NCBI GenBank assembly: GCA_020344415.1
Contig: CP070825.1
Coordinates: 1,604,533-1,624,426, forward strand
Direction of reading: 5' to 3'
From: Candidatus Aminicenantes bacterium
Lineage (GTDB): Bacteria; Acidobacteriota; Aminicenantia; Aminicenantales; Aminicenantaceae
Length of the DNA: 19,894 bases
Shown: one piece after another, positions 1 through 19,894 of the stretch
Layout of the letters: each line of letters begins with the position of its first letter
Position numbering within the stretch: the stretch's first letter is position 1
Translations under genes and position numbers: made by a program
The notes under the pieces: model-generated
What the model was told of the DNA's origin: nothing
What the model saw: only the letters and a program-made list of their open reading frames with translations
Databases searched by the model: none

Positions 1-2270
1 ATCTCTTAAGAAAAGAAAATTTATCTCTTCTATTTATTCTGCTCACAACCTTTCTCCTCGGTTCAAGCCTCTTTGCTTACCAAAATAAACGATTCGAACA
101 AAACTCCCTGCATAACATGAAGCATACAGATTATGCCGATTATTATGGAACAATATACAAATCCCCCTCCCGTGGACATGATAGAGATTATCTTTTTCTA
201 AAAGTTGAAAAAGTCGCCTATCAGAATAAGGAGGAAAAGATTAGAGGGAACCTGAGGGTCACAATCCCCCACTCTTCAGAATTTCCCTCCAAATTGAATG
301 TTTTTATTCACGATAAAGTCAAGGTCTCCGCCCATTTACTTTCCTACAAAGGATTCAGAAACTTTAAAGATTCTTCCTTGGACATGTATCTCAAAACTCA
401 GCACATTCACAACAGAGCCTCCACCAAAAGTCCTCTTCTAGCAGAAAAAATAGAAGATGGAAAAAAATATTTGCCCCTCCGTCTAATATCAAACATCAGG
501 CAAAAATTGCAGCAAAGAATTGAAGAGCATTTCTCCTCCCCCAAGGATGATTCTCTTTCTCCTCAGGGAGCGGTTCTTGAGGCTCTCCTCTTAGGAGAAA
601 GAGGTAGAATCCCCCTTTCAATCACGCGCTCTCTTCAAAAGGCAGGACTTTACCATCTCTTTGCCATCTCGGGAGCCCATATTGCTATTATTTCCTTCCT
701 CTTTTTTTCTGTCTTTAGGCTATTTAGAATTCCTGCTCGAACATCATTTCTTGTTCTCATTTTCTTTCTCGGTTTTTATGTCTTTTTGGTAGAAGGAAGA
801 CCTTCTGTTATGAGAGCCACAATCATGACGCTGGCATTTCTAATCGGAAAGCTCATCTGGAGAGATGTCAACCTCATTAACACTATATCTATGAGTGCTT
901 TTTTTCTGCTGTTTATCAATCCCTTCAGTCTTTTTAGTCTGGGATTTCAGCTAACCTTCGCTGCCACCATCTCCATCATTCTCTTTTTCAGTAGAATCAT
1001 CAAATACCTCCCTAGGCTTCCCTTTAGAATCAGTGAAATCTTTGCGATCTCTTTGACGGCTCAACTTGGAGTTTTGCCTTTTGTAGTGAGTTCTTTCAAC
1101 CGGGTAACATTTTCGTCTCTTGTCCTCAACTTCGCGGCTCTTCCGCTGTTAGGATTAATCATGGCCTCAGGCTACATTTTCCTCCCGCTCTCCTTCGTGA
1201 ACTCTCATCTTGCCCAGCTTCTTGCTAAAGGAATAGAATTTCTCATAAACATGCTCACAAGCGTATCAGGCCTTTTTGACCCGCTCTCTTTCATCTCTTA
1301 CCGAATTCCAACACCTCATCTAATCACTATAATAGGCTATTTTCTTTTTCTTTATCTCCTGCTCCTGCCCCCGAGAATAAAAAGACAAAAATTAATCGTT
1401 CTCCTCTGTTTTCTCCTTTTCGTCTCTGTCATAATATCTTACCCTTTCCCGTCTACTTCAAGAAATCTTAAGCTTACCTTCATCGATGTGGGGCAGGGAG
1501 ACTCTATACTGGCAGAATTTCCAGGCGAGAAAAAAATGCTCATAGACGGAGGAGGCATCCCTGAAGAAACCTTCGATATCGGTGAAAGCGTAGTTTCACC
1601 ATTCCTGTGGGACAAAGGAATAAAAAAGATCGATTATTTAATTCTGACCCATGCTCATCCCGATCATATCAACGGATTAAAAGCCATCGCAAGGAACTTT
1701 AAAATCGGTGAATACTGGGAGTCATTAATTCCATTAAATAGTAGGTCTTATGCAGAATTTAAGAAACTAATTCCACCATCTATTCCTCAGAAAAGATTTT
1801 TTCGACACCACACGCAGCGTGAAGGAGACGTGAAGATTGAAGTTCTCCATCCCAAGAAGGATAATCCTTATGTACAAACTGTCCACAATGATCAATCCCT
1901 TGTTTTGAGGATTTCATATGGCCAGACTTCATTTCTTCTCGCCGGCGATATCGGGATCGATGCGGAAAGAGAGATATTGGAGAATGTCAATGAAATTAAA
2001 AGCCAGGTGCTCAAATCTCCTCATCATGGAAGCAATTCCTCTAGTTCAACAACTATTCTCCGCAGCGTCGCACCCCGTATAGTTGTTATAACTGTTGGCG
2101 AAGGAAACAGATACGGATTGCCAGACCAGGAGGTCCTCGAAAAATATGGCAAAATTGGAGCAAGAATCTACAGGACCGACCTTCATGGAGCCGTGGAAGT
2201 CTCATCAGACGGACAAAGAATCTCTGTGAGGACATCTTCATGTAAGTCATCTTCTGAAAATCAGCAGTAA
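1..2270 (+). CDS. comEC: ComEC/Rec2 family DNA internalization channel protein, 5'-truncated at window edge (ATG at 117 is the first Met in the window, but the frame is open back to base 3)
   Basis: Polytopic hydrophobic core typical of the Competence domain. The C-terminal metallo-beta-lactamase fold carries LTHAHPDHINGL (HxHxDH) and a later SPHHGS motif. The N-terminal region is DUF4131-like. The reading frame has no stop from nt 3 to 117 and translates to a hydrophobic helix (LSLLFILLTTFLLGSSLFAY), so the gene almost certainly starts upstream of the window. Confidence 0.85.
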   Translation, partial: LLRKENLSLLFILLTTFLLGSSLFAYQNKRFEQNSLHNMKHTDYADYYGTIYKSPSRGHDRDYLFLKVEKVAYQNKEEKIRGNLRVTIPHSSEFPSKLNVFIHDKVKVSAHLLSYKGFRNFKDSSLDMYLKTQHIHNRASTKSPLLAEKIEDGKKYLPLRLISNIRQKLQQRIEEHFSSPKDDSLSPQGAVLEALLLGERGRIPLSITRSLQKAGLYHLFAISGAHIAIISFLFFSVFRLFRIPARTSFLVLIFFLGFYVFLVEGRPSVMRATIMTLAFLIGKLIWRDVNLINTISMSAFFLLFINPFSLFSLGFQLTFAATISIILFFSRIIKYLPRLPFRISEIFAISLTAQLGVLPFVVSSFNRVTFSSLVLNFAALPLLGLIMASGYIFLPLSFVNSHLAQLLAKGIEFLINMLTSVSGLFDPLSFISYRIPTPHLITIIGYFLFLYLLLLPPRIKRQKLIVLLCFLLFVSVIISYPFPSTSRNLKLTFIDVGQGDSILAEFPGEKKMLIDGGGIPEETFDIGESVVSPFLWDKGIKKIDYLILTHAHPDHINGLKAIARNFKIGEYWESLIPLNSRSYAEFKKLIPPSIPQKRFFRHHTQREGDVKIEVLHPKKDNPYVQTVHNDQSLVLRISYGQTSFLLAGDIGIDAEREILENVNEIKSQVLKSPHHGSNSSSSTTILRSVAPRIVVITVGEGNRYGLPDQEVLEKYGKIGARIYRTDLHGAVEVSSDGQRISVRTSSCKSSSENQQ

Positions 2271-2423
2271 AATCTGACTAGCCTTGATTACTCATAAAAA
2301 TCACCCTAGGAATCACCTGTAAAGGCGAGTTACTTATTTTCATAACTTTAGTTGAATTATAAAGGGGCTTTGCCCTAATTGACACAGAAATTATAGTTGT
2401 TTATCATATATTCAAGAGCAAAA

Positions 2424-2975
2424 ATGACGTTCAAGAAATTCATTTCCTTCACGTTCCTCCCGCTATTACTCACCTCCTTTCTATTTTCTCAAAGCGTGGC
2501 AGAGCTGGCTAAAAAGGAAAAAGAAAGAAGAGAAAAATTAAAAGGAAAAAAAGGGGCGGTTATTACCAACGCTAAATTGAAGAAGACTGCAAAGAAGTCA
2601 GCAGTTACCACATCCCGGCCTGCAGCCAAATCCACAAGTGCCAAAAGCCCATCAAGCCCTCAGCCAAAATCTCCTTCTGGGACAACCCAGCCCAGCGCTA
2701 CATCAGAATTAGACAAAACAGGAGCTGTGGACACAAAGGCAGATCTTGAACTGAAATGGCAAAGGGCGCAAGAATACGTAGGTTTATTAACCACGAAGAT
2801 GAACGCGCTTTGGCAAGAGTACTACAGCATGGATGATATGACTGACAGAAGCAGCATCCAGAGACAGATTGCCGAGACTTTTCAAAAACTCCAGAAAGCC
2901 AAAGAAGATGCGGATAAAGCCAAGAAAGAATTAGACCAGTCAATCACTCGAGTCACGAAGAAAAAACGCAATTAG
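2424..2975 (+). CDS. hypothetical secreted Lys/Ser/Pro-rich protein with C-terminal coiled-coil
   Basis: The ORF track starts at a TTG at 2397. An ATG at 2424 preceded by AAGAG gives MTFKKFISFTFLPLLLTSFLFSQS, a classic signal peptide. The mature part is low-complexity K/S/P/T-rich with a helical KAKEDADKAKKEL tail. No recognisable catalytic motif. Confidence 0.5.
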   Translation: MTFKKFISFTFLPLLLTSFLFSQSVAELAKKEKERREKLKGKKGAVITNAKLKKTAKKSAVTTSRPAAKSTSAKSPSSPQPKSPSGTTQPSATSELDKTGAVDTKADLELKWQRAQEYVGLLTTKMNALWQEYYSMDDMTDRSSIQRQIAETFQKLQKAKEDADKAKKELDQSITRVTKKKRN

Positions 2976-2998
2976 ATAAGCTGAAGCAAGAGGGACGA

Positions 2999-3865
2999 CT
3001 ATCGAAAATAAATAGAAGAAATCTGAATTCCTAACTCTCTCTCATCGGTGGAACCTGGTATGAGTTTAGAAGGAATAAATGTCTTATCCGTTAAGAAAGT
3101 GAGAATAAACTCATCTCCTTCTCCAAGCATTTCTTTCTTTATATTGAAAGATTTCTCAAAATAGCTCTGTTTCGGGATGAACTCATCTAATACCAAATCG
3201 TTTATCTTGAAAATAACTTTCTGATCATCAAGGGCATCAATGTTAAGTCCTCCCTTTATAACCAGAAGAGCATCCCGGTGTGGATTATCGACTATACATC
3301 TGGCCTCTTTGGCCGTCCATCTCCATTCTTTAAGAAAGGATTCAGGGTTTATTTCGTGGTTATACCAACCATCTTCGTAAATGACCTCGGGAGTATCTGG
3401 AGGAGGTGGCAACACTTTTACTTTCTTAACCAAAACATCTCTCTTAGATTCTCCGGTCCTGTCATAAGGAGAGAAGAAGCCAGCAGAGATCTTTAAAGTC
3501 TCCTCTCCTTCGAACTCAGGATCAAATTCATCGATAAATCGCGGAATAAATATTCTCCGCATATACGAGTATTCCTTTAAAGATTCCCATTGAGATGTCG
3601 GAAACTCAGGGGTATGGTCATCTCGAAGTATCAGGTTGTTTTTATGCCAGAAATGAACAAAGACATTGTAATCTTGACTCACTTTTATAAATTCACTGCT
3701 TGTTTTCCATGTATACTTTATATCTGTAATTAAATAATCAGACAGGGGAGATTCAGAAAATTTTATTTCAAGCTCTACTCCTTTAACTGCTGCCTTCTTC
3801 CGGCAATGAAAAGAAACAAGCGCCAATAACATCATTATGACCACGATCGATATTTTTCTCGCCAT
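2999..3865 (-). CDS. hypothetical exported protein (signal peptide, possible lipoprotein)
   Basis: 288-aa ORF with a strong GGAGG RBS 7 nt upstream on the minus strand. The N-terminus MARKISIVVIMMLLALVSFHC is a signal peptide ending in Cys. The protein contains a PPPP linker. No family motif recognised. It is co-directional with and downstream of the BNR-repeat gene. Confidence 0.55.
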   Translation of the reverse strand: MARKISIVVIMMLLALVSFHCRKKAAVKGVELEIKFSESPLSDYLITDIKYTWKTSSEFIKVSQDYNVFVHFWHKNNLILRDDHTPEFPTSQWESLKEYSYMRRIFIPRFIDEFDPEFEGEETLKISAGFFSPYDRTGESKRDVLVKKVKVLPPPPDTPEVIYEDGWYNHEINPESFLKEWRWTAKEARCIVDNPHRDALLVIKGGLNIDALDDQKVIFKINDLVLDEFIPKQSYFEKSFNIKKEMLGEGDEFILTFLTDKTFIPSKLIPGSTDERELGIQISSIYFR

Positions 3866-4055
3866 TTCTTGCCTCCTCTTTTCTTAGAAATATTGGTGTA
3901 TTATAAAAAATCAGAAGTTTTATGTAAAGATAGGCACTATAAAAATCTTAACAGCGATGAATCGGTCGCTTCGGTCTCTTTCCGCTATTGCCGTCTGGCT
4001 CAGCTTCCGAAGCTTAAAAATTCAGCTCTGTTTTTCAGCTTTACAAATTTCTTGC

Positions 4056-7000
4056 TTAGTCTTTTTTTATCTTCTTAGGTGGAAAAATGCGGGGAATATT
4101 GTTCTCGTTCATCAGTTTATTCAGTTTTGGAATATCCGCTTCTATTATCCTGTTTGCTCTCTCAATGAGTGTTTCTAATTCCTCAGAATTTTTGCTTATC
4201 TGTTGAATCTGGCGTTCAGAAGGAGCACCTGTAAATCCTCCAATGGACCTTCCGAGCGTGGACAACTGCCCTCTGATTGAAAAGCGCATTCCTCGCCTGC
4301 CCAATTGCGGATCGCCTAACAACTTGATCCGGATGTCATCAATTTCCTTGGATATAGCCTTAATATGCTCTATAACAGCCTCTGGCACGCCTGATACCTT
4401 TTTTAGAGCTGTATTCTGTTTCTGCATTTCATTTTTAATATTATTTGTGGTCCTGCTCAAAGCTAAAAGAGACGGATTCAACTTATAAATCTTCAAAAGC
4501 GCATCATGCTGTGCTTTCCTCTCTTCAAAGGAAATTTCGATCCTCTTGTCTCCTTCTACCTCAACTGTTTTTGTCATTTCTTGGCCCGCAGCTTTCAGGG
4601 TGACCTGGTATTTTCCGGGGAGAACAAATGGACCTCGGGAGCTGAAGCGTCGATCCGCCTCCCTAGTCACGGGAGGAGGACCATACCTAAGGTTCCAAGC
4701 AATCCGATTGATTCCTTTGTTTTTTGAACCTTTGACTTCCCTTATCATCTGACCAGCGCTATCCTGAACGATTATCTCGACACTATCCTTTGCCTGTTCT
4801 TTCAGATAGTAGCTTATCATGGCACCAAAAGGCGGGTTAGGAGCTACAAAAAATTTGTGACCAAGATTTCCCTTGCGGTTGTAAGGATTAAACATTATCG
4901 CTTTACGGATGTCGAAAAGATAGGCGGGAGAAGCAAGGTTTTCTTTGGTAAGCTGTTCCAAAGGAGTAATATCGTCTAAAATCCAGATGCTCCGGCCATG
5001 GGTACCGAAAATCAAGTCGTTCTCTCGAGGATGGATAGCAATGTCATCAACAGGAACGAGAGGAAAATTTCCTTTAAACTTTATCCAACTTATTCCCCTA
5101 TCAGTCGAGAAGTAGGCGCCTCTTTCAGTACCAATAAAGAGGAGATTGGGATTTCGATGATGCTCGCGGATAACGTTCACAATACTGCCTTTAGGCAGGT
5201 CCCTTGAGATGTCCTTCCAGCTCTCTCCGTAATTGGTTGTCGTGAAGACATAGGCTTTATAATCATCGTTTCTGTGTCCATCCAAAGTCGCATAAGCTGT
5301 CCCTTCCCCAAAGCGTGAAGCAACGACTCTGGTAACATAGGTGTTTTTGGGCACCCCAGGAATCTTGCTTATGACATTTTTCCAAGTTTTGCCGCCATCT
5401 CGAGAAACCTGAAGGTTGCCGTCATCCGTGCCTGCGTACAGAAGGCCTTCCTTGATTGGGGATTCAGAAATTGTAGTGATATCCCCAAAGTAAGAGATTC
5501 CGTCGTGACGGGAGAGGGTCCTCCTATCTGGAAGGACCCCCATGAGGGGGAGCTTTTCTCTATCCTGCTGAGTAGTAAGGTCTATCGAAGCTTCCCATGT
5601 CTCCCCTCTGTCTTTGGATTTAAAAAGTTTGTTTCCACCGTAATAAATAGTGTTGTGATCATGAGGGGAAATCAAAATCGGAGAATTCCAGTTGAATCTG
5701 TAGCTCTCTTTCTCATCCTCTGGCTGAGGCCTGATAGATTTGCTCTCTCCTGTCCTCAAGTCAAGCCTGAAGAGATTCCCATTCTGAGACTCTGCATAGA
5801 TTGTATTATAGTCTGTGGGATCAACCTGGGTATAAAAGCCATCTCCACCGCCGATTCTGAACCAATCTTCGTTTGTAACCCCCAATCGATTCCATGTCGA
5901 AGTCGGACTTCCCCAGCTCCCGTTATCCTGCAGGCCTCCATAAATATAGTATGGGGTGCGCATGTCAAAGCCTATCTCATAAAACTGTCCAAGGGGAAGA
6001 GTGTTAATAAAATCCCAAGTTTTGCCGCGATCGTAAGAAAAATAAATTCCTCCATCCGAGCCAAGAACAATGTTATTGGAGTTTTCAGGATTTATCCACA
6101 TGGCATGATGGTCGCCATGAACCCCTCTCACATAACTTGTATTAAAAGTTTTTCCTCCGTCTTCTGAGACATACATCCGGGCTCCCAGGACCCATATCCT
6201 CTGGTCGTTGTTCGGGTCTATTCGTATCTTGCTGTAATACATAGGGCGAGGATTCGTACTCGACATCTTTTTCCAGGATAAACCCTTGTCCTCAGACCGG
6301 AAGACGCCTCCCCGTCTGTTCTCGATAACTGCATAGACTATACTGGGGTTGCTTCTGAATATATCGATCCCGATGCGACCTGTATCCCCTGCAGGCAACC
6401 CGCTGGTCAGGCGAATCCAGGTCTCCCCTCCATCGGTTGTCTTAAAGAGGCCGCTTCCAGGCCCTCCTCCGTTAAAGCCCCAGCCTCGCCTTCTCCTTTG
6501 ATAAGCTGCCGCATACAGAGTATTTGGATTCTCATGATCCATGGCAACATCCACAAAGCCCGTGTTTTCGTCGATGAACTTCGTATTGACCCACGTCTTG
6601 CCGCCATCTGCTGTTTTAAAAAGGCCTCTTTCCTTGTTCGGACCCCAGAGATGGCCCAAGGCTGCCACATAGACTATGTCCGGGTTTGCGGGATGAATGA
6701 CTAGGCGACCGATATGATGCGTATCTTTTAGTCCCATATTCTTCCACGTCTTCCCTCCATCTGTCGATTTATAGACACCGTTCCCCCATGAAGAACTCTG
6801 GCGATTGTTGGGCTCTCCAGTGCCAACCCATACTATATCAGGATCTGAGGGCGAGACAGTCACATCTCCTATAGTGCTTGTCGGTTGATCATCAAAAATC
6901 GGTTCCCAGGTCACACCGTTGTTGGTCGTCTTCCACACTCCTCCTGAAGCAGTTCCTGCATAGATAATATGTGGCGAACTCTCCACAACAGCAAAGTCAT

Positions 7001-7178
7001 CGATCCGTCCTCCCATGTTTGCAGGACCAATACACCGCCATTTAAGACCATCGAGTACAGCTTCTGTAAGAAGTGGCACAGGTTTCTTCTCTGCCTTTTT
7101 GGCACCGAGGAAGATGCAGAGAACGAAACCAATGCACAAAACAAGTAAAACACGATGCGAAAAGTCTCTTTTTCTCAC
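4056..7178 (-). CDS. BNR/Asp-box repeat protein (sortilin/VPS10-like, GH74/Ycf48-like beta-propeller), N-terminal membrane anchor
   Basis: 1040-aa ORF with at least 10 S/T-x-D-G-G-x-T-W Asp-box motifs (STDGGKTWKN, TADGGKTWVN, TTDGGETWIR, SEDKGLSWKK, SYDRGKTWDF, SKDRGETWEA, SRDGGKTWKN, TTNYGESWKD, STDRGISWIK). N-terminal signal anchor MRKRDFSHRVLLVLCIGFVLCIFLG. The plus-strand antisense ORFs inside it are spurious. Confidence 0.85.
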   Translation of the reverse strand: MRKRDFSHRVLLVLCIGFVLCIFLGAKKAEKKPVPLLTEAVLDGLKWRCIGPANMGGRIDDFAVVESSPHIIYAGTASGGVWKTTNNGVTWEPIFDDQPTSTIGDVTVSPSDPDIVWVGTGEPNNRQSSSWGNGVYKSTDGGKTWKNMGLKDTHHIGRLVIHPANPDIVYVAALGHLWGPNKERGLFKTADGGKTWVNTKFIDENTGFVDVAMDHENPNTLYAAAYQRRRRGWGFNGGGPGSGLFKTTDGGETWIRLTSGLPAGDTGRIGIDIFRSNPSIVYAVIENRRGGVFRSEDKGLSWKKMSSTNPRPMYYSKIRIDPNNDQRIWVLGARMYVSEDGGKTFNTSYVRGVHGDHHAMWINPENSNNIVLGSDGGIYFSYDRGKTWDFINTLPLGQFYEIGFDMRTPYYIYGGLQDNGSWGSPTSTWNRLGVTNEDWFRIGGGDGFYTQVDPTDYNTIYAESQNGNLFRLDLRTGESKSIRPQPEDEKESYRFNWNSPILISPHDHNTIYYGGNKLFKSKDRGETWEASIDLTTQQDREKLPLMGVLPDRRTLSRHDGISYFGDITTISESPIKEGLLYAGTDDGNLQVSRDGGKTWKNVISKIPGVPKNTYVTRVVASRFGEGTAYATLDGHRNDDYKAYVFTTTNYGESWKDISRDLPKGSIVNVIREHHRNPNLLFIGTERGAYFSTDRGISWIKFKGNFPLVPVDDIAIHPRENDLIFGTHGRSIWILDDITPLEQLTKENLASPAYLFDIRKAIMFNPYNRKGNLGHKFFVAPNPPFGAMISYYLKEQAKDSVEIIVQDSAGQMIREVKGSKNKGINRIAWNLRYGPPPVTREADRRFSSRGPFVLPGKYQVTLKAAGQEMTKTVEVEGDKRIEISFEERKAQHDALLKIYKLNPSLLALSRTTNNIKNEMQKQNTALKKVSGVPEAVIEHIKAISKEIDDIRIKLLGDPQLGRRGMRFSIRGQLSTLGRSIGGFTGAPSERQIQQISKNSEELETLIERANRIIEADIPKLNKLMNENNIPRIFPPKKIKKD

Positions 7179-7309
7179 AGTTTTCCCTCCTTAACTAATT
7201 AGGTGGCTGAGTATCTTGATGAAATACTCATTATTTGATTCTTGAAATTGTAGTGAAAAAAGGTAGCTGTATAATTATCACACGGAGCACGTTAAAGTCA
7301 ATTTCTTTA

Positions 7310-7467
7310 TTGGGGTCAGGCTTTCATAACTTTGATAAGTTCTGTGGTCAGTCAATATCCAAGGAAAAGCTGGATAACTGGTGAGAGAAAAATTTCTCTA
7401 CGCCGATGAGGCCTGACTTTGAACACCTAAAACTAAACTTATGAAACTTATGAAAGCCTGACCCCAA
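7310..7467. repeat. 158-bp element bounded by perfect 20-bp inverted repeats (TTGGGGTCAGGCTTTCATAA / TTATGAAAGCCTGACCCCAA); MITE-like or large regulatory palindrome
   Basis: Arms are at 7310-7329 and 7448-7467 and are exact reverse complements; the spacer is 118 bp. The right arm is preceded by a tandem 9-bp duplication ACTTATGAA x2 (7437-7454). An internal partial arm copy GCCTGAC lies at 7411-7417. The element sits in the 331-bp divergent intergenic region between the BNR gene and lpxK. Confidence 0.6.
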
Positions 7468-7509
7468 GCGGGTTGAAAGAGAAAATCGAATGGTGTATAG
7501 TCCCAGAGG

Positions 7510-8490
7510 ATGAAATTTCTTCTCTTTTCCCTTTCTCTTTTTTATCGCATTGGGTGCCAGGCAAAAAATTTATTTTACAGGAGGAAAATCCTCAGGTCAA
7601 AGAGAGCCCCATTGACTGTAATCAGTATTGGAAACATCTCCTTTGGGGGAACAGAGAAAACCCCCTTAGTCATGAACCTGATGTCTTTCCTTACGACGCA
7701 AGGTTTTAAACCAGCCTTAATCTCTCGAGGGTATAAAGGGAAATGGGAAAAAAAAGGAGGTGTTCTCTCTGACGGGATTAGCCTATTCGGAACTTGGGTT
7801 GATTCAGGTGATGAGCCCTTCATGGTTGCTCAAAATATTCCTCAGGCCGGTGTTTTTATCGGAAAAAACCGCTTAAAATCATGCATTCATGCCAAGGATC
7901 TATCATTCGCGCCTGCTGTCTTGGATGACGGTTTTCAGCATCGCCGCCTTCACAGAGACCTGGATATTGTGCTCTTTGATCCCTCTAAAAAGCCGGCTCT
8001 CAGAGAGCCAGTTTCTTCCCTTAAAAGAGCCCACATCCTGTTGATAAAAAAAGGAGCCTCCACTCAGAAAAAGAAGGAAATTAAAAATATTATTTCCCAA
8101 ACAGCCGCGTTCGAATATGATGTTATCCATGGGGCTTTCTTTAATTTGGAAGGGAAAGAGAGAATTCCAGAAGAAGAACTCAAAGAAAAAAAAGTTCTTG
8201 CATTCTGCGGTATAGCCCGCCCAGAAAAATTCTCCGCTATGCTTCAAGAGAAAGGCCTAAAGATTGTTTCTTTCCTTAAATTTCCTGACCACCATTCTTA
8301 CCGCCCCTCTTCTCTAGAAAAAATTGTGGAAAAATACCAAAAAACAAAAGCTGAGGCATTGATCACAACAGAAAAGGACGCAGTGAAGATTTCAGATTTC
8401 GAAGGTTTCAAAAAAATTCCAGCGTATTACTTAAAGATCGACATCAGGCTCGAAGAAGAATTTTATAATAAAATTCTCTCTTTCTTATGA
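7510..8490 (+). CDS. lpxK: tetraacyldisaccharide 4'-kinase (lipid A biosynthesis)
   Basis: N-terminal hydrophobic anchor followed by the P-loop ISIGNISFGGTEKTP (LpxK signature VGNLTxGGTGKTP), then ISRGYKG and DDGFQH motifs characteristic of LpxK. Length 326 aa. Confidence 0.85.
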   Translation: MKFLLFSLSLFYRIGCQAKNLFYRRKILRSKRAPLTVISIGNISFGGTEKTPLVMNLMSFLTTQGFKPALISRGYKGKWEKKGGVLSDGISLFGTWVDSGDEPFMVAQNIPQAGVFIGKNRLKSCIHAKDLSFAPAVLDDGFQHRRLHRDLDIVLFDPSKKPALREPVSSLKRAHILLIKKGASTQKKKEIKNIISQTAAFEYDVIHGAFFNLEGKERIPEEELKEKKVLAFCGIARPEKFSAMLQEKGLKIVSFLKFPDHHSYRPSSLEKIVEKYQKTKAEALITTEKDAVKISDFEGFKKIPAYYLKIDIRLEEEFYNKILSFL

Positions 8491-8511
8491 GGTAAGAATT
8501 TTCTTAGATAA

Positions 8512-9408
8512 ATGCCTAATATCAAAGAACGATTAGAGTTTCTTATTTTCCAAATAGTGAAGTTCTTCTTCACCCATCCCCCGAGAAGGCTTTGTTTACT
8601 CGCAGGTAGAGTTGTCGGCCTAATCTTCTATTGCTTGGATAAGAAGCATCGCCAGATAGCTTTAAAAAACCTGACCTTGGCATTTGGCACTGAACGCACT
8701 CCTGCAGAGCTTAAAAAGATCGCGCGCGAATCGTTCAAGCATTTCGGCGGCTTCCTTGCCGAAATCATCAAGTTCCCTCGCCTCAAAGAGGAAAAAAAGA
8801 GCAGCCTTTTCCACGTTGAAGGAGAAGAACACTTGTTAGAGGCCTTACAAAAACAAAAAGGCGCCATCCTTTTCTCTGCTCATTATGGAAACTGGGAGAT
8901 TGCTCCGTATATCCTGATAAAAAAAGGAAAAATGAGTGTTGTGGCCCGACCGTTGGACAACAGACTTATGGAAGCTCAGCTCCTCAAGCTCAGAGAGAGC
9001 CTTGGAACAAAGGTCATCTACAAACATCGAGCTACAAAACAAATCCTCCAATCTCTCCGAGAAAAAGAAATGATCGCTCTATTAATCGACCAGAATGTCC
9101 TCCGGAGCCAAGCTATCTTTGTCGACTTTTTTGGCAAAAAGGCAGCCACAACCCCAAGCGTAGCAGCTTTCTTTCTCAGGACAAAGTCGCCACTTCTCCC
9201 TGTCTTCTGCTATCCAACCTCCTCCCATACGTATCAACTCAAAATATTCTCCCCCCTGAAAATCTCCTCAGAAGAAGATCACAACCAAGAGATATTGAAA
9301 ATTACCCAGATATGCACTAAGATTATAGAAGATCAAATTCGAAAAAATCCCAGTCATTGGCTTTGGTTCCATAACAGATGGAAGACACGGCCAGAGGGAG
9401 AAAAATAA
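8512..9408 (+). CDS. lipid A late acyltransferase, LpxL/LpxM (HtrB/MsbB) family
   Basis: 298 aa, with the family HX4D/E acyltransferase motif in SAHYGNWEIAP. It sits 21 nt downstream of lpxK, and rph starts 4 nt after its stop, so operonic with lpxK. Chain-length specificity cannot be told from sequence. Confidence 0.75.
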   Translation: MPNIKERLEFLIFQIVKFFFTHPPRRLCLLAGRVVGLIFYCLDKKHRQIALKNLTLAFGTERTPAELKKIARESFKHFGGFLAEIIKFPRLKEEKKSSLFHVEGEEHLLEALQKQKGAILFSAHYGNWEIAPYILIKKGKMSVVARPLDNRLMEAQLLKLRESLGTKVIYKHRATKQILQSLREKEMIALLIDQNVLRSQAIFVDFFGKKAATTPSVAAFFLRTKSPLLPVFCYPTSSHTYQLKIFSPLKISSEEDHNQEILKITQICTKIIEDQIRKNPSHWLWFHNRWKTRPEGEK

Positions 9409-9412
9409 AATT

Positions 9413-10159
9413 ATGAGAGCTAAAAACCGAGCCCACGATGAATTAAGACCCGTAAAAATTAAACCAGATTACATCGAGTTCGCTGATGGCTCTTCCTATA
9501 TAGAAATCGGCAAGACAAAAGTCATAGCTACTGCTACCGCCGAGGAGAAAGTCCCTCCTTTTTTGAAAAATTCAGGAACTGGCTGGATAACTGCCGAATA
9601 TTCCATGCTTCCTCGATCTACAGAAAAAAGAAATGTTAGAGAAAGGATAACAGGAAGACTGTCGGGACGAAGTCAAGAGATCCAGCGCCTGGTAGGACGA
9701 TCTCTCCGAGCTGTGACAGATCTTAGCCTCTTAGGACAGAGGAGCATCATTCTCGACTGTGATGTCATCCAGGCCGATGGGGGAACAAGGGCAGCCTCAA
9801 TCGCAGCAGGATGTGTCGCCTTGGCTCTTGCATTGAAGAAGATGCTGGATGAAAAGACCATAGAAATCATGCCTCTTAAAAACTTGGTCAGCAGCGTCAG
9901 CGTGGGCATAGTCAATGGAGAATTGCTTCTTGACCTTGATTATAGTGAGGACTCAATAGCAGAAATCGATATGAACGTTGTCGAAACTGACAAAGGACAA
10001 CTTGTAGAAGTCCAGGCATCCGCTGAGAAGAATCCTTTTTCAAAAAAAGAACTGAGCTCTCTCCTGAGCCTAGCTGATAAAGGAATAAAACAACTCATCC
10101 AGATTCAAAGGGATATCCTCAAAAAAAAGAGCATTCTCTTCATGGCTTACGGACAATAA
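9413..10159 (+). CDS. rph: ribonuclease PH
   Basis: Near-colinear with canonical RNase PH: RPVKIKPDY...[73 protein letters not shown]. Length 248 aa. Confidence 0.92.
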
Positions 10160-10172
10160 AAGGAGAAAAACT

Positions 10173-11108
10173 ATGGACCGTTTCCTGGTAACAGGAGGAG
10201 CTGGATTCCTCGGAAGCCATCTCTGTGATTCTCTTCTGGCAAAAGGAGCCGATGTTGTCTGTATCGATAACTTTTTTTCAGGAAATAAGGATAACATCCG
10301 CCATCTTTTCTCTCGCAATTTCTTTGAACTGATCCGACACGATATTATCCATCCTCTCTTTGTGGAGGTAGACAAAATCTATCATCTTGCTTGCCCCGCC
10401 TCTCCGATACACTACCAACTCAATCCAATTAAAACAGTCAAGACGAATGTCATGGGAACTATAAACATGCTTGGATTAGCTAAGAGGATAAAAGCTCGTA
10501 TTCTCCTTGCTTCTTCCTCAGAAGTCTATGGCGATTCTCAAGTCCACCCGCAGCCGGAGAGTTATTGGGGGAATGTCAATCCCATAGGGCTCCGCAGCTG
10601 TTATGATGAAGGGAAAAGAGTGGCAGAAACCCTGATGATGGATTATCATCGCCAGAATAATGTCGACATCAAAATCGCTCGCATTTTCAATACCTACGGT
10701 CCTAGAATGGCCATCGACGACGGCAGAGTAGTCAGCAACTTTATCGTCCAGGCTTTAAAAAAGGAATCCCTTACGGTCTATGGGGATGGGAGCCAAACCC
10801 GCTCCTTTTGTTATGTCTCAGACCTTGTTCATGCTCTCATGACAATGATGGATGCCGATGAATTTTCAGGCCCTGTAAATCTTGGAAATCCAGCTGAGTT
10901 CACAATAATTGAGTTGGCAGAAAAAATCGTCAAGCTTACAAAAAGCTCTTCCAAGATTGTCCATAAACCTCTGCCTTCAGATGATCCTGTGCGAAGATGT
11001 CCTGACATTTCTTTAGCCAACGACAAATTGCACTGGACGCCAAAAATAGACCTGGAAGAAGGTCTGGTCAAGACCATTGATTATTTTAAAGAAAAATTGG
11101 GTCTATAA
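10173..11108 (+). CDS. uxs: UDP-glucuronate decarboxylase (UDP-xylose synthase family SDR)
   Basis: Rossmann [12 protein letters not shown] motif, [27 protein letters not shown], and the catalytic [12 protein letters not shown] block, which is near-identical to UXS1/ArnA-decarboxylase family signatures. 311 aa. AAGGAG RBS 8 nt upstream. Confidence 0.88.
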
Positions 11109-11123
11109 GAAAAAAATATCCTA

Positions 11124-11150
11124 GATTATTCACGAGTCGAGGTTGCCGCA
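11124..11150 (+). promoter_or_regulatory. left half of the bipartite conserved 5' module (copy 1): GATTATTCACGAGTCGAGGTTGCCGCA
   Basis: 26/27 identical to 16122-16148. It is separated from its right half (11465-11492) by the GC-rich insert, whereas the halves are only 14 bp apart in copy 2. Confidence 0.55.
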
Positions 11151-11360
11151 GAGTTCGTTGCGAAGAGCGAAGAGATGTCGCAATCCTCTGTTGCGAGTGA
11201 AGCGAAGCAATCTCATGCTTATAGCGAGATATCATGAGGTCACCACGCTTCGCTCGTGACAGAGGATCGCCACGCTCACTTCGTTCGCTCGTGATGACGT
11301 AGCCGTCCACCGCGAATGAGCCGCAACGAAGCAGATGCGGTGAGATCGGCTCGCCGTAAG
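11151..11360. repeat. GC-rich cluster of short palindromic repeats (REP/MITE-like or structured ncRNA) splitting the conserved module
   Basis: Local GC content is far above the window average. Direct and inverted copies of a GTTGCGA(A/G)..GCGAAG / CTTCGC..TCGCAAC unit occur at 11157-11174, 11190-11208, 11242-11257, 11271-11296 and 11321-11332. A terminal 9-bp inverted pair is TTCGTTGCG (11154-11162) with CGCAACGAA (11322-11330). Internal stems: TTGCGA/TCGCAA (11158-11163 / 11178-11183), AGCGAAGC/GCTTCGCT (11201-11208 / 11247-11254), CTCATG/CATGAG (11212-11217 / 11233-11238). The minus-strand ORFs here (11086..11310, 11276..11473) look like artefacts of the repeats. Confidence 0.55.
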
Positions 11361-11418
11361 GGAAAAATGTCGATAAATATAAATAGCTTCTTTTCTAAAA
11401 AATATTTATCATAATTTG

Positions 11419-11451
11419 CAGCAATATCAGAATATACTCCTGATATTGCTG
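11419..11451. promoter_or_regulatory. perfect 12-bp inverted repeat hairpin/palindrome CAGCAATATCAG-(9 nt)-CTGATATTGCTG immediately upstream of the GT2 gene
   Basis: The arms are exact reverse complements (11419-11430 and 11440-11451) with loop AATATACTC. It is not followed directly by a T-tract, so it is more likely an operator or RNA stem than an intrinsic terminator. Confidence 0.5.
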
Positions 11452-11464
11452 TAATTGAAGAACG

Positions 11465-11492
11465 TATCGGCATTTTTTATGAATAACTTAGG
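11465..11492 (+). promoter_or_regulatory. right half of the bipartite conserved 5' module (copy 1): TATCGGCATTTTTTATGAATAACTTAGG
   Basis: Matches 16163-16190 (TACCGGCATTTTTTATGAATAATTCAGG) at about 25/28 positions. It contains a TATGAAT -10-like hexamer and ends in AGG, 13 nt before the GT2 ATG (12 nt in copy 2). Its TGAATAA(T/C) is the inverted complement of ATTATTCA in the left half. Confidence 0.55.
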
Positions 11493-11505
11493 AGAGCCTG
11501 CTGAA

Positions 11506-12192
11506 ATGAAACTTTCAATAATCATTCCTGTTTACAACGAAAAAAATACCATAGAAGAAATCATCAGTCGCGTTCAGGCTGCTGAAGTTGGATTAGAAAA
11601 AGAAATAATCGTTGTGGATGACGGTTCTGAGGATGGAACTCGCCAGATTTTGGACAATCTAAATCAGCCGAATATAAAAACCTATATTCAACCCAAAAAT
11701 CAGGGAAAGGGGGCTGCACTCAGAACTGGTTTCTCCATGGCGGAAGGCGATATCATCCTTATCCAGGATGCTGATTTGGAATATGATCCAAAAGACTACC
11801 CTAAACTTCTTGAGCCTCTCCTCGATGGTCGCGCTGATGTCGTCTACGGTTCCCGTTTTCTTGGAGGACCTCACCGCGTTCTATATTTCTGGCATTATGT
11901 AGGAAATAGAATCATAACGACTCTCGCCAACATGTTTGTCAACCTGAACCTGAATGACATGGAAACGTGCTACAAGGTTTTCAAAAGAGAGCTCCTCAAC
12001 AAAATCACTCTCAAGTCAAAGCGATTCGGAATCGAACCTGAGATCACAATTAAATTTGCAAAACTCAAATGTAAAATCTACGAGGTTCCCATCTCTTATT
12101 CAGGAAGAGACTACACCGAAGGAAAGAAGATTGGGTGGAAGGATGGAGTGGCCGCTATCTTCCATATCATAAGGTTTAAGTTTTTCAACTAA
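11506..12192 (+). CDS. GT2 family polyprenyl-phosphate glycosyltransferase (DPM1/ArnC/GtrB-like catalytic domain, no C-terminal TM helices)
   Basis: MKLSIIIPVYNE...VVDDGS(E)DGT...DADLEYDP are GT-A DxD-type motifs typical of dolichol-P-mannose synthase-like enzymes. The ORF track extends it to a TTG at 11455 that lies inside the conserved module. The ATG at 11506, with AGGAG 11 nt upstream, is the more likely start. 228 aa. Confidence 0.8.
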   Translation: MKLSIIIPVYNEKNTIEEIISRVQAAEVGLEKEIIVVDDGSEDGTRQILDNLNQPNIKTYIQPKNQGKGAALRTGFSMAEGDIILIQDADLEYDPKDYPKLLEPLLDGRADVVYGSRFLGGPHRVLYFWHYVGNRIITTLANMFVNLNLNDMETCYKVFKRELLNKITLKSKRFGIEPEITIKFAKLKCKIYEVPISYSGRDYTEGKKIGWKDGVAAIFHIIRFKFFN

Positions 12193-12306
12193 AAGTGAAA
12201 TTAAAAAAATCCCTTTAAAAAAGATATATAAAAACTTATAATAAATCTCACTCAAACAAATTATAATTATTTCATAGTATAGAAGCATGATTCTAAGGAG
12301 GTTGCG

Positions 12307-13713
12307 ATGTCCCTTGTCTCCCAATTAATTTTAATAGGAATCATACTTGCTGTATTAGCCATAGTTTCTTTTATAATCGCTAAGCAGTACAGAAAAGTGG
12401 GCCCGCATGAAGCCCTCATTATTTCCGGCGGAAGGAAAAAAACAGTCATCGAGCCCGATGGAACAAGAAAGAAAATAGGCTATCGATACCGGCTGGGCGG
12501 GGGGACTTTTGTAATCCCATTTCTGGAAACCGTTGATGTTTTACCCATGGAAGTCATAACGTTGAATGTAAAAACCCCCGAAGTTCTCACTCATGGTGGT
12601 GTTCCTATCTTGGCCGAAGCTACCGCTCAGGTCAAGATAGACTCCAATGATCACGCCATTCGCTTGGCGGCCGAACAATTTCTAGGCCTTGGAAAGGAAG
12701 GCATCCGGGATGTCTCCATGACCATCCTAGAAGGAAAAATGAGAGAGGTCATGGGAGCCATGTCTGTTGAAGAAATTTTCCAAGGAAGACATGAATTTTC
12801 TACAAAAGTTGCCCAAGCTACGCAGAAAGATTTTTCCCTGATGGGCCTGACCATGATGTCCTTTGCCCTTAAAGATATAAGCGATACCCAAGGATATCTA
12901 GATGCCCTCGGAAAACCTCAAATCTCAGCAGCTAAGCGCGACGCTGCAATCGCTGAAGCAGAGACAGAAAAAGAGGCAGTGATTAAATCTTCTGAAGCTA
13001 GAAAAGAAGGGGAAGTTGCCCGACTCGCTTCTGAAGCTCTTATCGCCAAGGCCCAATGGGAAAACGAAGGCAAAAAAGCAGAGTCCCAAGTTGAGGTCAA
13101 CCAGAAAAAAGCCCAAGCGGATTTCTCCTATGAGCTTGAGCGTTTCCGCCTCAGCCAGGAAATAAAAAAAGAGGAATCCAAGGTGAAGCTCATCGAAAAA
13201 GAACAGTCTATTAAAATCGAAGAATTGGAAACGGCCCGCAGAGAGAAGGAACTCGACTCTACCGTTATTAAACCTGCTGAAGCCCGCAAATACCAGATGA
13301 AAGCAGAAGCCGAAGCTGAAGAATACCGCCTCCAATCCGAAGCTAAAGGAAAGTCTGAAGGAATAAAACTTGAAGGGATTGCAGAGGCGGAAAAAGCCAA
13401 GCAAAAAGGAATAGCTGAAGCCGAAGCCATGCTGAAAAAAGCACAAGCTTGGGAAAAGTACAACCAGGCTGCTCTCTTTGAAATGTATCTCAATATCCTT
13501 CCTGAACTGGCTAAGGCAGTCTCAGAACCTCTCTCCAAAGTAGACAAAATAGTAGTTATCGGCGGAGATAAAAGTTTGGGAACTTCAAAGATCACGTCTC
13601 AAGTTGCGGAAACCCTAGCACAGATGCCTGAAGTCGTTAAATCCCTTACAGGTGTCGACCTGAAAAAATATCTGAAAGAAAAACTCTCCCCTGAAGAAAA
13701 AGAAGAAGAGTAA
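12307..13713 (+). CDS. flotillin family protein (SPFH/band-7 domain with long EA-rich coiled-coil), FloT/YuaG-like
   Basis: N-terminal TM helix LILIGIILAVLAIVSFIIA and an SPFH domain. The extended AEAEAE/KAEAEAEEYRL coiled-coil is characteristic of flotillins. Strong AAGGAGG RBS 7 nt upstream. The antisense ORFs 12925..13446 and 13128..13595 are artefacts of the repetitive coiled-coil coding. Confidence 0.85.
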   Translation: MSLVSQLILIGIILAVLAIVSFIIAKQYRKVGPHEALIISGGRKKTVIEPDGTRKKIGYRYRLGGGTFVIPFLETVDVLPMEVITLNVKTPEVLTHGGVPILAEATAQVKIDSNDHAIRLAAEQFLGLGKEGIRDVSMTILEGKMREVMGAMSVEEIFQGRHEFSTKVAQATQKDFSLMGLTMMSFALKDISDTQGYLDALGKPQISAAKRDAAIAEAETEKEAVIKSSEARKEGEVARLASEALIAKAQWENEGKKAESQVEVNQKKAQADFSYELERFRLSQEIKKEESKVKLIEKEQSIKIEELETARREKELDSTVIKPAEARKYQMKAEAEAEEYRLQSEAKGKSEGIKLEGIAEAEKAKQKGIAEAEAMLKKAQAWEKYNQAALFEMYLNILPELAKAVSEPLSKVDKIVVIGGDKSLGTSKITSQVAETLAQMPEVVKSLTGVDLKKYLKEKLSPEEKEEE

Positions 13714-13739
13714 CTTCTCTCTCAAAAGACAGGTAAACC

Positions 13740-16094
13740 ATGGTTTCAGAAAAAGTCAACCAAATCGGCGAATCACCCACCCTTAAGGTAACGGCCAAAG
13801 CCAAGGCTATGAAGGCTGAGGGAATAGATATCGTTGACCTCAGCGTTGGAGAGCCAGATTTTCCAACTCCGGATAACATTAAATCAGCAGGCATAAAAGC
13901 CATCCAGGAAAACTTCACCAAGTACACACAAAATGATGGAATCCCTACCCTTAAAGAGGCAGTCATCCACAGGCTGAAGGAAGATATAGGGCTTGCTTAT
14001 GAAAAGGAAGAAATCATCCTTTCCACTGGCGCCAAGAGCTCCCTCTATCATCTCATCCAGGCTCTGATCAATGAGAGCGAGGAGGTCATCATCCCCTCTC
14101 CCTATTGGGTGACCTACCCTCATGCTGTATCATTGGCAAAAGGAAAATCTGTCATCATCCCAACAAAGGAGGAGAATGGATTTATCTTAAGCGGTGACCA
14201 GCTAAAGTCTGCCATCTCTCCATCCACCAGAGCCTTAATCCTGAACAATCCCTCTAATCCTACGGGAGCAGCTTACCAGAAGCATGAGCAGGAAGCCTTG
14301 GCAGACGTCGTCCTTGAAGAGAATATCTACGTCATTGCTGACGAAATATATGAAAAACTTGTCTATGATGACTTCAAGTTTGTGAGCTTTGCATCACTTG
14401 GAGAGGAAATAAAAAAGAAAACCATCATCATTAACGGCGTCTCAAAAGCCTATTCAATGACTGGGTGGCGAATAGGCTTCGCCGCTGGTCCTGCAGACAT
14501 CATCAATGGCATGGCCAAAATCCAGAGCCACACCACATCCAATCCCTGCTCAATCTCACAAATAGCAAGCCGGGAAGCTTTAGGGGGACCCCAGCATGAA
14601 ATCTCCAGAATGGCATCTGAATTTCAGAGGCGCAGGAATTATGTCCTGATGCGGCTTCAGACCATCCCTAATGTTTCCTGTTTCAAACCGCAGGGAGCTT
14701 TCTATCTCTTTCCCAATTTTTCTCATTACTATGATAAAGAATTCAACAATGTCCAGATTAGAAACTCTTACGGCCTGGCATATTATCTTCTGAAAGAAGC
14801 AAACGTGGCAATTGTTCCCGGAGATGCCTTTGGGGCTGACGATCATATCCGTATATCCTATGCCACTTCTATGGAAAACCTAGAAAAAGGCATAGATAGA
14901 ATCGCGGAGGCTCTCACCCGCCTTAAAACGCCCAAAAAGGTCGTCCGCCTCGCTTTAAATAACACTATAACCCGAGAAAAAAAGCGAGTTCCTGTTGATT
15001 CCACGATCGACGTTAAGATGAGGGATGCTCTTGTAGCTGAGATGGAAAACCATCTCAGCTATGAAAATTACTTCGAATGGAATGCGAACATCAACGGCGT
15101 CATTGTTCAGCTGCGGACGAATGTCTCCCACCTCAACGATTTTTGGATCGAGAATTGGTATCCGGCTCAACTGGAAGCGGCACTGGAACCCCACGGCATC
15201 ATATATGCTGTTGATGGCATAGCAGGTCGAGAATCCCGTGCTTTCTACAACCCAGAAACAAAAACAGGAATTCTCGTCAACACAGACAATTATACTCCTT
15301 TGCGCAGCCTTGCTCTCGGTCTTGTCATGAACGTCTCAGAAAGATTATTTAACGTTCACGCAATCCGTGGGATGTCAGCAGACATTGATTGGAATGGACT
15401 GATCCTCGTCGGACCTAAAGGGACAAAGAAAACCGAGCTGTTCTTCGGCTTGTTCTCAGATGATAGATTCCGTCTCCACTCCAATGATCTCGTTTTTGTC
15501 CGTTTTTCAGGAGGTATAGCCCTGGCTGATTCCTCGGAGAGGAAGCTTTTCATGCCAACGAATACAGTAGAATCTTATCCTCGCTTAGCCTCCCTCTTTG
15601 ATAACAGCAAGTGTGAAAACGTTATTACGCGCAAAGATGACTGCCAGGACGCAGAGTGCCTCCGCCTGGATGACTGCCGCCTCGACCGGGGGTCACCTTA
15701 CTGCTATAAAGCTTCAAAAGACGCCCATGCCATTCTCGACCCATACTGGATTGAGGGAACAGCAATGCATATCAAACGCACTGCACTTCGTTGGATGTTT
15801 ATTCTCCGTTACGACAACGTCTCGCCGCCAGTAGTGGACGTCGAGGTGGAAGATGCCCTGCGCATGCTTGAATCCGGAGAAAGCCTGGGCGTTGCAAGAG
15901 ACCTTACTCCTTCTCAAAGAGAACCCTATTACAACCCCCACCTTCTCACAACAACCCCAGAGCAGATGGAACTTCAGAGGAGTTTTTTCGAGCGCTTCCT
16001 TGAGAACATTTCCTGTTATCTGTTCAACAGCGGAGTCGCCTCTTCTGAGGAAATCAAACGAATTGTGACAGGGGAGAGCAAAACCGAAGAATGA
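13740..16094 (+). CDS. fusion protein: class-I aspartate/aromatic aminotransferase (aa 1-395) + degenerate PEP-carboxykinase(ATP)-family domain (aa ~420-784)
   Basis: The N-terminal domain has GEPDFPTP, NNPSNPTGAAY and the PLP-lysine block SKAYSMTGWRIGF (K236). The C-terminal domain aligns colinearly with PckA and with the next gene: TDNY to GTWYGG; VHAIRG to MHCSA; LILVGPKGTKKTELFFGL to FFGLSGTGKTTLS (kinase-1a); RLHSNDL to RLIGDDEH; SGG to FEGGCYAKT; CENVITRKDD to ALLENVTVREDG. The Mn-binding KK of GEMKKG is absent and the P-loop second Gly is replaced by Lys. The 784-aa frame is continuous with no internal stop. Confidence 0.7.
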   Translation: MVSEKVNQIGESPTLKVTAKAKAMKAEGIDIVDLSVGEPDFPTPDNIKSAGIKAIQENFTKYTQNDGIPTLKEAVIHRLKEDIGLAYEKEEIILSTGAKSSLYHLIQALINESEEVIIPSPYWVTYPHAVSLAKGKSVIIPTKEENGFILSGDQLKSAISPSTRALILNNPSNPTGAAYQKHEQEALADVVLEENIYVIADEIYEKLVYDDFKFVSFASLGEEIKKKTIIINGVSKAYSMTGWRIGFAAGPADIINGMAKIQSHTTSNPCSISQIASREALGGPQHEISRMASEFQRRRNYVLMRLQTIPNVSCFKPQGAFYLFPNFSHYYDKEFNNVQIRNSYGLAYYLLKEANVAIVPGDAFGADDHIRISYATSMENLEKGIDRIAEALTRLKTPKKVVRLALNNTITREKKRVPVDSTIDVKMRDALVAEMENHLSYENYFEWNANINGVIVQLRTNVSHLNDFWIENWYPAQLEAALEPHGIIYAVDGIAGRESRAFYNPETKTGILVNTDNYTPLRSLALGLVMNVSERLFNVHAIRGMSADIDWNGLILVGPKGTKKTELFFGLFSDDRFRLHSNDLVFVRFSGGIALADSSERKLFMPTNTVESYPRLASLFDNSKCENVITRKDDCQDAECLRLDDCRLDRGSPYCYKASKDAHAILDPYWIEGTAMHIKRTALRWMFILRYDNVSPPVVDVEVEDALRMLESGESLGVARDLTPSQREPYYNPHLLTTTPEQMELQRSFFERFLENISCYLFNSGVASSEEIKRIVTGESKTEE

Positions 16095-16121
16095 TAATGC
16101 TATGTAATGTTAATATTCATG

Positions 16122-16190
16122 GATTATTCACGAGTCGAGGTTGCTGCATTATCTACAGAAAGTACCGGCATTTTTTATGAATAATTCAGG
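16122..16190 (+). promoter_or_regulatory. compact copy 2 of the bipartite conserved 5' module (left 16122-16148, 14-bp spacer, right 16163-16190) upstream of the PEPCK-like gene
   Basis: GATTATTCACGAGTCGAGGTTGCTGCA ... TACCGGCATTTTTTATGAATAATTCAGG. It has the same two halves, in the same order and orientation, as copy 1, with the same 12-13 nt distance from the terminal AGG to the ATG. Confidence 0.55.
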
Positions 16191-16202
16191 CATATAAGTA
16201 CA

Positions 16203-18035
16203 ATGAATGAAAAAAGCATCTATAAAGTAGAAGCCTATAAAAAATTTGCGGGGGAACTTCCACGAGTCCTCAAGGGGCCAAATATCCGAACCGTGGACCT
16301 CAAATGGCTTGAGCCAAGAGCGAAAGCTACGGGGACCAAAACTAAATACGGCTCCTATGGCTGGCGAGCAGCTATTTCTAGCCGGATTGCACCCAAGACT
16401 GTCTACTTAGGGAGCGAAGATATCCGACTCCCCAAGCCTACGGTTGAACAACAATCCTTGATCGCCAGGGCTCCAGAAGAGCTGGAAAAGGTGCTCCACC
16501 TCCTCCGAACTCTCCCCTTATACCACATCCGCCGTCAGATGGGAGAGAATGATTCGTACAATCCACTCTGTAACCTTTATTTTTCCGAAGCGGACCTCAT
16601 CAACTACCGCCTGGGATATATGTGGGGAAACACATTATTCAAGCCCAGCAAGCGACCGGGTCCTGAGTTCACCATGATTCACATCCCCGAAGAGCACCCC
16701 TTAAGGCAGCAGGTTCTTGCTCTTCCTGAAGACAACATCAATATTGCCCTGGGAACGGATTACATGGGAGAAGATAAAAAGGGCTTCCTCCGTCAGTCCA
16801 TGTGGACTGCGGATAAACTGGGTATGTTAGGGCTTCACTCCGGCACAAAACTCGTCACAGTCAGGGATGCTGATAACAAGCTCAAAACCTACGGAGTCTT
16901 CCTTTTTGGTCTCACTGCAACTGGCAAATCTACCTGGTCCTGTCATCAGCTCGGTCTTGACCATAAAAATGGCGAAAAAACAGAAGTGACTCAAGATGAC
17001 ATCGTTTTCCTCAAGACCGATGGATCTGCTCTAGGCACAGAAGGTGGCTTTTTTGTTAAAACAGATGTCGAGAGAGAAAACCAAGAAGCAATGTACAATG
17101 CCTTGATCGACAAATCTGCCCTTTATGAAAATGTCATGATCAGATCCAACGGAGACGTTGACTTCCTGGATGAAACCCTTACCGCAAATGGAAGAGCTGT
17201 TATACAGCGCGATAAACTCAAAGTGAGAATAAACGGAAAAATGGTCGGGATTGCATCAAAATCCATCAACCTTCCCCCTCTTGAAGAATTGGATGGATTG
17301 GTCTTTGCCTTTATAACCCGCAGAAACACCATCATGAGTTTTGCCCAGGAGCTCACTCCTGAGCAGGCAATCCTAGCCTATCTCTGGGGAGAAAGCACCC
17401 ACAGTTATGCCAGCCAGCCCCTTAAGGCCGGTGAGTCTGTGCGTATCGTGGGAACCGATCCATTCATTGTCGGATCAAGAGCCAAAAAAGTAAACCGCTT
17501 CTATGAAATTATCATGACCCTAGTCAGCAACTTTCCTGGGAAACTTAAGTTCATGCAGTACAATACAGGCGGACTGGGTGAGATTATCGAAACTCAAGAA
17601 GAAAACGGTCAACAGAAAAAAAGAATGGTGCGCAAGATCACCCGGGTTCCCATAAACTTGATGGCTCAAATCCAGAGGGGTGATCTTCGCGGAACAAATC
17701 ATTACGAAAAGGGAAGGCTCGGGACAAAAGAAGTAAAGAGCTGCGAAGGGCGAAACCTTGATGAATACGATATCCGCAAATTCTACTCAGAGGAGCAGAT
17801 CCAGCATTATATTAAAGATCTCGTAGAAGGAAGGCGCAACTTTACTGAGGAGATTGCCTCAGAAGGACTCCGACAGGAAATCCTGTATGCTGCAGAGCGC
17901 TCCTTCCGCATCGATAAAAGCGGCGAAAAAGAAAAGCCAGAAGTCCCAGAAAGTCCTGCTGAAGAAGAGAGGCCGTTTTATTACTGGGAATCTAAATCGA
18001 GACCCCGCCGAGGAGGATTCTGGAGATCAAAATAA
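16203..18035 (+). CDS. phosphoenolpyruvate carboxykinase (ATP) family protein, divergent (long N-terminus, charged/aromatic C-terminal tail)
   Basis: Colinear with E. coli PckA motifs: GTDYMGEDKKGF (GGTWYGGEMKKGMF), LHSG (MHCS His ligand), VFLFGLTATGKSTWS (kinase-1a FFGLSGTGKTTLS), DDIVF (GDDEHGW Asp ligands), GTEGGFFVKT (FEGGCYAKT), MYNALIDKSALYENVMIRSNGDVDF ([24 protein letters not shown]), NGRAVIQ (ENTRVSY Arg333), LTPEQAILAYLWGEST (LTADQTQYHFLSGFT), MQYNTGGLG (YLVNTGWNG). 610 aa versus about 540 for PckA. The N-terminal substrate-binding region is poorly conserved. Confidence 0.8.
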   Translation: MNEKSIYKVEAYKKFAGELPRVLKGPNIRTVDLKWLEPRAKATGTKTKYGSYGWRAAISSRIAPKTVYLGSEDIRLPKPTVEQQSLIARAPEELEKVLHLLRTLPLYHIRRQMGENDSYNPLCNLYFSEADLINYRLGYMWGNTLFKPSKRPGPEFTMIHIPEEHPLRQQVLALPEDNINIALGTDYMGEDKKGFLRQSMWTADKLGMLGLHSGTKLVTVRDADNKLKTYGVFLFGLTATGKSTWSCHQLGLDHKNGEKTEVTQDDIVFLKTDGSALGTEGGFFVKTDVERENQEAMYNALIDKSALYENVMIRSNGDVDFLDETLTANGRAVIQRDKLKVRINGKMVGIASKSINLPPLEELDGLVFAFITRRNTIMSFAQELTPEQAILAYLWGESTHSYASQPLKAGESVRIVGTDPFIVGSRAKKVNRFYEIIMTLVSNFPGKLKFMQYNTGGLGEIIETQEENGQQKKRMVRKITRVPINLMAQIQRGDLRGTNHYEKGRLGTKEVKSCEGRNLDEYDIRKFYSEEQIQHYIKDLVEGRRNFTEEIASEGLRQEILYAAERSFRIDKSGEKEKPEVPESPAEEERPFYYWESKSRPRRGGFWRSK

Positions 18036-18041
18036 GGGAAT

Positions 18042-18602
18042 TTACACAATCTTTTTTTCTATCTCTAGAGCCAAAAGGTGGAGGAGAAGAAGATGAACCT
18101 CCTGAATTCGAGGTGTACTTTCTGATGGCACATCCAGGAGAAAATCGGTAAGAGAGGCAAGTTTTCCCCCTCCTTTTCCTGTAAAAGCAACTGTGATAAT
18201 TTTCATCTCTTTGGCTACCTTTACAGCTTCAATCACATTTGATGAATTCCCGCTTGTCGAAAGAGCAAGTGCCACATCCCCCTCCTCGCCAAGCGCTTCT
18301 ATTTGGCGGCTAAAGACATAATCGAAAGAAGTATCATTGGCGATCGAGGTCAGGCTTGATGTGTCGGTCGTTAAGGATATCGCTCTAATAGCAGGTCTTA
18401 TATCTAAAAACTTATTGACAAGCTCTGCAGCGAAATGCTGCGCCTGAGCAGCACTTCCACCGTTTCCAAATGTCAGAATTTTACGGCCAGCTCTTAAGCT
18501 TTCAATGATCACGCTTAAGGTTTTTTCGAAAAGGCTACTTTTTGTGATAAAAAATTCCTCTGCAGTCTCTTTCAACTCAGCTATGATATTCTGATAATCC
18601 AT
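18042..18602 (-). CDS. gmhA: D-sedoheptulose-7-phosphate isomerase (SIS domain phosphoheptose isomerase)
   Basis: GNGGSAAQAQHFAAELVNKF is the SIS/GmhA signature, plus ALSTSGNS and VAFTGKGGGKL. 186 aa. GAGGAGG RBS on the minus strand. It is convergent with the PEPCK-like gene, with only 6 bp between stop codons. Confidence 0.88.
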   Translation of the reverse strand: MDYQNIIAELKETAEEFFITKSSLFEKTLSVIIESLRAGRKILTFGNGGSAAQAQHFAAELVNKFLDIRPAIRAISLTTDTSSLTSIANDTSFDYVFSRQIEALGEEGDVALALSTSGNSSNVIEAVKVAKEMKIITVAFTGKGGGKLASLTDFLLDVPSESTPRIQEVHLLLLHLLALEIEKKIV

Positions 18603-18682
18603 CTCTCCTCCTCATAATGATATATCATCTTTCCGAAATCCATTAAACCATAAAATCAATTCGTAAACATCTTTTTTTCCTA

Positions 18683-19408
18683 TCAATCTTCCAGCCCCGA
18701 TTGAATAATTTTTTTCACTTTGTCTATTAATTGCGGAAGGCTGCTGCGGTCGAATCCCTCAACAGGAACAGCACGGTGAAAATTGGCTCTGACTATTCCT
18801 TTCTTAACAAAAAAACTTCCCCTGGGCATAAGTTCGTAGCTTCCCTTTAGGCTCACTGGAACAATAGGGGCCAGGCTAGCAAGCGCTAGGAAAAAGCCGC
18901 CCCTCTTGAACGGCTGAAGCTTACCATCTCGACTCCTGGTTCCTTCAGGGAAAATGAGAAAAGAAAAGCCTTTCTCTTTTATATGTCGAGAGGCCCGATC
19001 TATACTCTCTTTTCCGCCTTTTAGGCGTTTCCGATCCACAGGAATGAAACCTATCTGCCTCATCGCTTGAGCAACAATGGGAATCCTGAAAATTTCTTTT
19101 TTCAGGATGACCCTTACAGATTGCGGGATAATCATAAAAAGTATTGGGCCATCGATAATACTCAGATGGTTAGCCATGAAAACATAGGACGCTTTTTTAT
19201 CTATATTCTCCACTCCGGAAATCTCCAGCCGAATCCCCACTATTTTTTGCCCGAGCCGGATAACCCATTTCCCGATCAAAATGAGCGGTTGGGAGTATCT
19301 CACAAGGTAACAGAAAAGAAGAACTGGAATGAGAAGAATTGCTAAAAGGCCATAGATAAACAAAAGAATAAGAGTTCGCATTCTCGGTTTTTCAAGATTA
19401 TACCACAA
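18683..19408 (-). CDS. plsC: 1-acyl-sn-glycerol-3-phosphate acyltransferase
   Basis: N-terminal TM helix. Acyltransferase motif I is NHLSIIDG (HX4D) and motif III is FPEGTRS. 241 aa. Confidence 0.82.
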   Translation of the reverse strand: MWYNLEKPRMRTLILLFIYGLLAILLIPVLLFCYLVRYSQPLILIGKWVIRLGQKIVGIRLEISGVENIDKKASYVFMANHLSIIDGPILFMIIPQSVRVILKKEIFRIPIVAQAMRQIGFIPVDRKRLKGGKESIDRASRHIKEKGFSFLIFPEGTRSRDGKLQPFKRGGFFLALASLAPIVPVSLKGSYELMPRGSFFVKKGIVRANFHRAVPVEGFDRSSLPQLIDKVKKIIQSGLED

Positions 19409-19630
19409 TCCGAGATAAAAAAGGCGAGAAGGAAAGCATCTCTCTTTTTGTGAAAAATATTGTCTATCAGGCAGGCTGAATCGTCAACACACAAGAAAAA
19501 GAGACGCTTCGGGCAAGAGGTTAATCGTTTAACAATGCAACATATTTTTTCGAAAAAATGGTATCCCTTAGAGAATTGATTGGTGAATTTGTTGGGAAGG
19601 TTCTTAAATTAGGAAATGAATGGAGGATTT

Positions 19631-19684
19631 AAGAAAAGCAAGGGAGGAATTACTCTTTTTATGCATTCCCCGTACATTCCTCCT
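19631..19684 (-). terminator. putative intrinsic terminator for the upstream minus-strand gene (stem GGAGGAAT/ATTCCTCC, then UUGCUUUUCUU on the minus strand)
   Basis: An 8-bp perfect inverted repeat at 19643-19650 / 19676-19683 with an extra G-U at 19642/19684. The loop is 25 nt (19651-19675), which is large. On the minus strand the stem is followed by a T-rich run (rc of 19631-19641). It lies about 60 nt after the stop of the edge gene. Confidence 0.35.
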
Positions 19685-19741
19685 CTTTCTCCCTTTACTT
19701 CTCTTAAGAAGATAGGTAACACTTAGATAAAATTAGCTGTA

Positions 19742-19894
19742 TCAGCTTCCTGTTTGCTGAGCGATTCTAGGAGCACGGATCCAGCTGCCATTCCACATGA
19801 TCAGGTCATTCTCGAAATCAATCATCGCTCCCACAACAAATAAACCAGCATTGGGATCTGCGGAATTGTAAGAAAAACCTTCCTGAGCATTCTT
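19742..19894 (-). CDS. 3' end of an unidentified minus-strand gene running off the window (C-terminus ...GLFVVGAMIDFENDLIMWNGSWIRAPRIAQQTGS*)
   Basis: The frame is open from the window edge (19894) down to a TGA (rc of 19742-19744), covering 50 codons. It is not in the ORF track because no start codon lies in the window. Product not recognisable. Confidence 0.35.
   Translation of the reverse strand, partial: KNAQEGFSYNSADPNAGLFVVGAMIDFENDLIMWNGSWIRAPRIAQQTGS

Follow-up and report, generated by a model that had tools for sequence, protein, structure and literature searches.

The 158-bp palindromic element that lies between a divergent Sortilin/BNR-repeat gene and lpxK in Candidatus Aminicenantes is likely to be a non-coding dimer, built as a nested cluster, of the arms (terminal inverted repeats, TIRs) of TIRYT/TIRtron units, putatively moved by an HUH transposase and carried at this site as a neutral passenger. 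It is the Aminicenantes representative of a class that was described in 2013 and has been little studied, and not a new class of element. The evidence for this reading is the identity of its arms, the association of such arms with a transposase gene, their dispersal, the absence of target-site duplications and the polymorphism of the locus among relatives. Throughout, the window is the whole 19,894-nt stretch of contig CP070825.1 that was analyzed, positions are those of the window, and L numbers designate the loci compared.

The class was described by Di Nocera, De Gregorio and Rocco (2013; PMC3733652), who named RAYT-like genes with long flanking TIRs TIRYT and the units TIRtrons. The parts of that report used here describe a shared motif, GGGGWSAS, moderately abundant repeat families that occur as singles, dimers and groups, and 26 genes from complete genomes, Acidobacteria included; an Aminicenantes member is not mentioned in those parts. 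According to the portions of Quentin et al. (2018; PMC6006769) used here, most TIRYTs belong to TnpA_REP subclass 2.1, which corresponds to RAYT group 1 of Bertels et al. (2017; PMC5581495). The same portions describe C-terminal Bac_DnaA_C/HTH domains, the target of which was left open, and subclass 2.1 is recognized there by an HUH motif, a class 2 Y-motif (YxxxNP) and a C-terminal HTH (Bac_DnaA_C, HTH_23 or HTH_28). In the literature searched, the term TIRYT was used only in PMC3733652 and PMC6006769, the motif string returned irrelevant matches only, biochemical tests of any TIRYT were not found, and TIRYT/TIRtron repeats have hardly been followed up since 2013.

Architecture and folding of the element

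The original prediction described perfect 20-bp terminal inverted repeats, and these were confirmed: TTGGGGTCAGGCTTTCATAA occupies 7310-7329 on the plus strand and its exact reverse complement occupies 7448-7467. With up to three mismatches allowed, TTGGGGTCAGGCTTTCATAA matched only these two places in the whole 19.9-kb window, and two such matches occurred in none of 200 dinucleotide shuffles of the window (0/200). The real extent of the repeat is 32 nt at 94% complementarity (two mismatches; 7310-7341 and 7436-7467), which is the longest inverted repeat of the entire window, and 94 nt separate the two 32-nt arms. The features of the element and its immediate context are as follows, with the basis of each in parentheses.

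7310..7467, no strand: whole element, an inverted pair (dimer) of TIRYT-type arms with a 94-nt non-coding interior (sequence, folding, relatives)
7310..7341, plus strand: left arm, 32 nt, TTGGGGTCAGGCTTTCATAACTTTGATAAGTT (inverted-repeat search; arm comparison with L161 and L251)
7436..7467, minus strand: right arm, 32 nt, TTGGGGTCAGGCTTTCATAAGTTTCATAAGTT on the minus strand (inverted-repeat search; arm comparison)
7312..7320, plus strand: conserved tip of the left arm, GGGGTCAGG (fits the TIRYT motif GGGGWSAS given in the parts used of PMC3733652 and PMC6006769)
7457..7465, minus strand: conserved tip of the right arm, CCTGACCCC on the plus strand (same tip in family loci)
7321..7338, plus strand: two tandem 9-mers beside the left tip, CTTTCATAA at 7321-7329 and CTTTGATAA at 7330-7338 (sequence)
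7435..7455, minus strand: tandem 9-mers beside the right tip, including AAACTTATG twice at 7435-7452 (sequence)
7343..7353, plus strand: degenerate inner left arm, TGTGGTCAGTC (sequence)
7410..7421, minus strand: degenerate inner right arm, GGCCTGACTTTG on the plus strand (sequence; similar inner arms in L174 and L148)
7274..7301, minus strand: context, predicted promoter of the BNR/Sortilin gene, TTGACT, 16-nt spacer, GATAAT, with TG (consensus match; conserved in all relatives examined)
7473..7501, plus strand: context, predicted lpxK promoter, TTGAAA, 17-nt spacer, TATAGT (consensus match; invariant in all seven aligned loci)

Both arms carry a GGGGWSAS-type outer end, GGGGTCAG, at 7312-7319 and as the complement of 7458-7465. 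Because GGGGTCAG fits this motif, the element was assigned as a dimer of TIRYT-associated repeats. The arm type as a whole can be written GGGGTCAGGCTTTCATAA, and its tandem 9-mers CTTTCATAACTTTGATAA. A 9-bp tandem duplication had been noted at the right arm; it is real (AAACTTATG twice) but is not peculiar to that arm, as the left arm has an equal 9-nt periodicity. The partial internal arm copy that had also been noted is likewise real and corresponds to GGCCTGACTTTG, which has a degenerate left partner, TGTGGTCAGTC. With these inner arms the element is a nested ++-- cluster, that is, a pair of arm pairs.

The folding unit is the dimer, not the lone arm. As single-stranded DNA the element folded at -36.3 kcal/mol (z = -8.7), and 0/200 shuffles were equally good. 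The single arms folded alone reached -2.3 and -1.5 kcal/mol, values that 13/200 and 30/200 shuffles matched; single arms as REP-like hairpins were thus ruled out, being no better than shuffles. RNA folding in both orientations gave the strong structure that had been anticipated on either strand (-69.8 kcal/mol, z = -7.5, for the plus strand and -65.7 kcal/mol, z = -7.3, for the minus strand). No structured-RNA match was obtained in the whole window at Rfam 15 gathering thresholds, and a permissive scan of 7150-7560 (E up to 10) returned generic plant miRNA hairpin models alone (32.7 bits against a cutoff of 83). A known RNA family was accordingly rejected as the identity of the element. No tRNA or tmRNA was found, nor was an intrinsic-terminator-like site in 7000-7700.

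The arms are dispersed across many phyla

One genome per species, 596 Gb in all, was scanned with the two-tip pattern TGGGGTCAGGY-N(108-138)-RCCTGACCCC, which matched at least 120 genome loci in many phyla, against a chance expectation of ~34 by our own arithmetic for 596 Gb. The matches listed include Acidobacteriota (among them four Aminicenantes MAGs), Proteobacteria, Planctomycetota, Verrucomicrobiota, Chlamydiota, Elusimicrobia and others, and the cultured Proteobacteria among them are Massilia, Pseudoduganella, Luteimonas and Alishewanella. At 72/118 loci among the matches listed, the arms remained complementary past the pattern, with at least 10 of the following 12 positions paired, which indicates that most matches are true palindromic elements. 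Viral contigs scanned for the same pattern yielded 0 matches, and a phage origin was rejected on that result. A metagenome scan that used the window's own arm, TGGGGTCAGGCTTTSATAA, as query detected this arm type in at least 120 metagenome contigs. A mobile element would be expected to have additional copies; in these genomes and contigs it is the arms that are dispersed in many copies.

Arms occur as singles, dimers, groups and regular arrays. Among the matches listed, the 9-mer GGGGTCAGG was always arranged convergently, with one to five plus copies followed by one to five minus copies; spacing between copies was often regular (19-31 nt), and nested ++-- clusters were common. The common plan of an arm is the tip GGGGTCAGG, shared across phyla, then two lineage-specific tandem 7-9-mers, then a variable inner part. 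Tandem 7-9-nt sub-repeats beside the tip (at least 85% identity) were present in 22% of the arms among the matches listed versus 1.2% of shuffled arms. The sizes of plus/minus pairs among the matches listed were continuous from 79 to 527 nt and then jumped to 1022-1102 nt, a distribution compatible with deletion derivatives.

Copies have ~30-39 nt of arm in common and nothing else. The 94-nt interior of the window element is essentially unique, with the exception of 72% similarity to L148 and L174, neither of which is an lpxK locus. On sequence comparison, then, the repeated unit is the ~30-nt arm, not the whole 158-bp element.

A Y1 transposase is the partner of the arms

When the ORFs of the genome loci listed (at least 120) were clustered all against all, a single family turned up beside the arms, at six of the loci. 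This family, Pfam Y1_Tnp (IS200-like), was alone in being enriched beside arms among the matches listed; the best NCBIfam match of these transposases was REP_Tyr_transpos (REP-associated tyrosine transposase; 70.7-80 bits, cutoff 80), and some members carry a C-terminal HTH. In L006 the transposase gene lies between perfect inverted 27-nt arms, and a 140-nt mini element at a distance of 2.5 kb has the identical arms. Full-length units of 1022-1102 nt, in which a Y1_Tnp + Bac_DnaA_C ORF is enclosed by arms of the window subfamily, were present in L146, L161, L191/L192 and L219 among the matches listed. Such units are cut by a contig end in L127 and L200; L152, at 496 nt, is a deletion derivative in which part of the ORF survives. 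In the full-length units the stop codon of the transposase is the TGA inside CCTGACCCC.

The arms that flank these genes are nearly those of the window. The arms of L161 differ from the window arms at 2 nt in 32, and the arms of L251 differ at 1 nt from the first 27 nt after TT of the window left arm; over ~27-32 nt, the arms in L161, L146, L191/L192, L219 and L251 are all within 1-2 nt of the window arms. Since the arms correspond to those on either side of an IS200-like (HUH, tyrosine) transposase gene, the element belongs to the TIRYT repeat class.

The HUH histidines and the Tyr of YxxxNP were kept in 12/12 aligned TIRYTs; NHxH and YxxxN were invariant, and P nearly so. The transposases of the relatives thus combine Pfam Y1_Tnp and Bac_DnaA_C domains with NHxH and YxxxN(P), as described for subclass 2.1. 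In a PDB sequence search with the L161 TIRYT, the C-terminus matched the DnaA domain IV structures 2HCB and 1L8Q, and the Y1 core matched no solved structure at E = 0.01.

TIRYT proteins have >3,000 homologues; the named ones nearest to the L161 protein come from Aminicenantes, Aminicenantaceae and Aminicenantales, and two of these genomes have the TIRYT gene with tatA on one side and lepA on the other. At every Aminicenantes locus examined the TIRYT gene adjoins lepA, with tatA on the other side wherever both flanks could be read; tatA-TIRYT-lepA is a conserved position of a resident transposase. The lepA start codon follows the right tip by 2 nt in L251, L161 and L152. In L251 (GCA_041862375.1, Aminicenantaceae) the TIRYT gene has GGGGTCAGGCTTTCATAACTTGGATAA on its flanks, with solo copies of the identical arm at distances of 2.7 and 8.6 kb. 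No TIRYT gene is present within the 19.9-kb window; we infer the cognate transposase and the arm copy number of the window's own genome from these relatives.

The lpxK site is empty, filled or swapped in relatives

Homologues of its LpxK assign the window to Aminicenantes, and an exact search for this LpxK sequence gave no match. The lpxK loci of relatives with 99% to 63% LpxK identity were compared and their spacers aligned. L001 (LpxK 99%; metagenome SRR14739666) has the same element with three substitutions, and its contig ends exactly at the left tip; breaks of short-read assemblies at the element are a plausible consequence of the palindrome. L246 (LpxK 85%) has an empty site, AGTCAA-TGGTTTTGGG-TTGAAAG, and L004/L005 (LpxK 79%) have an empty site with 14 extra bases. 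In L002, L003 and L247 (LpxK 83%, 80% and 75%), a dimer with the same tips occupies the same place, with other arms (GGGGTCAGGTCTTGTTTTTTGC type) and an unrelated interior. In L248 and L249 (LpxK 67% and 63%), single degenerate arms lie just upstream of the lpxK -35 box. Arms of the CTTTCATAA type were found at the lpxK site in the window and in L001.

The sequences outside the element are AGTCAA on the left side and TTGAAAGAG on the right side. Removal of the insert from L002 yields exactly the empty site seen in L246, with an ambiguity of 3 nt (GGG). The left junction, AGTCAATTTCTTTATT joined to GGGGTCAGG, is identical in the window and L247, yet the two carry different arm subfamilies. The empty, filled and swapped states indicate that the element is dispensable, polymorphic and replaceable and, judging from the aligned spacers, the lpxK site is one that has been occupied repeatedly. 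One site in all three states is a clean natural example in an uncultivated lineage (Aminicenantes). The original prediction asked whether relatives lack the element at this locus, and two lineages, L246 and L004/L005, do lack it. It further held that a single copy conserved in distant relatives would point to a regulatory palindrome; instead, the arms are dispersed and the site is polymorphic.

The element lies between two promoters

The gene positions bear out the location first given for the element, which sits inside the 331-nt spacer between the divergent Sortilin/BNR-repeat gene (4056-7178, minus strand; 1040 aa) and lpxK (7510-8490, plus strand). Downstream of lpxK follow genes for a lipid A acyltransferase, RNase PH and an epimerase. 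The predicted -35 box of the BNR gene (7301-7296, leftward) ends 8 nt from the left arm, and that of lpxK (7473-7478, rightward) begins 5 nt past the right arm. The gap between the two -35 boxes is 171 nt with the element versus 10-24 nt without it, and both predicted promoters are intact despite the insertion. Because the element lies between back-to-back -35 boxes, upstream of both predicted start sites, it is probably transcribed from neither flanking promoter, as far as the promoter consensus matches indicate. The strong bidirectional RNA structure that had been proposed between the promoters is unlikely for the same reason. A perfect TATAAT at 7270-7275 on the plus strand could read through the element; the best -35 box for it has only 3/6 matches, and the promoter scan made no call there.

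The position exactly between both -35 boxes, the very stable stem, and the presence of arms or relics just upstream of the lpxK -35 box even at 63-67% LpxK identity (L248, L249) would all suit a co-opted cis-regulatory palindrome that governs the BNR-gene and lpxK promoters as a cruciform, a protein-binding site or an RNA hairpin. We judge such a role unlikely, since the site is cleanly empty with both promoters intact in two lineages (L246, L004/L005), three lineages have another arm subfamily and an unrelated interior, the element is upstream of both predicted start sites, and no Rfam family matches it. Given empty sites with the same promoters, an interior that is not conserved and a position where transcription is not expected, there is no evidence of a regulatory role; one that acts via a cruciform, or via a weak upstream promoter at the TATAAT, is possible. 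The element at lpxK is most likely a neutral passenger. For annotation, a striking palindrome near the lpxK promoter is thereby explained as a passenger and not a regulator, and knowledge of lipid A gene regulation is unchanged by it.

Mobility, mechanism and origin

The original prediction suggested a search for target-site duplications, and these were absent both from the element and from 102 isolated dimers (k = 2-5, offsets 0-2). At the element, the flanks outside the 20-nt repeat are TTCTTTA on the left and GCGGGTT on the right, and the 5-bp comparison (TTATT left versus AAGCG right) shows no duplication. One marginal cell among the 36 duplication settings (4 observed versus 0.5 expected) was treated as noise. 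The lack of duplications is as expected for Y1 transposition. Insertion targets were only weakly biased: in the genome set, positions -3 and -2 favored A and position -1 favored T, and the metagenome set favored C-A-T-T. Some of this bias is imposed by the search patterns, and some reflects continuation of the palindrome outward; no target consensus was definable from the two sets.

Insertion polymorphism is the evidence that points to mobility of the element, and movement of the 158-bp unit as a whole is putative, since copies have only their arms in common. The mechanism would be processing of a single-strand hairpin by the HUH transposase, an analogy drawn from the biochemistry of IS200/IS605 and TnpA_REP (e.g., PMC8266576). 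The two arms would pair into a hairpin in single-stranded DNA, such as the lagging-strand template; cleavage and rejoining at the tip would be carried out by the HUH/Tyr active site, and the element would be excised and inserted in trans without duplication of the target. Its landing place here would have been the 10-24-nt spacer between the two back-to-back promoters.

Three other origins were weighed. The dimer could be a relic formed in situ, in which a full-length TIRtron at lpxK lost its gene by internal deletion and the dimer never transposed as a small unit. The continuous pair sizes followed by the jump to full-length units among the matches listed, the part of the ORF retained in the 496-nt unit of L152, and a right arm that can still be read as ...MKLMKA-TGA, resembling the end of the L161 protein, are in line with such a history. 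These C-terminal codons lie inside the arm itself, however, so that both arms encode them, which counts against the relic; comparison of the interior with TIRtrons detected no similarity in DNA or protein, so that its derivation from a TIRtron was rejected, and in the Aminicenantes loci examined the TIRYT gene adjoins lepA, not lpxK. We regard an in-situ relic as quite improbable. Spread of the arms by recombination and not by a transposase, as host-selected protein-binding or structural sites of the kind proposed for some REPs, would account for tandem 7-9-mers that resemble protein-binding sites and for the occurrence of arms as singles, dimers and regular arrays. We credit host selection with very little probability, because a transposase gene enclosed by the same arms was found in every lineage examined, and because the 9-nt tip is kept across phyla while the remainder co-varies with lineage, a pattern that an inherited enzyme (horizontally and vertically) fits better than many host factors do.

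The proposal that the element is of MITE/foldback type stood in part. It is non-autonomous, with terminal inverted repeats, dispersed arms, and presence/absence and replacement polymorphism; the associated enzyme, however, is Y1/HUH and not DDE, duplications are absent, and the arms, not the whole unit, are repeated. A classical MITE, an internally deleted DDE-type IS that moves by cut-and-paste with target-site duplications, would agree with the architecture (20-32-nt terminal inverted repeats, ~160 bp, non-coding, intergenic), and the GGGG tip is superficially like the ends of the Tn3 family. We give this origin next to no weight: neither the element nor the 102 other dimers have a target-site duplication, the sole enriched neighbor family among the matches listed is a Y1/HUH transposase, not DDE, and copies share only arms. 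Tn3-derived TIMEs have Tn3-type inverted repeats of ~38 bp (GGGG...TAAG) and a 5-bp target duplication. A TIME was ruled out, as the arms are 27-32 nt, there is no 5-bp duplication, and the 102 dimers gave no k=5 signal.

Relation to known repeat systems

The dimer of TIRYT-type arms agrees with the TIRs of TIRtrons, as the parts of the reports used here describe them, in having GGGGWSAS at the outer tip, in arms that flank a RAYT-like Y1 transposase with a C-terminal HTH (Bac_DnaA_C) and are also dispersed as singles, dimers and groups, and in not being a REP-type palindrome. Beyond what those parts describe are the exact 9-mer GGGGTCAGG across many phyla, the adjoining tandem 7-9-mers, the position of the stop codon within the tip and the gene order tatA-TIRYT-lepA.

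REPIN-RAYT systems (Bertels and Rainey 2011; PMC3116915) and E. coli REP/BIME with TnpA_REP (Corneloup et al. 2021; PMC8266576) share with the element two inverted repeats that form a long hairpin, a non-autonomous partnership with an HUH Y1 transposase that is resident, inherited vertically and flanked by the repeats in its turn, and a lack of target-site duplications. Unlike those systems, the element has no GTAG tag (its tip is GGGGTCAGG), its lone arm is no palindrome, its interior is not conserved between copies, and its transposase is of another subclass with an extra HTH. The hairpin doublet of REPIN type is present, with an interior that is not common to copies save for the similarity to L148 and L174. 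The REP hairpins behind the biochemical model are self-complementary; the arms of the element are not.

By enzyme homology, HUH/Tyr chemistry, single-stranded DNA substrates and insertion without target duplication would be shared with IS200/IS605 and their miniature derivatives (PATEs), the ends of which are sub-terminal hairpins and not terminal inverted repeats; the NCBIfam transpos_IS200 score of the TIRYT was 22.7 bits versus a cutoff of 55. Classical MITEs (Correia/NEMIS, ERIC, RUP, Nezha) and Tn3-derived TIMEs are similar in size, TIRs, intergenic position and strong foldback, but are DDE-derived, have target-site duplications, and repeat as a whole unit.

A possible bipartite function of the arms

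The arms may be bipartite sites, in which the tip GGGGTCAGG would be the site of HUH cleavage and joining and the tandem 7-9-mers would be read by the DnaA-domain-IV-like HTH. This joint reading is tentative, and we consider it possible but on balance doubtful. Excision and insertion precisely at the tip would allow arm subfamilies to replace each other at one site, and nested or tandem arm arrays could be built up likewise. If true, the bipartite reading would make tatA-TIRYT-lepA of Aminicenantes a vertically inherited, REPIN/RAYT-like replicator outside Proteobacteria, and would answer what the DnaA-like domain binds, a question left by Quentin et al. (2018; PMC6006769) in the portions used here. 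Specialists may find leads in the bipartite arms, the cross-phylum tip and the exchange of subfamilies at a single site. The arms are easy to synthesize for cleavage and binding assays and, since the tip is common to many phyla, results should transfer to other lineages. On the complementary strand the tandem 9-mers read TTATCAAAG / TTATGAAAG, loosely like a DnaA box.

Repeats at the lpxK locus

The left junction of the 158-bp element that lies between the BNR/Sortilin gene and lpxK, AGTCAATTTCTTTATT|GGGGTCAGG, was identical in the window (7296-7320) and in L247, the lpxK locus of a relative with 75% LpxK identity. Despite this shared junction, the arm subfamilies and the interiors of the two elements differed. 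This suggests that one element was swapped for another exactly at the tip. Upstream of lpxK in further relatives, three short-read (Logan) contigs stopped at, or no more than about 20 nt from, arms or arm relics, which fits a scenario in which a dispersed repeat of about 31 nt interrupted the assemblies.

Contig ends at or near arms or arm relics
L001, position 1
L003, position 1
L248, position 1

A second dispersed repeat family, separate from the arm family, was observed in two copies in the window. The two copies have both ends in common (…GATTATTCACGAGTCGAGGTTGC… and …CGGCATTTTTTATGAATAA…), and the termini are short and inverted (GATTATTCA / TGAATAAT). Copies or end fragments were also found at the lpxK loci of two relatives, at genome locus L088, and in about 10 metagenome contigs that likewise bear GGGGTCAGG arms. 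A comparison of this family with Rfam returned no match.

Second repeat family
Window 11119-11492, long copy, 374 nt
Window 16117-16190, short copy, 74 nt
L002 3392-3576, copy or end fragment
L246 6547-6794, copy or end fragment, orthologous position

In the relative represented by L002 (83% LpxK identity), the 3.1-kb BNR/Sortilin gene is wholly missing (L002 3357-4000 versus window 3866-7509). Its place is taken by 644 nt that include a member of the second family as well as the arm cluster, and the repeats thus border a difference in gene content.

Only 8 nt separate the predicted lpxK -10 box, TATAGT (7496-7501), from the ATG at 7510 (region 7496-7512), which predicts a leaderless or almost leaderless mRNA. 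The GGTGTATAGTCCC…GATG stretch at the lpxK start was kept in all relatives compared.

The TIRYT gene and its arms

In Aminicenantes, lepA lies directly downstream of the gene for the transposase TIRYT. The order tatA-TIRYT-lepA was found in two genomes (L250 and L251), and the right flanks of the units on metagenome contigs L161 and L152 also run into lepA, whose start codon begins 2 nt past the right tip. The TGA within the conserved tip CCTGACCCC is the transposase stop codon, and the last 5-8 transposase codons are therefore encoded by the arm.

TIRYT units
L250 3901-4985
L251 9915-11003
L161 203-1304

The TIRYT of Pseudoduganella lurida (L023 4443-5210) carries Phe in place of the nearly invariant Tyr of the GRY motif and retains the YxxxNP tyrosine.

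Outside the phylum of the window, regular nested arrays of arms were observed, in which up to 5 direct copies spaced 19-31 nt apart precede about as many inverted ones.

Nested arm arrays
L072 15-150
L086 4520-4778
L105 2725-2943
L110 3027-3317

Follow-up and report, generated by a model that had tools for sequence, protein, structure and literature searches.

A probable MITE copy with a nested palindromic repeat in the epimerase–glycosyltransferase spacer of an Aminicenantes genome

Correia elements (CREE/NEMIS) of Neisseria are non-coding repeats of 100–400 nt that carry terminal inverted repeats and are flanked by a short AT-rich target duplication (TA). They occupy many intergenic sites, often adjoining a start or stop codon, share transcripts with their neighbors, form long hairpins, and occur in internally deleted size classes. 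The ERIC or IRU elements of enterobacteria form imperfect palindromes at least ~130 nt long. They lie in transcribed intergenic regions, behave in an orientation-dependent manner, appear conserved at the level of RNA structure, and vary in size by internal insertion or deletion. REPs are usually species-specific. Among insertion sequences, IS5 is characterized by duplicating 4 bp at YTAR-type targets, and the IS701 and IS1380 families also make duplications of 4 bp.

The element described in this article was analyzed within a 19,894-nt stretch of DNA from Candidatus Aminicenantes, the whole of which is referred to as the window. It is probably a degenerate member of a family of non-autonomous DNA transposons (MITEs), and this family is abundant in Aminicenantes-type sediment bacteria, the lineage of the window. 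The GC-rich block of the locus would then be the interior of this transposon, and it contains a second, nested palindromic repeat, termed HP.

Architecture of the element and its locus

The spacer 11109–11505 is flanked by a UDP-sugar epimerase/decarboxylase-type gene (10173–11108, + strand) and by the gene of a family-2 glycosyltransferase (GT2; + strand, ATG at 11506). A Candidatus Aminicenantes MAG encodes a protein with 100% identity to this GT2. The MITE-like element fills most of this spacer with 375 nt, and its measured borders, together with those of HP and of the remnant of the family core, are collected in Table 1. A preliminary description of the locus had recognized a GC-rich block between the two halves of a conserved module occurring twice in the window. 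The block is readily recovered, with a GC fraction of 0.557 (11151–11360) vs 0.435 for the whole window, and so are the duplicated halves: positions 11119–11150 match 16117–16148 at 91%, and positions 11459–11492 match 16157–16190 at 88%. Their unequal spacing is likewise real, with 308 nt between the halves in copy 1 and 8 nt in copy 2. The block is built of iterated units as had been noted, two of them direct and two inverted, of ~35 nt each.

The relationship between the block and the halves is a different one from that proposed. Judged from the sequence, no host module was split by an inserted block; the halves are the two ends of one MITE and comprise its subterminal regions as well as its terminal inverted repeats. 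Copy 2 derives from the same element by deletion. The GC-rich block is the structured core of the MITE, half of which has been replaced by a second palindromic repeat. Only 11154–11298 represents this nested repeat, whereas about one third of the block (11299–11355) is the MITE's own conserved core. The initial guess of a REP/BIME or MITE-type insertion was thus right in kind but had the architecture inverted. The 9-bp inverted repeat 11154–11162/11322–11330, which had been taken to close the block, exists as well but is not the terminus of an inserted unit, and it was rejected as an insertion boundary: its left arm is the start of HP, and its right arm, CGCAACGAA, belongs to the conserved core and is also present in copies without the hairpin. 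It links the start of HP to the core and, in the predicted fold, prolongs the rod formed by the latter.

Table 1. Coordinates of the element, its parts, and its second copy in the window
Feature	Position	Strand	Description
Whole element	11119..11493		375 nt
Left terminal inverted repeat	11119..11132	+	TCCTAGATTATTCA; family consensus CCTGGATTATTCA; pairs with 11480-11493 over 14 nt, 86% complementarity
Outer core helix, 5' strand	11133..11153	+	CGAGTCGAGG TTGCCGCA, then GAG; equals columns 14-31 of alignment A2
Nested palindromic repeat HP	11154..11298	.	Two units of ~35 nt, a loop, two inverted units; replaces the 5' half of the inner core helices
Remnant 3' half of the GC-rich core rod	11299..11355	+	…GTCCACCGCGAATGAGCCGCAACGAAGCAGATGCGGTGAGATCGGCTCGCC; 65% GC; aligns with canonical copies
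AT-rich variable part	11363..11477	+	Enclosing stem AAAAATGTCGATA / TATCGGCATTTTT (11363-11375 / 11465-11477); inner hairpin 11409-11430 / 11440-11461
Right terminal inverted repeat	11480..11493	+	TGAATAACTTAGGA; family consensus TGAATAATTCAGG
Second MITE copy, interior deleted	16117..16190	+	74 nt; termini CATGGATTATTCA … TGAATAATTCAGG; 21.6 bits with covariance model R1

The whole element is predicted to fold into a single closed structure of −161.7 kcal/mol (z −12; a canonical copy reaches z −10.6). Herein, the 5' strand of the outer core helix pairs with 11331–11352, as columns 14–31 of the family alignment A2 pair with columns 98–117. The interior contains no ORF of at least 80 aa, except for a TTG upstream extension of the GT2 frame (listed ORF 11455–12192) that overlaps the right end. 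The last bases of the right terminal repeat and the flank together create an AGGAG, 11 nt upstream of the GT2 ATG. A scan for consensus promoters and terminators gave no + strand site within the element. The motif TTGAAG-N17-TATGAA had been seen by eye, and the right end was considered as the supplier of a consensus sigma-70 promoter; this candidate fails the criteria of the scan and was dropped. A near-identical Logan contig ends at window position 11326, within the repeat.

Copies, target duplications, and orthologous loci

The 19-mer of the left end, GATTATTCACGAGTCGAGG, was found at no fewer than 120 loci (≥120) on metagenome contigs, in unrelated gene contexts; some of the contigs perhaps carry orthologous copies from related genomes, so that such counts overstate the number of independent insertions. 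Several copies lie on the same contig in L043, L097, and L118; the window holds two copies and a remnant, and the contig L003 holds four. Among the matches listed, elements with paired ends fall into groups of ~203 nt (~205 nt), ~253 nt (~255 nt), interior-deleted forms of 63–85 nt, and composites of 280–635 nt. The second copy of the window is of the deleted kind and sits 12 nt upstream of the PEPCK-like gene; similar derivatives of 63–85 nt are found in L143, L086, L046, L116, and L067. The terminal inverted repeats of the family measure 13–14 nt.

Identical 4-mers flank 35 of the 89 distinct paired elements among the matches listed, whereas 1000 shuffled pairings gave 8 on average and never more than 17. 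These 4-mers include TTAA (12 times), CTAA (7), TTAG (4), and CTAG (3). Since the nonpalindromic CTAA and TTAG occur, they are direct duplications and not extensions of the inverted repeats. Through the YTAR type of these duplications (TTAA, CTAA, TTAG, CTAG), the family is presumably linked to IS5, and the MITE may derive from an IS5-type element; because no IS with matching ends was found, the duplication is the basis of this assignment. The window copy itself is flanked by ATAT on one side and AGAG on the other, so no matching 4-bp duplication is present, and its inverted repeats are degenerate. For these reasons, its history of transposition is read from the family.

A search between all terminus pairs in the 874 kb of fetched contigs revealed neither an autonomous element nor a transposase bounded by these ends; the pairs enclose only ordinary genes and one ORF resembling a group II intron reverse transcriptase. 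The latter (L056, 75–2465, between two MITE termini) encodes 451 aa with …GVDGQTF…RRVYIPKANGKQRPLGIPT. The MITE was not found in the plasmid and viral collections, and a search of the literature for these sequences, or for Aminicenantes together with MITE, returned nothing relevant.

Further sites with related features were observed. At window positions 2282–2294, a terminus-like CCTTGATTACTCA preceded by CTAG directly follows the stop of a ComEC-like gene, and a similar site is found at the orthologous place in L003 (648–660); a third MITE copy has probably left this remnant. A separate element of 158 nt (7310–7467), with 32-nt arms of 94% complementarity (TTGGGGTCAGGCTTTCATAACTTTGATAAGTT …), lies in the spacer upstream of lpxK and probably belongs to a second MITE family. 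A terminus similar to that of this element, TTGGGGTCAGAC, adjoins a MITE in L150.

The right end of the family copies commonly lies 2–12 nt from a start codon (among the matches listed). The start called for the GT2 of L003 (10001–10714) is an ATG within the MITE right end (tATGaataattcagg), which yields a protein of 237 aa and not of 228 aa. Spurious or alternative N termini can hence arise from MITE ends.

In the closed Aminicenantes genome CP070750.1 (L002), a more distant relative than L003 with a GT2 of 78% identity, there is a 4-nt overlap between the epimerase and GT2 genes, leaving no spacer and no MITE there. In L003 and L004, both with a GT2 of 88% identity, the spacer shares its termini and the right-hand part of the GC-rich block with that of the window but is without the long hairpin. 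The MITE in the epimerase–GT2 spacer is therefore common to the window and L003 lineages, with HP only in the window copy. The further copies of L003 comprise a complete one at an unrelated place (1520–1839), another of 29 nt with the termini only, and a third, itself 47 nt long, upstream of the PEPCK-like gene of L003. Two neighboring genes of the window keep their synteny in both L002 and L003. The first (13740–16094) encodes a 784-aa protein in which a class I/II aminotransferase domain covers only residues 30–388; the second (16203–18035) encodes a 610-aa protein with a partial PEPCK_ATP match (residues 94–355, E 2e-25).

These loci bear on the idea that the block is a cis-regulatory RNA specific for the GT2/cell-envelope operon, be it a riboswitch, an attenuator, or an sRNA. 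The preliminary description had admitted an embedded RNA of this sort, and the location in the spacer ahead of GT2, on the strand of that gene, would agree with it, as would the very stable predicted structure. However, the same element adjoins unrelated genes in at least 120 contigs, which leaves a gene-specific sRNA or riboswitch unsupported. The orthologous spacer of L003 moreover lacks the hairpin, L002 lacks any spacer, and both strands fold equally well. Rfam, at gathering and permissive thresholds, gave nothing relevant for the window, the spacer (E ≤ 1), ten canonical copies, or the HP copies. A gene-specific RNA is hence considered very improbable. The preliminary description had itself named a single occurrence with an unchanged orthologous spacer, or a known RNA family, as grounds for giving up a mobile insertion; what was found is a sequence repeated at many loci, an orthologous spacer that differs, and no Rfam match. 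The element is primarily selfish DNA.

The GC-rich core and the nested palindrome

Between the left end and GATCGGCTCGCC, canonical copies share a conserved GC-rich core of ~100 nt. Its structure was derived by RNAalifold from alignment A2, which contains 65 distinct cores. In the prediction, three helices with 33 pairs make up a rod, and changes on both sides are seen at 21 of the pairs. Standard pairs occupy 96.4% of the cells, compared with 86.9% when partners are shuffled (none of 500 shuffles was as high) and with 31–43% when the partner is slid by one to three columns. The covariation score amounts to 0.368 vs 0.183 for the shuffled control. On the strand that runs from the left to the right end, termed sense, 261 G·U pairs face 26 A·C mismatches, a ratio slightly favored by the prediction of the structure on this same strand. 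The orientation of the elements is also biased: relative to tandem neighbor genes, 22 point in the same and 8 in the opposite direction (p = 0.016), and over all flanking genes the numbers are 79 and 41 (both among the matches listed). A second stem, AAAAATGCCGAT/ATCGGCATTTTT, closes round the AT-rich part, which is wholly different between subfamilies. Its arms vary in a compensatory manner (ATGCCGA/TCGGCAT, ATGTCGA/TCGACAT, and TGGCG/CGCCA).

The modeled sense-strand structure of the canonical core suggests a role of the family at the level of RNA or of a single strand. This core is largely lost in the window copy: the canonical TGCGAGGCGTCGGCCCATGAAGCT, which forms the 5' half of the inner core helices, is replaced by 11154–11298, and the 3' half of the core is kept at 11299–11355. 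With the covariance model R1 of the core, the window copy scores 26 bits vs 130 bits for the canonical copy of L003.

Taken further, the core could be a domesticated sense-strand RNA module (an mRNA stabilizer, a processing site, or an insulator) that was spread by transposition and of which the window copy is a working variant regulating GT2 relative to the epimerase. Such a module is favored by the strong covariation, by sense-strand G·U pairs being ten times as frequent as A·C, by the orientation bias along genes, and by the common position of the right end close to a start codon. Pairing of TTCGTTGCG, with which HP begins, to the surviving core strand CGCAACGAA moreover preserves one continuous rod in the predicted fold of the window copy. 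Yet the core model gives the window copy just 26 bits, many copies have lost or exchanged the interior, which is thus dispensable, and no Rfam relative exists among the families searched. The G·U asymmetry and the orientation bias would also fit an effect of single-stranded DNA or of the replication strand, the latter acting on a single-strand DNA intermediate. A domesticated regulatory module is for these reasons regarded as doubtful, and the reading as a MITE copy that is primarily selfish is preferred.

HP itself is a palindrome with ends of the GTCATTGCGAGG...CTCGCAATGAC type. It forms an imperfect hairpin of ~145 nt within the GC-rich block, with 41-nt arms (11177–11217/11233–11273) that are 76% complementary. 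AGCGAAG-type repeats recur at a distance of 35 nt, and TTCGCTCGTGA occurs twice at the same distance. Folding of the block, a check that the preliminary description had proposed, gave −102.8 kcal/mol for the + strand and −99.1 kcal/mol for the − strand, far beyond chance at z −5.3 for both (none of 200 shuffles was as good). The wobble-pair strand asymmetry of the family core is absent from HP (15 vs 18). Because this asymmetry is lacking and both strands fold equally well, HP behaves as a DNA-level palindrome, REP/REPIN-like in form.

The HP arm motif was matched 38 times in the 874 kb of fetched contigs. Within MITEs, HP occurs at two fixed offsets, 36 nt and ~97 nt from the left end, both directly after GCAGA, with 17 cases at offset 36. 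Copies outside MITEs stand alone, as palindromes that end in TGTCATTGCGAGG … CTCGCAATGACA-type sequences. Two further MAGs, one of Aminicenantes and one labelled Eubacteriales, contain the two-unit arm of the window (…GCAATCC followed by TCTGTTGCGAG…). The hairpin unit CTCTGTYRCGAGYGAAGCG has 29 loci in genome contigs, which is about the number expected by chance (estimate ~35), and real relatives among these are only the Aminicenantes MAG CSMAG_1065 (four matches) and one "Eubacteriales" MAG. In CSMAG_1065, hairpin units lie beside a truncated gene for a 23S rRNA-intervening-sequence protein (L018, 1132–1344; PF05635, E 3e-27) and, in L009 as read by eye (~6560–6620), beside runs of CTAACTGA-type short tandem repeats.

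Beyond these genomes, the 20-mer CATTGCGAGGARCGAAGYGA occurs at 95 unique IMG/VR sites on contigs of 38–71% GC and is nearly always extended as CG..GCAATC. The 33-nt HP arm GTCATTGCGAGGAGCGAAGCGACGnnGCAATC is almost invariant across the IMG/VR loci L154–L251 (38–71% GC) and plasmids, at sites that are all unannotated. On viral contigs, two thirds of the sites consist of a single arm, which often immediately precedes a ribosome-binding site. Related palindromes are carried by alpha- and gammaproteobacterial plasmids, namely of Methylocystis, Methylosinus, Novosphingobium, Legionella, and Halomonas (NZ_CP017076.1, NZ_CP034088.1, and others), and the Novosphingobium replicon NZ_CP017076.1 alone has 36 places. 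No annotation or literature for HP was found. A third level of nesting was observed in L074 (a 635-nt element) and in L050 (~8000–8100), where an AT-rich insert of ~300 nt with inverted ends of its own (GGGCATAAAGGTCACAAA …) splits the hairpin inside the MITE.

HP (11154–11298) might accordingly be a REP/REPIN-type repeat mobilized by a RAYT (REP-associated Y1 transposase) that inserted itself into the resident MITE after GCAGA, which would make the block a BIME-like cluster and not a passive passenger of the MITE. It has the REP/REPIN form, namely an inverted doublet of 20–40-nt (here ~35-nt) imperfect palindromes in many dispersed extragenic copies, some of them outside MITEs and 36 on the single Novosphingobium replicon. 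The two alternative positions in MITEs, each directly after GCAGA, the orthologous L003 copy without HP, and the missing wobble asymmetry, as expected of a DNA-level palindrome, point in the same direction. The units, however, begin with GTCATTGCG, GTCGTTGCG, or TTCGTTGCG, and a GTAG/GTGG-type 5' tetranucleotide is absent. MITEs bearing HP occur in many contexts (the 17 at offset 36), and gene conversion between MITE copies explains the window copy equally well. A 33-nt arm that is near-identical across contigs of 38–71% GC is furthermore unusual for REPs, which are normally species-specific. Self-insertion of HP by a RAYT therefore seems possible but rather unlikely, and the preferred reading is that of a degenerate MITE copy into which HP came as a nested, later addition.

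For this MITE copy, the following history is proposed. The MITE would have been mobilized in trans by a DDE transposase making 4-bp YTAR duplications (IS5-like). Its insertion would have separated two operon genes that used to overlap, at a time when the lineages of the window and L003 had not yet diverged. HP would have reached the resident MITE afterwards. Gene conversion, with another HP-bearing copy as donor, is one possible route, and insertion or recombination at microhomologies is the other; the junctions contain TGCGAGG on the left and GGTCGTC on the right. The element may now be transcribed with the epimerase–GT2 operon as a closed, highly structured intercistronic spacer of ~375 nt, and read-through is the simplest reading since the consensus scan gives no + strand promoter or terminator in the element. 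Such a spacer would uncouple the epimerase from GT2 by abolishing translational coupling and may alter processing or stability of the mRNA, while supplying no consensus promoter. The element may also affect GT2 expression locally.

A more far-reaching and speculative reading, to which we give limited credence, concerns both repeats. The ~100-nt rod, spread to hundreds of Aminicenantes intergenic sites, might be a functional sense-strand RNA, or else a single-strand element that the MITE requires for its mobility, and HP might be a cross-phylum element, mobile or recognized by a protein, that has a conserved and as yet undescribed partner. Three features stand out: the structural constraint on one strand of the MITE core, the persistence of HP across phyla, and the lack of a transposase partner among the fetched contigs.

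Comparison with known systems

Annotators should take the "conserved module" that precedes the GT2 and PEPCK-like genes as the footprint of a mobile element and not as a site of shared regulation. Footprints of this kind can be expected all through these genomes, where they will break assemblies. An uncharacterized high-copy MITE family is herewith documented in an uncultured phylum, and the structural constraint of its interior on one strand is unusual. Palindromic repeats are nested at three levels, one of which (HP) is shared with very distant bacteria. The element also split two genes that overlap in a relative, which makes the locus a natural case for the tolerance of operons toward insertions.

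Like Correia elements, the MITE family is small and non-coding, has inverted ends and an AT-rich target duplication, occurs at many intergenic sites and in deleted size classes, is often found close to start or stop codons, is predicted to form long hairpins, and would share transcripts with its neighbors. The sequences are unrelated, however, the host phylum is a different one, and the duplication is TA for Correia elements, whereas the MITE duplicates 4 bp (TTAA/CTAA/TTAG/CTAG). The interior differs as well: it consists of a covarying rod and a variable AT-rich cassette in the MITE family and of one simple palindrome in Correia elements. A promoter, an IHF site, and RNase III processing are points of comparison on the Correia side; for the window copy of the MITE, the consensus scan gave no + strand promoter. 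With ERIC or IRU elements, the family shares palindromic structure, intergenic location, orientation-dependent behavior, apparent conservation of RNA structure, and size variants by insertion or deletion. ERIC elements are without clear target duplications or a known transposase type, in contrast to the explicit 4-bp duplications and 13-nt inverted ends of the MITE family. IS5-derived MITEs have in common with the family the YTAR 4-bp duplication, short terminal inverted repeats, and non-coding interiors, and differ in that no IS with matching ends was found for the family here.

HP resembles REP, BIME, and REPIN sequences in its ~35-nt imperfect palindromic units, their arrangement as inverted doublets, and its many dispersed extragenic sites. 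Unlike these, it has no GTAG-type head, its arm is near-identical across very different bacteria, and it is embedded in another mobile element. By analogy, the mode of action of the family would thus most resemble that of the Correia and ERIC classes, that is, of transcribed and structured intergenic repeats, and its nested part would most resemble REP/REPIN doublets.

Follow-up and report, generated by a model that had tools for sequence, protein, structure and literature searches.

A conserved four-cysteine insert in a degenerate PEPCK-fold domain fused to an aminotransferase in Candidatus Aminicenantes

The fusion protein and its neighbors

The window, by which we mean the whole 19,894-nucleotide stretch of DNA that was analyzed, comes from a Candidatus Aminicenantes bacterium (assembly GCA_020344415.1, contig CP070825.1), and it includes a flotillin gene, a gene that fuses an aminotransferase to a PEPCK-fold domain, and a gene for a divergent ATP-type PEPCK, ORF12 (Table 1). 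The N-terminal half of the fusion protein matches PF00155 in a Pfam search with an E value of 2e-75 (254.6 bits), and its translation contains the PLP-lysine motif SKAYSMTGWR. The best NCBIfam matches of this half are aspartate transaminase models, every one of which scores under its cut-off, and therefore the substrate specificity of the aminotransferase is inferred only. Full-length fusions of 781 to 785 residues occur elsewhere (P0121 and P0122), about 80 genome loci have the aminotransferase and C-terminal domain matches side by side in one reading frame, and the fusion translation shows no apparent signal peptide.

Table 1 Features of the fusion gene and its neighbors, in window coordinates
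Feature	Position	Strand	Basis or remark
Flotillin/Band_7 gene	12307..13713	+	Immediately 5' of the fusion; conserved across phyla
784-aa single ORF, aminotransferase fused to PEPCK-fold domain	13740..16094	+	Translation
Class I/II aminotransferase domain, residues 30-388, aspartate-aminotransferase-like	13827..14903	+	Pfam PF00155
PEPCK-fold domain, residues 401-784, degenerate catalytic motifs, no curated family match	14940..16091	+	
Degenerate P-loop GPKGTKKTE, residues 557-565	15408..15434	+	Aligned to GLSGTGKTT of E. coli PckA
ENV motif, C625-E626-N627	15612..15620	+	Alignment; E and N invariant in family, aligned with E311/N312 of PckA
N627-H663 segment, 35 residues, carrying the Cys4 unit	15621..15725	+	20 residues in PckA and ORF12
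Cys4 unit, C635-x4-C640-x5-C646-x8-C655	15642..15704	+	Alignment, family census
H663, position of substrate-binding R333 of PckA	15726..15728	+	Alignment
ORF12, divergent ATP-type PEPCK	16203..18035	+	Pfam PF01293 at 89.6 bits; PDB alignments; residue map

The C-terminal domain has the two-domain PEPCK fold but lies beyond the reach of direct sequence comparison. Residues 401-784 have no Pfam match even at E<=1 and no NCBIfam match even at E<=0.1, and thus fall outside the ATP-PEPCK profiles PF01293 and TIGR00224; nothing was found when PDB sequences were searched directly with the domain; and its alignment to ORF12 reaches an E value of only 0.0034 with hhalign (probability 9.6%) and 0.97 in pairwise BLASTP. 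Homology was therefore established via structure and intermediate relatives. ORF12 itself scores 285 bits against NF006821, under the cut-off of 369, and retains every catalytic residue checked.

Compared with E. coli PckA, for which the reference sequence used here is identical to 1aq2_A, the fusion domain has replaced H232 with R543, K213 with S523, G253 with K563, D268 with N582, K288 with P606, and R333 with H663, so that among the Mn2+ ligands and substrate arginine (K213, H232, D269, and R333) D269 alone is kept, as D583. The domain also stops earlier than PckA, the columns aligned with the C-terminal adenine-binding element (R449, T455) being gaps, and the R65 region of PckA is not alignable to it. 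Its P-loop departs from the kinase-1a pattern G-x-x-G-x-G-K-[ST], the second glycine being lysine in the fusion protein and K, R, N, Q, or G among Aminicenantes, and the R333-equivalent is arginine in stand-alone relatives and in a Zixibacteria-like clade, but H, Y, Q, A, or F in Aminicenantes. An earlier sequence-only reading of the region had described a degenerate nucleotide-binding domain, and these replacements and the missing adenine-binding part bear that description out. The ATP-dependent PEPCKs (PF01293; PDB 1ii2 and 1aq2) thus differ from the fusion domain in having the adenine-binding C-terminal subdomain, the Mn ligands K213/H232, D268, K288, R333, and the P-loop glycine, and in lacking the cysteine-bearing insertion described below. 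With the C-terminal domain of HPr kinase/phosphorylase (PF07475) and the HprK-related kinases (TIGR04352/TIGR04355) only the P-loop core aligns, and the fusion domain additionally contains a PEPCK-type N-terminal part; the fusion protein has no match to PF07475, its relatives reach 15-27 bits where the cut-off is 33.3, every match of this kind falls well short of its curated threshold, and the family profile reaches E values of 0.13-0.4 with HprK entries in the PDB. Searches of the literature turned up nothing relevant on an aminotransferase fusion with HprK or PEPCK, on Aminicenantes PEPCK, or on a PEPCK-like pseudoenzyme.

A cysteine-bearing insertion and its conservation

Nucleotides 15612-15704 translate to CENVITRKDDCQDAECLRLDDCRLDRGSPYC, which places cysteines at residues 625, 635, 640, 646, and 655 with the spacing C-x9-C-x4-C-x5-C-x8-C, just as the sequence-only reading had it. 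The 784-residue protein contains eight cysteines in total, five of which fall inside these 31 residues, a density matched by 5 of 20,000 shuffles, and the clustering is rare by chance. From the ENV motif to the R333-equivalent position the cysteine-bearing stretch spans 35 residues, compared with a cysteine-free 20 at the aligned position in both ORF12 and E. coli PckA, which makes this a genuine insertion of some 15 residues and confirms that the cluster is absent from the paralog and from PckA. The sequence around the four distal cysteines is very acidic (DDCQDAECLRLDDC).

Homologs that lacked conserved cysteines at these positions would have undermined any common role for them, but all five are kept in 96 of 113 close homologs and in 79 of the 82 loci drawn from species-representative genomes and related contigs. 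The four distal cysteines occur also in distant stand-alone relatives, and the family through which the insert is distributed has 316 representative clusters at 50% identity, so the earlier proposal of a unique, lineage-specific cluster is not borne out. A census in which 179 family proteins were aligned to the family HMM and cysteines were counted per segment gave a bimodal result, with four cysteines in 121 proteins, none in 31, and one to three in 20. Judged from these alignments, C635, C640, C646, and C655 act as a single unit that is gained and lost as a block. Across the family in general the pattern is C-x4(8,12)-C-x4..10-C-x8-C: the half-site spacings C-x4-C and C-x8-C are mostly retained, the linker between the second and third cysteines ranges from 4 to 10 residues, and a proline immediately follows the third cysteine in many members ('CPLD'). 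Histidine substitutes for cysteine in three groups, namely P0049/P0053/P0112, in which C640 is histidine and the last cysteine is displaced by three; P0172/P0201/P0256 ('CHVDH'); and P0126.

C625 behaves differently from the other four. Its counterpart in E. coli PckA is Leu310, ORF12 too has leucine there, and the position is L, T, V, N, or I in relatives and variable across the wider family; C625 alone is substituted in 7 of the 113 homologs, and is N, T, or L in some that keep the other four intact. All five cysteines are present and four of them co-vary, but the proposed Cys5 cluster is better described as a Cys4 unit plus one separable residue, which, beside the invariant Glu-Asn, most likely faces the core.

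The Zixibacteria-like clade provides an informative exception. Here C635 has become tryptophan and C640 is deleted, the two having been lost jointly, and the insert persists with two of the four cysteines, or with one only in 5 of 33 loci. Despite this loss the insert of the clade is of unchanged length and still has the PLDLGEPYCYWGS loop, which would be expected if a structural metal were replaced by packing, and it follows that a metal is not essential to the insert.

A candidate metal site

We consider it somewhat probable that C635, C640, C646, and C655 jointly bind a metal, most likely as a structural Zn(Cys)4 site, on an insert of the PEPCK fold. The earlier suggestion of a zinc, redox, or Fe-S site thus seems reasonable where it concerns a metal, in view of the block gain and loss and of the Cys-to-His swaps, but not where it counts five ligands. 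Metal binding and the identity of the metal are both inferred, and sequence alone does not separate zinc from Fe-S. The two half-sites, C-x4-C and C-x8-C, would build the predicted zinc site, leaving C625 outside it, and the unit would hold together the enlargement of about 15 residues in the hairpin between the ENV and R333 strands. In PEPCK, R333 forms part of the lining of the substrate cleft, and the module, which is acidic, poor in hydrophobic residues, and presumably rigid, is therefore expected to jut out at the rim of the former cleft, where it is probably a lid or contact surface and not a catalytic or replacement center. The region with the insert is modeled with a pLDDT of 81-88 inside the domain, compared with a pLDDT of 56 and a pTM of 0.24 for the isolated 43-mer (residues 624-666, folded with the alignment), which indicates an integrated insert and not a free-standing finger.

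The cysteine motif matches none of the curated zinc and Fe-S signatures. Typical zinc ribbons carry CxxC knuckles, paired as CxxC or CxxH, where this motif has C-x4-C and C-x8-C; the acidic surroundings are unusual for a (Cys)4 site of net negative charge; and the hosts are anaerobes, in which Fe-S sites are common. A structural Zn(Cys)4 site is known from the LID of Gram-positive adenylate kinases, with CxxC...CxxC/D knuckles. The resemblance lies in an optional four-cysteine site within an element, mobile or at the surface, of a phosphotransferase fold of the P-loop type; certain lineages have the site, and in others it gives way to nonmetal packing while the element itself is retained. The differences are the C-x4-C...C-x8-C spacing, the unrelated position, the different P-loop fold, and a host domain that appears noncatalytic.

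A second possibility, to which we give a fairly low likelihood, is that the four cysteines ligate an Fe-S cluster ([4Fe-4S] or [2Fe-2S]); the domain would then sense redox state or oxygen and modulate either the fused aminotransferase or the PEPCK of the operon. Conservation as a block applies to this arrangement equally, some Fe-S sites tolerate Cys-to-His swaps, the host lineages, Aminicenantes and others from sediment, are anaerobic, and the proline after the third cysteine loosely recalls the C-P of ferredoxins. Moreover, irregularly spaced, compact cysteine loops can bind clusters, as they do in endonuclease III (C-x6-C-x2-C-x5-C) and in Rrf2 regulators (C-x5-C-x5-C). Set against this, the insert has neither a CxxC nor a CxxCxxC element, the linker between the second and third cysteines varies, and no Fe-S family model was matched; the ferredoxin-type signature (CxxCxxC...CP or profile) is lacking, which is still compatible with a noncanonical cluster site. 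In addition, the Zixibacteria-like clade is missing two ligands and still has the same insert, neighborhood, and degenerate site, so the site must be dispensable for the core function of the system, which is less expected of a sensor.

A metal-free thiol/disulfide switch, with two disulfides or a single one and free thiols, seems very unlikely. The two short-range pairs could make two local disulfides, and the stand-alone relative P0140 adjoins a thioredoxin gene and lies near a DsbA-like gene. This adjacency is, however, a single case amid varied contexts, the fusion with a seemingly leaderless aminotransferase is cytoplasmic, and the Cys-to-His swaps, which fit a metal ligand, do not fit a disulfide partner.

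Relation to catalysis, the adjoining PEPCK, and the wider family

The sequence-only reading had further supposed that the cysteine site replaced the lost catalytic function, and a version in which a lineage-specific novelty stands in for the lost catalytic center of PEPCK is hardly credible. The fusion protein does combine the insert with a degenerate active site, but the Cys4 insert and an intact Walker A are found together in at least 17 relatives, and those listed also have histidine at the H232 position, the DD pair, and the R333-equivalent arginine, with the exceptions of P0122 (arginine at H232, and ND) and P0176 (H232 position not covered). Conversely, the same degenerate site occurs in the clade that lost two of the four cysteines, and a degenerate copy of the domain in P0135 is entirely without the insert. 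The insert and catalytic decay are therefore uncoupled, and the census of 179 proteins rules out the insert as a substitute for lost catalysis. Since the Cys4 module is optional and predates the decay, it should not be treated as a new active site, and metal analysis is due ahead of any claims of activity.

Taken alone the cysteines are of modest interest and probably mark a structural metal site, but they flag a PEPCK-fold family that is large, undescribed, and outside every curated model, and in one branch of which the domain has become degenerate and a permanent fusion partner of an aspartate-type aminotransferase. The alignments indicate that the Cys4 insert is old and widespread in this family and that its presence is independent of an adjoining PEPCK gene; the module would thus be an optional accessory of PEPCK/HprK-like P-loop proteins, presumably inherited by the aminotransferase-fused, catalytically degenerate branch represented in the window.

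The fusion adjoins a PEPCK-like gene in 64 of 79 Aminicenantes loci, and in P0135 an ORF12-like PEPCK is joined to a copy of the domain, which makes a functional link between the two proteins probable. This suggests the possibility that the Cys4 module is a docking surface for the ORF12 PEPCK within a pseudoenzyme-enzyme pair, which we regard as improbable because the PEPCK link does not follow the cysteines. The P0135 copy has no insert, the Zixibacteria-like loci keep the PEPCK neighbor in 30 of 30 cases with sufficient downstream sequence though they have one or two of the four cysteines, and all cysteines are intact in 14 loci of one set and 23 of another that lack an adjoining PEPCK; the latter two observations rule out a module that tracks the PEPCK neighbor. 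Pseudoenzyme-enzyme paralog pairs offer a parallel for this candidate pair, in that a degenerate copy adjoins, and once is fused to, an apparently active paralog; a point of difference is that the insert does not correlate with the presence of the partner.

If the fusion protein and the PEPCK cooperate, they would provide a direct aspartate-to-PEP route that handles the unstable oxaloacetate, which, if true, would be relevant to uncultured, peptide-fermenting sediment bacteria. An extension of this idea, which we think quite unlikely, has the Cys4 unit as a noncanonical site, either Fe-S or a redox-active metal, on a pseudo-PEPCK that binds ligands; through it anaerobes such as Aminicenantes would link their redox state to an assembly for aspartate -> oxaloacetate -> PEP. 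Such an assembly would comprise the aminotransferase::pseudo-PEPCK fusion, the PEPCK, and sometimes an NDK, always behind a flotillin gene. The neighborhoods of the stand-alone relatives P0124, P0133, P0125, and P0140 are heterogeneous and indicate no function, with NDK adjacency alone recurring. For the fusion branch, the order flotillin, fusion, (NDK), and PEPCK is conserved over at least two phyla.

The host protein and its PEPCK-like domain

The host protein is a fusion whose aminotransferase half contains the PLP-lysine motif SKAYSMTGWR in translation and has aspartate transaminase models as its top NCBIfam matches, every one under its cut-off, and whose residues 401-784 have no matches among Pfam models, NCBIfam models or PDB sequences. 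The AlphaFold2 model of residues 401-784, built on an input alignment of 61 homologues, is confident (pLDDT 91.6, pTM 0.90), and the pseudo-PEPCK fold proposed by the sequence-only reading is therefore right. HPr kinase was rejected as the identity of this domain. The fold is common to ATP-PEPCK, but by the sequence and catalytic-residue membership tests the domain falls outside that family. Alignment of the domain and its relatives with ORF12, the product of the neighboring PEPCK gene, and with E. coli PckA (reference sequence identical to 1aq2_A) confirmed that the nucleotide-binding domain is degenerate, with most of the mapped PckA catalytic residues replaced or absent. ORF12 retains all of them, matches PEPCK models and is a divergent PEPCK, scoring just 89.6 bits against PF01293 and 285 against its top NCBIfam subfamily model, under the cut-off of 369. 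It also has a C-terminal tail of about 50 residues rich in Lys, Glu, Pro and Arg (…EKEKPEVPESPAEEERPFYYWESKSRPRRGGFWRSK), which E. coli PckA is without.

Features of the window and PckA residues mapped onto the PEPCK-like domain
Feature	Position or domain counterpart	Strand	Basis or location
ComEC	117-2270		upstream
BNR/sortilin-repeat protein	4056-7178	minus	upstream
LpxK, lipid A acyltransferase, RNase PH, NAD-dependent epimerase, GT2 glycosyltransferase, SIS-domain protein, acyltransferase	7510-11108 and 18683-19408		
Fusion ORF	13740-16094	+	784 residues (translation)
Class I/II aminotransferase domain	residues 30-388		Pfam PF00155, E 2e-75
ORF12	16203-18035	+	
PckA Y207	N517, Tyr next at 518		alignment
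PckA K212	R522		alignment
PckA K213	S523		alignment
PckA H232	R543		alignment
PckA P-loop GLSGTGKTT	GPKGTKKTE		alignment
PckA D268	N582		alignment
PckA D269	D583, kept		alignment
PckA K288	P606		alignment
PckA E311/N312	E626/N627, kept, family-invariant		alignment
PckA R333	H663		alignment
PckA R449, T455 (adenine-binding part)	missing		alignment

Distribution of the cysteine insert

Nucleotides 15612-15704 translate to CENVITRKDDCQDAECLRLDDCRLDRGSPYC, which confirms five cysteines at 625, 635, 640, 646 and 655 with the spacing first described, and an ORF scan of the opposite strand found no overlapping ORF of at least 80 codons. The host protein has 8 cysteines in all, and the placing of 5 inside 31 residues is a density attained in 5 of 20,000 shuffles of its sequence. 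The N627-H663 interval is 35 residues long in the host domain versus 20 in ORF12 and PckA, whose aligned segments are free of cysteine, as had been claimed, so the hairpin leading toward the R333 strand contains a genuine insertion, about 15 residues long. The inserted segment is poor in hydrophobic residues, and it is predicted confidently within the domain model (10-residue blocks at pLDDT 84, 81 and 88) but not when folded in isolation.

The cluster is not unique, as it had been called. A search of 5.8 billion proteins returned 145 homologues, chiefly aminotransferase fusions from Aminicenantes/Acidobacteriota, Zixibacteria and Calditrichota, and 96 of the 113 that span the region have all five cysteines; C625 alone is missing in 7, C635 and C640 are jointly missing in 6, and in 3 C640 is His and C655 is Ser, with a new Cys 3 residues on. 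Species-representative genomes contain 376 loci with a relative, and almost all of the best 80 bear the label Aminicenantes, with several labelled "uncultured Eubacteriales"; when two contigs retrieved earlier are added to these 80, all five cysteines are present in 79 of 82 loci.

A profile run against 1.84 billion representative sequences yielded 316 clusters at E<=0.001 (50% identity), a family for which no curated Pfam or NCBIfam model scores above threshold. It is a large group of PEPCK/HprK-like P-loop proteins (P0121-P0264), and many members are stand-alone proteins of 350-570 aa in which Walker A is intact (IAPTGTGKST), the H232 position is His, HSDDW is present and the R333 position is Arg. 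The stand-alone relatives match HprK models weakly; they also reach E values of 1e-8 to 1e-14 with NF006821, a PEPCK subfamily model, and this ties the family to PEPCK by sequence, besides fold. In a census of 179 family proteins anchored by the family HMM, the segment contains 0 (31 proteins), 1 (7), 2 (4), 3 (9), 4 (121) or 5 (7) cysteines, a bimodal distribution from which it follows that the four distal cysteines are gained or lost as a block, along with the extra length. Wider relatives have L, T, V, N or I at the C625 position, and PckA and ORF12 have Leu there; this makes C625 a bystander beside the invariant Glu-Asn, its side chain probably facing the core, since strand residues alternate in direction. 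Covariation thus holds for the four distal cysteines and not for C625, and a five-cysteine unit is not supported. Neither is the proposal that the cysteines replaced a lost catalytic function, as four or more coexist with an intact Walker A in at least 17 proteins (e.g., P0124, P0133, P0140, P0143, P0145, P0148 and P0153), most of those listed also retaining DD, a His aligned with H232, and the Arg equivalent to R333. In other intact-site relatives the hairpin is short, PEPCK-like and free of Cys (P0123, P0125, P0129), or it contains a long helical insert that also lacks Cys. Across family sub-branches the hairpin has three versions: short and PEPCK-like, with the Cys4 insert, or with an insert of some 50 residues that has no Cys.

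A putative metal site

The usual spacing is C-x4-C and C-x8-C, joined by a linker of 4-10 residues, and additional Cys-to-His variants occur in P0172/P0201/P0256 and P0126. Four observations favor a metal site that serves a structural role: the four cysteines occur together or are missing together; they make two half-sites (C-x4-C, C-x8-C) that would form such a site across an elastic linker; His can stand in for Cys; and one clade dropped two cysteines jointly, with Trp replacing one and the loop kept. The motif matches neither a zinc-ribbon nor a ferredoxin signature. We lean toward Zn(Cys)4; a non-canonical Fe-S site at these residues is a less likely alternative, given that the hosts are anaerobes and that sequence does not tell Zn from Fe-S, and a disulfide switch is unlikely because the protein is cytoplasmic and His replaces Cys in some relatives. 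Of the sequence-only reading, the metal site is plausible and the fold and degenerate site are confirmed; uniqueness, a five-cysteine unit and replacement of catalysis are not supported. The closest known functional parallel to the insert is in Gram-positive adenylate kinases, in whose LID a Zn(Cys)4 site is optional. Conservation within the insert is highest in its second half, C-[RP]-L-D-x-G-x-P-[YF]-C-[YF], which is retained even after Cys loss, suggesting that this loop has its own role, for example in forming a lid or a surface for contacts close to the former cleft.

Gene neighborhood and the PEPCK partner

Of the 79 Aminicenantes loci with sufficient downstream sequence, 64 have the order flotillin - fusion - PEPCK - SIS(-); in the other 15 PEPCK is not next door, and 14 of these retain all cysteines. 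Scanning metagenomes with a Zixibacteria-type homologue as the seed gave 33 loci of one clade, whose pattern is C625 / W635 / gap at 640 / C646 / C655 (position 646 is T, L or N in 5); in all 30 that extend far enough downstream, the fusion is followed by NDK and then PEPCK and is preceded by flotillin. In the 899-aa protein P0135 (L084 6001-8700), a copy of the domain that has no insert, no Cys and a degenerate P-loop is fused to an ORF12-like PEPCK (416 bits against NF006821), which makes P0135 a Rosetta-stone link from the pseudo-domain to its active paralogue. These counts and P0135 make a functional link between the PEPCK-like domain and PEPCK very likely, and rule out the Cys4 module as the linker, its presence being uncoupled from a PEPCK neighbor. 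The context of P0135 (TFIIE-like, V4R and Roadblock/LC7 genes) looks archaeal.

The order flotillin (Band_7) - fusion - (NDK) - divergent ATP-PEPCK is common to Aminicenantes and the Zixibacteria-like clade (window 12307-18035; loci L003-L082 and L090-L169), with flotillin upstream in nearly all loci with sufficient upstream sequence, and suggests an operon in which a scaffold of membrane microdomains is tied to a route from Asp through OAA to PEP. Literature searches found no account of the aminotransferase::PEPCK-like fusion or its family; the cysteine cluster by itself is of moderate interest, and the surrounding system, an undescribed PEPCK-fold family within this conserved gene order, merits more. 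A nucleoside diphosphate kinase (NDK) gene recurrently adjoins family members (L001 9149-9562; L002 7587-8015; L083 4325-4825; L090-L122), lying between fusion and PEPCK in the Zixibacteria-like clade, 3' of PEPCK in L001, and immediately 5' of the gene for P0124, a stand-alone Cys4-bearing relative. The fusion-ORF12 spacer (16095-16202) is 108 nt and AT-rich, and the corresponding gap is just 20-45 nt in many related loci. The genes at 7510-11108 and 18683-19408 are envelope-related or housekeeping.

Follow-up and report, generated by a model that had tools for sequence, protein, structure and literature searches.

A divergent PEP carboxykinase of Candidatus Aminicenantes with a conserved C-terminal motif and its possible partnership with an aminotransferase fused to a PEPCK paralogue

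The stretch of DNA analysed here, referred to as the window, comprises 19,894 nt from Candidatus Aminicenantes and carries a conserved trio of genes on the forward strand. The first of these (12307..13713, +) was recognised from Pfam and its translation as encoding a flotillin, which consists of SPFH/Band 7 and Flot domains and has an N-terminal membrane anchor. The second is a fusion ORF in which a class I (aspartate-type) aminotransferase domain, AspAT (aa 1-395; 13740..14924, +), is followed by a domain that we designate X (aa 396-784; 14925..16094, +). The third gene, which runs from ATG to stop exactly over 16203..18035 (+), encodes a protein of 610 aa that can be divided into a body (aa 1-570) and a C-terminal tail (aa 571-610). 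This protein is identical to one from a Candidatus Aminicenantes MAG, and public records label it PEP carboxykinase (PEPCK) (ATP). No tRNA or Rfam elements were found in the window, and scans of the window for promoters and terminators gave results no better than those for shuffled sequence.

Homology of the 610-aa protein to PEPCK(ATP), which an earlier note on this DNA had proposed, is supported by its sequence and by its predicted structure. The Pfam model PEPCK_ATP (PF01293) matches it with 89.6 bits (E 2.4e-25), above the gathering score of 26.5 bits, although the aligned part covers only aa 94-355. The AF2 model (pLDDT 90.4, pTM 0.88) has the full two-domain PEPCK fold, and the top 35 Foldseek matches to this model are all ATP-PEPCKs (E about 1e-30 to 1e-25), with GTP-PEPCKs next. 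Matches to ATP-PEPCK structures have a probability of 1.00 over 570-614 aligned columns, E-values from 8e-30 to 1e-25 and TM-scores of 0.60-0.78. The divergence that the same note had remarked on is considerable, as identity to characterised PEPCKs is only 16-20% (~20% to E. coli PckA) and the best PDB match by phmmer (1.2e-7) is confined to aa 177-332. The TIGR00224 pckA model scores 35.2 bits on the protein against a cutoff of 590, and NF006819 (43.9 vs 745), NF006820 (38.5 vs 636), NF006822 (24.6 vs 806) and NF006823 (30.9 vs 815) likewise remain below their cutoffs, as do the GTP-PEPCK models PF00821 (13.7 vs 23.8) and NF003253 (16.5 vs 504).

In E. coli PckA, oxaloacetate (OAA), PEP, CO2 and Mn2+ are bound by R65, Y207, K212, K213, H232, D269 and R333. 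The window protein lacks the literal TGRSPKDK motif of PckA, which the earlier note had read as the lack of an OAA/PEP-binding element in the N-terminal region. A diverged counterpart is nevertheless present as SSRIAPKT (aa 59-66; 16377..16400, +), and R61 within it aligns with E. coli R65 both in a refined local-pair alignment and in an HMM profile alignment to PDB 1ytm. A first MAFFT alignment had placed R61 one column off R65, a placement overturned by the local-pair and HMM alignments, and this one-column offset is probably how the SSRIAPKT motif appeared by eye. The kinase-1a P-loop is GLTATGKST (aa 236-244; 16908..16934, +), in which K242 and S243 correspond to K254 and T255 of the E. 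coli enzyme. The alignments further equate Y187 with Y207, K192/K193 with K212/K213, H212 with H232, D265/D266 with D268/D269, K286 with K288, R331 with R333 and R481 with R449, which makes K193, H212 and D266 the Mn2+ ligands (E. coli K213, H232 and D269). The nucleotide- and metal-binding blocks are intact, as the earlier note had stated.

These residues were compared across a clade of 84 tailed proteins gathered by a genome-collection scan, the query for which was an alignment of 8 sequences. The members come from about ten phyla, including Aminicenantes, Fischerbacteria, KSB1, Calditrichota, Zixibacteria, TA06 and other MAGs. R61, Y187, E190, K192, K193, H212, T240, G241, K242, D265, D266, K286, R331 and R481 are each invariant (84/84), T66 is present in 83/84, and the P-loop from G236 to T244 is invariant in 84/84 save for T/S at 238 and S/T at 243. 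The window protein shares with PckA (EC 4.1.1.49; structures from E. coli, T. thermophilus, T. cruzi and A. succiniciproducens) the two-domain fold and the catalytic residues R65, Y207, K212, K213, H232, K254/T255, D268/D269, K288, R333 and R449. It differs in having QDDIV after the P-loop where PckA has GDDEHGW, an extra β-hairpin of ~17 residues before R481 and, at the C-terminus, a further 40 disordered residues that include a conserved basic motif. From its sequence, the product of 16203-18035 is predicted to be a very divergent but catalytically complete PEPCK that lies outside the canonical PckA models. That the TGRSPKDK string is lost and its key arginine kept cautions against equating a missing motif string with a missing function.

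The top-scoring model for the protein is NF006821 (PRK09344.1-3), with 285 bits over aa 40-560, below the cutoff of 369 that is passed by the relatives P0174 (494), P0126 (416) and P0125 (390). This subfamily, of the Heliobacterium/Desulfotomaculum type, includes enzymes of Heliobacterium, Desulfofundulus, Desulfoscipio, Elusimicrobia and Thermoanaerobaculia. It has in common with the window protein both the QDD-type motifs and the R65 motif in its RSA version, and the Heliobacterium gestii enzyme, a member of the same superclade, is 32.7% identical to it. NF006821 members are 510-545 aa long, tail-less and without flotillin or AspAT-X neighbours, and have K at the position of R481, in contrast to the tailed protein of 610 aa. 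Homologues at E<=1e-3 amount to only 347 representatives at 50% identity. In an NJ tree with bootstrap, the tailed clade (100%) lies within a superclade that is split from E. coli PckA at 100% and whose basal members include Heliobacterium PEPCKs. The tree puts the tailed clade on a separate branch of this NF006821 superclade, with deeper nodes at 54-74% and E. coli PckA as the sole canonical outgroup. The earlier note had named two results that would speak against its view of the enzyme, and only one of them was obtained: R65 and Y207 have counterparts where these were expected, whereas no clustering inside canonical PckA clades was seen. Equivalents of R65, K213 and R333 are absent from the sister branches P0127, P0132, P0134, P0137, P0142 and P0144, and neofunctionalisation therefore does occur in this PEPCK family.

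In the fusion ORF, Aminotran_1_2 (Pfam) spans the aminotransferase domain over its full length (2.2e-75) and the PLP-lysine motif SKAYSMTGWR is present in the translation. The best NCBIfam matches are aspartate transaminases with scores below the equivalog cutoffs, from which we infer the substrate specificity of the domain. The ~390 residues of X, which had no prior annotation, can now be given a fold and an origin as a truncated and catalytically degenerate paralogue of PEPCK fold, in which the P-loop has decayed to GPKGTKKT and an insert rich in Cys is present. BLASTP gives no significant match between X and the 610-aa PEPCK (E 0.97), though it aligns the correct motifs; the homology was settled by profile-profile and structural comparisons. 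An identity as an HPr kinase was considered and dropped, as comparison with the C-terminal domain of HPr kinase/phosphorylase (PF07475) gave neither an HprK_C match nor an HprK-sized fold, and a truncated PEPCK was preferred. Judged by its sequence, then, X is a dead PEPCK paralogue. The Euglena complex I subunit NDUEG2 (PDB 8j9h_E2), which we take to be a non-catalytic PEPCK-fold protein, shares the fold but no further sequence relationship (10% identity) and belongs to another biological context. About 58/62 cases have X joined to AspAT; in a single lineage (P0126) there is a direct fusion between X and a PEPCK of the same family (E 6e-53), which constitutes a Rosetta-stone arrangement. The linkage of the genes is also conserved. 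In 55/57 loci the flotillin gene adjoins AspAT-X and shares its strand, and AspAT-X lies at most 5 kb from the PEPCK gene in 62/70 assessable loci, in three gene orders and often with stop-to-start gaps of -4 to +30 bp. Eight genomes with full flanks have no AspAT-X near the PEPCK gene.

The tail was correctly quoted and described as atypical in the earlier note. In the AF2 model the last helix is H558-570, and residues 571-610 protrude past it with pLDDT <50 from residue 576, which predicts disorder; tail-less relatives stop near the equivalent of residue 570. The tail is made up of a variable, charged, disordered linker (aa 571-596; 17913..17990, +), which differs in length and sequence among lineages, and a conserved short linear motif, SKSRPRRGGFWRSK (aa 597-610; 17991..18032, +). 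The clade consensus of this motif is R-P-[RKP]-[RK]-x(2,3)-W-R-x-[RK]-COOH, with R600 in 81/84, P601 in 75/84, R/K603 in 79/84, W607 in 56/84 and R608 in 73/84 members, and the last 15 aa of clade members have a mean net charge of +4.5. The tail is missing in relatives without partner genes and in P0126, the sole relative in which the partner domain is covalently fused. As far as sequence can tell, these features support the suggestion that the enzyme is targeted or regulated through its tail, and the disordered tail with its Arg/Trp motif most likely serves for docking. Pairing of the basic tail with acidic C-termini of flotillin or AspAT-X was also considered; these termini have mean charges of -0.5 and -1.1, are therefore not consistently acidic, and the charge-complementarity idea was dropped.

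The low identity to characterised PEPCKs, the altered TGRSPKDK motif and the loss of the R65, K213 and R333 equivalents from sister branches could be taken to mean that the enzyme has been recruited elsewhere, either to another 2-oxo acid, as the earlier note had suggested, or to the phosphorylation of a protein or small molecule in the manner of its structural relative HprK/P. We consider this very improbable. Since all OAA, PEP, CO2 and Mn ligands are invariant in 84/84 members of the window's clade, a substrate other than OAA is unlikely, and the AspAT neighbour together with fusions of relatives to PGK, PGAM, glycerate kinase and a pyruvate-carboxylase/OAA-decarboxylase domain (PYC_OADA) also points to OAA and PEP. 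The closest cultured relatives, moreover, come from organisms with measured PEPCK activity: H. modesticaldum, congeners of which have NF006821-type enzymes, has one annotated pckA and PEPCK activity that is measurable in extracts (PMC2887804). The sequence thus indicates that the 610-aa PEPCK has almost certainly retained oxaloacetate as its substrate. Specificity for ATP is less secure. Relative to E. coli PckA, the nucleotide pocket has the changes E297 to Q294, T455 to M487 and W443 to G (NTGW to NTGG), the first universal in the superclade and the other two found in the tailed clade. A nucleoside-diphosphate kinase (NDK) gene abuts the PEPCK-family gene in at least four lineages, either directly upstream, as in L010 and L011, or 3-70 bp downstream, as in L055, L063, L080, L081 and L084. 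These altered positions and adjoining NDK genes render ATP specificity uncertain, and in the Foldseek comparison GTP-PEPCKs reach TM-scores (0.65-0.69) on a par with those of ATP-PEPCKs. A genuine PEPCK that uses GTP, ITP or another NTP, with the adjacent NDK re-equilibrating the nucleotide pool, nevertheless seems unlikely. Both the sequence models and the E-values from Foldseek point to the ATP type, R481 (the equivalent of the adenine-stacking R449) is conserved, neither the window nor most loci have an NDK gene, and the heliobacterial activity was described with ADP/ATP, in extracts only (PMC2887804).

Whether the enzyme has partners is the other point on which interpretations differ. A complete catalytic site in a PEPCK fold and the public annotation as PEPCK (ATP) would suit an ordinary PEPCK that acts on its own in gluconeogenesis or anaplerosis, with a partnerless tail that is a lineage decoration (e.g. 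for solubility or non-specific charge) and neighbours that are merely co-regulated in amino-acid catabolism; the eight genomes in which the tail motif is retained without AspAT-X nearby fit this as well. Such an enzyme is, in our estimation, improbable here, for the terminal motif is kept across phyla while the linker drifts, a pattern typical of a specific binding peptide, the fusions of X to AspAT and, in P0126, to PEPCK are hard to attribute to co-regulation alone, and the trio persists through three different rearrangements. We regard it as likely that a competent PEPCK of a deep lineage works in a module with AspAT-X, with X as adaptor and the tail as docking peptide. The PEPCK, with its standard active site, would interconvert oxaloacetate and nucleoside triphosphate with PEP, CO2 and diphosphate, and the AspAT fused to the dead paralogue would supply or consume the oxaloacetate, so that the module would connect aspartate and PEP in either direction. 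X would most likely act as an adaptor without catalysis of its own and bind the active PEPCK, and oxaloacetate, which is labile and of low abundance, would be handed over locally through X-PEPCK binding. The tail may dock on X, on the co-encoded flotillin scaffold or on an anionic membrane surface.

It is possible, though we hold this only tentatively and think it rather doubtful, that the trio forms an unrecognised membrane-organised metabolon between aspartate and PEP, in which a pseudoenzyme adaptor sits on flotillin, oxaloacetate is channelled and a nucleotide other than ATP is perhaps used. In such a metabolon, which would occur in many uncultured phyla, PEPCK might be captured by X via the C-terminal Arg/Trp peptide and/or through pseudo-dimerisation. 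A literature search on PEPCK of Aminicenantes, on a link between PEPCK, AspAT and flotillin and on a PEPCK pseudoenzyme yielded no relevant work.

The PEPCK reaction is a textbook junction in central carbon metabolism. To our knowledge, only three classes of the enzyme (ATP, GTP and PPi) have been studied structurally, and we know of no solved structure or purified and characterised member of the lineage to which the 610-aa protein belongs. This lineage is widespread in abundant uncultured phyla of sediments and the subsurface, among them Aminicenantes, Zixibacteria, Calditrichota and KSB1, and metabolic reconstructions tag it simply "pckA". If AspAT-X truly recruits PEPCK, it would provide a clear bacterial case of a pseudoenzyme paralogue acting as an oxaloacetate-channelling adaptor, and the PEPCK would be a rare example of a soluble central-metabolic enzyme tied genetically to flotillin.

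The open reading frame encoding the divergent phosphoenolpyruvate carboxykinase (PEPCK) homologue runs from ATG to stop at exactly 16203..18035 (+) and specifies 610 residues. An identical protein in the public record of a Candidatus Aminicenantes MAG is labelled "phosphoenolpyruvate carboxykinase (ATP)", and public records already list the gene as pckA. The window has an ordinary Gram-negative chromosomal gene content (ComEC, LpxK, LpxL, RNase PH, epimerase, GT2, flotillin, aminotransferase, SIS protein, acyltransferase), with no tRNA or Rfam elements found within it. A SIS_2 (GmhA/DiaA-like) gene (18042-18602, -) is convergent with the PEPCK gene across a gap of 6 bp and is followed by a PlsC-type acyltransferase gene (18683-19408, -). 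Conservation of this pair is limited to Aminicenantes, and at several Aminicenantes loci the stop codons of the SIS_2 and PEPCK genes overlap by 4 bp.

The strong divergence from PckA described in the earlier note is borne out. The protein passes the Pfam threshold for PEPCK_ATP (2.4e-25) over an aligned span of residues 94-355 only, while TIGR00224, the canonical pckA equivalog, scores 35 bits against a cutoff of 590, four further PckA models score 25-44 bits and the GTP-type model scores 16.5 bits. Failing every equivalog model, it falls outside canonical PckA. The sole model spanning it end to end is NF006821 ("PRK09344.1-3"), a PEPCK subfamily that is itself uncharacterised; this is its nearest named relative, yet at 285 bits against NCBI's cutoff of 369 the protein is not a member. 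Against all PDB sequences, phmmer reached PckA at only 1e-7 (residues 177-332) and a family profile gave 9e-22 at best, and neither search found a solved structure of this lineage. Exhaustive HMMER searching of 1.84 billion representatives at 50% identity returned only 347 proteins at E<=1e-3, which places the protein in a small separate group outside mainstream PckA.

The fold and active site are those of a PEPCK. An AlphaFold2 model built from a 71-sequence alignment (mean pLDDT 90.4, pTM 0.88) is confident except for residues 576-610, where pLDDT is below 50. The first Foldseek matches in the PDB are the ATP-PEPCKs of B. subtilis, T. thermophilus, T. cruzi, A. succinogenes and E. coli (E 8e-30 to 1e-25, 16-18% identity), followed by GTP-PEPCKs, whose TM-scores are equal but whose E is about 1e-22. 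Mapping through bridging relatives to E. coli PckA (from NC_000913.3) gives a one-to-one correspondence of Y187 with Y207, K192/K193 with K212/K213, H212 with H232, T238 with S250, K242 with K254, S243 with T255, D265/D266 with D268/D269, K286 with K288, R331 with R333 and R481 with R449, in agreement with the earlier observation that the nucleotide- and metal-binding blocks are intact. That note had also reported the N-terminal OAA/PEP-binding element to be missing, which is incorrect. An initial alignment left R61 one column off R65, and a local-pair alignment sets SSRIAPKT on TGRSPKDK with R61 on R65, as does an HMM alignment to PDB 1ytm for the arginine, so that both R65 and Y207 are recovered, as R61 and Y187. 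Relatives carry intermediate forms of the motif (NRSAKNT, SRSAGST). Among 84 clade members from species-representative genomes, R61, Y187, E190, K192, K193, R197, H212, T240, G241, K242, D265, D266, E280, K286, R331 and R481 are invariant. The motif has drifted with its functional arginine retained. With Pfam threshold, fold and catalytic residues all satisfied, the protein belongs to the PEPCK superfamily, and its sequence predicts that it works as enzymes of that superfamily do.

In a bootstrapped NJ tree the tailed proteins of ~610 residues form a clade with 100% support, within a superclade that is split from E. coli PckA at 100% rather than clustering inside canonical PckA clades. The basal members of the superclade are NF006821-type enzymes from Heliobacterium, Desulfofundulus, Desulfoscipio, Elusimicrobia and Thermoanaerobaculia. 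Heliobacterium modesticaldum has one annotated pckA (HM1_2773), and PEPCK activity has been measured in its extracts (PMC2887804); within the genus, H. gestii and H. chlorum have the NF006821-type enzyme. A sister branch (P0127, P0132, P0134, P0137, P0142, P0144) has lost the equivalents of R65, K213 and R333, with further changes in P0137, P0142 and P0144 at the H232, D269 or P-loop (K254/T255) positions, and its members are probably not PEPCKs. Neofunctionalisation or inactivation has taken place in the family, though not in the clade of the window protein. Upstream of the gene for P0132 (L009 7001-8629), at a distance of 27 bp and in the same orientation, lies a SIS-domain gene.

Upstream lies a fusion gene, AspAT-X (13740..16094, +; 784 aa), whose residues 1-395 form a full-length class I aminotransferase of the aspartate type. 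The C-terminal 389 residues, domain X (14925-16094, +), have no Pfam match; hhalign relates X to the PEPCK-like family at 99.6% probability (E 7e-24, 317 columns), aligning X residues 34-375 with PEPCK residues 91-461. X has neither the R65 segment at the N-terminus nor the adenine-binding segment at the C-terminus, its P-loop is degenerate (GPKGTKKT), and the positions of K213, the P-loop Gly, D268, K288 and R333 hold S, K, N, P and H when the hhalign alignment is read by hand. This homology, truncation and substitution identify X as a catalytically degenerate PEPCK paralogue; some distant X domains retain the Arg as well as a canonical Walker A. A Cys-rich insert in X (SKCENV..DDCQDAECLRLDDC..SPYC) could be a metal site. 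The insert is missing from P0126, an 899-residue relative (L005/L006 7001-9700) without tail or AspAT in which X is fused directly in front of a family PEPCK whose catalytic residues are intact (BLASTP E 6e-53). Neighbours of P0126 have archaeal-type Pfam matches (V4R, faint TFIIE_alpha/PF0610-like), an indication that archaea too have the X-PEPCK pairing.

The linkage is widespread. AspAT-X lies within 5 kb of the PEPCK gene at 62 of 80 genome loci and is absent from 8 with full flanks, the other 10 being too short to judge; 53 of the linked loci are co-linear (stop-to-start gap -41 to +117 bp), 7 are divergent and 2 have the PEPCK gene first. A flotillin gene stands immediately 5' of AspAT-X on the same strand in 55 of 57 cases from many phyla (loci L012-L091), and tail-less relatives P0125, P0174 and P0132 have neither partner. 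The flotillin in the window (12307-13713, +; SPFH + Flot) carries a membrane anchor at its N-terminus and combines an SPFH domain with a long coiled coil; its linkage is an unexplained tie of a membrane scaffold to two soluble central-metabolic enzymes. At L007/L008, which encode P0121, an Acidobacteriota relative at 60% identity whose basic tail differs and ends in GRSRR, flotillin and AspAT-X are on the strand opposite the PEPCK-like gene, and a His_Phos_1 (phosphoglycerate-mutase-like) gene (5940-6503) lies ~500 bp upstream of it. Family PEPCKs are also embedded in giant proteins: P0208 (2981 aa) with 2-hydroxyacid dehydrogenase, glycerate kinase (DUF4147/MOFRL), PGK and a PGAM-like domain, P0211 (2669 aa) with a pyruvate-carboxylase/OAA-decarboxylase (PYC_OADA) domain, P0216 (3421 aa) with phosphoglucomutase, and the multidomain P0223 (4731 aa). 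All four may be of eukaryotic origin or assembly artefacts. Together, the AspAT-X linkage and these Rosetta-stone fusions point to PEP/OAA chemistry.

The tail, correctly described as atypical for PckA, is confined to the tailed clade, as other relatives stop near the equivalent of residue 570. A linker variable in length and sequence leads to a terminal motif, R-P-[RKP]-[RK]-x(2,3)-W-R-x-[RK], with R600 conserved in 81, P601 in 75, R/K603 in 79, W607 in 56 and R608 in 73 of the 84 members, and the last 15 residues have a clade mean net charge of +4.5. A conserved peptide at the end of a disordered linker is the hallmark of docking motifs, and at the level of sequence it supports the targeting or regulatory role proposed earlier. 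Charge complementarity between the basic tail and partner C-termini was tested, with a negative result.

That the enzyme acts on a substrate other than OAA, as the earlier note proposed, is very improbable given the invariance of the catalytic residues in the 84 members and the linkage and fusions that point to PEP/OAA; its chemistry is probably ordinary. That the protein is simply a PEPCK working alone, its tail being non-specific, is unlikely. A preference for a nucleotide other than adenine is about equally doubtful and would be compatible with coupling to the aminotransferase. In its favour are substitutions in the nucleotide pocket relative to E. coli PckA (E297 to Q across the whole superclade, and T455 to M and NTGW to NTGG in the window protein), which may bear on nucleotide choice, and a nucleoside-diphosphate kinase (NDK) gene that directly adjoins the PEPCK-like gene in at least four lineages. 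NDK is upstream in tail-less relatives (L010 3201-3701; L011, ORF ending at 3678) and 3-70 bp downstream in Calditrichaceae and MAGs labelled Planctomycetia/Planctomycetota (L055 6908-7324, L063 5552-5968, L080/L081 6831-7286, L084 6827-7294), a hint that the family may not be ATP-specific.

The literature searched held no description of the conserved tail motif, of a PEPCK-derived pseudo-domain in an aminotransferase ORF or of a flotillin/AspAT-X/PEPCK trio conserved across phyla. A physical complex, a flux direction and a partner for the tail are what we infer. The protein is likely to be a genuine OAA-acting PEP carboxykinase coupled to aspartate aminotransferase at the aspartate/OAA/PEP node. 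In this arrangement X would be a pseudoenzyme adaptor, and the tail would be a peptide that docks on the membrane, the flotillin scaffold or X itself.
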